A stretch of 64,000 bases of DNA from Candidatus Calditenuaceae archaeon HR02 (GCA_002898395.1 BEHE01000012.1:10818-74817), one strand, 5' to 3'; positions 1 to 64,000 are shown, counted from the first letter of the stretch. A program made the numbers and translations. Notes: a model not told the origin generated them from the sequence alone.

Positions 1-793
1 TTTGGAACTCCTCAACAAGCATCCTCAACACGCTCCTAGCCTTGGTCTCGGCCGCAATCCTGCTTACCGTCTCGGCATCCACCCCCTGCGGATGTGGTTT
101 AGCCTCCCGAGGTGGCTCGGGAACCTGTTCGGTGACACGTCTGAAGAAGTAGAAGCGGCCCTTAGGGTCTATGAAGGAGATGTTAGCGTGAGGATTAATG
201 AGAGACGTCATCTTGAGATACTCTACTATCTTGGGTTTACTCGTACTGTAGTCTGCCTCCAGTGTGAAGTCAACAATGGTTCCCCGCCAGCCATCCTTGT
301 TTTCGATCACCCTTTTATCGATTATCCGAGGCTCGTTTGAAACGATGTCAATCATTAACTGGTACTCGTATATTTTCCCCTTACCCTGGCTCGAGACTAT
401 TCTGAAGGGCCTGTTAGTAGTTATCTGTCCGTATAGTAGAGCCATTGTCCCACCGACTCCGAATGTTCCCCTAGACTGCTTGAAGCCGTACTTACTTCCG
501 TATAGGATTGTGCCAAAGGCTTTGGGGATGTTATCTCCGTCCACACCTATGCCGTTGTCCCTGACAACCAGACGATATATCTCGTTCCCACCTTCACCCT
601 CGCCACCCTCAGAAGCTAGCTCGATAGAGATCTCCGGGAGTATTTTCCCCACCTCACATGCGTCGAGGGAGTTCTCTACAAGCTCCCTGATGCTCATGTA
701 TAGAGATCTGGCCGGACTGCTGAATCCCGCGATATCGCGGTTACGGTAGAAGAAGTCTGCAGGCGATATCTGCTCAAACTTTACTTCAACCAT
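1..793 (-). CDS. top6B: DNA topoisomerase VI subunit B, N-terminal part (runs off left edge)
   Basis: Manual minus-strand translation from ATG 793: MVEVKFEQISPADFFYRNRDIAGFSSPARSLYMSIRELVENSLDACE, then the GHKL DNGIG motif. Absent from the ORF track because it is truncated by the window. Confidence 0.95.
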   Translation of the reverse strand, partial: MVEVKFEQISPADFFYRNRDIAGFSSPARSLYMSIRELVENSLDACEVGKILPEISIELASEGGEGEGGNEIYRLVVRDNGIGVDGDNIPKAFGTILYGSKYGFKQSRGTFGVGGTMALLYGQITTNRPFRIVSSQGKGKIYEYQLMIDIVSNEPRIIDKRVIENKDGWRGTIVDFTLEADYSTSKPKIVEYLKMTSLINPHANISFIDPKGRFYFFRRVTEQVPEPPREAKPHPQGVDAETVSRIAAETKARSVLRMLVEEFQ

Positions 794-902
794 CTAACGT
801 TATTTTCTCCGACCTCCTAATAGACTCATGCCTATCGGGGAGCGGCAAAAATGCTCTTAGAACTACGGAACGTCTTCGACCGTTCTGTAGGACATGGCCA
901 GC

Positions 903-1469
903 TTAGTAAAGGTGTGTGAACTTCCTCTTCTGGGCGTAGCCGTCTAGGAACTTGTATACTGAGGTGTGGGGGGCACCTTTAATCAGCATCTCGACTGCCT
1001 CCTTCGCCGCGTCTACATCCCTTATGCCCCCTATGATGGCTACAGTGTCTTGACCGACAGAGACATAGACATGCGCCGTCTCCTCTATTATTCTTCGAGT
1101 CTTTCCACCGGAGCCTATTATCCTCGCCTTAATCCTCGTAATGTCTTCCTTATCCTTACCAATGTAGGATGTCAAATCAATAACTGCTAGGGCCATATCT
1201 TCTTGTGCTAAAGTCATCGCCCTGTCAGGGCTGAAACCATAGCCTATAGCCTCTACTATGTCCCTTGCCTTGAAGAGGTTTACTGGGTCCCAGTTCTTGG
1301 CGTCTTCGGGTCTCGGGGTAATCTCCACGAGCCCCTCCTTCGAGTCTATCTTGAGCGACACACCCAGCCTCTCCTCAATCTCTTTCTTAACCCGTCCTCC
1401 AGTTCCTACCAGGACTGCAACCCTTTCCAGGGGGATACGTGATATGAACCGGGTCTGGGGGCTTGACAA
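903..1469 (-). CDS. KH-domain pre-rRNA processing protein (Dim2/Pno1-like)
   Basis: Two KH GxxG loops (LVGTGG, IIGSGGKTRRIIEE), GFSPDRA motif, C-terminal GAPHTSVYKFL. Confidence 0.9.
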   Translation of the reverse strand: MSSPQTRFISRIPLERVAVLVGTGGRVKKEIEERLGVSLKIDSKEGLVEITPRPEDAKNWDPVNLFKARDIVEAIGYGFSPDRAMTLAQEDMALAVIDLTSYIGKDKEDITRIKARIIGSGGKTRRIIEETAHVYVSVGQDTVAIIGGIRDVDAAKEAVEMLIKGAPHTSVYKFLDGYAQKRKFTHLY

Positions 1470-1515
1470 TTTCTATCCAGCCGCGTTGAATCCGTATATT
1501 TGGTGCCTGATAGAT

Positions 1516-2115
1516 TTATTCTCCCTCCCTTTGAGGTCCCCCCTCTTCCCCGGTTGTCGACTGGTGGGCTGGGTGCTGCATGGCCTCTTGTATTTTCCGC
1601 CTTATGGCGACGGGGTTGTCCTCAACACCCAAAAGCTCTGCGAAGAGCTTTGTAGTCCTCAGCAGGGAAGTACGGCCCTTCTTCTCTATCTCGACCAACC
1701 CGCGCTCAACCAGTTCTCTTATCTGGGCATAGGCCCGGCCACCCCGAACCGCGGCTACGGTAGACTTGTCCACAGGCTGGTGATAGGCAATGAATGAGAG
1801 CGTTCTCAGAGCACCCACGCCAAGCACCGTCCTTCCCACATGCTTTTTCACCAGTACAAGCCATTCAGGTTTAACATGCATCATATAGCTCTCCCCCCTA
1901 AACCTGGAGATTGTGAAGGCCCTCCCGGACTCTTCATACTCCTTCCTCAGCTCTTCAAGGACTGCCTCCACGCTCTTCCTACTCCTTAAGCCAGAGATCG
2001 ATCGGAGCCGCTCTAGCGTTAGTGGCCTGTCGCTTAGGAAGAGGGCTGCCTCTATTATTGGCTTGGCGAGCGCCTCGCTACTCCCCCTGGCTTCATGCCT
2101 GGCTTTCTTTGACAT
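1516..2115 (-). CDS. scpB: SMC-Scp complex subunit ScpB
   Basis: IIEAALFLSDRPLT; ALRTLSFIAYHQPV; AAVRG; RTTKLFAELLG; downstream of smc/scpA. Confidence 0.93.
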   Translation of the reverse strand: MSKKARHEARGSSEALAKPIIEAALFLSDRPLTLERLRSISGLRSRKSVEAVLEELRKEYEESGRAFTISRFRGESYMMHVKPEWLVLVKKHVGRTVLGVGALRTLSFIAYHQPVDKSTVAAVRGGRAYAQIRELVERGLVEIEKKGRTSLLRTTKLFAELLGVEDNPVAIRRKIQEAMQHPAHQSTTGEEGGPQREGE

Positions 2116-2770
2116 TAGAGCCCCTCCATTTCAAGAATATGCGGCCTGTATGCTCATCCTCGTACAGCTCTACCACACCTCTTCCAGCAGCAATGAGCAG
2201 GAGGATAAACCTTCTAGCTGCCTCAAGCCTATCCACTCCGCGGAAGAGCTCGATCAGCGGGAAGATGTCAGCCTCCGAGAGAAGGCTCTCAAGGAATTTT
2301 ATGAAGTCCTCGATCTCTTCCTCAATCTTGACCAGATACCTGTCCAAGTTTATGTCGGTCTGTAGCATATTGGTTGTCGTGGGTGTGGGTGTTGCAGACT
2401 CCATGACTGCTCGCAGAGCGCCAACTATCTCTAGGATGGTTGTAGAGAGCATTCCGGGTTTAACGGGTATGTCTATTATCGGTGGTACAATAAGGTTAGG
2501 CTTCGGCTTCTCCTCAGGCTCCCTAGCAGGCTGGAAAAGATGCTCAGATCTCAGCCGATGGATGTATGAGGCGCCCCAAAGGGCTACGCCTTCCTGCGGG
2601 AGAGTAAGCTGCTGGGAGGAAACAACCTCCCTAAACTGCATGAGAAGCGATAGGAGGTTAAGCCGGAGTATGATGGGCTTACTGAGCAGATGGACGGCTA
2701 AAAGTATGCGCCAGTCAACGTCCTCAGGCTTGGCTTTCCTCGAGCTTCGTAACAACGATTCTAGACTCAC
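2093..2770 (-). CDS. scpA: Kleisin ScpA, divergent
   Basis: Lies between smc and scpB; GVALWGASYIHRLRSEHL kleisin N-helix; C-terminal winged helix RRFILLLIAAGRGVVELYED. Confidence 0.8.
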   Translation of the reverse strand: MSLESLLRSSRKAKPEDVDWRILLAVHLLSKPIILRLNLLSLLMQFREVVSSQQLTLPQEGVALWGASYIHRLRSEHLFQPAREPEEKPKPNLIVPPIIDIPVKPGMLSTTILEIVGALRAVMESATPTPTTTNMLQTDINLDRYLVKIEEEIEDFIKFLESLLSEADIFPLIELFRGVDRLEAARRFILLLIAAGRGVVELYEDEHTGRIFLKWRGSNVKESQA

Positions 2771-5700
2771 CTCCCTGATTATAGACTCCTATAAGCTGGT
2801 CACCCTTCTCAGCGATAACATCCTTCAGACTGACCGCGATGACCTGCGCTCTCTTAGAAAACTCCTTCAAAAGGGACGCTAAATTCTTGCTGTAGTTCGC
2901 ATCCATGTGAGCGTCTACCTCATCCATTATTAAGAAGTCGGCTGGAGTTAGACCCTGGAAGGCCATTAAAAGTGCTACTGCAGCGACAGACTTCTCTCCC
3001 CCGCTAATGCTCCTCGACGGCCTAGGCGACTTCCCGGGAAAAGCAACAACCATCTCAACCCCCGATTGTAATGTATTTTCAGGGTCTGAGAATTCAAGCC
3101 ATGCAGAGCCACCAGTTAGGGCCGTGAAATACCTCCCAAACCCTTCAGAGACCTTATTGAAAGTCTTCATGAATACCTCCAGCTTCTTCGCATCAAGTAT
3201 CTCCAATATCTCAAGTATCTTCCTCCTCTCTTCCTCAAGCAAAGCCACACTCCTAGAACGGCCCCTATACTCCACTATTTGCTCCGAATACTGCATAGAG
3301 GCTAGCTGATTCACCATCCCTATTTCGCTAAGCTCTGCCTCTAGCTCCTTCTCGATGCTCTCCTTAAGCTCGCGGGGGAGAAGCGACAAATCTTCTAGAG
3401 GGGGCTCATTCATCAAGGATAGCCGCTCAAATAGAGAGTTCCTCCTCATGCTCAGCTCCACACGCGACACCGCCAAGTTCCGAGCTCTCGACTCGATCGA
3501 TATTAGCTCCCCCCGTCCCTCCTCTATCCTGTTCTCGATGTCTGTCAACTCCTCACTCAGCGCTCCCCTAACTTTAAGGAGTTCAGAAACCCTTCTCGAC
3601 AATGCATCGAGCTCATCGCTCTTTTGGGAGGATTTTCTCCAAGAATCTAGGTAGAGCAGCGCATAGTTGATCAACCTTTTTTTAGAATCTTCAGCCTCCC
3701 GCCACAGTCTCTCAACATTTCTTTCAACTTGCCCAATTTTTCCGACAAGATGATTACGCCTATTTTCTATCTGGTCTAACCGTTCTTTGAGAGACTTAAC
3801 AGCTGTGCTCACTTCGCCAGCCCTACGCTCGATGGAATTAATCCTAAAGTTTAGGTCTTCTAGCTGGACTTGGAGGTTCCCCGCCTCGACATCTTCAGGG
3901 TCCCTAATCTCGCCGATCCTCGCTCTGACTTTTTCGAGATTCTCATAAAGATTGTTTCGAAGACTCGCTAGGTTAGATAGCTCGCTTCTCAAGCCCCTGA
4001 CTCTCTCGGTTACCCTCTTTTCCTCCTCTCGCAGCTCTTCAAGCCTCATGGAGAGGTTCCTTATACGCGCCTCAACTTCTTGTCTCTGAACAGTAACATT
4101 CATAATCTTCTCCTCGACCAATTTATACTCCTGCCTCAACCTGCTGAGGGTTGCCGCACATTCCGCCCCAACCTCCTCAACAACCCGCATGGTCTCCTCT
4201 ACTCTGGCCCGGAGCCTCTCCAACTTTCTCCTCATGCCCACCTGCGCGAGAACCCTGAATACTCCATGCCCATTATAATGTATGCCGTCTTGAGTTATGG
4301 CGGGCTGCTCCGGCTCAAGCCTGGCATCGACGCTTAGCATGTGCCTTGGAAAGATAGAGTGTAGTATGTTTCTTAACTGGGTGTTCTCCCCCGCTAGGTT
4401 GCAGGCTAAACATTTGGAGCCGCTGCAGCCTTTTTCTTCAGCATCCTTCAGACTTATCACTGACAGTCTAACCCCCCTCTCTGTTGCTGCTTTAGCGAGG
4501 GCTAAGGCTAGGCTGTCATCCTTAACGATTAACGCGTCAAGATAGTCTAGAATATATGTCGAGAGTTCTGAGTGCTGGGTGTTGAGGCTCCGGATATAGT
4601 CCCCAAGCCTCAGTATCTTGGAGTGGGTTGGAGATTGAGTATCTTGAGACCCTTCGTCTCGCACTTCACCTACACTGAAAGTCGCTAGAGCACCATCAAT
4701 CTCTGCTCTCAGCCTCAACAAGTCTTCAGCACGCCTCCTAACCTCTCCTTCCAACCCCTCGTAAACGCCTATCTTTGACGAGAGCACCTGCAGATCGCTG
4801 TTTAATTGGGTTAAGAGGTTATTAACATCTTCAAGAATCACACGACTACGATCAAGCTCAGCCTCAACAACGCTTCTCTCAGACTTAACCTTCTCAAGCA
4901 TCCCTTCATCTTCTACTATTCTCTGCGAGACTTCGCCGACCCTCTGCTCGGTAAAAGCTATTCTAGCCTCAATCTGGCTCAACTCTCTTGCCAAGTTAGA
5001 TCGCTGAACCTCAATCGAGGCAACCTCATCCTTCCATTTCTTCAATGAGTTGAGTAGGCCCGAGCGCTGGTCCTTAAGCTCTTTCAAGAGATGTTCCAGT
5101 TTTTCAAGTTCACTTAGGTTTTGTTGGTATCTCTTTTCAGCTTCCAAACGTTCCTCATCAAGCATATTGATTTCTAGTCTTATCGTCTGAATGCTTCGCA
5201 AGGACTCTAGAATCTCTTGTTTCAACTTAGAGTATCTGACACCCTCATTCCTGATGGACGATTTAAGAGACTCGAGAGATGTCCCATGACCCTGGTTCAT
5301 TATCCTTATGCTGCTTATCTTGCTTTGTATCTCGTTTAACTCTGCCTCAACATTTTTGGCCCTCGAGAGCTTATCCTGCCTCTCCCTTAGCAGGTTTTCA
5401 ACGCTTCGTGAAACTCTTGCCCGCTCTGCCTCGAGCAAGCGCTCCTCATCCTCGAGTGATGAGACTTTGACCTCCAGTTCTTTGAGTTCTTCCAAAAGCT
5501 TTTGCCTCCGCAGCTGTGAGAGATATCGCGAGATAAGCTGGTTCCTAGATAGCCTGCTCATCTCAAGCTCAAGCTGCTTAACCCTGCTTCTTAGCTCACT
5601 TAGGCCTGCTCGTGCAATGGCCACATTCTTCTCGGCTACTTCAAGCTCCTTCATAGCCTCGGTCTTGCGGCGATCAAACTCAGAGACACCTGCTACCTCG

Positions 5701-6185
5701 TCGATAATTCTCCGAAGCTCTTCAGGGCTTTTTTCGGCGATGCTTAGAACTGCGCCCTGGGTTATGATGTTGAACCCGCTTGGCCTGATGTTTGCCGAGG
5801 CTAGGATTGATAGGAGTTCGTTTCTAGATACTGTCTTTCCATTTACCCTGTAGACGCTCTCTCCACTAGTCAGAATTGTCCTTGAGATTATTACCTCATC
5901 AGTGTCTAGGGGGAGAGCCCTGTCAGTGTTGTCGAGCGCTAGGGTCACTGTTGCTTGGCCTAAACGCCGGCCATTATTTTCGTGAATAAGGTCTGAAAGC
6001 TTCCCAACCCTTAGCGCGTTGTTGCTCAGCTCCCCTAGGCTAAACTTTATAGCGTCTAGAACATTGCTTTTACCGCCGCCGTTGGGTCCTGTGATGACCA
6101 CGAACCCCTTCTCCGGCTTTATAACGACCCTCTTAGGACCAAAGGACTTAAAACCCTGAATGGTGACTCGCTTGATGTAAACCAT
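2724..6185 (-). CDS. smc: Chromosome segregation protein SMC
   Basis: GFKSF, Walker A GPNGGGKSN, Q-loop TQG, long coiled coils, signature ISGGEKS, Walker B IMDEVDAHMD. Confidence 0.97.
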   Translation of the reverse strand: MVYIKRVTIQGFKSFGPKRVVIKPEKGFVVITGPNGGGKSNVLDAIKFSLGELSNNALRVGKLSDLIHENNGRRLGQATVTLALDNTDRALPLDTDEVIISRTILTSGESVYRVNGKTVSRNELLSILASANIRPSGFNIITQGAVLSIAEKSPEELRRIIDEVAGVSEFDRRKTEAMKELEVAEKNVAIARAGLSELRSRVKQLELEMSRLSRNQLISRYLSQLRRQKLLEELKELEVKVSSLEDEERLLEAERARVSRSVENLLRERQDKLSRAKNVEAELNEIQSKISSIRIMNQGHGTSLESLKSSIRNEGVRYSKLKQEILESLRSIQTIRLEINMLDEERLEAEKRYQQNLSELEKLEHLLKELKDQRSGLLNSLKKWKDEVASIEVQRSNLARELSQIEARIAFTEQRVGEVSQRIVEDEGMLEKVKSERSVVEAELDRSRVILEDVNNLLTQLNSDLQVLSSKIGVYEGLEGEVRRRAEDLLRLRAEIDGALATFSVGEVRDEGSQDTQSPTHSKILRLGDYIRSLNTQHSELSTYILDYLDALIVKDDSLALALAKAATERGVRLSVISLKDAEEKGCSGSKCLACNLAGENTQLRNILHSIFPRHMLSVDARLEPEQPAITQDGIHYNGHGVFRVLAQVGMRRKLERLRARVEETMRVVEEVGAECAATLSRLRQEYKLVEEKIMNVTVQRQEVEARIRNLSMRLEELREEEKRVTERVRGLRSELSNLASLRNNLYENLEKVRARIGEIRDPEDVEAGNLQVQLEDLNFRINSIERRAGEVSTAVKSLKERLDQIENRRNHLVGKIGQVERNVERLWREAEDSKKRLINYALLYLDSWRKSSQKSDELDALSRRVSELLKVRGALSEELTDIENRIEEGRGELISIESRARNLAVSRVELSMRRNSLFERLSLMNEPPLEDLSLLPRELKESIEKELEAELSEIGMVNQLASMQYSEQIVEYRGRSRSVALLEEERRKILEILEILDAKKLEVFMKTFNKVSEGFGRYFTALTGGSAWLEFSDPENTLQSGVEMVVAFPGKSPRPSRSISGGEKSVAAVALLMAFQGLTPADFLIMDEVDAHMDANYSKNLASLLKEFSKRAQVIAVSLKDVIAEKGDQLIGVYNQGGESRIVVTKLEESQA

Positions 6186-6273
6186 TATCCGTTTTTCGTC
6201 ATTGAATGATGCGGGTTTATATAGACATTGCTCGTATCCGCGGTAAGAATATTATCATGGGCCGGAGGCCGGT

Positions 6274-7659
6274 CTAACCTTTACCATATACATACTTGTA
6301 GTGTGTCCCGAAGATGTCCTCAACCCTCTTTCCGACGTCTTCAGGCTCCACGTAGATGTCCATCAGTGTTTCCAGGTCTATCTCTTTCTCTCCACGCCTC
6401 TGCCACTTGTTCTCCAGCATATGCCTCATGCTCCACCGGACTTCGGAGACGTCTATCTGGCTTATGACTGGCTCGAAGAAGCCCATCGCAATCAGTCTAA
6501 CCGCCTCCTCACGGCTTAAGCCCCTGGTCATCAGATACCAGACGTGGTCAGGGTCTACTTGACTTACGCTTGCTGAGTGTGTTGCCTTAACATTGTCGCT
6601 TTCTATCTCAAGTCCTGGTATTGCATCTGCTCTAGCGCTGGGACTGAGAAGCATCGCGTGTTCTGCCAAATAAGCACTGGTGTTCTTCGCGCTCTTCTCA
6701 ATCTTAATGATACCCTTAAAAATTATTCGCGAAGTGTCAAGCCCTAAGCCTTTCACCATCACCCTTCCCGTTGTCCCTTCACCTCTATGAATCAAGTTTG
6801 CCGTTACATCGAACCTCTGAGACCCTGAGGCCATTGTAACTTCTAAAGTATCGGCGCGCGCCCCGTTCCCTACCAATATGTTGTCGACATGAGATTTAGT
6901 GACCCCACCTCCTAGGTTTGCGCCAATCCATGTCTGGGAGGCATAGTTCATGATGTATGACCGCCTATATATCGCCACCTCCGTATTGCTTGAGAGGTTG
7001 TTGAAGATGGCATGCTTTACTGAGGAGTTTTCCCCTCCGAAAACTGCAATGATGTGTCCCACAAAGGACTTCGCACCCACTCCATATGTGTAATGCTCCT
7101 CCAACACTGATACTCGTGAATTGGCTCCAGCATAAACTAGTGTGACAGCGGAGGTTACCCCCTTATCTTCCCCCGTTAGCCAGATGAGCCTGACCTTCAC
7201 GTCTTCACCTAGGTTATCGGGAATGTAGACCAGTATGCCAGAGTTTATCGCGCTGTAGATTAAGCCTACCACCTTATCTTCCTCTGGTCTAATGCAATAC
7301 TCTGTCAACATCTTCTCAACAAGCTCGGGCCTACGCCTTAGACCATCCCACAGAGTTTCCACCACAACTCCTTTCTCAGCCAACTCTTCGGGAATATTAA
7401 CTGTGAAAGTTTTCCCTGTGAGGTTAATCGCAAGCGGCTCATCCCGCTTCTCTAACAGTGGTGTAAAACGCTCGGGAAGTTTGTCGTCCCTAGGACCTCT
7501 TACAGACCCTATCCACTCATCGTCTACTGATAATTTCTCATGATGTTTGACGTAGAGCGGGTTCGTCACATACTCGAGAGTCTTATAGCTCTTCAAACCC
7601 CTTATCCTAAGACTTTCGAGCAGCATCTGATCCCCCTTTGATCTACTTGCCTCAGACAT
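6274..7659 (-). CDS. SufB/SufD-family Fe-S cluster assembly protein (SufD-like)
   Basis: ADAIPGLEIESDNVKATHSASVSQVD..WYLMTRGLSREEAVRLIAMGFF. Confidence 0.88.
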   Translation of the reverse strand: MSEASRSKGDQMLLESLRIRGLKSYKTLEYVTNPLYVKHHEKLSVDDEWIGSVRGPRDDKLPERFTPLLEKRDEPLAINLTGKTFTVNIPEELAEKGVVVETLWDGLRRRPELVEKMLTEYCIRPEEDKVVGLIYSAINSGILVYIPDNLGEDVKVRLIWLTGEDKGVTSAVTLVYAGANSRVSVLEEHYTYGVGAKSFVGHIIAVFGGENSSVKHAIFNNLSSNTEVAIYRRSYIMNYASQTWIGANLGGGVTKSHVDNILVGNGARADTLEVTMASGSQRFDVTANLIHRGEGTTGRVMVKGLGLDTSRIIFKGIIKIEKSAKNTSAYLAEHAMLLSPSARADAIPGLEIESDNVKATHSASVSQVDPDHVWYLMTRGLSREEAVRLIAMGFFEPVISQIDVSEVRWSMRHMLENKWQRRGEKEIDLETLMDIYVEPEDVGKRVEDIFGTHYKYVYGKG

Positions 7660-7718
7660 TCTACAGGATAATTTTTCGCCAAGCCCTATTTAAGTTAAGA
7701 ACAATTAACCACTCTAGG

Positions 7719-8057
7719 CTACTTTTCTATTCGAGCCCTCAGAAACTCCGGCAGAATACCCTTCTGCGCTAGGCTGAGGGCCTGATTCTTAGTGAACCTC
7801 CACCATATGTCGCCTCTCGTATCCTTCTGAAAGTCCCATGGGCTGACAAGGACAAGGTCACCCTCCTTCACCCATATCTTCCTCTTGAGCTGACCCCGAA
7901 TCCTGCAGAGTCTTTGCTTACCATCTGAACAGTCTACAATTACCTTATCATACCCAACCATCTTCGATATCACTCCATATACGTCGTCAGGACCAGGCTC
8001 CGGCATATTCTCCAACTCTTTTGGTTCAGCGATTATTTTCCTCTTTCCCACGGCCAT
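7719..8057 (-). CDS. eif1a: Translation initiation factor aIF-1A
   Basis: DGKQRLCRIRGQLKRKIWVKEGDLVLVSPWDFQ..RGDI; likely start ATG 8057 rather than 8156. Confidence 0.95.
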   Translation of the reverse strand: MAVGKRKIIAEPKELENMPEPGPDDVYGVISKMVGYDKVIVDCSDGKQRLCRIRGQLKRKIWVKEGDLVLVSPWDFQKDTRGDIWWRFTKNQALSLAQKGILPEFLRARIEK

Positions 8058-8525
8058 TATATACACAGCCCTCGATTTAAGGATGGGTAAGCTGATCTCT
8101 CCTCTCCAAAAGTTTAAAGGGGTGAAGACGATGGAGGGTGCTGAGTCCTGGTACATCTAAAGCCTTAGAACGATCGGTTAAGAACAGGTTCTTGGCCGGA
8201 TTTTCGGAGGGTTTGGCTAGTACCTTAACGTCGCCCCCTACCTTAAGGCTGGTAAGCATTGTTTTTACCTCTTGGCTCCCGTCCCCATGATCAAACGGTA
8301 GGGCTCATAGGTATGAGGCCTTGGTAGTGGTTTGTCTGGAGTCCCACGTCACTCTCCACCCTTCTTACTAATTTGGTCGGATTATTGGCGGCTATTATGG
8401 ATTATGGATCATTAGGGATATTTGGTTGGCGAGCTGAGGCGCTCTAACCCATCCCTAAATCGTTTTACTCTACAATCCAATTCTTAGACCATAAACTTTA
8501 TTTTACACTTTTCCTGTTGGGGGTA

Positions 8526-9208
8526 ATGCTACTATCCCCACCCACTCTAACCGAGTTTATCTACGTCACAGCCTTGTTTGCTTGGGTGCTTCTTGTAAGC
8601 CATTACATCTGCAAGAGGACCTACAACGCATTCTTAAAAAAGGGGGGTATGAACACCTTGTAGCCGTATACTATAATAGGAAAATAATCCACATCCTGGC
8701 TGGGGGACTGGTCTCTGTCCTCGTTCCGCTTCTGTTTAAGAGCTTCGTATTAATAGCTATACTAGTCGCAGTTCTCGCCGTCGGAAACTATCTTCCCCAC
8801 CGGAGTGGAAAGATTTGGTATTGGTATCAGATAAAGGAAAACATGTATGAGGTACACTTCATACTGATGTGGGGATTGATGATGTGTTTAGGATTTCTCT
8901 CAGGCAACCTCGCTATTGGTGTGTTGCCCATCCTGTTCATGAGCATAGGTGATGGTATCACCGGGATCGTGAGAAACATGATCTATCAACGGAGAACTAA
9001 GTCCTGGTGGGGTAATCTAGCCGTGGCCCTCTTCTGCATCCCCACTGGCTACCTCTTGCTAGGAGTCTCTGGCGCTGTGGCGGGGGCGGCCGCCTCGATT
9101 ATAGAGAAACTCGAATTCGGAAGGGTTGATGACAACATTACGGTTCCTCTTGTATCGTTCACAACTCTTTTAGCACTCCCCATAAGCGGGGTTCCTGTTT
9201 TCGTCTAA
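8526..9208 (+). CDS. Dolichol/phytol kinase-like membrane protein, split by a -1 frameshift at about 8636-8647
   Basis: RKIIHILAGG, GDGITGIVR, KSWWGN, DDNITVP motifs. The N-terminal TM segment (MLLSPPTLTEFIYVTALFAWVLLVSHY) is in a different frame, from ATG 8526 to stop 8661-8663. Confidence 0.8.
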
Positions 9209-9281
9209 ATCAACTATTATCGTCTGACATCCTATGTAAAAAATTTATTTTGGCGCATGGGGATATCAATCGGGGCCCCTG

Positions 9282-9581
9282 ATGTCTTACTGGATGAAGA
9301 TGCATAGGTCGTTGACTGGCGAGGTAGTTGTCGCGGTTTGTGACTCAGAGCTGCTGGGATTGAGATTGAGGGTTCGCGATGGGTATGAGGTCTCTGTCAG
9401 CCCCGATTTTTACATGGGAAGGGTGGTTGATTGGGAGGGAGTTAAAAGAGCCATGGAAGGTGCGACTATCATAAATTTGTTGGGGAATGACGTGGTTTCA
9501 AGGGCTATATCCGAAGGGCTGGTGTGTGAGTCTGCCTGCATCGAGGTCGGCGGAATAAAGCATGTCCAGCTCTTCAGATAG
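9282..9581 (+). CDS. DUF424-family protein
   Basis: VVAVCDSELLG..FY.G..ATIINLLGNDVV..A..IGGIKHVQ pattern. Confidence 0.85.
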   Translation: MSYWMKMHRSLTGEVVVAVCDSELLGLRLRVRDGYEVSVSPDFYMGRVVDWEGVKRAMEGATIINLLGNDVVSRAISEGLVCESACIEVGGIKHVQLFR

Positions 9582-10716
9582 TTTCACGAGTCAGGTTAAT
9601 GAATTCCTCAACCGTCCGAAGGAGCCTCGGCCTCTCTCGGCCCCGTATAGACAATATTTTGTCCTCGAGAGCACTTATCTCCTCAACACCCTCCACTACG
9701 CTTAACTCTATCTCAATCCCTCTACTCTCGCGCGGCGCTAGGAACTGGAGTGTTCCGAAGCGTCTCTCTACGTCTCTTCCTAATACAAGGGCGTTCGCAG
9801 GCTCTATTCCCAGAACGTATGTCCCCTCCCCCATCATCTTCCACTCTATCAGGCGGTTGAGGCTCGACTTTCTAAACCGAAGTACGACGGCCAAGCCGTT
9901 TTGGAGCCTTTTATTTACTAGGGCGGCGTAGGCATATCCGTCAGGGTCGGTGGCCAGGTCGTGGAAATAGACTTTTTCCCTATACCCTTTTTGAGGCTCC
10001 TCGAAACTGTCAAAGCATTCTGCCCCCTCGGCAGCGTCAGCGTCTCTGGGGACGACGAGGCGCGAAGTTGAAAGTAATTCCGAGTCCCTGCTTAGTAGGG
10101 TGTACCCGAAGTTGAAGTGGTAGAGTATCATGAAAGGCTGTGGATACCATCCGTTGTTGACGATTGTATCTTTTATCAGGATTCGGCTTTCTCCAAGTCG
10201 GGTCTCTATTCTTCGGTGGAGGGAGATGTTAGGCTCAAAAACCTTTACCTCCCTTACCTCTCCCTCAATCTCAAGAATGTAATCGTCTCCCTCCCACCTA
10301 CCCCTACAGACCTTCAGCCTAGCTGGAATATATGATACTCGCCCATGTAGCCCGAGTTGTTCACCTTCATCAATAGTCGGTCGCCCGAAGTATGTTAAGC
10401 CACAGGTCGTGAGGGCCCCTCCGAAAAACCCTCTCAGCCAGTTTAAGCCCTCAGGCTCGTAGAATGCAGGTGACTGTATACCGGTCGGACTTATCCATGC
10501 TAATGGAATACCCTTGTATTCGAGGTTTGCGATGTCGAGTGCTCGGTCAACCACTATGGTCGCGTTTAGCAGTCCCGTCCTAAGGATGATACATCTCACA
10601 CCGCTCTCCGGTCCTTCTTTAAGCTCGCAAAGAGATAACCCGCCTACCTGAGATATATCGCCAATATATCTTTCAAGCCTATCCCTGTTTAGCCGCTCAC
10701 CGAAAAGGGTGGTCAC
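9574..10716 (-). CDS. Aldose 1-epimerase-like protein (DUF4432)
   Basis: DRALDI, WLRGFFGGALTTCGL, LHGRVS, MILYHFNFG, YVLGIEPAN. Confidence 0.85.
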   Translation of the reverse strand: MTTLFGERLNRDRLERYIGDISQVGGLSLCELKEGPESGVRCIILRTGLLNATIVVDRALDIANLEYKGIPLAWISPTGIQSPAFYEPEGLNWLRGFFGGALTTCGLTYFGRPTIDEGEQLGLHGRVSYIPARLKVCRGRWEGDDYILEIEGEVREVKVFEPNISLHRRIETRLGESRILIKDTIVNNGWYPQPFMILYHFNFGYTLLSRDSELLSTSRLVVPRDADAAEGAECFDSFEEPQKGYREKVYFHDLATDPDGYAYAALVNKRLQNGLAVVLRFRKSSLNRLIEWKMMGEGTYVLGIEPANALVLGRDVERRFGTLQFLAPRESRGIEIELSVVEGVEEISALEDKILSIRGRERPRLLRTVEEFINLTRETI

Positions 10717-10747
10717 AAAAACTCTTGGAACGCGTTGGCTATATTTT

Positions 10748-11953
10748 TTATCCGGTCTGAAGCTTTCCTAACGCCCTGTAAAAAGTGTCTACAGCATCTC
10801 CTGTTGAGCATTTTTGATATCCTAGCGAGGTTAGGGTCTCTGATAGTGCGGTGAGTGTTGGGATGAGGAAGCGGGGACTAGCAGTATAGCCCATATGTCC
10901 TATTCGTATGGCTGTTTCCTCAGTTGCAGCTATCCCCCTGCTTATCATGATTCTGTAGTCGCGCAGCATCTTTCCAACTATGTGCTCAATCTTTCCCCGG
11001 AGGTCGGGGGGCAATTCTATTGCGGTTATCGTAGGAGAGGCGTACTCCTCATTCTTGCTTACAAATCCCAGTCCCATGGCCTTAGTCGCAGCCCTGAAGG
11101 CCGCGGCCATCCTACGATGCCGCTCATACCTCTTCTCTAAACCCTCTTCTAACGCCACCTCCGCAGCCACCTTCAAGGCTAAATAGGCATACGTGTTCAC
11201 CGTGGTGGGATAGGGGTGGCCATGGCTGGCCCAGTTCCTTCTATACCATCTCCAGACACGCAGATTTGTCATCCAGGTGGCAGGATGTACAAGCCCCCTC
11301 TCCACCCTCTCCCAGACCTCGTTGCTTATCGAGACCGGAAGAGCCCCAGGAACCCCGCTCAAACACTTGTTAGGGTAGCCGACACAGACATCGATACCCC
11401 AGCCATCGACATCGAGATCGGCCCCGCCAAAGGCTGAGATAGAATCGACAACGGTGAACAGCCCTCTCTTCTTCGCTATCTCAACATACTGGGGAATTGG
11501 GTTCAGTATGCCTGTGGCTGACTCATTCTGCACTACTATTAGTGCGACCGCGTCGGGGTTTTTGTCTAGGCACTCTTTGAGCGCCTCTATGGAGACGATG
11601 TATCCTGGGGGGGAGCTGAGAGTTACAACCTCCGCGGCACAGTAGCTAGCTATCTCTGCAAACCTATCCCCAAAGAATCCATTTGTCAGGGCGACCACCT
11701 TATCCCCCCGGTTAGCCACGTTGACAACCCCCAGCTCCAGGCCCAGGCATCCAGGTCCAGGCATCACTATAACCTCGTTCCTCGTCCTGAAGATCTTCCT
11801 AACAGCCTCCTCAACTCCCCAGTATATCTCACCCCACTCGGAGCCGTAATGCGGGTAGAACCTGCCTGTCAAGACCTGCCTAACCCGCGGATGCAGCTCA
11901 GAGGGTCCCGGAATCATTAATACAGGGTCTTCAGACCAGTACTGGCTCATCAC
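10748..11953 (-). CDS. Class V PLP aminotransferase (alanine-glyoxylate/serine-pyruvate type)
   Basis: LMIPGPS, NESATG, VDSISAFGG, PNKCL (PLP lysine), IRIGHMG. Confidence 0.92.
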   Translation of the reverse strand: MMSQYWSEDPVLMIPGPSELHPRVRQVLTGRFYPHYGSEWGEIYWGVEEAVRKIFRTRNEVIVMPGPGCLGLELGVVNVANRGDKVVALTNGFFGDRFAEIASYCAAEVVTLSSPPGYIVSIEALKECLDKNPDAVALIVVQNESATGILNPIPQYVEIAKKRGLFTVVDSISAFGGADLDVDGWGIDVCVGYPNKCLSGVPGALPVSISNEVWERVERGLVHPATWMTNLRVWRWYRRNWASHGHPYPTTVNTYAYLALKVAAEVALEEGLEKRYERHRRMAAAFRAATKAMGLGFVSKNEEYASPTITAIELPPDLRGKIEHIVGKMLRDYRIMISRGIAATEETAIRIGHMGYTASPRFLIPTLTALSETLTSLGYQKCSTGDAVDTFYRALGKLQTG

Positions 11954-11993
11954 CTCATATTGTCTAAAAATTATGATAAAAATCTCGCTTCAC

Positions 11994-12959
11994 TTAGGTA
12001 AGGTCGCTGAGATCCAACTCTCCACGCCTTAGGAGTCCGAGGAAAAACTCTGCAGTCTTTGCTACTCCCTCCCTCGCAGGAGTCTTCTTGAGGGGACCCA
12101 AATCCTTCTCTGTCTCAGAGTCGTCCAAGTAGGCAGGGATGGGTAGGGGTTTATCCTCAAACGTTATGAGCCCGCTAACGCCAGTAGCCTCCTCTATAAT
12201 CTTCACAAGCTCCGCGACACTTATCACGTCTCCCCGCACGTTATAAACCCGAGCACCATCAAAGTCCTTAATTGCAGAAATGGCAAATAGGTGCGCCACA
12301 TCCTCCACATACTGCATATCTATTAAACCGCCAAACCTTATCCTGTAGGGCCTGCGGGCTATTGCCGCCTTTATGGCGCGGGAGGCGTCAGACGTCACGC
12401 CGACGTCGCGCCCATAACCGTAGACAACCTGTGGTCTAAGACCGACACTCGGGATACCTGACTCATGCCAATAGGCGTTTGCAGTCAGCTCGTTGCATAC
12501 CTTGTAGGCGCCGTAATGGGTTGTCGGTTTTAGAGGGGCGTTAACAGGTACCGGGCCTTCACCGTAAAGCTCCGGGGGACCGAAAACAGCAGCCGAGCTC
12601 GCATAGACAACACGTCTAACGATATCGCGATTCTTCTTCGCCGCCTCAAAGACCCTTAGAGTCCCTATCACATTGACGAGTGCGCCCCTCACAGGATCCG
12701 CCCTGCATTGCGGGATCTGAAAGGCTGCTAGGTGGATTATAGCATCAACGCCATAGTTCCTAACTATGTTCTCTATGAAGCCCTCATCGACAATATCGCC
12801 CCTAACGAATGGAAGCCTGTCAGCCCCATCGACGACGTATCTAAGCCTCGATAAGTCGCCGGAAACATCGGTCAGAACTACTCGCTCGCCAAGCTCTAGC
12901 AGGCGCCTCACAGTCCAAGCACCTATGAAGCCACATGCACCAGTAACAAGTATCGGCAT
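11994..12959 (-). CDS. NAD-dependent epimerase/dehydratase (extended SDR)
   Basis: TGACGFIG, HLAA, ASSAAVFG, YGAYK. Confidence 0.92.
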   Translation of the reverse strand: MPILVTGACGFIGAWTVRRLLELGERVVLTDVSGDLSRLRYVVDGADRLPFVRGDIVDEGFIENIVRNYGVDAIIHLAAFQIPQCRADPVRGALVNVIGTLRVFEAAKKNRDIVRRVVYASSAAVFGPPELYGEGPVPVNAPLKPTTHYGAYKVCNELTANAYWHESGIPSVGLRPQVVYGYGRDVGVTSDASRAIKAAIARRPYRIRFGGLIDMQYVEDVAHLFAISAIKDFDGARVYNVRGDVISVAELVKIIEEATGVSGLITFEDKPLPIPAYLDDSETEKDLGPLKKTPAREGVAKTAEFFLGLLRRGELDLSDLT

Positions 12960-13157
12960 CGGGCCCTCAGCGTATCAAGAGCATCTGAGAGGATTTAAAC
13001 AGTACTATGAAAGATACACAGATCTGTGGAATGGCCCAGTCAGATATTGGAGTAATTCCCATCACAATGGCCGTGAAGACGTAACAGCGAGGCAGATGAC
13101 CGGAAAACATGTAGGGACGGGCTAGATGCTCAAAGGAGTGTAAAACTCGGCTTAATT

Positions 13158-13231
13158 AGCCCCGGGCGGGGTTTGAACCCGCGACCTGCCGCTTACAAGG
13201 CGGCCGCTCTACCTGGCTGAGCTACCGGGGC
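13158..13231 (-). tRNA. tRNA-Thr(UGU), no intron
   Basis: Reverse complement gccccggtagctcagccaggtagagcggccgccttgtaagcggcaggtcgcgggttcaaaccccgcccggggct folds into a cloverleaf; anticodon TGT. Confidence 0.95.
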
Positions 13232-13394
13232 AGCACTTGTTACCCTGACACTCCTCTATTTAGCCATCCCTTTCAACGTTCTCTAACACTTAGTCTAAGC
13301 CCATCCTCCACGGTACGAGCTCGCGTTGAAAGGGAGCTGGAGGAGCAGCTATTCGACAGGCTCGTAGAAGTTGAATTCCTAAGATCGCTAGCCT

Positions 13395-13522
13395 GAGATG
13401 CTACCCAGCCGCGGGAAGTGGTGCGCATGGTAGGGGATTTAAATACTCCTCAAAACACCAACAATACATAAACACAGAGCAGATTAGATGCAACACAAAA
13501 CTAAGAATAAGTCAAGAAGATA
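13395..13522 (+). repeat. Dispersed TATA-containing repeat, copy 1
   Basis: agtggtgcgcatggtaggggatttaaatactcctcaaaacaccaacaatacataaacacagagcag..atgcaacacaaaactaagaa..gaagata, aligned by eye to copies 2-4. Confidence 0.9.
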
Positions 13523-13955
13523 GGAGGCTGAGGGTAACCCATTCAGTTCAGAGGCGTAGGCATGGGCCTTCTAAGTATCCGACATACACCTATTCAATCC
13601 CTCCGAGCCAGACGTTGTTATAATCATTTTAACTGAGGTAAGCTGAGGCATATGGTTGGGCCGTTCTTCCCAATTCGGTTGGAGGAGGTAGACAATCAGA
13701 GGATTATCCACTTTGTGCGCCAAGAAATGTGGTTACATGGTTCTGAATGTGGGTCGGGGCAGCTAGGGAAACCAGTGTAGCCTATGCGGAGGCTGGAGGC
13801 CCCTCCATACCTTTTCATCCTCGAGGCCACCCGATCCTAACTATTTGACCACTCGACAAATTTTCGTCCTAACACCTTTTGTTCAGTGTGTGAAGGCTAG
13901 AAGCATACAGCCACTTCATTAAAGCTTACATAGTAATCTCGGCAGTCGCTATGTT

Positions 13956-14534
13956 GTGATAGAAGAGGTTCTGAAGAGCACTATCGTCCTTTTTGTGGTT
14001 GTGGACCCTATTGGGAATATTCCGATACTCATTGAGCTTACCCGTGGCCTTAGCTCTGACGGTCGTAAAAGGGTCTTCAACCTTGCTACACTAGTTGGGT
14101 CCGCGCTTCTACTCGTCTTCGCATTTGCGGGCCACCAGATCCTCTCACTTTTCAACGTCTCCCTTCACAGCTTTAAAATTGCGGGTGGGATCCTTTTCCT
14201 CTTCCTATCCCTTCAAATCCTCGTCTATGGGGGTGAGAAACTTTTAGCAAAGACCGGCGACGTCGGTGTTTTTCCCATAGGATTCCCACTGCTCGTGGGC
14301 CCAGGTGCAATAACCACGACCATGATAACCATAAACACATCAGGCCAGCTCGTGGCAATCACGTCTGTACTAATAGTTATGCTTCTCAGCTGGATAGTTC
14401 TCAGAAGTATAGAAACTCTTCACCGACTTTTGGGGAAAGTAGGTGCCGACGTCATTGCCCGTGTAATGGCCATTATCTTGGCGGCTATAGCCATCGAGTA
14501 TATTTTATCGGGCGCTAGAGAGGCTATCGGATAA
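13956..14534 (+). CDS. MarC-family membrane protein
   Basis: VVDPIGNIP, FKIAGGIL, PLLVGPGAITT, RVMAIILAAIAIEYILSG. Confidence 0.93.
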   Translation: MIEEVLKSTIVLFVVVDPIGNIPILIELTRGLSSDGRKRVFNLATLVGSALLLVFAFAGHQILSLFNVSLHSFKIAGGILFLFLSLQILVYGGEKLLAKTGDVGVFPIGFPLLVGPGAITTTMITINTSGQLVAITSVLIVMLLSWIVLRSIETLHRLLGKVGADVIARVMAIILAAIAIEYILSGAREAIG

Positions 14535-14592
14535 ATAGCTACCAGAGAGCATTAGGCTTTAATATGGGGACTCCAAAGTGATTTGATGAGAG

Positions 14593-14713
14593 CCCGGCGT
14601 AGCTCAGCCTGGTAGAGCATCCGGCTGTAGAGGCCGGCATCCAGCCGTGCCTTTGCCAGCCTACCGGGCTAACAGAAACCGGAGGGCCGCAGGTTCAAAT
14701 CCTGCCGCCGGGA
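14593..14713 (+). tRNA. tRNA-Tyr(GUA) with 47-nt intron at 37/38 (14631-14677)
   Basis: C1-G72 pair, anticodon GTA at 14627-14629, BHB central helix CTGT/ACAG with 3-nt bulges, T-loop ggttcaaatcc. Confidence 0.93.
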
Positions 14714-14729
14714 TATGCCGGAATATAAT

Positions 14730-14990
14730 ATTCCGAGAAAGTTTAAGGGGGAAAAGGGGGTGAGTTTTCGTCTGTGCTTCATCATATTACTACCGATACT
14801 TGTCTGTACGTTCTCACAAACCTCCCACCAGTCCTTCCTGCTGCTCACATCGTCTACACGTCGTTCCACCGCCCTCATAGACAGCTGTAGCAGCCCTCTC
14901 TCCCTAGTTATAGACGTTCCGACCTTATCCAAGAGCTTCCAGTGATCCTCGGGTAGATATATATTACAAATCTTTTCTTTCTTACTTAAA
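14730..14990 (-). pseudogene. Possible ribbon-helix-helix protein remnant
   Basis: Minus frame reads SKKEKICNIYLPEDHWKLLDKV (RHH beta-strand/helix pattern); no clear start codon. Confidence 0.35.
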
Positions 14991-14992
14991 TT

Positions 14993-15200
14993 CTATCCGC
15001 CGCTCTTCCCTCGAATGCCATCGTTTGCTACCCTTCTCTCCCATATTATCAGTGGACTCATACTTACCCCAAGCTCGGCAAGTAGCTGTCTGTTATATTC
15101 GAGTAATTCGACATCGGTGTTCGTGTAGGCTGGCATCAATCCTACTCCACCACCATCGAAGAATCCTCTTCGGAATCCCAGTCTCGCATCGGGGTTGGAG
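14993..15200 (-). pseudogene. LAGLIDADG homing endonuclease fragment
   Basis: NPDARLGFRRGFFDGGG..AYTNTDVELLEYNRQLLAELGV resembles the LAGLIDADG helix plus the downstream xNTDxxLLxxxxxLLxxLGI segment. Confidence 0.7.
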
Positions 15201-15335
15201 AAATGCCTCCCCGCCGCTGGTAGTGGCACGTATGGTAGGTGATTTAAATACCCCTCAAAATGCCAACAATACATAAACACAGAGCAGGCAGACGCCCTAT
15301 ATGCAAAACATAACAAGAAACAACTCGTGAAGATA
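15172..15335 (+). repeat. Dispersed TATA-containing repeat, copy 2
   Basis: ggaatcccagtctcgcatcggggttg..tagtggcacgtatggtaggtgatttaaatacccctcaaaatgccaacaatacataaacacagagcagg..gaagata. Confidence 0.9.
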
Positions 15336-15634
15336 AATAAGCTACCCAGAGATGTGCCTCCGATGTGGGCGGGATGGTCGGATGCACCATCCTATCCTTA
15401 AGCATGAGGCTTAGGCAGTTTCTGAGTATTCTACTGTAGAGCCAGTAGCCATGCTTGAAATAGCCGCAAACATTGGAGAATAGATATATAATATCTTCCC
15501 ATCCCCTGAGAGGGTGATGGTTAGGCTCTCGAGCCGGACACATTCCCTCCTCTTACCAGCGATGCATCCTAGCTAAATATTGGGTTATGAGACGTGTGAG
15601 GATGGGGGTTAAATAATTCAACCCCCATTAATCT

Positions 15635-16072
15635 ATGGCAGAAATGGGGAATGGGGAGTTCGCGGCAAGGCAGCTGATTAAGGTTAGAAAGAGGTTTAGA
15701 TGGAGCCAGAGGCGATACAAGATTAGGATGCTTAATCTCAAGGAGAAGTTCGACCCGTTAGAGGGCGCACCTATGGCGAAGGGGATCGTAATCGAGAAGA
15801 AAGGTATAGAATCGCGGCAGCCAAACAGCGCTGTCAGGAAGTGTGTCCGGGTGCAGCTGACGAAGAATGGGAAGGTAGTGACCGCGTTCCTGCCTGGGGA
15901 CGGAGCCCTGAATGTAGTTGACGAACATGACGAGGTGATTATACAGGGGATAGGAGGCACATTGGGAAAGAGCTACGGAGACTTGCCGGGGGTCAGATAT
16001 GAGGTAGTCACGGTAAATGGTGTCCCTCTAAAGCTGCTTGTGCTTGGGAAGGCTAAGAAGCCGAGACGCTAA
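15635..16072 (+). CDS. rps12: 30S ribosomal protein uS12
   Basis: [32 protein letters not shown]; GDLPGVRY. Confidence 0.98.
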
Positions 16073-18662
16073 AACGCCTATAAGCTTGCACTGCAGATAC
16101 AGCGATCAACACACAAGATGATAGGAGAATGGTATAGAAGCTTATGGGAACCCTAACCTGGACTCTTTGGGAGCCTGGTTCTGCAGAAGACTCAAAGACC
16201 ATCCATCTAGCTACTATTTCTCTTGCCGAAGGGCTGACGGTCTTCAGCATAGCTAGTCCAGCAGAATCTGAGAAAGCATGGGATTCTATTACATTCTCCG
16301 AGCGGAGGGCTTGGATCTCGTAAAAAGGCGCGGGAATGCCAAACTTGTCTATAACTTCGACGTCTAGGCTTCTCACGGCCAGTTTAACCTGGTAGATACC
16401 AGGCCCATTGATATACACTTCGGAGTCATCCTTTACCTCCAGACCCTTCCAGAACACCCCCAAAACGTCTAGGCGGCCCTCCGGAAGCCAGGTCTCCTCA
16501 CCGCTCCACACCACGTAGACCCTTCCCAATATATCTTGAAGCCGTAACTCCACATCGAGAGGGGGCGATGTGTTAAACGCGATGCGATATACTCTCCTAT
16601 ACTCGGCTCTGAGTTCAATGCTCCCATTAACCCTGATTGAAATGGTCCTTTCTCCGGACTCGAGCCCACCGGTCCATTTCACGAACTCTAACGCCTCATC
16701 CGCGCTGAGGGGTATGATGGAAGGTGTATCGAGCTGGATAACGTGGTTTATTGGGGCCCAGATTATTTTATCCACTTTTTCCACCGGATTCCTGACCGTT
16801 ATCTGGGCCTCCTCCCTCCAATACAGCACTATGGTTTTTGGCTTCTGGACCACGAACCGTAGCATGCTCTCCGCACCTTCGGAGGAGCCGATGAAAACTG
16901 CCTTCAACCCCTTATCCAGCCGCACCGATTCAGGGACATCCAACTCGAAGACCTCCCCACGCCTATACCAATTGGTCGGAGCGTCGACCTTAACAGAAGA
17001 AACAACTTCGATGAGATAATACCTCTCATACATAGGTGCTATAACTCTGGGACCCGTAACCGTTAAACTCTGCGTAGGCTCTGGTACAAGGTCTGGGTTT
17101 AGCCAGCCCGAGAAGACTGCTTTTGACCTGTTGTCCCAGAGAATCTCTCTGGGGACGCTGACTGTTATCTTGGACTCCTTGTCCGCCCATAAGAGCTCTT
17201 CTACCTCACCTCCAAGACTCCTGATAGTAAGGAGAAACTGTGTTTTCCAGACAGCGGAGAGATGTACAGGCTCTGTTAGGTTTATCAGCAGGTAGGGTGA
17301 CGTGGCTGCATGGGAGCCGTTGAACCCACTGAGTACGATTCTAGCATCTTGGGAGAGGTATACGATGCTGGGGTTGACGGTTATGTTGAGGAGTGATCCC
17401 TCTGGCCACCATCCTGAGACTGAGGGTTCGCCGTAGTCTGATAAGACCTCGACGAGAAACTCCCTTCTATAAACCGCATATAGTTGAATGGGAGACTCCA
17501 CTACAAGCTCAAGCCTAATGCTGGTACTATTTACCGCGCCCCTCCACCCGGCAAAGACCAGCCTCTCATCAGATGATAGATAGATCACCTCGGTTGCGTT
17601 AACTGATATTCGGCCGCCCCTTCTAATCCATCCATCGAGAATAGTGCCATTAGGATATTCAACAACCACCCTGTACTCGACATCATATACCGCTAGATAA
17701 TCAGAGTGGCTGGTTGGCTTGAGTGTTAGAGAAGTGCTTGTAGAAAGTGTTTGCCCCGACCCTCTATTTCTCCACCCGGTGAAGATATACCTCTTCCAGG
17801 CCTCGCCCGCGTCTTGAATAACCGTGTTGACGTTTATAGTGAAGCTCTGACCGGCAGGTACGAATATTGTTCTGTAGAGAAGCTCGTTATCTCCAAGTAA
17901 TAGGTATATCCTTATCCTAAATCTGATGGGTTCTCCGTCCGCGTCTAGAATATGGATATAATCCATGCCCGCCGGCAGGGTTACAGTATTTGGAGGGCTT
18001 TTGAAAATTCCTCGTTCGAGCCATGCATAGATCACTGCCAAGGCGTAGAGATTCAGCGTGGAGGGTCTGGAGCCGGGGACAAGGTATTCGTACATCAAGT
18101 CTCTAGAGTTGGTAGTATGCCCTAACCCCAGCGCATGACCTATCTCATGCATTGCAACTACCAGCGCATACTCTTCCCGGCCGTTGATGCATTCACTCGA
18201 TAGTTGAATTGATGCTTGTCTAATTTCTCCAGACACCGCGTTGAGGTACGTTACACCGCACACCCGCTCACCCAGACTCTCCATATACTCTATTGTGATG
18301 TCTCCCGAGGTGCCGTTTATGCCCCGAACCAGTTTCACGAACTCGATCCTAGCCAAGTATTCGTAGCCGTAAAGTGCCGTGAAAGTCTCTATTGCCCGCC
18401 TCCACCAGTCGATAGCTCTACCCGCCCACCCCGTAAGACGCTCGTCACCGCTTGGAACAATGAGGAAGGTTAGGGTGGACTTACTCCACGCCCCAATAAT
18501 CCCTATACTATCTTCACTGGATAACTCTATGCCTACCTGTGGGCTCTCTCTCGTCCCCTCATACTGAAGCCTGTAGGCCTCATTGATGGGGAGGGGCAGC
18601 CCCGCCCATATTGCAGCACATAGAAAAAGGACTACTAGGGTGCTGGCTGACCAGTATCCCAT
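16053..18662 (-). CDS. Secreted, membrane-anchored matrixin-like zinc metalloprotease with repeated beta domains
   Basis: Signal peptide, [11 protein letters not shown] zinc motif with Met-turn (DLMY), repeated FxGW modules, C-terminal TM helix. Confidence 0.85.
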
Positions 18663-18768
18663 GAAACTACTTAGGCCACGATGCGTCGCCGTATATATCA
18701 GTTGTTGAAAAGTCCAGCTACAAGGCTATAGATAGTTATCCTCGCAGGGCCCCGGATTGTTTTAAGTC

Positions 18769-19293
18769 TTAGTCAATCTGGGTTCCAAACTCGTTTCTGA
18801 CGAACTCTATCCCCTCTTCTCTGGTAAGCCGGTGGGATTTGCCGATCCGTGACCGTTTAATCCGCCTCGTTGAAACCCTTAGTCCAGGCCTAGCTAGGTG
18901 CACGATAATGTCCATCCCGATTATCCCCAGTTCAGGATCGTACCTTGTACCCGGAAACTCGAGGTGCTCCTTTATCCCAAAAGCAAAATTTCCGTATTCA
19001 TCGAAATTGTCACTCGAGAGTCTATTACCTACTGCTGCTAAGGCCTTTCGGAGAAGCTCCACCGCCCTCATACCTCGCAGTGTAACGACCGCCGCAATCG
19101 GCTCCCCCTTCCTTATCCCAAACCCGCGGATCGTCTTCTTCGCCTTCCTGACCGATGGCTTCTGGCCAGTCAACATCTCAAGTATCTTTACCGCCCGCTC
19201 TAGCTTCACTCCCCCTTCTCCTATGGAGGAGTTGACAACCACCTTACAGACCCTGATTTTACGCATAGGATTTTCTAGAATAGCGCTATCCAT
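18769..19293 (-). CDS. rpl5: 50S ribosomal protein uL5
   Basis: NPMRKIRVCKVVVN; FGIRKGEPI; GNFAFGIKEH; YDPELGIIGMD. Confidence 0.97.
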   Translation of the reverse strand: MDSAILENPMRKIRVCKVVVNSSIGEGGVKLERAVKILEMLTGQKPSVRKAKKTIRGFGIRKGEPIAAVVTLRGMRAVELLRKALAAVGNRLSSDNFDEYGNFAFGIKEHLEFPGTRYDPELGIIGMDIIVHLARPGLRVSTRRIKRSRIGKSHRLTREEGIEFVRNEFGTQID

Positions 19294-19991
19294 GGCTTAT
19301 CTTCACCAACAGGCATGAAATAGTCGAGTATAGTGGTTATCCTACCCATGCTAGACTCTATAACCGCGTGCCTCTTAGCTGGGTATCTCCTCTCAGCATC
19401 CATTGAAATAAGCCTCCCATGAAGACCCATCCTAGATCCTGAGGTGATCAGGCAGTATGACCCCTCAACTCTCTTGATAACTCCCTTTACTTCCTGACTC
19501 GGCAACTCTATAACAAATGTGTCTCCAGTCCTTATTGAACTGACCTCTGAGCTGTTGGGTGGGAACTGCAGGTTTCTGCCATCGTGGAGAGTAAACTGGA
19601 TATTGCCACCCTTTACGTGCTGTTTACGCTTCACTTGGCAGGGCTTAACCTTTGCCTCATCATCACCTATCTCTAAGAGCTCAAGCCCCCTTTTGAAGCG
19701 TGGTAGGACACGATAGTTTTTTCCAACCGAAGGGACCGTAATTACATCCATAAGCCCTACACCGAACCTTGGCTCGGTTATAACTTCTCCATCCACTAGG
19801 ATCTTGCCTAAGTGGACGATTTTCTTCGCTTCCGCATAAGTTGCCGCAAAACCCAGATAATCTCTGACTATAACCGCGAGCGGGATGGACTCCTCTAGCG
19901 GGTGCCTGCCGGGTTCTGGCCTCGGGGCGAACTTGTATCCCTTTCTAGGAATTTTGTAAATACTTGGTGCGGCAAGTCTCTTCAGATGCAT
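19275..19991 (-). CDS. rps4e: 30S ribosomal protein eS4
   Basis: HLKRLAAP; PGRH; VGLMDVI; LHDGRN. Confidence 0.97.
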   Translation of the reverse strand: MHLKRLAAPSIYKIPRKGYKFAPRPEPGRHPLEESIPLAVIVRDYLGFAATYAEAKKIVHLGKILVDGEVITEPRFGVGLMDVITVPSVGKNYRVLPRFKRGLELLEIGDDEAKVKPCQVKRKQHVKGGNIQFTLHDGRNLQFPPNSSEVSSIRTGDTFVIELPSQEVKGVIKRVEGSYCLITSGSRMGLHGRLISMDAERRYPAKRHAVIESSMGRITTILDYFMPVGEDKPWIALF

Positions 19992-19996
19992 GCCGT

Positions 19997-20365
19997 CTAT
20001 CCCTCTCCCAACTTCTCTTTCCTAAGCCTGTCGTCGAGATTTAAAGCTACAATCATTAGGTTTGACACATGGACGGGTATGTCCACGACCCTTCCATCTG
20101 CACGCTTCCTCGTAAGCCCCTCAATATACACTAATTGCCTCTCCCTATTGACTCTTTTAACCTTTCCTTGGACACCATCATACTCCCCCCTCATCACCTT
20201 CACCGTATCCCCTACCCTGAGTGGGAGAGATCTCCTCCCATACTTTGTCCTCAGTTCAGGAGCTAGGTGAGCAGACATTAGCTTGGGGAGAACATGCTTC
20301 GGAGCATCACGTAACATGAGCCTCTGCTTGGAAGGATCCTTCGGCCGGGACACCTGCTTCATCAT
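19997..20365 (-). CDS. rpl24: 50S ribosomal protein uL24
   Basis: PSKQR; RVGDTVKVMRG KOW motif; PVHVSNLMI; likely start 20365 or 20362. Confidence 0.96.
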   Translation of the reverse strand: MMKQVSRPKDPSKQRLMLRDAPKHVLPKLMSAHLAPELRTKYGRRSLPLRVGDTVKVMRGEYDGVQGKVKRVNRERQLVYIEGLTRKRADGRVVDIPVHVSNLMIVALNLDDRLRKEKLGEG

Positions 20366-20373
20366 CCTCACCG

Positions 20374-20808
20374 TCACACTATTATTGACGCTATATTTGC
20401 TATCTTTGACCACCGTTCAGCCGCCTCTCTGGCAACCGGTCCCTTAATCTCCGACCCCTTTACATCGCCCTCGGGTGTCACAAGGACAGCAGCGGTATCC
20501 TCGAAGGCAATCCAAGTCCCATCCGGGCGCCTATAGGGCTTCTTCTGCCTAATTATGACCGCGTGCATAACCTTCTTCCTCAAGTCTATAGGCCCTTTCT
20601 TTACAGTTACGGCTACCAAGTCACCTACCCCTGCAGCCGGTTGCCTTCGAAGCCTCTGCTTAAGACCAATCACCTGGATGACTTTGAGAACCTGCGCTCC
20701 CGTGTTATCCGCGCACAGCACGTAAGCCCCCTTATTAATGGTTCTAGGGATGTTCGGTCTCCGAAGCAGAACACCTACCTCAGCAACAGCCCTGGATCTC
20801 TTAGACAT
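20374..20808 (-). CDS. rpl14: 50S ribosomal protein uL14
   Basis: CADNTGA; AVIIRQKKPYRRPDG; FEDTAAV; KGSEIKGPVAREAAERW. Confidence 0.97.
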   Translation of the reverse strand: MSKRSRAVAEVGVLLRRPNIPRTINKGAYVLCADNTGAQVLKVIQVIGLKQRLRRQPAAGVGDLVAVTVKKGPIDLRKKVMHAVIIRQKKPYRRPDGTWIAFEDTAAVLVTPEGDVKGSEIKGPVAREAAERWSKIANIASIIV

Positions 20809-21153
20809 TTACCCACCCCTCCCGAGGTTTTCTATAACTACAAAACTAATTGTCTTAGAAATTGGCCTAGTCTCAGCAATCTTCACTACGTCGCCCACTT
20901 CCACGTTAATGCAGGGTGGTAGATGTGCCGGGATTCTTGACCGTCTCCTCATATACCTCTTGTACTTCTTGACGTAAATAGTTATGATCCTCTCCACGAC
21001 TATTGCCCTATGCATTAACTTTTTATGAACCCTCCCAGTAAGAAGGATACCCCTCACCCTAAGTGAGCCGTGAAACGGACAGTCCTTGTCGTTACACTCC
21101 CCCTGTGGGGGCTTAACTTCGATGCCTATGTTCGCCACTTGTCTCCCAGACAT
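20809..21153 (-). CDS. rps17: 30S ribosomal protein uS17
   Basis: CNDKDCPFHGSL; KYKRY; AHLPPC; ETRPISKT. Confidence 0.97.
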   Translation of the reverse strand: MSGRQVANIGIEVKPPQGECNDKDCPFHGSLRVRGILLTGRVHKKLMHRAIVVERIITIYVKKYKRYMRRRSRIPAHLPPCINVEVGDVVKIAETRPISKTISFVVIENLGRGG

Positions 21154-21218
21154 CTCCTCTCAGCCAGCCTTTTACAAATCAGAACGATATCCGTTTTAAT
21201 AAGGATAAACGCTGTGCT

Positions 21219-21503
21219 CTACCCCCTTGAGGATCGTTTATGCCAATTATGTCGAATTCGTTTAAGGCTCTGTGCCGGCATTCCCGACAGCGCCTCCCCA
21301 TTAGCTACCCATCTCTCCCCCTCTCTCACAATCTCGAACAGATGTTCTTTCTTCGGTATTCGCTTCAGGCCCTTCGGAGTACGTATTAAAACCGTGTTTG
21401 CGGTCTCACCTATTATCAGGCCTTCTAAACGAGTACCGTCAGACTTTTTTATCACCATGCAGTGGTATCCAACTAGTGAAACGATCCTTTTATTTCTTCT
21501 CAA
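21219..21503 (-). CDS. rnp1: RNase P protein subunit Rpp29
   Basis: GLIIGETANT..IPKKEHLF; canonical position between uL29 and uS17. Confidence 0.85.
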   Translation of the reverse strand: MRRNKRIVSLVGYHCMVIKKSDGTRLEGLIIGETANTVLIRTPKGLKRIPKKEHLFEIVREGERWVANGEALSGMPAQSLKRIRHNWHKRSSRG

Positions 21504-21702
21504 GCTGTTTTTCGTTAAGTATTGTTAGTATCCTCGCTATTCTTCGCTTAAGATTTCGGATGTTTGAGGTGTTTTCGCCTTGACCAGCCATCTGTAGCTT
21601 GACTTTGAGGTTGCGGAGTTCTGTCCGCGCAGCATCTAGCTCCTCCCTTAGCTCATCGACACTCTTCTCCCTTAGCTCCTTAACCTCTCTTACCATACTC
21701 AC
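21490..21702 (-). CDS. rpl29: 50S ribosomal protein uL29
   Basis: ELREKSVDEL..IRNLKRRIARILTILNEK. Confidence 0.95.
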   Translation of the reverse strand: MSMVREVKELREKSVDELREELDAARTELRNLKVKLQMAGQGENTSNIRNLKRRIARILTILNEKQLEKK

Positions 21703-21717
21703 TCACCACCAGCATAC

Positions 21718-22341
21718 TCACTCACCACCAGTCTCCTCCACTTCCTTTTTCACAGATACAGAGACTTGCTCGGGTAGTGGGGCGTCAGGCGGATAGATTT
21801 TAACCTTCACACCGTATATTCCAGTAGCAAGTTGTACGTGGGCTATCCCGACTCGCACATACTTTGCAAACTCACCGGACTTGGGCATGAATCCGGCGGT
21901 GAATTTTTCAGACCTTGAGCGCGCAGAGGTTAGCTTACCAGATATTATTGTCTCTGCCCCAATCGCTCCAGCATCCATTATCCTTCTCAAAGCCCAGAAG
22001 GCAACTCTCCGCCATCTGACTCCGCTCGCTATGGCCTGCGCTATCCTCTGGGCCATAACCTCAGGGTTAAGCTCAGGGACCTCGATCTCAGAGACAGAAA
22101 TCTGGACATTCTCAAGACCAAACCTCCTCTCCACCTCCTCTTGGAGAGATTTAATCGTTTTCCCGCGCGTTCCTATAACGAGCCCAGGCTTCATACAGTA
22201 GATTAAGATGTTTGTCCCGACTGGTGAGGTGGTTATTGATACGTCGCCAATGAGGGCGTCTTTTAGACGGTTCTTGATGAACTCTATCACTTCACTACGC
22301 TTGATGTTCTTCTGGAGGATCTTCGCCGTTGTAGTGACCAA
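21718..22341 (-). CDS. rps3: 30S ribosomal protein uS3
   Basis: PGLVIGTRG KH motif; GAIGAETIISGKL; GIYGVKVKI; likely TTG start at 22341 after GGAGGTG. Confidence 0.97.
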   Translation of the reverse strand: MVTTTAKILQKNIKRSEVIEFIKNRLKDALIGDVSITTSPVGTNILIYCMKPGLVIGTRGKTIKSLQEEVERRFGLENVQISVSEIEVPELNPEVMAQRIAQAIASGVRWRRVAFWALRRIMDAGAIGAETIISGKLTSARSRSEKFTAGFMPKSGEFAKYVRVGIAHVQLATGIYGVKVKIYPPDAPLPEQVSVSVKKEVEETGGE

Positions 22342-22396
22342 TCCACCTCCTTGAGCAATTCTTACTCTATTTAAGGATTGATCCACCAGTAATGGT

Positions 22397-22870
22397 TTAA
22401 GGGGTCTGAACCGCCGCTATCTCGATGTGTACGAGTGTTCTATTATGTGGTGTTGCCCTGCCAAAAGCTCTGGGGAAAAACTTCTTCACCACCCTCCCCT
22501 TATGTGCCTGAGCGTGCACCAGCACTAGCCGGTCAGTGTCGAGGCCCTTAAACTCCGCATTAGCCTCTAAAGAGTCTAAAAGTTTGAGTAGATGTTTCGC
22601 AACCTTGACAGGATACCCTCCAGGCCCCTTTGTCTGCGAGTGGTGTGCCCTCAGCTTCCTATATCTCCTGTAAGGTATCATTCTCTTTCTGTTCACCACA
22701 TCCTCAAGAAGCCTCCGAGCGTCTTGAAGCCTCATTCCTCTTATTGCAGCGCACACCTCCCTGCTCCACTTCGGAGACAAATCAACCTCTCTGAGGGAGG
22801 CTTTAACCGAGGTGGCGGGGTCCAGTCCTTTGACGGAATATTCCCACTGTGGCATCTTCTGGGCACCCAA
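22397..22870 (-). CDS. rpl22: 50S ribosomal protein uL22
   Basis: SPKWSREVC; GGYPVK; NAEFKGLD; PRAFGRATP. Confidence 0.97.
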   Translation of the reverse strand: MGAQKMPQWEYSVKGLDPATSVKASLREVDLSPKWSREVCAAIRGMRLQDARRLLEDVVNRKRMIPYRRYRKLRAHHSQTKGPGGYPVKVAKHLLKLLDSLEANAEFKGLDTDRLVLVHAQAHKGRVVKKFFPRAFGRATPHNRTLVHIEIAAVQTP

Positions 22871-22918
22871 TTCGTTGAAGCAATATAAAAATTATACTCC
22901 GCGTCTTTCCGAAGATAG

Positions 22919-23809
22919 TTGAAGACAGAGCTAAGGAAGTACGTTATAGATGAATTTAGCGACTACCTCATCTATAAGTCTCTAGCAGAGGTGGAGAGGG
23001 ATGCTTCCCGTAGAGAGATACTTTCAAACCTCTCCAAAAAAGAGTATGAGCATTATATGTTCTGGCTTCAACTTACAAATTATCAGCCTAAGCCACCATC
23101 AGGGGTAAGGATCGGGCTAATGGTAGTTCTTAGAAGACTGTTGGGCTTGGTCTTCATAGCAAGGCTTCTGGAGAGACATGAGAGATCGGTAGTTAGGTGG
23201 TATCGAGAGCTCAGCGATGCCCTCCCCGCTAAGGAGAGGGAGACGCTCTTCCACATAATGAGGGAAGAGGAGGAGCAGGAAAGGATGCTCATCGGGCAGA
23301 TTGAAGAGACCGTTATCAAATACTTGGGCTACGTGGTTTTGGGTCTTGCAGACGCCATAATCGAGCTCAGTGGGGTTCATGCAGGCTTCTTGGGCGCCAC
23401 CAACGTAACAATTCTGGCAGGCATGGCCGGTATCGTCGTCGGTTTTGCAGCCTCAATATCAATGGCAGTAGCTGTATACCTTCAAGCAAAGCAAACTCCA
23501 ACCATAGTTCCATTCAAGGCTGCAATACTAACAGGCATAACATACGTTTCAACAGTCATCCTCCAGGCCCTGCCTTTCTTCCTGACATCCGACATATTCA
23601 CCGCATTTACAGCCTCCATAGCAGTCTCAATAACTCTGATAGCTGGCTTCACATATTATGGGGCTGTAGTGCGAGATGCAGACGCGCGCAGGGAAATCAT
23701 TACGAATGTAGCGTTAACACTTGGCACTGCCGCAGCAACGTATCTATTTGGTGAACTACTATCGACTTGGCTAGGGATAAAATCACTTTACGGAAGATAT
23801 ACAACCTAA
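22919..23809 (+). CDS. Rubrerythrin-like/VIT1-CCC1 family iron-related membrane protein
   Basis: N-terminal ferritin-like ExxH segments followed by VLGLADAIIELSG and AASISMAVAVYL VIT1 TM region. Confidence 0.85.
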   Translation: MKTELRKYVIDEFSDYLIYKSLAEVERDASRREILSNLSKKEYEHYMFWLQLTNYQPKPPSGVRIGLMVVLRRLLGLVFIARLLERHERSVVRWYRELSDALPAKERETLFHIMREEEEQERMLIGQIEETVIKYLGYVVLGLADAIIELSGVHAGFLGATNVTILAGMAGIVVGFAASISMAVAVYLQAKQTPTIVPFKAAILTGITYVSTVILQALPFFLTSDIFTAFTASIAVSITLIAGFTYYGAVVRDADARREIITNVALTLGTAAATYLFGELLSTWLGIKSLYGRYTT

Positions 23810-23829
23810 ACAATATTCTCTATGCCTCT

Positions 23830-24669
23830 TTAGTTGGTTCCATAGGAGTCGATCTCTATTCTACTTCGCCCTACACCGCCTTTTTCAATCTTCTGTATCA
23901 TACCATCCTGACCTAGCTGCCTATCACCTGCGATAAACTTTGCCCCGCCGCATATCCCATACCAAGCATCCCTCCATTTCTCCACCCGCGATGCAATATC
24001 GCTAAACTCTAGCCGCCTGCCAAGCAGGAAATCAACCCTATCCTTTAGCTCGTCCCTTACACTACAGACCGATTCGTAGAGCTCTGTTTTAGCGATCTCA
24101 TGCTCCCTAGTGAAGTTTAAGAGCAGCCTGAGCCGGGGGTACTCCTCCAGTAGGGTAGGCAACAGTTGGCGGTAAATCAAGTCATTACGTGTACGGTTTA
24201 CATAGAATAGCCAGATATCTATGTCCAAGCCTGTATCTATTGCGTATTCTATGAAGCAGCGGAAGGGCACTATTCCGCTCGAGGATGCGAGAAATACAAG
24301 TGTGTCGAGCTCCTTGTTTTCAATCATTTTTAGGGGCTTGCTTAAGAAACGTCCATAGGGTCCTTCAATAACATACTGGTCGCCGACCCTTGCCTGGGAT
24401 AGAAAGTAGGGTGCGAACTGTCCTTGTTCGCTCTTAATCGTAAGCTCCATATACCCTTTCCTCGTGGGCGGAGAGGCTATCGAGTAGAGCCTAAAGTCGT
24501 TTTTCTTAAAAGGTGTGTCGAAGTAGAGTTTTACATCTTGTCCAGGCAGGTATGGGAAAATTTCTTGGTTTAGCGCGCTCACAAACTTATAGGTTTTGCA
24601 TACGTCAGTCTCATCCCTAATCTCGACAACGGCCATAACTAGTCGGGTAGTCTTTAAAGAAGGCTCCAA
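23830..24669 (-). CDS. Ferredoxin-NAD(P)+ reductase-like FAD oxidoreductase
   Basis: PGQ..RLYSIASPP FAD motif; GPYGRF; SGIVPF; ICGG. Confidence 0.85.
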   Translation of the reverse strand: MEPSLKTTRLVMAVVEIRDETDVCKTYKFVSALNQEIFPYLPGQDVKLYFDTPFKKNDFRLYSIASPPTRKGYMELTIKSEQGQFAPYFLSQARVGDQYVIEGPYGRFLSKPLKMIENKELDTLVFLASSSGIVPFRCFIEYAIDTGLDIDIWLFYVNRTRNDLIYRQLLPTLLEEYPRLRLLLNFTREHEIAKTELYESVCSVRDELKDRVDFLLGRRLEFSDIASRVEKWRDAWYGICGGAKFIAGDRQLGQDGMIQKIEKGGVGRSRIEIDSYGTN

Positions 24670-24760
24670 CTCTCGGCTAAAAGAGTGTTGTAGTGTTATA
24701 TTAGCTATAAATTACGAGGCATTAGAAAAATATTTTTGAAGCCTTAGCCCACCTCTAGAA

Positions 24761-25252
24761 ATGTTGGCTCGGGGCGTGGGTAGATCTTCAGTTTTCCAAA
24801 CACTGAAGGTAATGCTGACTCCTGGGAGATATGGTCTTGAGAGGTGGAGCTACGTGTTGCAGCGGGTGAGCGGGGTGGTGGTCTCACTATATTTCATAGC
24901 CCACGTGTTAGAGACAGGGAATTTTGTCGGCGGAATTACTGTCTGGGGCGTCCCCGAATATAGCTTTGCTGAGAGGGCTTATGAGGAGACTGTCAAACTA
25001 CTGAAAAATCCTGTATTTGACGTGGGACTTGCCGTGATAGGCTTTTTAGTGGCCCTCCACACAATAAACGGTATCCGATTAATACTGGCCCATTTTGGCT
25101 TCTCTCTAGGTCGCCCGAGGAGGCCGGAGCCCTTCTCGCCTCCGCCCTCATTTAGCACCAAGCAGAGGGCGATATTCTGGCTAAGCATATCACTGGCCGT
25201 CTTCGCTCTCTTGTATACTCTGGACTCGCTGATGAGGGTGTTCAGGCCGTGA
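24761..25252 (+). CDS. sdhC: Succinate dehydrogenase cytochrome b subunit C
   Basis: LQRVSG..FIAH; HTINGIRLIL; adjacent to sdhD/sdhB. Confidence 0.88.
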   Translation: MLARGVGRSSVFQTLKVMLTPGRYGLERWSYVLQRVSGVVVSLYFIAHVLETGNFVGGITVWGVPEYSFAERAYEETVKLLKNPVFDVGLAVIGFLVALHTINGIRLILAHFGFSLGRPRRPEPFSPPPSFSTKQRAIFWLSISLAVFALLYTLDSLMRVFRP

Positions 25253-25614
25253 AAGAGCGCGACCTGATGCTTCTCCACTACATCACTGGAATAGGGATAC
25301 TCGTCTTCGGGTCAATTCATATTGCTACTGTCTTCCTCACGTATCCTTTCCAAGGCACTATCTGGGAGACGACTCTTAGATTTGACTCCATCCCCTACGC
25401 AATATTGCCAGTGTACAGAAATGCATTATTAGCGGCATCCCTATTCGGCCTACTACTCTGCACAACAATCCATGCGATGAATGGTCTTAGATCGATCATA
25501 GCTGAGCTGATAGGTGCTAGGAAGAGGTGGGTGGAAACCCTGTTGGTCGCGGTAGGTGCTTTCTTACTGGTGTATGGCACGAGGACGATCCTAATAGCAA
25601 ATGCGCTGGTGTGA
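25249..25614 (+). CDS. sdhD: Succinate dehydrogenase membrane anchor D
   Basis: LHYITG..IH; HAMNGLRSII; three TM helices. Confidence 0.85.
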   Translation: MKERDLMLLHYITGIGILVFGSIHIATVFLTYPFQGTIWETTLRFDSIPYAILPVYRNALLAASLFGLLLCTTIHAMNGLRSIIAELIGARKRWVETLLVAVGAFLLVYGTRTILIANALV

Positions 25615-26332
25615 GGGTTTGGTGGAAAGGGTGAAGTTCAGGGTTTTTAGGTATCGGCCCGAGGACGGGGGGAGGGGCATTTACAGGGAATATGAAGTCC
25701 CCGTAAAGAAAGGCATGACAATCCTCGACGGCCTTATCTATATAAAGGAAAATTTGGATCCCACACTCTCGGTGAGATACTCTTGCAGGATGGCGATATG
25801 CGGTTCGTGTGGCGTGAGGGTTAACGCGATTGAGACGCTGGCCTGCCATACACAGATTCTGGAGCTTAGGCGGAGACTTATAACGGTTGAGCCCATGCGT
25901 AACTATCCCCTCATAAAAGATCTTGTAACCGATATGGCACCCCTATTCAGAAAGCAGAAGGCCTTGATGACATGGCTGATCAGGCAGGATACAGAAGAGC
26001 AGGAAAACCCGACGAGACAGTATCTCCAGAGCGAGGAGGAGCTAGAGAGATACCTCCAATTCACTTACTGTATCCAGTGTGGGCTCTGTTACTCTGCTTG
26101 TCCCGTCGTATCGACTTTCCCAGATTTCTATGGGCCACAGCCCCTCATGAAAGCCTACAGGTATTATGCCGACAGTAGGGATGAGGGGGGAGTGGTGAGG
26201 ACCCGCCTCGTCGATAGATTTGAAGGGGTTTGGAGATGCCACTTTGCAGGCTCTTGCAGCGCAGTATGTCCCAAAGGGGTTGACCCTGCCCTTGCTATAC
26301 AGCTTTTGAGGCGGGCTGCTTTGAAGGGCTAA
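25601..26332 (+). CDS. sdhB: Succinate dehydrogenase iron-sulfur subunit
   Basis: SCRMAICGSC; CIQCGLCYSACP; CHFAGSCSAVCP. Confidence 0.96.
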   Translation: MRWCEGLVERVKFRVFRYRPEDGGRGIYREYEVPVKKGMTILDGLIYIKENLDPTLSVRYSCRMAICGSCGVRVNAIETLACHTQILELRRRLITVEPMRNYPLIKDLVTDMAPLFRKQKALMTWLIRQDTEEQENPTRQYLQSEEELERYLQFTYCIQCGLCYSACPVVSTFPDFYGPQPLMKAYRYYADSRDEGGVVRTRLVDRFEGVWRCHFAGSCSAVCPKGVDPALAIQLLRRAALKG

Positions 26333-26378
26333 GTTTCAGAAAGTCTTTAAGCAGGATGTTGTATTTTAGTCACTGATC

Positions 26379-26828
26379 TTGAGACAGGTTTATGTGGGTG
26401 ATAAGCCTGTAGCTTATCGTGAGGCGGTAGCGGAAGGTTATATCAGGCTACGGAGAGAGACAATTGATAAGATACTCTCAGGCGAAGTTGAAAAGGGTGA
26501 CCCCCTAACCGTAGCCAGGCTAGCCGGAGTTGTGGGTGCTAAGACTACGTCTCAAATACTCCTTCTATGCCATAATATCCGGATAGAGGCGGTTGAGCTA
26601 GATGCTTGGATCGAGAAAGAGTCTCAGCGCATCGGTGTTAGGGCCAGAGTGAAGACGCATGAGAAAACCGGTGTAGAGATGGAGGCACTTACGGCAGTCG
26701 TGACCGCCCTACTGAACATCTGGGACACTGTTAAACAGTATGAAAAGGATGAGAACGGGCAGTACCCCACCACCCTCATCGAGACCATAAAAGTTGTCTC
26801 AAAAATAAAGGGTGGGGGGAGCGGTTGA
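26379..26828 (+). CDS. moaC: Cyclic pyranopterin monophosphate synthase
   Basis: KGDPL; LCH; KTGVEMEALT; IWDTVKQYEKDENGQYP. Confidence 0.95.
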   Translation: MRQVYVGDKPVAYREAVAEGYIRLRRETIDKILSGEVEKGDPLTVARLAGVVGAKTTSQILLLCHNIRIEAVELDAWIEKESQRIGVRARVKTHEKTGVEMEALTAVVTALLNIWDTVKQYEKDENGQYPTTLIETIKVVSKIKGGGSG

Positions 26829-27607
26829 GGCTGATAGTATTGGGGGCAGGCTCAATAGTGCCAACCCCTTACAGATTTGGCTCCGGACACTATGTCGAGG
26901 CTGGAGAAATCAAGCTCCTACTTGACTGTGGACCAGGTGTTCTCGAGAAGATGAGGAGCCTATCTTTATCCCCGTTTAAGCTGACGGCCGTCCTTCTCAC
27001 ACACTTTCACATCGACCATGTATCCGACATCTTCCCCCTTCTGAAGTTGCGCGCATTCACGCCTGAGGGGCTCCCCAACAGGTCGCCTGATGAGTTAAGA
27101 ATCTTTGGGCCAAGGGGGCTTAAGAGGTTTTTAGGAACATTGATAGATAATAACGAGTTCTTCTCGTATGTGAAGACTCTGATGAGGTATGAGTCATACA
27201 CAAGTCTAGAAGAGGTTGAGCCGTGGGGCGTTTATGAATTTGGAGGTGTTCGCTTGACCTCGGCGCCAGCTAAACATGATGGTGGGGTGGCATATAGGAT
27301 TGATTTTGGAGGGGTGTCGCTAGTCTATTCAGGCGACACTGCATATAGCGAAGATCTAGTTAAACTTGCTAAGGGTGTAGACGTGTTAGTTCATGAATGT
27401 TCATTCCCCCACGAAAGGATAGTGGGGCAGCACGTATCAGAGGTAGAGCTTGCTCGAATAGTGGCTCAAGTGAGGCCCGAGACAGTAGTTGTGACGCACC
27501 TGTACCCTATCTGGGAGGGAGAGGAGCATAAGTTGGTGAGTACATTGGAGCAGAGTTACCGGTGCAGAGTTGTAGTAGCGAGAAACGGAACTGAGCTCAC
27601 TATCTAG
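26825..27607 (+). CDS. RNase Z-like metallo-beta-lactamase fold hydrolase
   Basis: LDCGPG; THFHIDH; YSGDT; HECSF; THLY. Confidence 0.85.
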
Positions 27608-28136
27608 GCCGTGCCGACCTGTCAAATTGCGGTAGCCTTACACCGCGCTGGCCCTGGTATTTGCCTCGATAGGGCTTCTCAACCTCTGAGGTGAGCTTGG
27701 CAAATACAAGGTGGATGAACCTTTCCCCAGCTCTGAGCTTCACTGGAAACTCGCTTCCTATCATCTCTATCGTTAACTGCCCCTCAAAATTGGCGTCTAC
27801 AATCGTAGGAGGGAGAGAAAGTCCTAGACGGGCATAACTGCTCCTCAAGTTTACGAACCCCATTATGTCCTTGGGGAGGGAGAGATATTCAATTGTGTGT
27901 AGCAAGACGTGTTCATGGGGGTTTATCAGGAAAGTATCTCCCCTCTCGATTATGTAGAAGTCTTCGGGACTATTTTCTTGGGGGTCCAAGACTTCCTGAG
28001 TCTTCTTTAACCTCCCAATCTCAAAGCCAATACGTAGGTCGAGACCATTCTCCCTAACGATGTCTTCGCTGAGCGGCTCCACCTTTAGTCTCCCGCTCCG
28101 TATGTAGTTCCAGAGGTCAAAGTCGGAGAGTATCAC
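27600..28136 (-). CDS. dcd: dCTP deaminase
   Basis: MILSD; ENGLDLR; LRSSYARLG; [12 protein letters not shown]; [11 protein letters not shown]. Confidence 0.96.
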
Positions 28137-28201
28137 GCAACATACAATTCAAGGCCCCTAAATTAACCCTAACCCTACATCACACGAACCTAGCAATCTC
28201 T

Positions 28202-28600
28202 TCATGTCCCTATTACTTGCTGCTTATCAGAGGAGCGGTCGGCATAGTGTCTCGAGACACTTCTTGGCTTAAGAGCCTCACACAGGTAATCAAAAGCCTT
28301 AAAGGGATCGCTCTTATCCCCACACGTGAATATATCCAGCGTAGCATACTTGTAACCCGGCCAAGTATGGAGGGCCAAGTGGCTCTCTACCACCAGAGCG
28401 ATCACGGAAACTCCCCCCTTCTCACCCCCAAACCTCCACCCCCTCAACTCAACCAGCGTCATCTTAGCTATCTTTGATGCCTCTGAGACCAGCTTCTTCA
28501 ATAGCCGGAGATCGCCTAGTATGTCTGGGTCACACTCATATAGATTGCCGTAGACGTGCTTTCCGACCACGCCTATTTCCGATTTCTGCTCAACCTGCAT
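28202..28600 (-). CDS. speD: Pyruvoyl-dependent S-adenosylmethionine (or arginine) decarboxylase proenzyme
   Basis: GKHVYGNLYEC; GGVS..LVVESHLALHTWP; ATLDIFTCG. Confidence 0.88.
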   Translation of the reverse strand: MQVEQKSEIGVVGKHVYGNLYECDPDILGDLRLLKKLVSEASKIAKMTLVELRGWRFGGEKGGVSVIALVVESHLALHTWPGYKYATLDIFTCGDKSDPFKAFDYLCEALKPRSVSRHYADRSSDKQQVIGT

Positions 28601-29132
28601 TTCTCAAGGATTCGCTGTAAAAGATATTGATAAAGTTGTTGAGCTCATCGATCCGGACTGTCAATCAACTCCCCAACTCACTATCATGTGCAGTCGATTT
28701 TTTTCAAAAAAAGACGTTAATCACCTAAAAAATACGGTTTTAATTCCCTCCATAAGGGGGTGAACAAGCTCGTATTGGTTTGGCCATACCGAGGACAGAA
28801 ATGTTTAACATAAAACTTACAAGGTAAACCTTATACAAATGCCACTAATATGCGGAACCGTTGGAAACCTCTAATAATTCAGAAAAAAATGAAAACGACC
28901 AACTACACACCCAGTATATATATGGGTTCACCTCTAACATCTCAAAACAATTTGTGATACTACGCGTCCATCTCTAAAATCTCGAACCACGCGCCGTATC
29001 TTCAAGATAAAGCAGGAGCTACAATACGGATCGGTGGGAGAATATGTACGTGGAATCGGATCTCAGTTTTTTCTGTGATTGTTTTACGTTGTAAGGTAAA
29101 ACTTTTAACAGAGCTCGCGTGTTTATTGGTGA

Positions 29133-29399
29133 GTGGCATTGGCGGGGAAGGGTCGGATTGTGCAGAGGAGGAAGATTGTGGTGGATAAGAAGGCTCTTGT
29201 TTTGGCGAGACAGGCTGCGAGGCGTCAGCCTAGGATTACTTTTTATTCACCTCTAAGCTCGCTTGTTCTTAACTATCTGAAGAATGTGACTCCTAGGTTT
29301 AGTATTAGTGATGAGGTTTCGAGGATTGTTGAGTCTGAGCTGGCTAGGCGTTATCCAGAACTTGTAAGTGCGGCTCGGAGGTCTCTTCGACTCTCCTAG
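29133..29399 (+). CDS. Small basic hypothetical protein, possibly RHH-like DNA binder
   Basis: RITFYSP strand followed by two predicted helices; strong BRE/TATA (aaggtaaaacttttaa) about 25 nt upstream. Confidence 0.6.
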   Translation: MALAGKGRIVQRRKIVVDKKALVLARQAARRQPRITFYSPLSSLVLNYLKNVTPRFSISDEVSRIVESELARRYPELVSAARRSLRLS

Positions 29400-29449
29400 A
29401 CTGGTTAAGGGTATAAAAGCTGCTACCTCGGGTAGGGTTTTTAGGGGAT

Positions 29450-30277
29450 TTGCTGAGAGATGTTGTAGGCGAGGCGCTGCGGGCAGCTAGAGATGCGTTG
29501 TTGGACACTATTAGCAGAGGGAGTGTCGGCGAGCCGATGGGGCGCGGAAGCTACGGTGACATCTCATATAGGGGCGATTTGGTCTGTGAGAGGGCTATTG
29601 TTGACGTGTTAAATTCTCGTCTAGGCAGTGTAGCCATAGTATCGGAGGAGATGGGTGTCGCTTGGAGAGGGACGGGAGAGCCAGAGTATTGGGCCTTGAT
29701 TGACCCAGTTGATGGAAGCGCAAACATGTCTAGGGGGATCAGCTTTTACTCTTCTGGGGTGGCACTAGCCCGCGGCCCCCTTGTCAGGGATGTCCTCTCA
29801 TCAGGCGTGATCGACCATTTAACGGGAGAGATCTTTATAAGAGAAGAGAGATATGTATCCCATAAGACATCTTCAGACCCTTCACGAGCTTCTCAAGAAG
29901 ATGGGGGCAGAGCCACTCTCTTCTTCCACCACGCATCGTTTAAGAGGGACCCTCAGTCACGGAAGATCTCTATCCGGATAGCAGAGCGGCTACGATTTTT
30001 CAGGGTGATGGGATCGGCTCTCCTTGAAATGTGCTATGCGTCTGTGGGGCGTGTTGACGGCTACCTTTGCCTGACGCCGGAGCTTAGGATGATGGATATT
30101 GTGCCAGCGCTATATTTCGCCATGGGCATGAGCTGTAGGAGCGCCTCTTATCCGAGACCTCTACTTGACGAGAGGCTGGATAGTAGGTCGCGCTACGGAA
30201 TAATTATCGGCAGTAAGCAGGACGTATTCGAGGATATAGTATCGATGCTCGGTGATGGCTGGAGTATACTGGTATAG
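29450..30277 (+). CDS. Inositol monophosphatase/FBPase family protein
   Basis: SEE; IDPVDGSAN; RVMGSALLEMCY. Confidence 0.88.
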   Translation: MLRDVVGEALRAARDALLDTISRGSVGEPMGRGSYGDISYRGDLVCERAIVDVLNSRLGSVAIVSEEMGVAWRGTGEPEYWALIDPVDGSANMSRGISFYSSGVALARGPLVRDVLSSGVIDHLTGEIFIREERYVSHKTSSDPSRASQEDGGRATLFFHHASFKRDPQSRKISIRIAERLRFFRVMGSALLEMCYASVGRVDGYLCLTPELRMMDIVPALYFAMGMSCRSASYPRPLLDERLDSRSRYGIIIGSKQDVFEDIVSMLGDGWSILV

Positions 30278-30381
30278 CTCACTCATTTCCCACCTTTTAA
30301 AAGCTCTTCCAGAAACGCTCCCTCCACACAGCTTGGCCCTACAACATCCTTAATAGCCTAAATGCACAAGCACTCTAAAGA

Positions 30382-31161
30382 TTGAGTGACAGAGCCTATG
30401 CGGCACTCGACGAAAAGACGTGGGCTGCCATAAAGAGGCTAGGGCTCTCTGAATACGAGGTCAAGGCGTACATCGCCCTCCTCAAGCTGCGGAGCGGCTC
30501 GGCGAGCGAGGTTAGCGCTGCATCTCAAATCCCAATCTCAAAGATCTACGAGACCCTCAAATCTCTCGAGAGGAAGGGCCTTGTGAAGGTTGAGCGTGGG
30601 CGTCCGATGAGATATATACCGGAGCATCCACAGGTCGCCTCGGAGGCGATTAGGGCGTCAATTGAGAACGGTCTGAAATCAGACCTTGAGGTCTTCGTCT
30701 CCGCTCTGACTCAAATATATGAGGGTGCGGGGCCTGAGCGACCTGACCTCTGGATACTCAGGGGGGAAGCTTCTCTCTGGAGGAGCGTAAAAGATGTTAT
30801 GGGTAGAGCCAACAAGCAGCTCTCTGTTGTCTTACCGATAATACCTCCGGAGATCCAGCAACTCTTGATCTCGACCGCTTCTCTGATAAAGGAGAGGCGG
30901 GGAGTAGTGAGGGTACTGGTCGGACCTCAGGCGGTAGGGAAGGTAGTGAAGACGCTATCCTCCTTGGCCGAGGTTAGAGTAAGGGAGATCTCATTCGCGG
31001 GCGGGGTGATTAATGATGTGTCGGAGGCGGTGCTGTTACTCCTTGCAAGTGGCGAGAACCGTCCTCAAGTAGCGATTTACTCAGCCCACCTCTCCCTTAC
31101 AGCTATTGCACAGCTATACTTTAACATGCTGTGGGAGCATTCAGAAGAGCTTAAGAGCTGA
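30382..31161 (+). CDS. TrmB-family transcriptional regulator
   Basis: LGLSEYEVKAYIALL; IPISKIYETLKSLERKGLV; GRPMRY. Confidence 0.92.
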   Translation: MSDRAYAALDEKTWAAIKRLGLSEYEVKAYIALLKLRSGSASEVSAASQIPISKIYETLKSLERKGLVKVERGRPMRYIPEHPQVASEAIRASIENGLKSDLEVFVSALTQIYEGAGPERPDLWILRGEASLWRSVKDVMGRANKQLSVVLPIIPPEIQQLLISTASLIKERRGVVRVLVGPQAVGKVVKTLSSLAEVRVREISFAGGVINDVSEAVLLLLASGENRPQVAIYSAHLSLTAIAQLYFNMLWEHSEELKS

Positions 31162-31879
31162 GGATGAGCTTTATGAAACGTTTAGAATCTCTCTCCATGC
31201 TCACATTGTTGAATAAAACATAGATCACATCTCCATCATACCCCCTAATCTTCCTATGGAGGGTGGCTAGGTCGTCATCAGTGTAGGAGTAGTTGTACAT
31301 GGTTTTTCCAGGAGGGCTACCGTGCAGCCTAAGATATACCGTCCTATGCTTACCTAGGGTGACGGGGTCTTGGAGGAATGGGTCGGTCACGTGAACAAGT
31401 CCTGCCCTTCTACATATCTTAGCGATAGCGTCGAGCGACCAGCCCCTTGCCTCGAACCCGATGTCAAACACCCCACGCTCCACGTTTGAGAAGAAGGTCT
31501 CCGCATTTCGTACATTCTCCGGCGTATCCCTGAATGAGCTAGGAGTTTGGATTAGGCAAAATGGGGACCTCAACTCAGCACAAATAGTCTTCGTGATGTT
31601 CCATGATTCGTAGACCTCTTTTGTGGGCTGAAGGCCGCCGTGGTTTTTGGTTGGCCTGATGTTTGCACGCCGCCAAGTGGGGCTTGAGGGAGGATGGGTT
31701 ATTCCTTGGAACGCTTTGACGGTGAAGAGGAAGTCTTCTGGGGCTTGGCTTCGCCACCTTCTAACTGTTTCAAGTTTCACAACCCTATAAAAGGTTGCTT
31801 GGAGCTCGACAAGCTTATACTCTTTCATGTAGGCGCTCATAGATTTTGTAAATCCACAGCACCCCACGAGTATCTTCAA
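31151..31879 (-). CDS. DUF72-family protein
   Basis: VGCCGF; VELQATFY; FTVKA; YLRLHG; YVLFNN. Confidence 0.92.
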   Translation of the reverse strand: MKILVGCCGFTKSMSAYMKEYKLVELQATFYRVVKLETVRRWRSQAPEDFLFTVKAFQGITHPPSSPTWRRANIRPTKNHGGLQPTKEVYESWNITKTICAELRSPFCLIQTPSSFRDTPENVRNAETFFSNVERGVFDIGFEARGWSLDAIAKICRRAGLVHVTDPFLQDPVTLGKHRTVYLRLHGSPPGKTMYNYSYTDDDLATLHRKIRGYDGDVIYVLFNNVSMERDSKRFIKLILSS

Positions 31880-31882
31880 TCC

Positions 31883-32668
31883 TCACTCCAGCCTCCTTAA
31901 GGCGTCAATCATGTCTTTCACCGACTTAGACCGGCTCAGTATTAGTGGGATTCTGGAGAGCTCCGCAAGCTCTATGGCTAGTTTATCTACTTGCTCGGGC
32001 GCGTGGGGGCCATGCAATGCGACTGCAACTGGTTTAAGAGGGTAGACTCTTACAGCCACCAATGGAGATCTCCCAGTCGAGACGTTCGTGAAGACTAGGA
32101 TCCTCATAGAGGTTAGGCCGAAGATTTGGATAAACTCGGTGGAGTCCATGTATCTTATCGCGGCGATGCTATCCACCACCGTGTATCCATAAACCTCTGG
32201 CTCACGCCCCCTACTTCTCCACAGATACTCACCCTCCATGGCATCAACTATCCTGTCAAGCGTGATTGGGGTGGAGAATTCGCGCAAATCCAGGATAGCT
32301 CTGTGACGCGAGCGGGTGGGGTCTGAGAAGTGTCTAATATTCGCTCCCCCTTTCTCAAGGTCTATAGATATCAAACTTTCGACATATCGGCCCACAAACT
32401 TAATACCGGGAGACCTCTTGCCTTGCTCATAGTCGCTGAGGACTGAGGGGGAGACGCCCATACGCGCTGCAACTTCACGCTGCTTTTCTCCAAATAGCTG
32501 TCTCCACTTCTTCATAGCCACTCCCGGAGACTTAGATGTCGCAATCTCGCCTGCAATCCTCACTTTCACAGCCTCTATATCCTCAGCACTAACGATTCGC
32601 TCCTGGTTACCTACTCCCCCCACGCCGAGTATATCTTGCCGACTTCCTTGAAAATAGGTTTTTAGCAT
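31883..32668 (-). CDS. Archaeal XRE-type HTH regulator (COG1709-like); start uncertain
   Basis: RIAGEI..SPGVAMKKWR; SPSVLSDYE; GYTVVDS; FTNVSTGRSP. Confidence 0.85.
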   Translation of the reverse strand: MLKTYFQGSRQDILGVGGVGNQERIVSAEDIEAVKVRIAGEIATSKSPGVAMKKWRQLFGEKQREVAARMGVSPSVLSDYEQGKRSPGIKFVGRYVESLISIDLEKGGANIRHFSDPTRSRHRAILDLREFSTPITLDRIVDAMEGEYLWRSRGREPEVYGYTVVDSIAAIRYMDSTEFIQIFGLTSMRILVFTNVSTGRSPLVAVRVYPLKPVAVALHGPHAPEQVDKLAIELAELSRIPLILSRSKSVKDMIDALRRLE

Positions 32669-32691
32669 GCCACCCCTACAGACTCTTAGAA

Positions 32692-33213
32692 TTGAAGGCG
32701 AAGAACTATCGGACGATGGAGAGGCCTTTCACTAGGGTAGACTATATCCATGGCGCGCCCCAAGCTAGGCTTGCAAAATACGATTACGGGGCATGGCAAA
32801 GCAACTACGAGTATAGGTTAAGACTGGTAGCTAGGGAATCTGTTCAGATAAGAGACGTGGCGCTCGAGTCGGCTAGGGTGGCTGCAGGTAAGATGCTCTC
32901 CCAGAAGATAGGTACAAACTTTTACCTGATAGTAAGAGCCCATCCACACCACGTACTTAGGGAGAACAAGATGATTTTTGGGGCCCACGCCGATAGGCTC
33001 CAGGAGGGTATGAGCAGGGCTTTTGGACGGCCTGTGGGCAGGGCTGCCCAGGTAGAGGCGGGTGAGGATGTTCTTGAACTATATGTCTATGGGAAAGATA
33101 TCGAGCTAGCCAAGCAGGCAATAAAGGTAGCTGCCTCTAAGCTGCCCAAATCCTACAACATTGTATTAGAGAGGCTGGAGACGAGAATCCAGGAGCCCCA
33201 AACAGCTAGCTAG
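32692..33213 (+). CDS. rpl10e: 50S ribosomal protein uL16 (L10e)
   Basis: ALESARV; HPHHVLRENKM..GAHADRLQEGMSRAFGRP. Confidence 0.97.
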   Translation: MKAKNYRTMERPFTRVDYIHGAPQARLAKYDYGAWQSNYEYRLRLVARESVQIRDVALESARVAAGKMLSQKIGTNFYLIVRAHPHHVLRENKMIFGAHADRLQEGMSRAFGRPVGRAAQVEAGEDVLELYVYGKDIELAKQAIKVAASKLPKSYNIVLERLETRIQEPQTAS

Positions 33214-34123
33214 GCCCTCCCAATAGGGAGACTAGCAGGGCGGCAGAAGTATGCATCCTGTACTCGGCCTGTAGGAAGATTATCGAGCGGTCCGACTCTA
33301 CTACTTCGTCTTCCACCTCCTCCCCCCTCCTGATAGGCATACAGTGCATGAACTTGGCCCCTGTCTTAGCCTTCTCGAAGAGTTTCATGCTCACACGGTA
33401 GCGAGGGAGGAATTCGCGGAGCCTAGCCTCATACTCGCTCTCCATCCCCATAGAGACGAAGACATCTGTATAGATGAAGTCGGAACCTACTACCGCCGCC
33501 TCAGGGTCCTCCGTAAACTCCACCGAGCCACCCACAGAGGAGGCCACCTCCTTATACAGCCGTATCTCATCTGGTGGTAGCCAATACTTATGAGGTGACG
33601 CTACGGTGATTTGAATCCCCAGTAAAGCACATATCTGTACTAGTGATCTACAGACATTTCCGCAGTCTCCAATGTATGAGACCTTGAACCCCCAGCCACC
33701 CGCATCCTCATACATCGTAGCCACGTCAGCCAAGGCCTGGCATGGATGGTGAAGGTTTGTGAGTGCGTTTATCACGGGCTTCTCGGAGTACTTTGCGATC
33801 ACCTCCAAGGAAGAGTGGGAAGCGAGCCGCGCAACTATTGCGTCTACGTACCTGTTGAGAACCCGGGCAGTATCTTTTAACGGCTCGCCTCGGGCTAGCT
33901 GGAGCTCAGAGGCGGGGAGGTAGATTACCTCACCTCCAAGCCTTAGAACGGCGGAGCTGAACGAGACTCTAGTCCGCGTGGAGGGTTTTTCGAAGAGCAG
34001 GGCAATGACCTTACCACGCAGTGGATTGCCGATATAACCATCCCGCCTAAACCTCAGGGCTAGCTCAATGATATTTAGGAGCTCACCCCTAGAGGCGTCG
34101 AATATCTGGAGAAAGTGTTTCAA
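33206..34123 (-). CDS. argF: Ornithine carbamoyltransferase
   Basis: FEKPSTRTR; HPCQALAD; TDVFVSMG; HCMP. Confidence 0.93.
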   Translation of the reverse strand: MKHFLQIFDASRGELLNIIELALRFRRDGYIGNPLRGKVIALLFEKPSTRTRVSFSSAVLRLGGEVIYLPASELQLARGEPLKDTARVLNRYVDAIVARLASHSSLEVIAKYSEKPVINALTNLHHPCQALADVATMYEDAGGWGFKVSYIGDCGNVCRSLVQICALLGIQITVASPHKYWLPPDEIRLYKEVASSVGGSVEFTEDPEAAVVGSDFIYTDVFVSMGMESEYEARLREFLPRYRVSMKLFEKAKTGAKFMHCMPIRRGEEVEDEVVESDRSIIFLQAEYRMHTSAALLVSLLGGPS

Positions 34124-34158
34124 ACCTACTTCTCACAGTGTCTGGCTCTTTTTAAAAT

Positions 34159-35414
34159 TTAGTTCCTGCTTGAACCCTTCAACAGGCCCGCTACCCCTCC
34201 GAACGTCTTCAGAAACATTTCCCCAGACTCGTGTGCTGCTGAGATAAGCTCAACCTTCGTGTTCGTCTCCTCGGCCTGTCTTATAAGCATGTCAACAAGG
34301 TTCTCCTGACGGTTCAGTTTGAAGCCCTGAACCCCACATTTTGGACATTTTTGGGACAGCTTCTCTGGTAACAAGGAGACGAGGTCTTCTTCACCGAGAG
34401 TTTCAGATACCGCGTATCCGCAGTTGGAGCAGCTATAAGTGACTTCGACGAGGTCTAGCTCCTCACTTACGAGAAGTAGCTCCAGCTGCCTCTCCCGAAG
34501 AGCCTGTCTAATAGAGTCCAGGCCGTAGATCACCGTGTTCTGCGTCGTGGCCCGTCTCATCAAATCATCGACCAGTCGCCTCTCCTTCACTAGTCTGAGG
34601 TTGGACAGGATGTCAGCTGCCCTGTCTATTGCTTCCCTTACACCCTCTTCACCAGCATACGATGTATCGATCACATGTATTTTATCACGTAAGGCGTAGT
34701 GGAGTTTCCCCTCTTTCGCGAAAACCTCCTTGGTTGGGCCTGGTCCAGCAATGATTATAGCCTTGAGATCGGGGTAGTTTAGAAAGATCTCGTTCGCGTG
34801 TTCGGCAAGCCGCGCATAGTAGTCTTGGAGCGCCTGCTCTCTTAGCCGCTCGAACCTCCTAGCTGACTGGCCACCCGCCCTATGTTTGCCTGGAATGCCG
34901 CTCGTATACGTTCTCAGCTCTATGATCGACTTTCCGCGTAGGACGGCTACTGCAGCATCCTCATTATCCATCGCGATTATGCCATATGTTTCCTTCTCTT
35001 TTAGAAGGTCCTTCAGGGGATCGAGGTAAAATTTCGAGTCGCAGCGGTAGAGGAAGAAGTTAATGGGCTGGGGCGGGTGAAGGTGGTATACCTCGATCTT
35101 CTCCGTACCCTCACCATTCTGTGGTATAGCCCCACTGAATATGATGAGACCGTTGGGGCCACTGTCGTTGAAGAGCTTTAGCCTCTGGATGGCGCTCTCT
35201 ATGGCGTCCATTACCGCCTTCCTAGTACCCTTAGACTTGATGTTAGAGGCGGTTGAGAGCTCCTGCCTCAGGTATCCTATAACCTCGTCTATCCTCTTCC
35301 CAGGCGGTATGTAGAGTGTTACTAGCTCTGTTCCGCGCCCCTGCCGAGACTCTAGAAACTCTATGAAACGCCTGAACTTGTATCTATCCACGCTATCCCA
35401 TTTCGCTATTCCAT
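34159..35414 (-). CDS. prf1: Peptide chain release factor aRF1; 5' end ambiguous (in-frame GTG 35391, or out-of-frame ATG 35414/35432)
   Basis: GRGTELVTLYIPP; TASNIKS; YRCDSKF; KHRAGGQSARRF; CSNC..CPKC zinc ribbon. Confidence 0.95.
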
Positions 35415-35555
35415 TCCCAATCCCGAATTCATCTGAGTGTAGGCTGAATTTAACTATATTTAAAACTATTTTAACCATTGGTCAACCAGAGTCAACCGGC
35501 TTTAACACTGGCGGGGGATATTTTAATTAGGCAATAGGGGTAACTCGTCTACGAT

Positions 35556-36239
35556 TTGCGACTGGTACTCAAGATTGGTGGACACCTCTTCTCGACCAAA
35601 AATGGCCTCTCAGTAGACTGGATAAAAAATGTAGCAGATATTTTGAGGGAGATCCATTCTGACAATGATAGGTGGGTGGTTGTGGTTGGAGGTGGCGTAG
35701 GAGCGCGGGCCTTCATAGAAGCGGCCAAAAGGTTGGGGGCTGACGAGACAAGGTGTGACGAGATTGCCACCGAGGTAACGAGGATACACGCGTCCCTCTT
35801 TATCCAAGCATTAGGTGAGAAGGCCTACCCTCTAGTTGTCAAGAATATAGATGAGCTGAGGGCCGCACTGGTGGGTAGGGGCATAGCAGTTGCAGGCGGA
35901 TTCTGGCCTGGGCAATCCACCTTCGCAGTGGCGGCCTATTGCGCCGAGACGATAAGGGCTGAGAGACTAATCGTCGCCTCAAATGTAGAGGGCATCTACG
36001 ACAAAGACCCTAAGCTGCACAGCGATGCACGAATAATACCCCGGATAAGCTACGAGGGGCTGAGAAAAATAATGGCCGGAAGCCCACAGCTAGCGGGGGA
36101 GTACAGACTTATAGATAACGTCGGCCTATCAATCTTGGAGCGGAGCAGGATAAGAGTATCCATAATCGATGGACGGGATGTGAGAAATATACAGAGAGCA
36201 ATCCTCGAAGAATATGCCGGAACGATCATTGAGGGCTGA
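35556..36239 (+). CDS. pyrH: UMP kinase
   Basis: VLKIGG; VVGGG; PGQST; VEGIYDKDP; GTII. Confidence 0.93.
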   Translation: MRLVLKIGGHLFSTKNGLSVDWIKNVADILREIHSDNDRWVVVVGGGVGARAFIEAAKRLGADETRCDEIATEVTRIHASLFIQALGEKAYPLVVKNIDELRAALVGRGIAVAGGFWPGQSTFAVAAYCAETIRAERLIVASNVEGIYDKDPKLHSDARIIPRISYEGLRKIMAGSPQLAGEYRLIDNVGLSILERSRIRVSIIDGRDVRNIQRAILEEYAGTIIEG

Positions 36240-36293
36240 ACCATCATTAGTAGTTGGTGATGCTTAAAAAATGGCAGGCCGGGTGTATGTATT

Positions 36294-37331
36294 GTGAGAT
36301 TCGCAGTCGCGGGTGGGGGAGTGGCTGGAAGCTACTTCGCCAACCTCATCAAGGATGTACACGATGTAGCAGTTTTTGAGCGGCAGAGAGCGGAGAATTT
36401 CAGAGCTATCTGTGCTTGGGGAACTAGTAAGCACGAAATGAGGCGCCTAGCCAGACGAATAGGTCTGAATTTCGATGAATACATCCTCCATGAAGGAAAA
36501 GAGATGATCGTTAAGCTACCCGATGGGGACGAGTTCTCCATCAAGCTGAAGGGGCTCTGCACATTTAACAAGAAGAAGTTCATACTAGACATGCACAGCA
36601 GGCTGAAAGTATACTACGGCGTGGACGTAAAAAAAGTGAAGATGGCAAATTTTGACTTGATTGTTGATGCCACAGGGTTTCACAGAGCCCTCCTACCGAG
36701 AATCGCGCGTGACTACTATATACCAACGGTAGAGTATCTTGTGAAGTATAATAACCCACCTATCGAGGACTTCTACCTGATGCCACTAACACACCTAGGC
36801 GGATACCTCTGGTATTTCCCACTCTCCAAAAACCTCGCCCACGTGGGAGTCGGAGACTACTTTAACAGGCATAGGGAGGCTCTAAACGAGTTCATTCGGA
36901 GAAATCCCGGCGAAGTGATTGAAGTGGTAGGGCGTCCGGTTAGGATTGCGCCACCCCACCTCTGCGCACCCATAGTTAGTGATGGCGTGGTTGGGCTTGG
37001 AGAGAGTATCGGTACTGTCCACCCCGTGATTGGCGAGGGCATCATCCCGGGGATGCAGTGCGCTGAGCTGCTGGCCCAGACTATCGATGAGGGGATTGAG
37101 CATTATCCGCTAAAGGTCCTCAAGAGCTTCTCAGTCTTTCACACCATATTTCAGTTTATCAGGAAGGTCCATAACTCTAGCTTCAACTACTTCAGAGACT
37201 TTAAGTTACTCCTGTCTCCCTACCTCTACATGAAGCTCCGGGAAGACAGGTTTGGAATGGAGATCAGGTTAAAGGACTGGCTTAAGATTGTTGAGTTGTA
37301 TCGTAGTAGCCGAGTAGCCACTAAAATATGA
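36294..37331 (+). CDS. Geranylgeranyl reductase-like FAD oxidoreductase
   Basis: GGGVAG; CAWG; VDATG; GYLWYFP; GESIGTVHPVIGEGI. Confidence 0.8.
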   Translation: MRFAVAGGGVAGSYFANLIKDVHDVAVFERQRAENFRAICAWGTSKHEMRRLARRIGLNFDEYILHEGKEMIVKLPDGDEFSIKLKGLCTFNKKKFILDMHSRLKVYYGVDVKKVKMANFDLIVDATGFHRALLPRIARDYYIPTVEYLVKYNNPPIEDFYLMPLTHLGGYLWYFPLSKNLAHVGVGDYFNRHREALNEFIRRNPGEVIEVVGRPVRIAPPHLCAPIVSDGVVGLGESIGTVHPVIGEGIIPGMQCAELLAQTIDEGIEHYPLKVLKSFSVFHTIFQFIRKVHNSSFNYFRDFKLLLSPYLYMKLREDRFGMEIRLKDWLKIVELYRSSRVATKI

Positions 37332-37350
37332 GCGTGCATAAACTATTTTC

Positions 37351-38304
37351 ATGAGGTACAAGGATAAGGGTATGGGTTTCCGGGGAGAGGTCCCAGTTAA
37401 AGATTACACCTTATCAGCCAACACGACAATCAGCAACCTGATAGAGTATTTTGCAGCGTCGGGGGGATTCATGTCCAGCTATATTGCCGAGGGCTGTAGA
37501 ATACTTAGAGAGATGGTTAATGACCGGGAATGTATACGGTGGCTCTCCTTCGTAGGCTCCCTCACAGCAACTGGCTTAAGAGGCGTCTTGGCTAGCATCA
37601 TAAGGCGCGGGGTCTTTAACTATGTGGTCACGACTTGTGGGGCAATTGACCACGATATTGCTAGGAGTCTAAACAACTATTACAAAGGTGCGTTCGAGCT
37701 TGATGATGGCGAGCTCCGCAAGCATGGACTACACCGCATCGGCTCGGTCATTGTGCCTGAGGAGAACTATGGGCACGCGATTGAGCACTTTATACTGGAT
37801 TTGCTGAACGAGCTTTATGACAACGGGGTAAGAGAGATTGGAACTATCGAGCTTGCTAGGGAGATAGGGAGGCGTCTTCCAGAGGGTTCAATTTTAAGGG
37901 CAGCGGCCGAAGCTAACGTGGATGTGGTAGTGCCCGGAATAATGGATGGTGCTGCTGGGACCCAGCTTTGGATATTTCACACCACACACAGAGACTTCAA
38001 GTTGAATCTCTTCAGAGACTATGACAGACTCTCCGAAAACCTTTTCAAGGAGGTGAGAAGGGGCGGCCTGATAATAGGAGGTGGGATAAGCAAGCACCAT
38101 CTTCTGTGGTTGAACCAGTTCGGGGGCGGTTTGGACTATGCAGTCTATATTACGACTGGAAATGAGTGGGATGGGAGCTTGACAGGCGCGCCACTGAGGG
38201 AGGCTATAAGCTGGGGTAAGCTGAAAACCAACGCTAGAAAAGCCACAATCTACGGGGACGCCACCGTGATTATCCCCTTGCTAGCATCTGTTCTCCTGTC
38301 TTAG
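37351..38304 (+). CDS. dys: Deoxyhypusine synthase
   Basis: GGF; TGLRG; IIGGGISKHH; WDGSLTGAPLREAISWGK. Confidence 0.93.
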   Translation: MRYKDKGMGFRGEVPVKDYTLSANTTISNLIEYFAASGGFMSSYIAEGCRILREMVNDRECIRWLSFVGSLTATGLRGVLASIIRRGVFNYVVTTCGAIDHDIARSLNNYYKGAFELDDGELRKHGLHRIGSVIVPEENYGHAIEHFILDLLNELYDNGVREIGTIELAREIGRRLPEGSILRAAAEANVDVVVPGIMDGAAGTQLWIFHTTHRDFKLNLFRDYDRLSENLFKEVRRGGLIIGGGISKHHLLWLNQFGGGLDYAVYITTGNEWDGSLTGAPLREAISWGKLKTNARKATIYGDATVIIPLLASVLLS

Positions 38305-39368
38305 TCTTCCTTAAACACCCAGCTGAGGTCGGGTGGATCTCTCCTTCTGCCAACCTTCTCGTATAGGGCATGGGCTACTAGTGGGAGCCCGATAGTGGCG
38401 TCACAGAAGCATTGGACGGTCATGCTGTCGGGAGCCTCTTTTCCCCAGCTCTTTGCCTCATCTAGGGTGGCACCTGACAGGCCGCCCCAATGGGGGCTGT
38501 CTGTAGTTATTTGTGCAGCGAACCTGTGCGGCCTGTATTTGGATAAGTCACCCGAGAGTAGAACATCTACGGCCACCGCCGCCAGCTGTATAAAGTCCTT
38601 GGGAACTCCACCCCCTATAAAGATTGCAGCACTGTTTGGGAACCTTGACTTTATCTTTACAAGTAATTCATAATCGGCGAAATGATCTATCAATAGTCTG
38701 AAGCTATCACCGTGCCGATACCTGTTAAGGAGGTAGGCTACCCCCATTCCCGAGTCTACAAGAGCGGGTGAGAAGACGGGGACACCGTTCCTCCAAGCCT
38801 CGGTCAGAATACTGTTAATCCCCTTTCCACCAAGCCACGCGCCGAGTCGGTTCAGAAATCCAGCCGAAGAGTATACCCTAGTACGGTCAAGCTGAGCCAT
38901 AAAGTCTGCGAGCAACCTCTCCATCTCGAAGTAGTCCTCGTCCCTTACCAATACGTCGTGGAATCTGTAGATTCCCGCCTTGAACAACTCCCCATCGTCT
39001 AGGTTGGGCTCACCCACATAGTAGTGGGCGCCTAGCGCCTCTACCAGATCTTCAGTAATATTTGCTCCAGTCGATACAAGTACGTCGATGAACCTATTCC
39101 TTATAAGAAATTTCACTATCTCGCTCTGCCCCGTCGTGCTCAGGGATCCCGCTAGACCTAGACATATCACTGTCTCCCTTGTGTTACAGGCGGCCTCCCA
39201 AACCTTTACAACCTCACCTAGCCGGCGTCCCTGAAATCCTGTCATAGCCATTGAATCTAGTAGTTGACTGATCTTTCTCTCACCCACTTCAATCGGCCTC
39301 AACTCTCTAACAAGGAATCTTTTAGCAAGCTCCTCTCTGCTACTCATTACTTCAAATTTTATCCTCAC
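38301..39368 (-). CDS. Deoxyhypusine synthase-like protein, second paralog
   Basis: GFQGRRLG; VSTGAN; GGGVPKDF; DSPHWGGLSGATLDEAKSWGK; CDATI. Confidence 0.9.
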   Translation of the reverse strand: MRIKFEVMSSREELAKRFLVRELRPIEVGERKISQLLDSMAMTGFQGRRLGEVVKVWEAACNTRETVICLGLAGSLSTTGQSEIVKFLIRNRFIDVLVSTGANITEDLVEALGAHYYVGEPNLDDGELFKAGIYRFHDVLVRDEDYFEMERLLADFMAQLDRTRVYSSAGFLNRLGAWLGGKGINSILTEAWRNGVPVFSPALVDSGMGVAYLLNRYRHGDSFRLLIDHFADYELLVKIKSRFPNSAAIFIGGGVPKDFIQLAAVAVDVLLSGDLSKYRPHRFAAQITTDSPHWGGLSGATLDEAKSWGKEAPDSMTVQCFCDATIGLPLVAHALYEKVGRRRDPPDLSWVFKED

Positions 39369-39432
39369 TCTTCAAATAAATATCTTCCTTACATGCTCGC
39401 TGTACTTGGATTGTGTGAGAATTTTCTGGCAG

Positions 39433-39524
39433 TGGGGCCGGTGGGACTCGAACCCACGTCCTCCAGCGATCAGGACCATATGGTTCCCCAGGCTGGCGTC
39501 ATAGCCATGCTAGACCACGGCCCC
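39433..39524 (-). tRNA. tRNA-Pro(GGG) with 17-nt intron (39469-39485)
   Basis: Reverse complement ggggccgtggtctagc..ccagcctgggg|aaccatatggtcctgat|cgctggaggacgtgggttcgagtcccaccggcccca. Confidence 0.9.
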
Positions 39525-39572
39525 TTCAAACATCTCATTCAGGAGATTCCAATATTAATTTATGTGCGTTAA

Positions 39573-39767
39573 ATGGTTGACGGGAGGGGTGGGGTATTGG
39601 AGGAGGAGTGTAGACATGAGGAGCTCGAGTTTCTAGGGGGCCAGAGGACGGAGGGTGGCGAGAATCTATACTTCAGGTGTAAGAGGTGCGGGGATGTTTT
39701 AATTATTCTGCCTGGAGGTAAGAGAGGGTACATTGTTCGCGGGCTGAAGACTAGTGCTCGTCAATGA
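39573..39767 (+). CDS. Small zinc-ribbon protein
   Basis: CRH...CKRCG; TATA-like attaattt about 20 nt upstream. Confidence 0.6.
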   Translation: MVDGRGGVLEEECRHEELEFLGGQRTEGGENLYFRCKRCGDVLIILPGGKRGYIVRGLKTSARQ

Positions 39768-40755
39768 TTCTTGCGCCATAAGTTGTGGGTTTCGTATAAA
39801 TGATTCTCTCGAGGCCGCCTGCCAATCTCTCAATACGTTCAGAAAGATATTCGACTGCCCGCTCAACCTCCTCCAAGCCTCTTCGTACATCGTAGACTAG
39901 GAGTCGTGAGGGCCCAGAGCCGCTGATACAGAGCGCAACGCCATACTCGGTCAGTAGCTTCTTTTTATCCTCAAGAAGGTGTTCCCACCTGTATCCTGCG
40001 CCGTACAAGCCGGCATTGGCCCGCGCCCTCTCTATGAATGGGTCGAGCGGTATAAGTTTTAACAACAGGTCCATTCTACCCAATGCCATTGCGGCTGAAA
40101 TGAGAGAAGCTCTGGAGAGGGCTTGTGAATATTCTACAAGTGTTGGAGAGGTTGTGAGGATTTTGCGCGCCTCGTCTGTTGACTTCTTCTCGAAAGTGGG
40201 AACTAATATGACCAATCCTATGTGCTCTGGTGGTTTGATGTTGAGGTATGTAAGCCCTTCGGGAGAGTTGTCAATGACATTAAACCCCCCGAGGAGGGAC
40301 GCCACTACATTGTCGGCATGCGATCCCGGCTCGGCAGACGAAGCAATCGTAATCCTCTCCCCCTCATTCAGATTCATCTCGAGGATTCGCTCGCCCGCCA
40401 CAACTGCACCGGCGGCCTCAGCCCCAGAAGACCCTAGACCCTTGGCTACAGGGATTGAAGCTTCTATAACCACTCTAAGACCCACACCGCTGCCGCTAAT
40501 CCCGATCAGCCGATCGAGGGCTTTTGCCGCAGCGTTGCGCTGCGGGTCTGTCGGTACGCGGTGGCTGTAGGGGCCGTAGACATCTACCATCACGCCTTCC
40601 CCACCCTCAACCCTCTCCACCGTCAGTTCGAGATGTGGCTCCTCGAGAGCCATGGAGAAGGCGTCAAAGCCAGGGCCAATGTTAGCGGTGCTAGCTGGAA
40701 CTCTGCACCTTACCTTCTTGACTTGTTTCTTAGTTTTGTGTTGCATCTGGGGCAT
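39751..40755 (-). CDS. thrB: Homoserine kinase; start codon lies inside repeat copy 3
   Basis: VPASTANIGPGFD; IPVAKGLGSSGA; HADNV; ISGSGPS. Confidence 0.93.
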   Translation of the reverse strand: MPQMQHKTKKQVKKVRCRVPASTANIGPGFDAFSMALEEPHLELTVERVEGGEGVMVDVYGPYSHRVPTDPQRNAAAKALDRLIGISGSGVGLRVVIEASIPVAKGLGSSGAEAAGAVVAGERILEMNLNEGERITIASSAEPGSHADNVVASLLGGFNVIDNSPEGLTYLNIKPPEHIGLVILVPTFEKKSTDEARKILTTSPTLVEYSQALSRASLISAAMALGRMDLLLKLIPLDPFIERARANAGLYGAGYRWEHLLEDKKKLLTEYGVALCISGSGPSRLLVYDVRRGLEEVERAVEYLSERIERLAGGLERIIYTKPTTYGARIIDEH

Positions 40756-40876
40756 CTGGCCTGCTCCGTGCACATGTATTGTTGGCATTTTGAGCAGTAT
40801 TTAAATCCCCTACCATACACACCACTACCCGCGCCGGGGGAGTATCACTTCAACCCCGAAGCAAGACCGGGATTCC
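40711..40876 (-). repeat. Dispersed TATA-containing repeat, copy 3
   Basis: Reverse complement ggaatcccggtcttgcttcggggttg..tagtggtgtgtatggtaggggatttaaatactgctcaaaatgccaacaatacat..atgcaacacaaaactaagaaacaagtcaagaaggta. Confidence 0.9.
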
Positions 40877-41127
40877 ATCCACCCTCAGTCACCCCCGTAG
40901 GATATCGTACGCCCCCTGTCTAGGAGCTCCGGAGAAGGTCCATATATTCTCTCTGGAGTCTGAGAGAGTTCCGAAGGGTCTCGGGCTGCCACAATATCTC
41001 TCTAAGAATGAACTTTGGCTAGACGGAGGCGAACCGAGACCCTCCTGACCAACCTATAATCTATCTTCCCAGTCATCATTAAGATATATCCGCGACGACC
41101 GCCTGATTTATACTTGGGCGGGGAGTC

Positions 41128-41568
41128 TTGGCTTGTGGTTTGAGGGGTAGGAGATTCCTCGAGCATACAAGCGACATATACGTCGAGGCGTTTGGACCGG
41201 GTCTGAAGGAGGCGTTTGAGGAGGCGGGAATGGCTATATTCGAGACCCTAGTGAGCAATCCGGAGTCCATATCTCCCATGTCGAAGAGAATTGTCGAGGC
41301 AGAGGGATATGATCTCTTATCACTCCTCTATGAATGGCTGGAGAAGCTACTTCTCCTTTTCGAGATCGACCGATTCGTGGGATGTAGGGTTAGGGTGGAG
41401 GAGCTGATTGAGTCGGATGTCTTTAAAGTAAGGGGAGAGGTTTGGGGTGAGCTGTATGACGAGGCGAAGCATAGGCCTGGTACTCATGTGAAGTCGCCGA
41501 CATATTGGTTGATGGAGGTGAAGAAAGAGTATGGGAAGGCACTCGTCAGATTCGTCCTCGACATTTAG
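41128..41568 (+). CDS. Archease
   Basis: FLEHTSD; EAFEEAG; LLYEWLEKLL; VKSPTY; FVLDI. Confidence 0.93.
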   Translation: MACGLRGRRFLEHTSDIYVEAFGPGLKEAFEEAGMAIFETLVSNPESISPMSKRIVEAEGYDLLSLLYEWLEKLLLLFEIDRFVGCRVRVEELIESDVFKVRGEVWGELYDEAKHRPGTHVKSPTYWLMEVKKEYGKALVRFVLDI

Positions 41569-42430
41569 GATTAGAGCCCCGCCTGCGACGATTCCCGAGA
41601 TACATGTCCTGATCCCCAGCACCTATTCCGAGGATGCAGCACATCTCCGAGAGAAGACGATGCGTATAGGCTTCCTCTTCAGGGCAATGACAATTTTCAG
41701 GGTAAGCCAGATGATTATCTACGAGGAACAGCCTGAAAGACCGAGTAAAAACTCGGAGTTGATCAAACTATTATGTGAATATCTCTCGACACCGCCATAC
41801 CTCAGAAAAAAGCTATACAAACTTAGACCAGAGCTAAGATACGCCGGGCTTCTACCCCCGCTTAACATACCCACACACCCTCCATCACCCATACCCCCCG
41901 GCGATGCATGGGAGCTCCGAGAGGGCTTATTTGAGAGGAGAGGCGAATTGACAATACTACATGCAGGCTTAAAGAAGCCCATCGTCTTAGAGTCTCAGAG
42001 ACGGTATGGGTCTCGGGTGTTACTGCTAGTTAAGTCACAGGGAAAAAAGATAAGGTTCAAGATCGCGCGCCGCGACGAGCTCCCTTACTACCTCGGGACA
42101 AAGATCTCAACCCACAAAGGTACACTCAAAGAAATTCTCAAAGGCTATAGATACTCGATCGCAACAGACAAGGATGGTGAGTCTATAATAGAAGTCTGGG
42201 ATAAGCTCAGCAAGGCCCTTAAAACTGTTAAAGGACCAGTGTGTGTAGCATTCGGCTCCTATAGGCGTGGATTGGCAGAAATAGCTGAGTTACAAAACTC
42301 GAGGCTAGAAGAGCTGTTTGATATCTGTGTGAATTTTATACCTTACCAAGGTGTGAGGAGTGTGAGGACGGAGGAGGCAGTGTACTCTGTCTTAGCACTG
42401 CTCAACATAATCTCCCTGTGTAAAGGATAG
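41531..42430 (+). CDS. SPOUT-family RNA methyltransferase (DUF171-like); start uncertain
   Basis: RAMTIFRV; TPPYLRK; YAGLLPPLNIPTH; NFIPYQGVRSVRTEEAV. Confidence 0.9.
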   Translation: MGRHSSDSSSTFRIRAPPATIPEIHVLIPSTYSEDAAHLREKTMRIGFLFRAMTIFRVSQMIIYEEQPERPSKNSELIKLLCEYLSTPPYLRKKLYKLRPELRYAGLLPPLNIPTHPPSPIPPGDAWELREGLFERRGELTILHAGLKKPIVLESQRRYGSRVLLLVKSQGKKIRFKIARRDELPYYLGTKISTHKGTLKEILKGYRYSIATDKDGESIIEVWDKLSKALKTVKGPVCVAFGSYRRGLAEIAELQNSRLEELFDICVNFIPYQGVRSVRTEEAVYSVLALLNIISLCKG

Positions 42431-42499
42431 CTCTCATTAGTCATGATAGTGATGCGATGTGGGGTTAGGCTTAACTCTAGGGGCCGCTCGGAGCATGTC

Positions 42500-43358
42500 A
42501 TGAGCGGGTTAGTCTGCGGTTTGGACGTTCATAAGAGATTCTGCGACGCTACGTTGGTTGACTGGTTTGGTAATGTGGTAGAGTCTAGGAGGCTTCCTAG
42601 GAATGAGCTTTGGCTGCTCATCCTAGGAAGACTAGGTTGATCGCTGAGAATAGGCTTAAGAGTGATAGGAGGGATTCTAAATGTTTGTCTTACATACCTG
42701 AGGGAGAGATAGCTAGGGTTAGGGAGCTTGTTAGGAGGAGGGCCTCCCTAGTTTAAGGATTAGGACTAGGCTGAAGAACAGGATAATAGCTACCCTAGCT
42801 CTAGAGGGCATAGAGATTCCTAGGGACTTCAAGTTATTCACCAGAAATGGATTGGATTAGCTAAAGTCACTGGGGATATCTTCCATAGACCAGTACCTAA
42901 GGTTGTTGGAGGGCCTAAACCAGGAGATAGGTCTTGTATCTAGGGAGCTAGACCAATACTCTAGCGATGAGGATGTTAGACTACTCATGACTATACCAGG
43001 AGTAGGATTGTACTCGGCATTGATGATAAAGGCTGAGATCGGTGACATATCTAGGTTCCCTGATGCTGATCATCTATGCAGCTACGCTGGCTTAGTCCCC
43101 TCCGAGAGGAGCAGTGGTGGTAAAATGAAGAGAGGTAAGATAACGAAGGAGGGCTCTAGGTGGCTTAGGTGGATAATGGTTGAGGTAGCGCATGTACACG
43201 TAAAATATGACACCCACTTCACCAGGGCTTATCATAGGATTGCTGCTAGGCGGGGTAAGAAGGTAGCTATAATAGCACTAGCTAGGAGATTACTTAGGTG
43301 TTGCTACGCGATGCTTAGGGATGGGAAGCCGTTCGTGAATCATGCTCAGGCCCGATAA
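42500..43358 (+). pseudogene. IS110 transposase pseudogene
   Basis: GLDVHK; KSDRRD; TIPGVG..AEIGDISRF..SYAGLVPSERSSG..ITKEGSRWLR. Internal deletion, frameshifts and stops between 42610 and 42860. Confidence 0.92.
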
Positions 43359-43478
43359 CTAAGCACGAGTATCGGACTGCGCCTAGAGCGCGGGAGCGTG
43401 ATTGTGGGGCCTGGTGGCGTGGTTGGTATGGTGCTCGTCTGAGGGCGTATAGGTGTTTGCCTTAAATAGTGGGATGGG
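43359..43478 (+). ncRNA. Candidate bridge/seek RNA region of the IS1111-type element
   Basis: Position matches the IS1111 non-coding region; local stems ccgata/tatcgg and gcgc/gcgc; internal copy of the IR (tgtggggcc). Confidence 0.45.
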
Positions 43479-43490
43479 CCCCACATAGGG

Positions 43491-43852
43491 TCCGGATAAG
43501 CATCTTTACCCACCCCCATTCCTAAAGGTTTGGTAGTATAGTGTGAAGAGGTTTAGGAATATGTTTAGGTTCTTTATTCCTTGTTAATAATCCCTTGCGC
43601 TCAGCTTGTTGTGGAACACTATTGTCCTCTCCTTGAGGTGCCTGAAGAACCTCTCTATCTTGCTCCTCATGCCGAACCTCTGGTGCTCGTGCTCAAGGCC
43701 TAGCCTCTCCAACGCCCATCTATACCAAGGACCCCTATAACCTCACGGCTTTTTTGTTGCGCTTGAAGCAGCTTGAGATCAGAACGACGACATCCACGCA
43801 GACGACCATCGAAGACCGGCCTTCAAATATATCCCCTTATCAGGACACTACC
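43491..43852 (-). mobile_element. IS6-family remnant A (internally deleted; its right TIR is split by the IS110, the outer 7 bp at 42445-42451)
   Basis: YRGPWYRWALERLGLEHEHQRFGMRSKIERFFRHLKERT; left TIR ggtagtgtcctgataagg (43835-43852). Confidence 0.85.
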
Positions 43853-44282
43853 GCTGTGGGAGGGTCTCTCAGGTACTTATCATGGGAGTTGAGCAGGTAA
43901 GCTGGTCAACCGTACACGAGCTATCTAGTGGGTACTGTCTATTGTAGCTATAGCCTCTGAGCCCAGGTATAGGAGGTGTATTGCCGTTAATGAGACTAAA
44001 CTCGGGGTGAAGGGGGCAGTAGTTTATGTATTGTCTGCAATCGATGTGGATTCCGGAGAATTCCTTGCTATCGAGGCGCCCTACGGGAGGAGCAGCCTGA
44101 ACGCCCTAACATTCCTTAAGTACCTGAACAGGCCTAAGATAATAGTGGATAGGGGGCTTCATATTTCACAACAAGCTAATCGCAAGAAAACATCAGGAGG
44201 GAATAAAGAACCTAACCTATTCGCAATATACTACAAAGCAATAAGAAACGGGGTGGATAAAGATGCTTAGCCGGACACTGTC
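43853..44282 (+). mobile_element. IS6-family remnant B (5'-truncated, internally deleted)
   Basis: RCIAVNETK..YVLSAIDVDSGEFLA..KIIVDRG; right TIR gcttagccggacactgtc (44265-44282). Confidence 0.85.
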
Positions 44283-44330
44283 TTGGTCGTACACACAATA
44301 TTTAAATTGATTTTGCCATGCACAAATTCC

Positions 44331-45752
44331 GTGGCTGACGCTCCCTTGAATAAGTGGCGGATACTAATTGGTCTCGCCACTGGGCTGTTCATGGCATCAT
44401 TAGAGGGCACCATTGTGCCTGTAGCGATGCCTCGTGCTGTTCTTGAGCTTGGAGGCCAGCAACTCTATAACTGGCCGATTACAATCTTCATCTTCGCATC
44501 AACAATCTCTATTCCTGTTTGGGGAAGGCTGTCAGACCTATACGGTCGGAGAATAATCTATACTACCGGTTTAGCGCTCTTCATGGTTGCCTCCCTCCTA
44601 TGTGGCATCTCATGGAGTATGGAGGCGCTTATACTCTTCAGGCTATTACAGGGCATGGGATCTGGAGCAGTATTCTCCTTGACATTCACCATCATTGGAG
44701 ACCTATTCACACTTGAGGAGAGGGGGCGAGTGACAGGATACACTTCAACCGTCTGGGCTGTCGGGAGCATCCTAGGCCCCCCTATGGGTGGAGTAATAGT
44801 GGACACGCTTGGATGGCGTTGGATCTACCTCGTCAACGTTCCACCAGCACTCGTGGCACTCTCGATGGGGGCTAAGGGTCTAAGGGGGCTGGCCACGTGG
44901 CAGAGGGGGCGAAGGCTTGACGCAAAAGGGTTCATATTGTTTACAATAATCTCTACCTGTCTCCTCCTTTTAATTGACGCTCCAATGCTTGACTGGCAGG
45001 CTACGTCGATGACGGTACTTGTCGTCCTTGTGGCGACACCACTCTTTATACGCGTTGAGCGAATAGAGAAGATGCCATTCATCCCATTCAGGCTCCTATC
45101 GGATAGACTGAACTTCACATTACTCGCAATTAACGGTGTTGTGGGCTTCGCATTCTTCGGAATAGTGACTATAGTCCCTCCAATCCTGCAATGGTTTTAT
45201 GGCTTACCCCCGACAACAGCTGGACTATTAATGGCTTCATCTACACTGGGATGGGTTCTGGCGGCAAACATCTCTTCACGCCTCATCGTCAGATATGGGC
45301 CAGGCCCGATGATAAAGGCTGGGGTCAGCCTTTTTGTCGTGGCGGTTACATTATTGCTTGTTACAAACACCTTCGCTCCGAGCCCCTGGCTCCTTATACC
45401 GCCGCTTGTGATGGTGGGGACCTCTATGGGATTGACCGTTCCTACGACATTAATTACGATCCAGACCTTAGCCTCCTCAGCGGAACTCGGGTTCTTAACC
45501 TCTATTCTGACTTTTTTCAGAAGCTTCGGCGGCTCCCTCGGCTCGCAGGCCATGTGGGCGCCCTTCGCCAACACACCTATCGAGCTAGGTATACTTAGCG
45601 CGATTTTTTACCCCACCATTTACTCCTTCGGAATTGCACTGGTTTTATCCATCATCAATATTCCCCTCGCCTTCAGAATCGAATGGCCTGACCTGAGAAT
45701 GATAGAGATACAGCGCAGAAATAATCAGGAGTTACCTGATAACTCCTTATAA
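44331..45752 (+). CDS. MFS drug:H+ antiporter (DHA2/EmrB-like)
   Basis: WGRLSDLYGRR; FRLLQGMG; GPPMGG..WRWIYLVNVP; likely GTG start 44331 after TATA at 44301. Confidence 0.93.
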   Translation: MADAPLNKWRILIGLATGLFMASLEGTIVPVAMPRAVLELGGQQLYNWPITIFIFASTISIPVWGRLSDLYGRRIIYTTGLALFMVASLLCGISWSMEALILFRLLQGMGSGAVFSLTFTIIGDLFTLEERGRVTGYTSTVWAVGSILGPPMGGVIVDTLGWRWIYLVNVPPALVALSMGAKGLRGLATWQRGRRLDAKGFILFTIISTCLLLLIDAPMLDWQATSMTVLVVLVATPLFIRVERIEKMPFIPFRLLSDRLNFTLLAINGVVGFAFFGIVTIVPPILQWFYGLPPTTAGLLMASSTLGWVLAANISSRLIVRYGPGPMIKAGVSLFVVAVTLLLVTNTFAPSPWLLIPPLVMVGTSMGLTVPTTLITIQTLASSAELGFLTSILTFFRSFGGSLGSQAMWAPFANTPIELGILSAIFYPTIYSFGIALVLSIINIPLAFRIEWPDLRMIEIQRRNNQELPDNSL

Positions 45753-47066
45753 GGCTGCACCGATTATGTAGCCTGCAGCCAATAGAGAGCCTGTGATGGC
45801 GGCGTTCTTTACGTTGAGGGACATGACTCCAATCATCCGGTAGGGGTCTCCAAAGTTATGCTCAACGCCTCTATATACGCGATAGGCTAGAGGGGCACTG
45901 GCTAGCGCTATCAAGATTGTTGTCGGACCCAAATTGAGTAAAGGTATCAATAATATAGTCAGGTACGTGGCGATGAGCGAGCCTGCTAAGAACCCTAGCG
46001 CCTGCTTCTTCGTGAATCTTGTAACAAGGGTCATCTTCCCTGCCTCCCTATCATATGGGGTGTCCGGTATTTCGTTTACGTAGAGTATCAGCATGATTAA
46101 TAGCCCTATAGGTATTGAGGAGATTATAGCGTCGAGGCCGATTCTCTGTGTTTGGACAAAATATGTTCCCAAAACTATTACTGGGCCGAAGCCCAGAAAT
46201 ACTGCGATCTCGCCAAACCCTCTATAGGCCAGCTTCAGAGGTGGCGCAGTGTAGAAATAGGATAGAAACAGCCCCATGCAAGTAAGGACTGAAATCTCTA
46301 ACAACCCCCTAGTTACAGCTAGGTATGCACCTACTGCTGCGCCCGTCAAGAAGAAGGATGTATAGATGAGTCTAGCCTCCTGCATGTTGACGATACCGTA
46401 TATTATCGCTCTTGACCCGCCGCTGAATGGTGTAGGTCTCTTATTGGCTATATCGGCTCCAAGAATGGTGTCGAAATAGTCGTTGGCCACGTTCAGCGCG
46501 AGGTGTATGCAGGATAGACCCACCAGTGTTAGAAGGAGGAGCAACGGGTCGAAGAACCCTCTATAGAACGCTGCACCAGTTCCTATCGCGACAGGTACTG
46601 CCGTCGCTATCAGGAATGGAAGTCGGACTGTTCTAAAGAAGCTCCAGAAAAGTCCTATTCTTGGCTTGAAAGTCTCTCCAAGCCTTTTCCCGATCCCTTC
46701 CAGGTATCGCCTAGCTCTTGCTGTTGAGACTTCAACATACTGCGGAAATGGGGTTACCCGCTCATCCCAAGTATAGGCTCTCTCCACCTCTACCCTGACT
46801 ATGCCATCCATCACACGTGACAGGCCTCTAAAGACTGCGTAGCGCCTATCAGTGTATCCACCCGTCGGAATCGGTGTAATGTGATTCAATATGAGGTTTA
46901 CCTTTTTTCTCTCGATCCAGTTATCCGCTATACCTTTTGGCAGCCGAAGCTTGACATCTCCGTTGAGTCTCGTTGTGAGGAGGGGTATTGTTGAGGGGTA
47001 GCCGTCTTCATCTATGAAAGCAATTGCGACCTGTTCAAACATAGTTAAATCTTCTGCCCCGACCAT
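45747..47066 (-). CDS. MenA-like UbiA prenyltransferase with N-terminal PNPOx-like domain
   Basis: VRLPFL; NVANDYFDTILGAD; TPFSGGSR; YTAPPLKLAYRGFGE; NEIPDTPYDREAGKMTL; extra ~135 aa N-terminus (AFIDEDGYP). Confidence 0.85.
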   Translation of the reverse strand: MVGAEDLTMFEQVAIAFIDEDGYPSTIPLLTTRLNGDVKLRLPKGIADNWIERKKVNLILNHITPIPTGGYTDRRYAVFRGLSRVMDGIVRVEVERAYTWDERVTPFPQYVEVSTARARRYLEGIGKRLGETFKPRIGLFWSFFRTVRLPFLIATAVPVAIGTGAAFYRGFFDPLLLLLTLVGLSCIHLALNVANDYFDTILGADIANKRPTPFSGGSRAIIYGIVNMQEARLIYTSFFLTGAAVGAYLAVTRGLLEISVLTCMGLFLSYFYTAPPLKLAYRGFGEIAVFLGFGPVIVLGTYFVQTQRIGLDAIISSIPIGLLIMLILYVNEIPDTPYDREAGKMTLVTRFTKKQALGFLAGSLIATYLTILLIPLLNLGPTTILIALASAPLAYRVYRGVEHNFGDPYRMIGVMSLNVKNAAITGSLLAAGYIIGAAL

Positions 47067-47068
47067 TC

Positions 47069-47557
47069 CTATCCACCCACGATATAGTATTCCGGCTCCT
47101 TCTCCAGGTCGCCGTCGCGCCAGACTCTTACTTTCCTCGGCCTAACCTCTATGATAGCTCTCTCCCAGAATAGCGGTAGGGCGAACCTCTGCTTGAGATA
47201 CGTGTCAATGTACGGCTCCTTCTTTCTCCAGAGAGGCAATAGCTTCTGCCACTCACGGCTTAAATCCTGGTCAAATACTCTCGCATCGCCTTTAATTTCA
47301 ATTGCATGGTATTTATCAGAGTTCACGTATTCTCGGTGGGATATGAGGACGGAGACTCGAGGATTTTTCTTGATGTATTCAAGCTTCTTGCTGAAGAGAA
47401 TACTCGAGGTGAAGTAGAGCAGGCCTCTATCGCGGTCATAGAGGGGGAGCATAGGATGTGAGACAGGCTCATTTTTCTCGTTAACTACCGTTAAAATTGC
47501 TACGAGCGCACCCTCTAAAACGTCTTCAACCTCTTGCGGCAGCCGGTAGGTGTTCAT
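47069..47557 (-). CDS. Pyridoxamine 5'-phosphate oxidase-like (flavin/F420 split beta-barrel) protein
   Basis: LTVVNEKNEPVSHPM; SKKLEYIKKNPRVSVLI; IEIKGDA; real start likely ATG 47557. Confidence 0.85.
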   Translation of the reverse strand: MNTYRLPQEVEDVLEGALVAILTVVNEKNEPVSHPMLPLYDRDRGLLYFTSSILFSKKLEYIKKNPRVSVLISHREYVNSDKYHAIEIKGDARVFDQDLSREWQKLLPLWRKKEPYIDTYLKQRFALPLFWERAIIEVRPRKVRVWRDGDLEKEPEYYIVGG

Positions 47558-47690
47558 CAGGAAGGGCCGTGACTTCCAAATATTTAAATCTCTGGATCCA
47601 CAACGAGGAATCAACAAAGCTCCAAGAGTGAATAAGTAAACTCTACCACTATAAATAGGGGGTGTGGGGGTAGTTTTCTGAGATAGAGAC

Positions 47691-48473
47691 TTGCCGGTTC
47701 TACATGTATTTGTGAAGCAAGTTCCCGACATCTCAACCCTAGAGTATGATCCTTCAACACTGGCTCCCAGGTTTGAGAAGGCTACACCTAGGCTGGGGGA
47801 GGCGGACCTAGTGGCATTTGAGGCAGCCATAAGGATTAAGGAGAGTTGGGGTGGAGAGGTGGTTGTGCTCTCGGCAGGAGATGGGGTGAACGAGCTTGTC
47901 CTACGCGAAGCCCTAGCCATGGGTGCTGACAGGTGTTTCTATGTCAGCGACCAGAGACTCGCTGGGGCTGATTCGTGGGTTACTGCTAATGTCCTCTCAA
48001 GGCTTTCGAGGAAGGTGGGGAAGGCGGACCTACTCTTATGCGGCGAGGCATCCACGGACTCTGGGAACCACCAGCTCGGGCCCAGGCTCTCAGAGGCTTT
48101 GAATATACCATGCGTCACACACGTGGTCGGCATCGAGCTAAGTGAAGGTCTAGTTAGGGTTAGGCGCATCCTCGAGGACAGGACGGAGACATTCGAGACC
48201 GGCTCACCATTGATAGCTACTGCCAGCTTGGAGCTGGCTTCTCCCAGACTCCCAAGCCTACTCATGATTAAGGCAGCATCTAAGAAGCCCATAATTAAGG
48301 TGAACCTTGCCGAGCTCGGTTTGGATGAAGGTCTTCTCGAGCCTCTTGTGGAGAGGCTCTCTGTTCGGGTCTTCAAGACTGCGCGAAGGAATATTGTGCT
48401 GGAGGGTGGGCCTCTCGAATGTGCCGAGAAGCTTGTCGAGAGTTTGGTTAAGGAGGGGGTGTTTAAGGCTTAA
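47691..48473 (+). CDS. etfB: Electron transfer flavoprotein beta subunit
   Basis: VKQVPD; LREALAMGAD; GEASTDSGNHQLGPRL; PRLPSL. Confidence 0.94.
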   Translation: MPVLHVFVKQVPDISTLEYDPSTLAPRFEKATPRLGEADLVAFEAAIRIKESWGGEVVVLSAGDGVNELVLREALAMGADRCFYVSDQRLAGADSWVTANVLSRLSRKVGKADLLLCGEASTDSGNHQLGPRLSEALNIPCVTHVVGIELSEGLVRVRRILEDRTETFETGSPLIATASLELASPRLPSLLMIKAASKKPIIKVNLAELGLDEGLLEPLVERLSVRVFKTARRNIVLEGGPLECAEKLVESLVKEGVFKA

Positions 48474-49420
48474 TGCATGTGTTAATCTTGGCCCGCGAAT
48501 TGGATGAGCTACTCGAACTGAGGGCTGTAGCAGATCAGATAGGTGCATTGGAGGTGGAGACCCTTGTCCCAAAGGCAATGACTAACGGTGAGGACTTAGC
48601 ATCGCTGGGATTGAGGCGCGCTTATTTCCTCGAGGGGTTTGACGATATTTCCCCAGATGGGCTCAAAAAAATTGTTATCGACTTGGTAGGGAAGGTAGAG
48701 CCTAGCCTGGTTTTGGGGCCGTCCAAGAAGGTTTTCCGGGAGCTCTTTGCAAGAGTGGCTCACAACCTTGCATCGCCATGTCTGACGGATTGCACCAGCC
48801 TAGAGTTTTCTGGGGGGAGACTAGTTGTAGAGAGACCGTTCCTAGGTGGGGGTTATGTCGAGAGGCTAGCAGTTAAGAAGCTTCCCGCATTTCTGACTAT
48901 CCAGATGACTGGGAGGAGGCCGAAAATTAGGGAGAGGAACGGCCCCGAAAAAGTAGAGCTCAGCAAGCCTTCATCTGAGGATTTTAGTCTGAGGCGCGTC
49001 TCAGTAGAGAGGGTCGAGAGAGGTGGGGCTGACCTAGCCAAGGCACGCATAGTAGTCTCTGTCGGCCGCGGATTTAAGAGGCGAGAGGACTTGAAGTTGG
49101 CTGAAGAACTTGCCCAGCTCTTAGGTGCGGACTTGGCGTGTAGTAGGCCGCTCGCGAGCGATTTAGGGTGGATGCCTGAGGAAAAGCATGTAGGATTATC
49201 GGGCAAGTGGATAAGCCCCCAGCTCTACATTGCCATAGGCATATCTGGTCAGGTGCAGCACATGGTGGGGGTTAGGAATTCAAGAATAATCGTGGCTGTA
49301 AATAATGACACTTCGGCACCCATCCATAGAGAGGCGGACTATTCAGTACCTCTAGACCTATATCAGTTCATTCCAGCCCTGATCACGGTGTTGCGGGAGA
49401 AGGGGGTACGCGCCACGTGA
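48473..49420 (+). CDS. etfA: Electron transfer flavoprotein alpha subunit
   Basis: VSVGRG; CSRPL; VGLSGK; LYIAIGISGQVQHMVG; AVNND..API. Confidence 0.94.
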   Translation: MHVLILARELDELLELRAVADQIGALEVETLVPKAMTNGEDLASLGLRRAYFLEGFDDISPDGLKKIVIDLVGKVEPSLVLGPSKKVFRELFARVAHNLASPCLTDCTSLEFSGGRLVVERPFLGGGYVERLAVKKLPAFLTIQMTGRRPKIRERNGPEKVELSKPSSEDFSLRRVSVERVERGGADLAKARIVVSVGRGFKRREDLKLAEELAQLLGADLACSRPLASDLGWMPEEKHVGLSGKWISPQLYIAIGISGQVQHMVGVRNSRIIVAVNNDTSAPIHREADYSVPLDLYQFIPALITVLREKGVRAT

Positions 49421-49455
49421 ATAGCTATTAGAATGAGTCGTGGTGTAGGTGTGGG

Positions 49456-50283
49456 TTGAGAGTGGCATTTCAAGGCGAGAGAGGGGCGTACAGTGAAGAG
49501 GCTGTGATACTATACTTCGGCCTGGAGGCTGAGCCCCAGCCGCGAAAGACCATCTCCGCAGTCTTCATGAGCGTGGAGGCGGGCGAGGTGGAGGCAGGCG
49601 TTGTACCAGTAGAGAATAGTATTGAGGGAAGCGTTGGCGAGACCTACGACGCCCTTTTAACTACGAGCCTCAAGGTTATAGGCGAGTTGAACCTGAGAAT
49701 TTCCCACTGTCTAATCGGGCTGCCCGGCACATCGATAGACAGTCTTAAGAAGGTCGTATCACACCCCCAGGCCCTCGCCCAGTGTAGGGCATACATCGCC
49801 TCTTTAGGCCTCGAGACAGTCAGCCACTACGACACGGCTGCTGCGGTCCGATATGTGAAGGAGCTAGGAGACAAGACCGTCGCAGCAATAGCAAGTGCGA
49901 GGGCTGCCGAAATATACTCAATGGAGATTTTGGCGAGAGGAATCGAGGATTATGGTCGAAATTATACTAGGTTCTTGGTTATAGGTCGCGGAGAGCCAGA
50001 TAGGGCGGAAAAGGAGAAGACAAGCATTATCTTCTCACTCCCCCACAGGCCCGGCGCTCTATATGAGGCCCTCGGAGCCTTTGCGAAACGGGGAATAAAT
50101 CTGACAAAAATAGAGTCCAGACCTACGAGGGCCAGGCCCTGGCAATACCACTTTTACGTAGACTTCGAGGGCCACATAAGTGATGAGAAGGTCCGCGAAG
50201 CATTGTCAGAGCTCGCGACTAAGTCTATTCTTCTGAAGGTCCTTGGCTCATACCCTGCCTGGCAGGACAACCCCTCTGACTAA
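49456..50283 (+). CDS. pheA: Prephenate dehydratase
   Basis: VAFQGERGAYSE; PVENSIEG; SHPQALAQC; NYTRF; LTKIESRP ACT domain. Confidence 0.96.
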   Translation: MRVAFQGERGAYSEEAVILYFGLEAEPQPRKTISAVFMSVEAGEVEAGVVPVENSIEGSVGETYDALLTTSLKVIGELNLRISHCLIGLPGTSIDSLKKVVSHPQALAQCRAYIASLGLETVSHYDTAAAVRYVKELGDKTVAAIASARAAEIYSMEILARGIEDYGRNYTRFLVIGRGEPDRAEKEKTSIIFSLPHRPGALYEALGAFAKRGINLTKIESRPTRARPWQYHFYVDFEGHISDEKVREALSELATKSILLKVLGSYPAWQDNPSD

Positions 50284-50320
50284 GCTAGGAATCTTAGGAG
50301 CTTAGTCTAATCTTAGGAAC

Positions 50321-51982
50321 CTATGTCACGCTCAGTAGTGAGAGGTTTAGCTCGCATCCTACGACAGGCATGTAGAGGCCGAAGTTCTCCAGCACTGAGG
50401 GGTGTATCTCGCCTATGAAGCCAACCTCTACACCCTCCCTTACTACTGCGGCTCCGCGGCCGGGGATGAAGAAGGGATAATCCTTCGCGGTCAAGTTGTT
50501 CTCTAACTCGAATAGGCGGAGAACCTCCTCTAACACCGCCTTCAACTCGGAGAAAGACGCAGTGGAGTGGCATATGACGAAGGCTAGGTGTGTCTCTCTC
50601 CCAGCCCTCTCTGGTAGCGTATCGTTTCTTACGATCACGTCTCCGAGTTCGAACAGCCTTTGCGGATACGGGTTTTTTGAGTTGGCGGCGAGGTTTGAGA
50701 GAATACCAGGGAGCAGGAGCTCCCTCAAACAATCATACATTATGGAGACCGGGTTCAATATCTTCACTCCAGGCTCCCGGTTTATGAGCATCCAGTTAAA
50801 GTCTCTCTCCGTGTTAGAGAGTGTTGTGTTAACTACTTCAGTAAAGCCCATCCCCAGCATAAACCGTCTCAGAACATCCAGTATCTTCGACGCTGGGAGT
50901 AGAGCTCCTATTCCTGCAGTCTCTGGGAGCACCGGCTCGAGGTTCTCATAACCAATACCTATTGCAACCTCCTCGACTAGATCGACGGGATGAAGGATGT
51001 CGACCCTATAGGGCGGCACGCTCACAATCACCCCTCCGCGTGACGCTTTAGCGTCAAGCCTCATCCTGCGCAAAGCCTTCACAATGTCTCTAGTAGATAG
51101 TTCTAAACCGATGAGAGAAGACGCGAGGCTCGGATCCAAGAGCCACTTGGTGGTAGAGAGGTTGGGGGTGTAGATTTGTCTCCGTTTGCCTTTGTATCTT
51201 ATCAGTGTCTTATATGCGACGCCACCTAGGTCTATCAGCGTCGTGACCAGTATGTTGAGAGCTTGATTCACAGTCTTCTCGTCCGTGCCCGTTACGTCTA
51301 TGAAGAGCTCCCGCGTCTCAGGCCTCAGCTCTGTCAGAGAGGAATTGATTATGGGTGGGAAGGAGAGAACGTTTCCCCGACTATCCAGTATTATTGGCGC
51401 CAAGTCCTTACCTTGGAGTATCCAAGCATACTTCCTTCCCGTCGGATGTTCAGCGAGTATCTGCTGAGGTGTCATCTCTTGGTAGTAGCCGAGCGGGATG
51501 AAGCGAATCTCCGAGAGGCCAACTGCCCGGTAGGTGAATGGTGGGCGAACCTTTGCGTAGTCGTGTAGTCCGATGGCGATTTTTCGGCGGTCGCGGCCGA
51601 GAATCCAGTGGAGGTCCTCCTGCAGGGCTATGAGGTCCGCTATATCCTCCTCGCCCAGGATTAATGAGCGGACCAGTGCACAGGCAATATAGGGTCTCAC
51701 GGACTCGACGCTTCTTTCGACCTCCACAACGACGCTAGAGGGTCTCGCCGAGTATCTTCTCGCCCCCAGCTCGATCTCGAGAAGACCTTTAAATGCCCTT
51801 GCAACAGAGACTTGGCTGCCGAAGTCTGGGCGGTTTGGGTTATATTCGACTTTGACCTCAGCTTCCCCCACCTCCTCGACAGACATGCCCAAGGCGGCCG
51901 CCAGGTCTGCAATCTGGTTGGGGGATAGCTGGGCACCTACAAACCTAGACACCCTGTCAACTTTCAACGTGATTGCCGGCAT
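50321..51982 (-). CDS. pheT: Phenylalanyl-tRNA synthetase beta subunit
   Basis: PNRPD; QEDLH..GRDRRKIAIGLHD; SFPPIIN; PPYRVDILHPVDLVEEVAI. Confidence 0.97.
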   Translation of the reverse strand: MPAITLKVDRVSRFVGAQLSPNQIADLAAALGMSVEEVGEAEVKVEYNPNRPDFGSQVSVARAFKGLLEIELGARRYSARPSSVVVEVERSVESVRPYIACALVRSLILGEEDIADLIALQEDLHWILGRDRRKIAIGLHDYAKVRPPFTYRAVGLSEIRFIPLGYYQEMTPQQILAEHPTGRKYAWILQGKDLAPIILDSRGNVLSFPPIINSSLTELRPETRELFIDVTGTDEKTVNQALNILVTTLIDLGGVAYKTLIRYKGKRRQIYTPNLSTTKWLLDPSLASSLIGLELSTRDIVKALRRMRLDAKASRGGVIVSVPPYRVDILHPVDLVEEVAIGIGYENLEPVLPETAGIGALLPASKILDVLRRFMLGMGFTEVVNTTLSNTERDFNWMLINREPGVKILNPVSIMYDCLRELLLPGILSNLAANSKNPYPQRLFELGDVIVRNDTLPERAGRETHLAFVICHSTASFSELKAVLEEVLRLFELENNLTAKDYPFFIPGRGAAVVREGVEVGFIGEIHPSVLENFGLYMPVVGCELNLSLLSVT

Positions 51983-51984
51983 AA

Positions 51985-53541
51985 CTAGCCACTCACCCTG
52001 GCCCTCTCGAGCTTAAGAGGATTGAAGCTGAGGAGCCACCTCAGGTCATTTTGGTAGAGGGCCCGTACATCATTTACGTCAAGTAGTAGGATGGCGAGTC
52101 GCTCGAGTCCTAGACCCCAGGCGAGGACCGGCTCCTTAACCCCGAGAGGCAAAGTCACCTCAGGTCTGAAGATGCCCATGCCGCCGAGCTCAACCCAGCT
52201 CCCCTTACCCTCAACGTAGACGTCCACCTCCGCTGAGGGTTCTGTGTAGGGGAAGTAGCTGGGCCTGAACCTGACCTTTTTAAGCCCCATCCGCGAGTAA
52301 AACTCCTTTATTAAGCCCATTAGCTGTCTTAAGTTTGCGTTTCTATCGACTAGTATGCCTTCCACTTGGTGGAACTCGGCCAGTCTCCGCCAGTCGACCT
52401 TCTCGTTACGGAAGACCCTGTCTACTGTGAAGACTTTCAGGGGCCTCTTCGGGGACTGGGCGAGATGCCGTATAGTGGTTGCTGTAGTGTGTGTTCTCAG
52501 AACTAGGCGTGAAGCCTCTTCAACGCTCCACTCATAACCCCAACCCCTAGAGCCTGTCCCCCCACCGTCGCGATGGACCCTGCCAACCCTGGCGGAGAGC
52601 TCGTTCGGGGGCTCCCCAGTGGCGGGGTTTGAGAGATAGAAAGTGTCGTGCATCTCTCTGGCCGGGTGGTCCTGCGGCTGAAAGAGGGCGTCGAAGTTCC
52701 AGAACGCGAGCTCTACTAGGGGCCCCTGTATCTCCTCGAACCCCAGCTCCACGAAGATGGACTTGATTAGCTGGATGAGGTGAGTTAGGGGGTGTTGCCT
52801 CGGCCCCTGCACTGGCTTAACCGGCGCATAAATATCATATCTCCTAAACCTCTTCTCTCTCCACGCCCCGCTGATAAGAAGCTCGGGGGTTAGCTGGGTA
52901 ATCTCCTCCCTCTCCACAAGCGCCTCGGGGGGGAGGCTCAGAGCTTTCTTAGTAGGTGTGAGAACATATCTCGACACTTCGCTAATCCTTAACACCTTTG
53001 GTCTTCGGCTTAACCTCTCACAGGCTGGCTGGAGCGGGCCCATATCCTCAAGCCTCGCAGCCCCCCTCTTCAAGATCTCGAGGACCAGCTCGTCGTCGGT
53101 TTTTGAGTCGGGATATCTTTCGATTCGGAGCCTAACCTCGCCATCGGATTTGGAGACAGTTATCCAACCATTCCTCTTCGCCCAAATGATGCCGATGTTA
53201 AGCTCATCTTTGCCGAGTATGCCGGTGGATTCGATCTGGCCGAGCGTTGCCTCACCCCCCATTGACTTGAGAGTCTCGACAAGCCTCCTCTCGGGGAGGC
53301 CCTTCTCAACATATACAAGTCCTTCCTCTCCCAGTGTCATCACATGCGTCACCGAAGCCTTTGAGGACTCTGCAAGACCCTTGCTTGCAAGCCATTCCGC
53401 GGCTTTAGCTACAGCGCCCACGTTCACGGCTAGCTTCGCGGCCACTTCGTCGAAACCGAGGGGGCCTTCGGAGATTATAAGGCTCAGTACCCGCCTCTCC
53501 AAGGGGTGCAGCTCCAACTCCTCCCTGCCCTGCTCCGACAT
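51985..53541 (-). CDS. pheS: Phenylalanyl-tRNA synthetase alpha subunit
   Basis: FWNFDALFQPQDHPAREMHDTF; LRTHTT; FRNE; YFPYTEPS; WGLGLERL. Confidence 0.98.
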   Translation of the reverse strand: MSEQGREELELHPLERRVLSLIISEGPLGFDEVAAKLAVNVGAVAKAAEWLASKGLAESSKASVTHVMTLGEEGLVYVEKGLPERRLVETLKSMGGEATLGQIESTGILGKDELNIGIIWAKRNGWITVSKSDGEVRLRIERYPDSKTDDELVLEILKRGAARLEDMGPLQPACERLSRRPKVLRISEVSRYVLTPTKKALSLPPEALVEREEITQLTPELLISGAWREKRFRRYDIYAPVKPVQGPRQHPLTHLIQLIKSIFVELGFEEIQGPLVELAFWNFDALFQPQDHPAREMHDTFYLSNPATGEPPNELSARVGRVHRDGGGTGSRGWGYEWSVEEASRLVLRTHTTATTIRHLAQSPKRPLKVFTVDRVFRNEKVDWRRLAEFHQVEGILVDRNANLRQLMGLIKEFYSRMGLKKVRFRPSYFPYTEPSAEVDVYVEGKGSWVELGGMGIFRPEVTLPLGVKEPVLAWGLGLERLAILLLDVNDVRALYQNDLRWLLSFNPLKLERARVSG

Positions 53542-53589
53542 GAAACCAACAACACACGTCTCAGCCTCTTAACATAGTTTATTCGATAC

Positions 53590-54153
53590 ATGTTTTTACC
53601 TGTCTCACACAATATGGTCAATGGGTTGGAGAGAGCGGGGCTAAAGGCTGTCTTGGCTGAGGACTACAGGTGTAGGGTAGTTGAGGGAGATATTGAAGGG
53701 CTTGTGGCGAGAGGGTTTGGGGATCTCTCGGAGGGCCTGCTGATGCTTTGGCCGGAGGAAGTGCTTTATCTTCTTGAGAGGAAGGCACTTAGCCTTGTGG
53801 ATAAGGAGGGCAACCCCTTAAACTTCAAAACCTACCTCGACCTCCTCTCCAAGGAGAAGCCATTCCTGTGGCCCCGATATATTGTATACCGAGATCTGAG
53901 AAGCACTGGAAGGATAGTGAGAATGGGGTTTGGCGGCATGTTAACCTATAGGCTATACGAGACTTCTAACAAGGAGACCTCAAAGTATCTCATATTTCCT
54001 TTCCCCGAGGGTTCAACATTAAGGGTGAAGGAACTTCTCAAAGCATCAAAGCAGGTTATGAGGAAGGGGAAGACCCTAATAATCGCGGTCTTGGAGCGGA
54101 GGGGAGAGGTGATCTACTACTCATGCACAGACACAAGTCTCTCAAATCTCTAA
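53590..54153 (+). CDS. tRNA-splicing endonuclease subunit, probably structural (beta)
   Basis: EEVLYLLE; YIVYRDLRSTG..GFG; IAVLERRGEVIYY; the catalytic GP..H loop is absent. Confidence 0.8.
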   Translation: MFLPVSHNMVNGLERAGLKAVLAEDYRCRVVEGDIEGLVARGFGDLSEGLLMLWPEEVLYLLERKALSLVDKEGNPLNFKTYLDLLSKEKPFLWPRYIVYRDLRSTGRIVRMGFGGMLTYRLYETSNKETSKYLIFPFPEGSTLRVKELLKASKQVMRKGKTLIIAVLERRGEVIYYSCTDTSLSNL

Positions 54154-54986
54154 GGGCTAAGGGATTCGTCGAGATAACTAGGCCCCCAAACGGCCTGATG
54201 ATGGCCCTTGCTGTCTATGTTGGTTATTTTGTCCAGAGCGGTAGGATTCCTAGCCCTCTGGAGGGGGCTTTCGCAGCAGTTACCGCCTACACTTTAACTG
54301 CTTCATCCATGGTGGTTAACGATATTATAGACAGGGAGATAGATGCGGTCAACAATCCCAGACGCCCCATACCCTCTGGCCTCGTCAAAGCCTCCGAGGC
54401 AGCCCCATTCTCAATCCTCCTTGGACTTACGGGGTTGGGGTCATCGGCTGTCCTGGGATCTAGTGCGCTGGTGGTGGCGGCGATATTCTACGCCCTCGCA
54501 CTCTCTTACAACGCTTATCTAAAGAAGAGGGGACTGATCGGGAACGCGGCGGTGAGCGCCACGATATCGGCCCCCTACATATATGGTGCAGTACTGGCCG
54601 AGGGAATGGTCGGCTTACCGGTCGCCATTATAGCTTCCATGTCTTTCCTGGCCGGAATGGGTCGGGAGGTCGTTAAGGGGATCTCCGACGTGGAGGGTGA
54701 TAGACGCCGCGGGGTGCAGACCTACGCGATTACACATGGGGAAAAGGCTGCAGCGAGGCTTGGCGCCTTCTTCGTCTTCGCCGCTGTAGCACTAAGCCCA
54801 CTGCCAGTGGCCATTGGAACCATGAGCCTGCTCTACATCCCTCCCGTCGCAATAGCAGACGTAGGATTCACATACTCCAACATTAAATTGCTGCGGGACC
54901 CAGCGATTAGCAAAAGGACCAAGACAGAGTATCTGGCCTGGATGCTCATGGGATTGGTAGGATTTCTTTTAGGAGCGCATAGATAA
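54123..54986 (+). CDS. Digeranylgeranylglyceryl phosphate synthase (UbiA family)
   Basis: RPPN; NDIIDREIDAVNNPRRPIPSG; GREVVKGISDVEGD. Confidence 0.9.
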   Translation: MHRHKSLKSLRAKGFVEITRPPNGLMMALAVYVGYFVQSGRIPSPLEGAFAAVTAYTLTASSMVVNDIIDREIDAVNNPRRPIPSGLVKASEAAPFSILLGLTGLGSSAVLGSSALVVAAIFYALALSYNAYLKKRGLIGNAAVSATISAPYIYGAVLAEGMVGLPVAIIASMSFLAGMGREVVKGISDVEGDRRRGVQTYAITHGEKAAARLGAFFVFAAVALSPLPVAIGTMSLLYIPPVAIADVGFTYSNIKLLRDPAISKRTKTEYLAWMLMGLVGFLLGAHR

Positions 54987-55028
54987 CGCCGCGGGAAATC
55001 ATGATATATTGGAGGGTAGAAGTGGGGA

Positions 55029-56228
55029 GTGGTTTTGAAGCTGATTAAGGACCCTGTCCACGGTTATATCACACTCTCAGACTGGGAGCTGAGGATCGTG
55101 GACACATTTGCGGTTCAGAGGCTGAGGAGGATAGGGCAGCTCCCACTAGCATATCTTGTATACCCTGGTGCACGTCACACGCGCTTCGATCACTCACTTG
55201 GATCGATGGTCTTGGCGGAAGAGTTTGCAAAGAGCTTAGGCCTGCAGGATGAGGAGGCACGCGTCTTCAAGGCAGCTGCTCTCCTACATGACGTAGGGCA
55301 CACTCCTTTTTCACACCTATTTGAGGAATTCCTCATAGAGAAGGGCTTTACACATGAGGATGTAGGCAGGAGAATAATAGTGGGCAATGAAGAGCTGAGA
55401 CTCGCCATAGAAGAGGCTGGCATAGACTTGGGCGAGCTCATAAGACTTCTGGAAGGAAGGCACAGGCTAAGTAAGCTAGTATCCGGACCGATAGACGTAG
55501 ACAGACTGGACTTCCTTCTGAGAGACTCGTACTTCACTGGAGCGACCTATGGAGTAATTGACGTGAGACGCCTCATCTACCTGACAAAGATTGAGGATGG
55601 TGAACTTTGTATCGATGAGAGAGGGCGAGGAGTGTTGGAGGAGCTTGCAGTAGCACGGCTCCACTCATTCCTTAACATATACTTTCATCATGCTGTCCGC
55701 GCGGCCCAGCTCCAGCTCCTTAGGGCGGCGGAAGAGTATGGCGGAGAACTGACTGGAATAGCTGAGCTGACTATCGAAGACTACCTAAACCTCGATGACT
55801 TTACAGTCTGGTGTATGCTCAAAAACAACCCTAAGTCTAGGAGCAGGATGGATGCCCTTTCAAGAAGGATTCTTCCTAAGATAATCTTTGAGGGGAGAGT
55901 CGAGGACCATCGCACCACATCCTGGTCCAGCGAGAAGAGAAGACGGCTTGAAGAAGAGCTTGCCGAGACCCTAAACATGTCTGCGCGTAATGTCTATATC
56001 GACTCGTCAGTCATACCTCCTCTCACAAAGTACGGTCCTGCAGAGCTGACGATGAAAGTGAGTGGCAGCTACGAGAGGCGAGAAACGAGATCTTGGATCC
56101 TAGAGATGACTGCAAAGCCCATCTACATTGTCAGGGCCTACGTCGACCGAGGGGTTGGTGAGTATAATGTATTGAGGGAGAAGGCTCAGAAGTTCTTCAA
56201 AAGCCGAGGACTCGTTGACGGTGTCTAA
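55029..56228 (+). CDS. HD-domain phosphohydrolase (SAMHD1/dNTPase-like)
   Basis: DPVHG; QRLRRIGQL; HTRFDHSLG; LLHDVGHTPFSH; DVDRLDFLLRDS. Confidence 0.92.
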   Translation: MVLKLIKDPVHGYITLSDWELRIVDTFAVQRLRRIGQLPLAYLVYPGARHTRFDHSLGSMVLAEEFAKSLGLQDEEARVFKAAALLHDVGHTPFSHLFEEFLIEKGFTHEDVGRRIIVGNEELRLAIEEAGIDLGELIRLLEGRHRLSKLVSGPIDVDRLDFLLRDSYFTGATYGVIDVRRLIYLTKIEDGELCIDERGRGVLEELAVARLHSFLNIYFHHAVRAAQLQLLRAAEEYGGELTGIAELTIEDYLNLDDFTVWCMLKNNPKSRSRMDALSRRILPKIIFEGRVEDHRTTSWSSEKRRRLEEELAETLNMSARNVYIDSSVIPPLTKYGPAELTMKVSGSYERRETRSWILEMTAKPIYIVRAYVDRGVGEYNVLREKAQKFFKSRGLVDGV

Positions 56229-57105
56229 CCTGCCTCATGAGTCCCTCCTCAAGGCTTACGATAGGCCTGTAGCCAAGTAGCCTCCTGATCTTCTCTATAG
56301 ATGGATAGCTAATCATGGGCTCGGCCTCTTCTGCACTCCGCGGCGGAGCATTACTTATATGCGCGTTTGAGGAAGTCAGCCTCTTTATCAGTTCTGCAAG
56401 CTCCCTAATCGAGAGGGCATTTCCAGTCCCCACGTTGAAGACCTCCCCAACAGCATTCTCGTTCCTCAAAGCCAGTTCAATTGCGTGGCACAAGTTTTCT
56501 ACATGATAGGGGTCTGTAACATCTCTGCCGCCGTTATATAGCGTTATTTCACCATCCCTCAGACAAGCGTCTATAAACCGAGAGATGGCACTCTGGGGAG
56601 AGTCATACTCTCCAAAGACCTTCCAAGACCTGAAAACAACAGTAGGAACTCCATATACGCGCCTGTAGGCCTCAACGCATTTTTCCGCCATAACTTTAGA
56701 ATAGTCATATACGGTGCGTGGTGAGAGGGGGCTCTCCTCCACGACTGGAAGAGGAGGACGTGGACCATACACGTTGGCTGAAGAGAGATATACGAACCTC
56801 TCAACACCTAGTCGACGAGCCACTTCGAGCATATTCGCTGTGCCGAGAACGTTTGTGTTTAGACAATTGAGGGGGTCCTCTCTACATGCTGGAGGATTGG
56901 ATATTGCTGCCAGATGGACAACGTGGCTCGGCCTATGATCTTGGAGAGGTGGTAACAAGCTATCCAGCGCGAGGATACTTGCCTTTATCTCAGCCCCATC
57001 ACATACATCTAACCCTAAAACCGAGTATCCTTTTCTTGTAAGATACTCTCGCAGGCTTCTCCCAATGAATCCTTGAGAACCAGTGATGAGTACTTGGGCC
57101 ACCAA
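56197..57105 (-). CDS. NAD-dependent epimerase/dehydratase
   Basis: TGSQGFIG; HLAA; SSANVYG; YDYSK. Confidence 0.92.
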   Translation of the reverse strand: MVAQVLITGSQGFIGRSLREYLTRKGYSVLGLDVCDGAEIKASILALDSLLPPLQDHRPSHVVHLAAISNPPACREDPLNCLNTNVLGTANMLEVARRLGVERFVYLSSANVYGPRPPLPVVEESPLSPRTVYDYSKVMAEKCVEAYRRVYGVPTVVFRSWKVFGEYDSPQSAISRFIDACLRDGEITLYNGGRDVTDPYHVENLCHAIELALRNENAVGEVFNVGTGNALSIRELAELIKRLTSSNAHISNAPPRSAEEAEPMISYPSIEKIRRLLGYRPIVSLEEGLMRQVRHRQRVLGF

Positions 57106-57154
57106 AGACCCGTGACCAATTCTTGATAAATACTTATTCCTATTTCGAGAAATC

Positions 57155-59830
57155 CTAAGAAATCACACAGCTAGTCCAACCGCAGTCAATGCACTTCACA
57201 CAACCCTCCTGCCACACCAAGTTCCTGCTTTTACACTCAGGACATGTCTCGTATTTGTCTTCACCACCACCAGTCTCGACGCTTAAAATAGGCTCCACCC
57301 GCGACTGTGCTGACGATACTTGAAGAGGTATAGCTGCCCTTCCGACCTTCTCAGGTGCCGGAACCTTGATTTCTATGCCTAAACCTTTCATAATATTTAG
57401 TGTGTTATTCTCCACTATCGTGATGTATCTCGACTCCCTTTGGCTCGGAGTTACTAAGACTTGAGTAGACTTTGAGAGGTCCCGGTAGATTGTAATGCCC
57501 TTTAGCCCTAGTTTGTAGGCGAAGAGATACGCGTTCTTGACGTCCTCGACGGTGACCCAGCTGGGCATGTTAATAGTCTTGCTAACCGCTGCGTCCACCC
57601 AGAGCCCAACATGATACTGAGCCCTCACATGATCCCACCATGGCACATCATACGCGACCACGAAGACTCTCCTAGCCTGCTCGGGGAAGATATCTAGACC
57701 CTGTATTGAGCCCCCATTGTCAGCAACCATCTTAAAGATCTGCTCGTTATAGAGCGCCGCCTCTTTTAAGTAACTCTCGAATTCAGGGTCTATGTAGTGA
57801 AATACGCCGACCGTCACGTGTTTCTCGTAAATCAATGCGAAGACAGGTTCCAACCCCGAACTCGCGTCAACCAGCATGGATATGCTCCCAGTGGGTGCGA
57901 TCGACATTAGATGGCTGTTACGGATTCCGTGACGCTTTACGTCCTGAGCGATTTTGTCCCAGTCCATTGTCCAGAGCCCCCTATTGTAGAAGCCCTCTAC
58001 TGGGAGCAGACCGTTGACGTAATCGCTCTCCCAGTAGAGCGGGAAGACTCCCCTTTCCTTTGCACGCTCGATACTCTCACTGTACGCGTGATATGCTATG
58101 AATTCTGTTATTCTCTGCATGAGGCTGAATCCTTCCTCACTGTTGTACGGTATCCGCAGTGCGAAGAGGAGGTCTGCAAGCCCCATAAATCCCAGGCCGA
58201 TTCTGCGAGTCTTCTTTGACATCTCATCTATACTCTGGAGTGGATAGTTATTCACGTCTATCACATTGTCTAGGAACCTGTAGGCGACCTTCACAGCTTC
58301 CCGGAGCCCGTCCCAGTCGACTTCTTTCCCCTTCTCAGTAGCTTTCACGAATGCGTATAGGTTGATGGATCCTAGGTTGCAAGATTCGTACTCGTAGAGG
58401 GGCTCCTCTCCGCAGGGGTTGGTTGAAGTGATGTTGCCAAGCGCTTTTCGCAGCGGGTTTCTTCTATTGATGTTCTCGAGGAATAGGACTCCAGGGTCGG
58501 CGGTCTTCCAGGCCATCTCAGCTATGAGGTGGAATAGGTGTGAGGGGCTCTTCGACCCCCAAACCTTGCCGTCCCGCGGGTTTCTGAGCTCGTAGGGGGT
58601 GTCATTTTCGAGACATTTCATAAACTTATCATCTATGAGAACACTTATGTTGAAGTTCTCCAAGAACCCCTCCTTCTCCTTCGCTCGGATAAACTTCTCA
58701 ATGTCGGGGTGCCAGATCTCAAGGATACCCATGTTGGCACCCCTCCTCTTCCCGCCCTGCTTGACTACTTCGGTTACAGTGTCTATTATCCGCATGAAGG
58801 TTACAGGTCCCGAAGCCACTCCGGAGGTGGAGAAGACAACATCACCCTCCGGTCTCAGCTTGGAGTAGTTGATTCCTATGCCTCCCCCGCTCTTGAATAT
58901 GATAGCAGCCTCGGTCGCCGCCCTCATGATAGATTCAATATTGTCCTCAATAGGTAGGACGAAGCAGGCTGAGAGTTGGCCCAGCCTAGCCCCTGCATTA
59001 AATAGGGTCGGGCTGTTGGGCATGAACTTCTTCTCGACCATGAGGTTGTAGTAGCTTAGATAGTCGCTATAGTGGTGATCGAAGGCGCCTGAGAGAAGCA
59101 TCTCCCAGAAGACGCTCCATGGGTGCTTCATCATGCGTTGGCCATTGAGGTTGTCGTAAAGCTTTTTCATCCTCTCAAGGTGCCATCTATTCCAGTAAAC
59201 CTGATATCCTTCTCCGTTTTTGCCGAGACCAACTTTCCCAGCCCAGAATTCAGGGTTAAAGGATTCTTGGGGATGAACCTCCTGTTTAGCCTCCTTATCG
59301 AAGATTAACTGGTCATAGAGTATGTCTGGGATTACTATTAATGCAGCCACCCTTTGAAAGAGATGTTTAGGCCGCTCCGCCAGCTTACCCTCCTCATTCT
59401 TGAGAAGGTATCTACTCGCCATGAGTCTTAGAGCGTTTACAGAGAACCTCTTGTCAACTTCGTCTAGATAGTCTGTTTCAAGGATAAGCATCTTCTCCTT
59501 CCTGATACGCTCCCTCTGCTTCCTGTACAAGATATAGGACTTCGCAACCTCGTAGAGGTCGAACCTTACCAGGGCGAGCTCTACTATATCCTGAACATCC
59601 TCCACGTGCGGGGTCCGCTCTATGCCATACTTTTCTGCAATGACTTGAAGCACATACTCGACCACCTGGTCGAGGAGAGCCTCATCATACTTGTCAACCG
59701 CGATCATCGCCTTCTTTATAGCCTCGCGGATGCGGCGATAGTCAAAATCCACTATGCGGCCATCCCTCTTAACGATTTTCTTGACCGGATATCCTTCAAG
59801 TCTTATGCCCACTCCCAAACCACCGAGCAA
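57155..59830 (-). CDS. nrdJ: Adenosylcobalamin-dependent ribonucleotide reductase (class II) with ATP cone
   Basis: IVKRDG ATP cone; PNSPTLFN..LSACFV; QGGKRRGANM; TNPCGE; CNLGS; IAPTGSIS; C-terminal zinc ribbon. Start uncertain. Confidence 0.96.
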   Translation of the reverse strand: MLGGLGVGIRLEGYPVKKIVKRDGRIVDFDYRRIREAIKKAMIAVDKYDEALLDQVVEYVLQVIAEKYGIERTPHVEDVQDIVELALVRFDLYEVAKSYILYRKQRERIRKEKMLILETDYLDEVDKRFSVNALRLMASRYLLKNEEGKLAERPKHLFQRVAALIVIPDILYDQLIFDKEAKQEVHPQESFNPEFWAGKVGLGKNGEGYQVYWNRWHLERMKKLYDNLNGQRMMKHPWSVFWEMLLSGAFDHHYSDYLSYYNLMVEKKFMPNSPTLFNAGARLGQLSACFVLPIEDNIESIMRAATEAAIIFKSGGGIGINYSKLRPEGDVVFSTSGVASGPVTFMRIIDTVTEVVKQGGKRRGANMGILEIWHPDIEKFIRAKEKEGFLENFNISVLIDDKFMKCLENDTPYELRNPRDGKVWGSKSPSHLFHLIAEMAWKTADPGVLFLENINRRNPLRKALGNITSTNPCGEEPLYEYESCNLGSINLYAFVKATEKGKEVDWDGLREAVKVAYRFLDNVIDVNNYPLQSIDEMSKKTRRIGLGFMGLADLLFALRIPYNSEEGFSLMQRITEFIAYHAYSESIERAKERGVFPLYWESDYVNGLLPVEGFYNRGLWTMDWDKIAQDVKRHGIRNSHLMSIAPTGSISMLVDASSGLEPVFALIYEKHVTVGVFHYIDPEFESYLKEAALYNEQIFKMVADNGGSIQGLDIFPEQARRVFVVAYDVPWWDHVRAQYHVGLWVDAAVSKTINMPSWVTVEDVKNAYLFAYKLGLKGITIYRDLSKSTQVLVTPSQRESRYITIVENNTLNIMKGLGIEIKVPAPEKVGRAAIPLQVSSAQSRVEPILSVETGGGEDKYETCPECKSRNLVWQEGCVKCIDCGWTSCVIS

Positions 59831-59847
59831 GGCCCACTAGGTGGGCC
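59831..59847. promoter_or_regulatory. Perfect 7-bp inverted repeat just upstream of nrdJ
   Basis: GGCCCAC-tag-GTGGGCC next to a TATA-like ttatat on the minus strand. Confidence 0.35.
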
Positions 59848-60033
59848 TCATATAACTCGTTTGGCTGAACACGCTTTTAAGAGTTTTCACCCCACCCTGA
59901 AAGAAAGGAATACCGTTCATTGGGCAGCGATTGGCCATAAACTTGTCAGTGCGCCTCCCCCCTGTTAGGGCCGCGATCCCAGCCTCAGTCGCATATTAGA
60001 ATATATATCCGCTCGGAAAGGGCTAAGGCTGGA

Positions 60034-60993
60034 ATGTCAGCTAGCGTGACGCCTGAAGAGGTAGCTAGGTCGATAAGCAGCGTAGCGGTAGAAATCTTAA
60101 CAGTAGAAGAATTTATCAGCGTCTTAAAGTCCGGCAGAGTGCAGGCCTACATCGGGATTGAGCCAAGCAATATTTTACACTTGGGGACACTAGTGGCCTG
60201 TGAGCCCCTGATTAGGCTTGCCAAAGCGGGGTTTAAGACAATATTTCTTCTAGCAGATATTCATGGATGGCTCAATGATAAGGGCGAGCTGGAGCAGTTG
60301 AAGGAGATTGCGAAGCGGAACCAAGAATTCCTCTCTAAGGTTGTTAAGTCTCGGGGGGTGGAGGACTTAAACGTTGAGTTTGTCTACGGGTCGAGCTACC
60401 AGCTCAGTGAAGGTTATGTCAAGGAGTTAATGCGCCTGGCCAAGCTGGTGACCGCCTCAGAGGCTAGAAAGGCCATGGACATGATAAGTAAGAAGGATGT
60501 TATGCATAAGGTCGGGTCCGAGATCTACGCCCTCATGCAATGTCTTGACATAGGCTATCTAGGAATTAATGTCGCCGTGGGAGGATTGGATCAGAGGAGG
60601 ATTCACGTAATGGCGCGGGAGTATCTTAGAAAACTCGGTTATGCGAAACCTGTGGCAATTCATACACCTATCATACTGGGGCTGGATGGTGGGGCCAAAA
60701 TGTCTAAGAGCTTGGACAACGCTATATTTCTTGACGATGGGGAGGAGGAGGTCTCAAGAAAGGTATTCCAAGCCTTTTGCCCCGAGGGTGAACTGGATAA
60801 CAATCCATTGATTATGATTGTCGAACGAGTTGTTTTCCCCTGGCTAGGCCATTTCGAGGCGGGCGGCAAGATATATAACGATTATAGCGATTTTGTTCAA
60901 GATTGGAGGAGTGGTGTCCTGACAGCCAAAAAGCTTAAAGAGGGTCTGACCGAGGCCCTCAACGGCATACTGCGGAGAATTCAGACCTCTTAG
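60034..60993 (+). CDS. tyrS: Tyrosyl-tRNA synthetase
   Basis: YIGIEPS..LHLG; LADIHGWLN; YALMQCLD; GGLDQRRIH; KMSKS. Confidence 0.96.
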   Translation: MSASVTPEEVARSISSVAVEILTVEEFISVLKSGRVQAYIGIEPSNILHLGTLVACEPLIRLAKAGFKTIFLLADIHGWLNDKGELEQLKEIAKRNQEFLSKVVKSRGVEDLNVEFVYGSSYQLSEGYVKELMRLAKLVTASEARKAMDMISKKDVMHKVGSEIYALMQCLDIGYLGINVAVGGLDQRRIHVMAREYLRKLGYAKPVAIHTPIILGLDGGAKMSKSLDNAIFLDDGEEEVSRKVFQAFCPEGELDNNPLIMIVERVVFPWLGHFEAGGKIYNDYSDFVQDWRSGVLTAKKLKEGLTEALNGILRRIQTS

Positions 60994-61010
60994 AATATCA
61001 AATACATATC

Positions 61011-61949
61011 TTAAGACCCCGACCCTCTTAGCCTTCTCGCTATACTGCACGCCTTGTTTACAACTTCGATGGGGCTCTTTCCGAAAACATAGACGGCCGG
61101 CTCCAACCCCAAACCACCCTCATCAACCACGACATCTGCCTCAGGATTCCTCTTCAGTGCCTCGATCACGTCGAAGACCACTTCATCCTCACTCCTCACT
61201 CTATCGTTAGGCTGTGTGCTGACGGCGATGAGGCCTGCACTCTTTATTACCTCTTCCACACCCTTGACCATCTTCAAATTCATAATGCTCTTCTTCTCGG
61301 CGTTGATTCTGATGCTGCCTAGGAGGATGGAGGCTAAGTGTTTCGATGCACCGAATGCCGGCTTGCTAACTGGGACCATCCGCGTACCAATCCTAACTAT
61401 TCTGCCTGGGAACGCTGCCACGTCATTCAGGCTAGAGGCGTTGTCCAAGGCCGTTGCAATGTTTATCGAGACCTCGGGGTATAGGAGGAGTAGTTCAGGG
61501 GAGCGCTCCACCACCTCTGCTGCTAGTCTGAGCTCCTCCAAAATTCTCTCCCTCTCAAGAGGCAGCCTCACCTCCATGCCTATGCAGACCTCACAATCCG
61601 CCAGTTCGGGATAGAGTCTCCTATGTAGCCCACAGATATATCCGCTCGAGAGTAGCTTCCTCCAGGCCATGTGGATCACTTGGGTTAAGCGGGGAGCGCC
61701 CTCCGAGGCCGCGCTAACCAACGAGTTAACCAGTACATCTATCTCCTCAACCGGTATTCCGAAACTCTTCAATTTGTCAATATAGGTTGATTCGCTTCGC
61801 AGGAGGTAGCCGCTGACCGCGGCCTGGCTTACACCAAGTACGGACGATATTCTAGATTGACTGTAGCCCCGCCTCCTCAGCGCATGCGCCAGGAGTCCCC
61901 TAATGTTTGGAAGAATATACTTAAGGAGAACTTCCTCAGGAGGCCTCAT
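61011..61949 (-). CDS. HTH-ThiN fusion regulator (ThiR-like)
   Basis: SQSRISSVLGVSQAAVSGY HTH; CxxH..CxxC; PEVSINI; VAAFPGRI; FGASKHLA; GGLGLEP. Confidence 0.88.
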   Translation of the reverse strand: MRPPEEVLLKYILPNIRGLLAHALRRRGYSQSRISSVLGVSQAAVSGYLLRSESTYIDKLKSFGIPVEEIDVLVNSLVSAASEGAPRLTQVIHMAWRKLLSSGYICGLHRRLYPELADCEVCIGMEVRLPLERERILEELRLAAEVVERSPELLLLYPEVSINIATALDNASSLNDVAAFPGRIVRIGTRMVPVSKPAFGASKHLASILLGSIRINAEKKSIMNLKMVKGVEEVIKSAGLIAVSTQPNDRVRSEDEVVFDVIEALKRNPEADVVVDEGGLGLEPAVYVFGKSPIEVVNKACSIARRLRGSGS

Positions 61950-62302
61950 CCATTAGCCTCTACTTGTAGCTTCTCCTGGCGTATAGCCTTGAGAGCGGCC
62001 TCAACCGTATCTGGGTCTACCCTCCTGTAGACGCCTACTTTCAGGGAGTCGAAATTCCAAATAATCTTGGAATTCTCCACCGTGTATTCAATTTCGACCC
62101 TCACAATGTCGCCCTTTGAGAGTACCAGCTTTTCGACGAGGGCGGTATAGAGCTTCTGATTCAACTCCCCCGCAGCTCTAGCAACCTCACTAGCCTCGAG
62201 CTGACCGGTCTTCAACAGCTCCCTGTTCTGTGCAAAGAGCGCCCGGCGAATCTTGGTGGCATAGTACCCCACAATCACTGTACCGGTCTGGAGCTTCGGC
62301 AA
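61946..62302 (-). CDS. DUF2258 / ThermoDBP-related protein
   Basis: LQTGTVIVGYYATKIRRALFAQ..AAGELNQKLY..KGDIVRVEIEY. Confidence 0.8.
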   Translation of the reverse strand: MPKLQTGTVIVGYYATKIRRALFAQNRELLKTGQLEASEVARAAGELNQKLYTALVEKLVLSKGDIVRVEIEYTVENSKIIWNFDSLKVGVYRRVDPDTVEAALKAIRQEKLQVEANG

Positions 62303-62430
62303 AGCAGACCACCTATTATAAATATAATAAAAGGTTTCCCATATATATTATTACTAAGCCTTCCACTGGAGAATATCCAAGTTGAGCCAGGCCTCAAGAC
62401 TTATCGGGGGGCACGAACCTAATTGCCACG

Positions 62431-63822
62431 ATGAGTGGGATAACGGGGGAGCTTTGGAGACGCATAAACGAGAAGCGGGAAGAATACCTCGAGATTTTGA
62501 CTGGTCTACTAAGCTTCCCGAGCGTCTCGGCTACGGGAGAAGGGATGGGCGAGGCTGCCGGCCGCGTGGCAGAGGCGTTAGAGAGGGTGGGGCTCAGAAG
62601 CGAGGTTTTCACCGATCATGGTGGTTACCCAGTCGTGTGGGGGGAGCTTAGGGAGGAGCGGCATGGCACCCTTCTAATTTATAACCACTACGATGTCCAG
62701 CCACCAGACCCCCTGGAGAAATGGGCTTCACCACCCTTCCAGCCGACCATTAGAAACGGTAGAGTGTATGCTAGGGGTGCATGCGACAATAAGGGGAACC
62801 TAGCAGCAAGGCTATGTGCCTTAGACCTACTGCTGGACGCTATCGGCGAGGTACCCCTAAACATCAAGTTCCTAATAGAGGGTGAAGAGGAGATTGGCAG
62901 CCCACACCTCAGCAGGTTTTTCCAGAACCATAAAGAGCTTCTTAGCTCTGATGCCTGCCTCTGGGAGATGGGTGGAGCCAGCCCGAGCGGTAGACCACTC
63001 ATCTACCTCGGAGCCAAAGGCATACTGTACCTAGAGCTCCACGCGTCTGAGAAAAGGGCGGACCTACATTCGTCTTGGGGAGCAATTGTGCGGAACCCTG
63101 CATTCGAACTAGTCCATCTTCTCTCCTCAATAAGGGATAGGAGTGGGCGCGTACTGATAGAGGGATTCTACGACGACGTTCAGACGCCTGATAGTGAGAC
63201 AATCGCATTACTGGAGGAGACGAGCGGGTTCGAGTCCGAGGTTAGAGCCATTGCCGGGGAAGATGGACTACTATCAAATAAACCGGCTAAGGAGTTGCTT
63301 TACGACCTAACCCTCATGCCTTGCATCAACATATGCGGCATATATTCAGGCTATACCGGGCAAGGCTCAAAGACGGTTCTACCAAGCTCAGCTTTTGCCA
63401 AGCTCGACATAAGGCTTGTCCCGGGGATGAGGCCTGAAAAAGTGTTGGAGCTCGTCAAGAACCATGTAGAGAGGGTGAGTGGGGGGAGAGTCTCGGTTGT
63501 GCCTTTAGACATGGGCTATCCGGCTGCTAGGACGAGTCCAGGAGAGCCTTTTGTCGAGCTGGTATCTAAAACTGCGGAGTCGGCCTTTAACTTGAAGCCA
63601 ATAATCTATCCCTCCGCAGCAGGCTCGGGTCCTATGTACCTAGTCACCGATATCTTACGCACCCCTTGTGTAGCGGCTGGTATCGGAGACCATCAGTCAA
63701 ACATCCATGCGCCCGATGAGAGCATCTCGATAGAGAACTATCTGAGAGGAATACTTCATGTCGCCCTCATCATAGTAAACTTTGTGCCATTCATGAGAGG
63801 CGGAGTTACACCATATCTATAA
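62431..63822 (+). CDS. M20-family metallopeptidase/deacylase
   Basis: YNHYDVQP; ARGACDNKG; EGEEEIGS; DLHS; HAPDE. Confidence 0.94.
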   Translation: MSGITGELWRRINEKREEYLEILTGLLSFPSVSATGEGMGEAAGRVAEALERVGLRSEVFTDHGGYPVVWGELREERHGTLLIYNHYDVQPPDPLEKWASPPFQPTIRNGRVYARGACDNKGNLAARLCALDLLLDAIGEVPLNIKFLIEGEEEIGSPHLSRFFQNHKELLSSDACLWEMGGASPSGRPLIYLGAKGILYLELHASEKRADLHSSWGAIVRNPAFELVHLLSSIRDRSGRVLIEGFYDDVQTPDSETIALLEETSGFESEVRAIAGEDGLLSNKPAKELLYDLTLMPCINICGIYSGYTGQGSKTVLPSSAFAKLDIRLVPGMRPEKVLELVKNHVERVSGGRVSVVPLDMGYPAARTSPGEPFVELVSKTAESAFNLKPIIYPSAAGSGPMYLVTDILRTPCVAAGIGDHQSNIHAPDESISIENYLRGILHVALIIVNFVPFMRGGVTPYL

Positions 63823-63889
63823 TTGGGAAGCAGGGGTCGACATAACTCTTGGATGTTAAGGATTATGTTAGGGATCGTGAGTTAAGGAC

Positions 63890-64000
63890 TATCTTCTCGA
63901 TTTGTTTCTCAGGTTTTGTGTTGCATTTAACCTGTTCTGTGTTTATGTATTGTTGGTGTTTTGAGCAGTATTTAAATCCCTTACCATATCCACCACTCGT
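63890..64000 (-). repeat. Dispersed TATA-containing repeat, copy 4 (cut by window edge)
   Basis: Reverse complement agtggtggatatggtaagggatttaaatactgctcaaaacaccaacaatacataaacacagaacagg..atgcaacacaaaacc..gaagata. Confidence 0.9.

Follow-up and report, generated by a model that had tools for sequence, protein, structure and literature searches.

Among described mobile elements, the closest counterparts of the locus analysed here are members of the IS1111 group of the IS110 family. IS4321 and IS5075, two such members, reportedly insert into the 38-bp terminal inverted repeats (TIRs) of Tn21-family transposons, as Partridge and Hall are said to have described in 2003. For IS621, the core dinucleotide is CT. 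Four IS1111 members (ISEc11, ISKpn4, ISPa11, and ISXne4) have an experimentally demonstrated seekRNA (Siddiquee et al., PMC11187229), and that paper attributes to IS1111 members the same guide order, downstream non-coding region and sub-terminal inverted repeats (IRs) as we found here. It also defines a C-terminal motif of the group, GL-P----S(t)G, and presents ISHvo10 as a diverged relative of the IS1111 cluster with long non-coding regions on both sides. According to Durrant et al. (PMC11208160), the bridge RNAs of IS1111 elements are placed in the right end.

The stretch of DNA analysed (the window) comprises 64,000 nucleotides of the Candidatus Calditenuaceae archaeon HR02 (BEHE01000012.1:10818-74817), comes from contig C12 of an assembly of 1.73 Mb in 36 contigs, and is numbered from its first letter. 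A first-pass annotation of the window had proposed that an archaeal, probably thermophilic, RNA-guided recombinase had inserted an IS1111-type element into the end of an IS6 element. As to the host, this is consistent with a 16S gene that is archaeal (RF01959, 1377 bits) and whose exons, the segments flanking an insert, have 62–68% G+C vs. 51.4% in the genome; the gene spans 2395 bases and, therefore, contains an intervening sequence of about 900 nt. It is also in line with a contig from a hot springs metagenome run, which covers positions 42000-42570 across the left junction with five differences. The contigs of run X1 cover the left junction, and none joins across the element, so neither an empty site nor an excision product was seen in that run; no RNA run is among the sequencing runs holding the stretch.

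The element and its insertion site

The locus comprises the following features:

42445..42451, + strand: outer 7 bp (GATAGTG) of a split IS6-type TIR, i.e., the left target with the core TG (42450-42451); joined with 43491-43501, it gives an 18-mer that is uninterrupted elsewhere
42452..43490, + strand: decayed IS1111-group (IS110-family) insertion sequence of 1039 bp; PF02371 at 92 bits, C-terminal 201 aa 85% identical to the homolog P0001
42452..43358, + strand: recombinase pseudogene in at least three reading frames, the ORFs being pieces of one IS110-family recombinase
42457..42464, + strand: left sub-terminal IR ATGTGGGG, 5 nt inside the end; partner of 43479-43486
42484..42507, + strand: hairpin CCGCUC...GAGCGG around the conserved start codon (ATG at 42500), predicted in all four left ends folded
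43462..43468, + strand: TTAAATA, a TATA-box-like run present in the window copy and in C1a, C6, and C8:80532; putative promoter element
43479..43486, + strand: right sub-terminal IR CCCCACAT, 8 bp, 4 nt inside the end
43491..43852, - strand: rest of the targeted IS6-type element, a deletion derivative with the inner TIR TCCGGATAAGC, a C-terminal transposase fragment (- strand) and the other TIR at 43835-43852
43853..44282, + strand: second, adjoining IS6-type remnant, with the intact TIR (44265-44282) at its end

The segment 42452-43490 is a decayed IS1111-group (IS110-family) element. Proteins of the IS110 family combine an N-terminal DEDD/RuvC-like domain (PF01548) with a C-terminal PF02371 domain. 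The latter was detected in the C-terminal 165-aa ORF of the window copy (42903-43358, 92 bits), and both were detected in the ORF of the C6 copy (PF02371 at 83 bits, PF01548 at 36 bits); in the window copy, the DEDD domain is broken by the absence of about 103 bp near 42607-42611 relative to copy C1a, which removes the part holding VAMESSS. Compared with C1a, the window copy also lacks 33 bp at 42686, has 2 bp extra at 42752 and carries smaller defects elsewhere. The IS1111 group is distinguished by sub-terminal IRs of 7–17 bp a few bases inside the ends, a transposase of about 330–350 aa, a long downstream non-coding region and a short left end. In our case, the IRs are 8 bp long and lie 5 and 4–5 nt inside the ends, where the first-pass annotation had put them about 5–6 and 3–4 bp inside; the intact homolog P0001 has 330 aa, and C1a aligns over 329 aa with two stops; 48 nt precede the conserved ATG; and 132 nt of non-coding sequence (43359-43490) follow the stop codon. 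The sequence GLVPSERSSG in ORF 42903-43358 fits the IS1111 motif, and P0001 matches the model NF033542 ("IS110 family RNA-guided transposase", cutoff 140) with 260 bits. The IS1111 type suggested initially is, thus, supported. The stem letters of the start-codon hairpin differ among the four folded left ends.

The boundaries of the element are sharp. It opens with ATGCGATGTGGGG and closes with GGCCCCACATAGGG; all 10 left ends in the genome start with ATGCG(A/G)TGT next to varying flanks, three right ends outside the window end in CCCCACATAGGTG, and the right end of the window copy reads CCCCACATAGGG. Its flanks, GATAGTG (42445-42451) and TCCGGATAAGC (43491-43501), join to GATAGTGTCCGGATAAGC, which agrees at 16 of 18 positions with the reverse complement of the intact IS6-type TIR GCTTAGCCGGACACTGTC at 44265-44282, a match with a chance of about 2e-8 at a fixed place (binomial estimate). 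The joined 18-mer occurs without interruption and with 18/18 identity at three other sites in the genome, and at 16 uninterrupted places when up to two mismatches are allowed, vs. 0.07 expected; a 17th such match, the right junction itself, was left out of this count. The proposal that the flanks restore an IS6 TIR is supported both by the TIR at 44265-44282 and by TIRs elsewhere in the genome. The split falls between TIR bases 7 and 8 (GATAG-TG|TCCGGATAAGC), and the continuation of homology into the IS6 end, already noted in the first pass, was likewise found: 43491-43616 and the inverted 44164-44279 share about 71% identity, and other IS6-type ends match too.

The dinucleotide TG, the core of this element family, is present at both junctions in each of the three further copies that retain a right end (..GATAG-TG|ATGCG.. 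and ..CACATAGG-TG|TCCGG..), and the T of the right-hand TG is lost in the window copy. The first-pass statement that there is no target-site duplication needs to be narrowed accordingly: the core is doubled in those three copies, and no other duplication exists.

The IS6 family is characterized by short TIRs, a size of 0.7–0.9 kb and an 8-bp target duplication. The split derivative consists of 42445-42451 plus 43491-43852. In a tblastn search, the IS6-family protein of contig C2 aligned with the window at 60% identity over 48 aa (43593-43736) and 51% over 67 aa (43971-44156); the intact IS6-family copy on contig C2 matches PF13610 (57 bits, cutoff 27) and NF033587 (134 bits, cutoff 125), and the window IS6 fragments alone gave no Pfam family match. 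The IS6-type TIRs are at least 18 bp long, and the two remnants past the insertion jointly span 792 bp. A perfect 8-bp duplication (AAGCCAGG) surrounds one of the four MITEs checked (C26:12200-12406), and no 8-bp duplication was seen at the flanks of the window IS6 element itself. The sequence GGTACTGTCTATTGTAGC was considered as a fourth TIR type and dropped, being unique to the window.

Other copies, relatives, and the range of targets

A BLAST search of the genome revealed about a dozen copies or fragments with pairwise identities of 77–91%, the fullest of them 1175–1177 bp long vs. 1039 bp in the window. The first-pass annotation had called for an intact copy; every copy in this genome is broken, and all five longer ones are defective. 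Copy C1a (C1:120352-121526, 1175 bp) has two in-frame stops; the C6 copy (C6:44965-46141, 1177 bp) has one frameshift; the C25 copy has a frameshift and is interrupted in its 3' region by an IS6-type end (GGCACTGTCAAC..); and the second copy on contig C1 is heavily decayed.

Copy C1a, with GATAGTG and TCCGGATAAGA on its two sides, represents another, independent insertion into this TIR at the identical base. Its inner flank runs on as the end of a MITE of about 210 bp with the same TIRs, uninterrupted versions of which occur at C14:2256-2463, C26:12200-12406, C6:2336-2553, and C1:117283-117497; both the outer and the inner flanks of this MITE are unlike those of the window copy. At C8:80532, a lone right end adjoins TCGGGATTAGC, followed by IS6-type right-end homology, i.e., a variant IS6-type end. 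The flanks of the C6 copy are GGGCGTG and TCGAAAATTC, which, when joined, correspond to an uninterrupted 145-bp MITE on contig C7 (C7:42810-42954) with a 9-bp duplication around it; the MITE that the C6 copy occupies is a paralog of this one. The left flank of the C25 copy is GAGCGTG. The second type of TIR, GAGCGTGTCGAAAAAT, has about 10 uninterrupted sites in the genome and is found at the ends of an 882-bp element (C25:1893-2774), which encodes a 275-aa protein. The protein itself had no Pfam match and scored 24.8 bits on the NCBIfam IS5 model (cutoff 140); its homologs of 35–45% identity mostly carry PF01609, which suggests that the second target is an unrelated IS4/IS5-type element. The IS6-type and the IS5-like TIRs have GA..GTG|TC in common.

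Consequently, the idea that the element parasitises IS6 ends is correct for part of the copies: IS6-type ends were found at three of the four right junctions (the window copy, C1a with its MITE of about 210 bp, and C8:80532), and the C6 copy, at the fourth, and the C25 copy have the probable IS4/IS5-type TIR as target. The flanks are, therefore, not always halves of an IS6 TIR. In all four cases, the right junction lies between TIR bases 7 and 8 in one orientation, with the right end towards the transposon interior.

The area is rich in IS debris and IS6-family elements do strike these copies, as seen in the 3' region of the C25 copy; the reverse order of events, with IS6-type elements inserted beside IS1111 ends, or a multiplication of one junction-bearing segment, could therefore be envisaged. 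This scenario is largely refuted and, in our opinion, has almost no likelihood, as the far-side 7-bp TIR tip and the inner TIR rebuild a full TIR in all three copies with both junctions, the flanks beyond the TIR differ between copies together with the kind of host (IS derivative, MITE, or other TIR type), and the copies are merely 77–91% identical to one another.

Among 12 left-flank 7-mers (10 from this genome and two from relatives), 10 are similar to TIR tips and have TG as their last two letters: GATAGTG (twice), TATAGTG, GAGCGTG, GGGCGTG, GGCGCTG, GGTACTG, GGATCTG, GATACTG, and GGCACTG; the remaining two are GGTACGG and GGGTCTA. For four left ends (flanks GGTACTG, GGATCTG, GGGTCTA, and TATAGTG), no matching transposon end was found, and an IS6-type element harbours the C1:144435 fragment in its interior, at GGGTAC(T/G)G|TCTATTG, outside the TIR. 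These unassigned ends, along with the abundance of TIR sites (at least 16 uninterrupted ones of the IS6 type and about 10 of the second type), would fit an ordinary IS110-family relic with a loose site preference, for which recurrence at TIR tips merely reflects how common such repeats are. Yet the TIR sites total less than 1 kb of the 1.73-Mb genome, and all four right junctions lie at one exact base in one orientation; we consider this explanation highly improbable.

A search for homologous proteins returned 3461 sequences, of which only P0001 and P0002 (93%) were close, the others being at most 61% identical; P0001 is 78% identical to the ORF of the C6 copy, and one homolog is named [quoted passage not shown] at NCBI. 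When 61 relatives were searched for close copies, a single fragment was found, in genome G038; among 401 genomes of the phylum, fragments of this clade were present only in G038 and G024, the next best match being 53% identical. The G038 fragment is truncated, has the flank GATACTG and is adjoined by a piece of an IS6 transposase; the G024 fragment has the flank GGCACTG, with IS6-type pieces about 1.2 kb away. Targeting of IS6 ends may, thus, extend to these relatives. Such targeting is not a property of the whole family: 80 loci from public genomes (L025-L104), mostly of Bathyarchaeia and encoding proteins of 52–59% identity, use unrelated targets. The Bathyarchaeia loci have a left end starting with ATGGTATGGG, the right end CTTCACATAGG followed by the core CG or TG, and fall into the flank groups TAGCG-CG, (C/G)AGAC-TG, GTTGT-TG, and TCACC-CG. 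Scanning of metagenomes with the left-end pattern gave no matches; the two matches obtained with the right-end pattern were judged to be due to chance, because no recombinase lies beside them.

Predicted guide RNA and its correspondence with the targets

The following features were predicted in the 3' region of the window copy:

43347..43413, + strand: predicted target-binding part of a seekRNA/bridge RNA, with an outer helix (43347-43352/43408-43413) and an inner hairpin (43378-43383/43388-43393)
43370..43377, + strand: putative guide UAUCGGAC, complementary to the top strand of the right flank; pairs with G|TCCGG by five Watson-Crick pairs and one G-U pair
43394..43400, + strand: putative guide segment GAGCGTG (left flank plus core, of the type identical to the top strand), 5/7 to GATAGTG; the version of the IS5-like-targeting copies
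43449..43456, + strand: ATAGGTGT, which repeats the right end with the core; probably a donor-side guide

The two predicted guides overlap on the core G and follow the IS1111 guide order. The 3' region aligns throughout with those of the Bathyarchaeia relatives, in which two variable segments lie past the stop codon: the first is the complement of the core and right flank, followed by CUGUCC, and the second, located past a hairpin and GGACG(U), consists of 7 nt equal to the left flank plus core and is followed by AUUGAGGA. The RNAalifold consensus contains four helices; in a count on 25 sequences, 99.4% of their cells pair and six pairs show compensatory changes. The covariation of the helices is 0.276 vs. 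0.159 in shuffles (0 of 500 reach 0.276), and slid partners pair in 32–48%, although this test is tilted in favour of the helices, which had been taken from that very alignment. When 3' regions were folded one sequence at a time, the result did not surpass shuffles (z from -0.1 to -1.6). Rfam 15 gave only a chance match to fstAT over 42300-43700 at E values up to 10, and, therefore, the 3' RNA corresponds to no curated family. A CCUC/GAGG helix noticed by eye in Bathyarchaeia is absent from the RNAalifold consensus and was not counted.

The guide rule was set on 24 elements having both guides and both flanks, with the segment defined as the 7 nt before [AG]TTG. Compared with its own left flank, this segment matches at 7/7 in 20 elements, at 6/7 in three and at 5/7 in the window copy, vs. 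a mean of 2.63 of 7 for pairs across groups. For the 5' guide, the longest stretch that its reverse complement shares with the right flank averages 5.5 nt within an element vs. 3.1 nt across groups. One counter-example is the Bathyarchaeia locus L052 (guide TAGCGCG, left flank CAGACTG, 3/7), which falls outside the 24, because it has no recognisable right end.

The same correspondence was observed within the genome. The guides of C1a, UAUCGGAC and GAUAGUG (7/7), correspond to the IS6-type site GATAG-TG-TCCGG, and those of the C6 copy, UUUUCGAC and GAGCGUG, to GGGCG-TG-TCGAAAA, UUUUCGAC being the exact complement of G|TCGAAAA; in the C25 copy, they are UUUUCUAC and GAGCGUG. Relative to every TIR seen, the IS6-targeting copies have a 5' guide that is one base short (UAUCGGAC vs. 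TCCGGATA). The window copy has a mixed pair, with UAUCGGAC at 43370-43377 and GAGCGUG at 43394-43400. The guides, then, differ between IS6- and IS5-like-targeting copies in step with their targets, and this would represent natural retargeting within one genome. A second GATAGTG, further downstream in the C1a RNA, was rejected as a guide, as it belongs to a structural stretch (..CCATAGTGCC..) kept in all target groups. The presence of target-matching segments that change with the target argues for the RNA-guided nature put forward in the first-pass annotation.

Alternatively, the recombinase protein itself might read the TIR tip (as G....TG|TC or as a transposon-end structure), the matches in the 3' region being incidental or relics of captured flanks. 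In favour of this reading, both types of TIR struck share GA..GTG|TC, the window copy was inserted despite a 5/7 match in one guide, and no RNA from the 3' region was observed. On the other hand, proteins of about 55% identity with the same ends use at least four unrelated targets, in each of which the 7-nt segment copies the left flank; compensatory changes maintain the fold in whose loop the guide segments sit; and RNA was shown to be necessary for bacterial IS1111 members, according to PMC11187229. Recognition by the protein itself is, in our view, improbable, and we favour RNA guidance.

The right end may, in addition, carry a promoter. TTAAATA ends 23 nt before the right junction in C1a, C6, and C8:80532; in the window copy, the distance is 22 nt, owing to the loss of one base. 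Of 28 right ends in loci of other genomes, 26 have an A/T run of at least 5 that ends 13–19 nt before the junction. In this clade, the ATG at base 1 of the left end is in frame with the gene, and the Bathyarchaeia examined have an in-frame ATG at base 6. In a circularised element, the box would therefore lie about 22–24 nt upstream of an in-frame ATG, the distance expected for an archaeal promoter driving a leaderless mRNA. As the box would face the left-end ATG only in the circle, it may be an archaeal leaderless version of the bacterial junction promoter.

Proposed mechanism and comparison with known systems

Taken together, the evidence makes it very probable that an IS1111-group element, now dead, was inserted by RNA-guided DEDD recombination into the TIR tip of an IS6-family element. 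A living copy would produce one transcript of the gene and the 3' non-coding region, the latter folding into a seekRNA/bridge RNA. Its internal loop would hold a segment that is the complement of the right flank's top strand and, more 3', a second segment with the top-strand letters of the left flank and the core TG. We infer that such an RNA is made and bound by the recombinase. The complex would pair the guides with the TIR tip GATAG-TG-TCCGG (site GATAGTG|TCCGGATAAG), which would then be recombined with the junction of a circular, excised element, expressed from the right-end TATA-like box; this would leave TG at both junctions, no other duplication and a single orientation. Sister copies with other guide letters would have landed at the equivalent base of the probable IS4/IS5-type TIR (G[GA]GCG-TG-TCGAAAAAT).

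In the window copy, an IS6-type right-flank guide is joined with an IS5-like left-flank guide. Speculatively, and with considerable doubt on our part, the clade could be a specialised "hyperparasite" that moves from the TIR tip of one IS family to that of an unrelated one by exchanging single guides, with the window copy looking like a caught intermediate of such natural reprogramming, and that uses an archaeal leaderless-mRNA junction promoter.

Insertion into TIR tips, known from bacterial resistance plasmids with IS4321/IS5075 in the ends of Tn21, is extended by these results to an archaeon of hot springs and to targets of the IS6 and IS5 types. The copies also provide a compact natural case of guide-target co-variation, with two target types, two matching guide sets and one mixed copy in one genome. 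An end whose TIR is split 7 bp from the tip should no longer function in the host transposon, and such elements may, therefore, shape the dynamics of IS elements in archaeal genomes. Intact relatives (of the P0001 type and from Bathyarchaeia) could supply thermophilic or archaeal RNA-guided recombinases whose targets are readable from sequence. In the full-text search listings, no description of archaeal IS1111-type elements in IS6 ends was found.

The element resembles IS4321/IS5075 in having sub-terminal IRs, a fixed position and orientation in the TIR of another transposon and no ordinary target duplication. It differs from them in its archaeal host, in its targets, which are IS6-family and probable IS4/IS5-type IS elements and MITEs struck 7 bp from the tip, and in that its copies are dead; no protein of the plasmid collection reaches 60% identity with its recombinase. 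With ISEc11, ISKpn4, ISPa11, and ISXne4, it has in common the downstream non-coding region, a top-strand match located 5' of a bottom-strand match with an overlap at the insertion point, and natural retargeting between close relatives via two segments. The targets of those four members are REP, attC and other sites rather than IS ends. Like the IS621 bridge RNA, as presented in PMC11208160, the predicted RNA places its guides within an internal loop that separates helices, and both junctions show a core dinucleotide (TG in our case), whereas the IS621 RNA lies in the left end and its guide order is reversed.

The nearest named IS found is the ISHvo10 family of Haloferax volcanii, at 37.7% identity over 96% of P0001. 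The IS110-family elements of Bathyarchaeia likewise have a left end starting with ATG, a right end ..CACATAGG followed by a YG core and an alignable 3' RNA region; they differ in that the 3' region is about 100 nt longer and in that their targets are unrelated to IS6 ends (TAGCG-CG, CAGAC-TG, GTTGT-TG, and TCACC-CG). The mechanism itself is a known one, and the locus adds to it a second target family, a copy with mixed guides and a possible archaeal junction promoter.

IS6-type and IS1111-type elements in the genome

Another IS1111-type copy in the same genome (C25:1-361; loci L004 and L008) has its 3' non-coding region cut by the IS6-type end GGCACTGTCAACTTTTAC; therefore, each of the two families has inserted into the other. 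A diverged left-end fragment was also observed within an IS6-type element (C1:144104-144435), at the site GGGTAC(T/G)G|TCTATTG. This site is a look-alike of the tip of the terminal inverted repeat (TIR) and has no repeats elsewhere, and the fragment may represent an off-target insertion.

Other mobile elements and the 16S rRNA gene

A family of MITEs of about 210 bp bearing the IS6-type TIR GATAGTGTCCGGATAAG was found in the genome, with the following copies:

C14:2256-2463, MITE copy
C26:12200-12406, MITE copy with a perfect 8-bp duplication, AAGCCAGG
C6:2336-2553, MITE copy
C1:117283-117497, MITE copy

The genome also contains an 882-bp IS and its 145-bp MITE derivatives. The 275-aa protein of this IS had no Pfam family match of its own, although most of its homologs carry PF01609.

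C25:1893-2774, the 882-bp IS with the TIR GAGCGTGTCGAAAAAT, encoding the 275-aa protein
C7:42810-42954, related MITE copy with a 9-bp duplication
C13:6413-6557, related sequence
C13:26117-26599, related sequence

The 16S rRNA gene match (L137; C1:94997-97391) is 2395 bases long, compared with the 1478 positions of the model, and its central part, with a G+C content of 41-53%, presumably consists of one or more introns.

Ends of the IS1111-type elements

Several Bathyarchaeia contigs showed individual features. The guide and the left flank do not match in L052 (TAGCGCG versus CAGACTG), L030 carries two 3' regions of the IS1111-type family about 2.8 kb apart, and in L044 the left flank just upstream of the insertion point resembles the 3' portion of a tRNA gene (..GGTTCAAGTCCGGCTCGGCCCA..).

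A TATA-like A/T run is conserved at a constant spacing from the right end (window 43462-43468 and the right ends of loci L025-L104 from other public genomes), and an in-frame ATG is located at left-end base 1 in the clade of the window element and at base 6 in the Bathyarchaeia elements. Together, these sequence features suggest that a junction promoter would drive transcription of a leaderless mRNA. Folding predictions also revealed a hairpin around the conserved recombinase start codon:

Window 42484-42507, predicted hairpin with the stem CCGCUC..AUGAGCGG

Such a hairpin was likewise predicted in the left ends of L002, L028, and L046, the stems in the relatives being GGCGCUCAU..AUGAGCGCC and GGCGUUCA..UGAACGUC, and it may block the translation of read-through transcripts.
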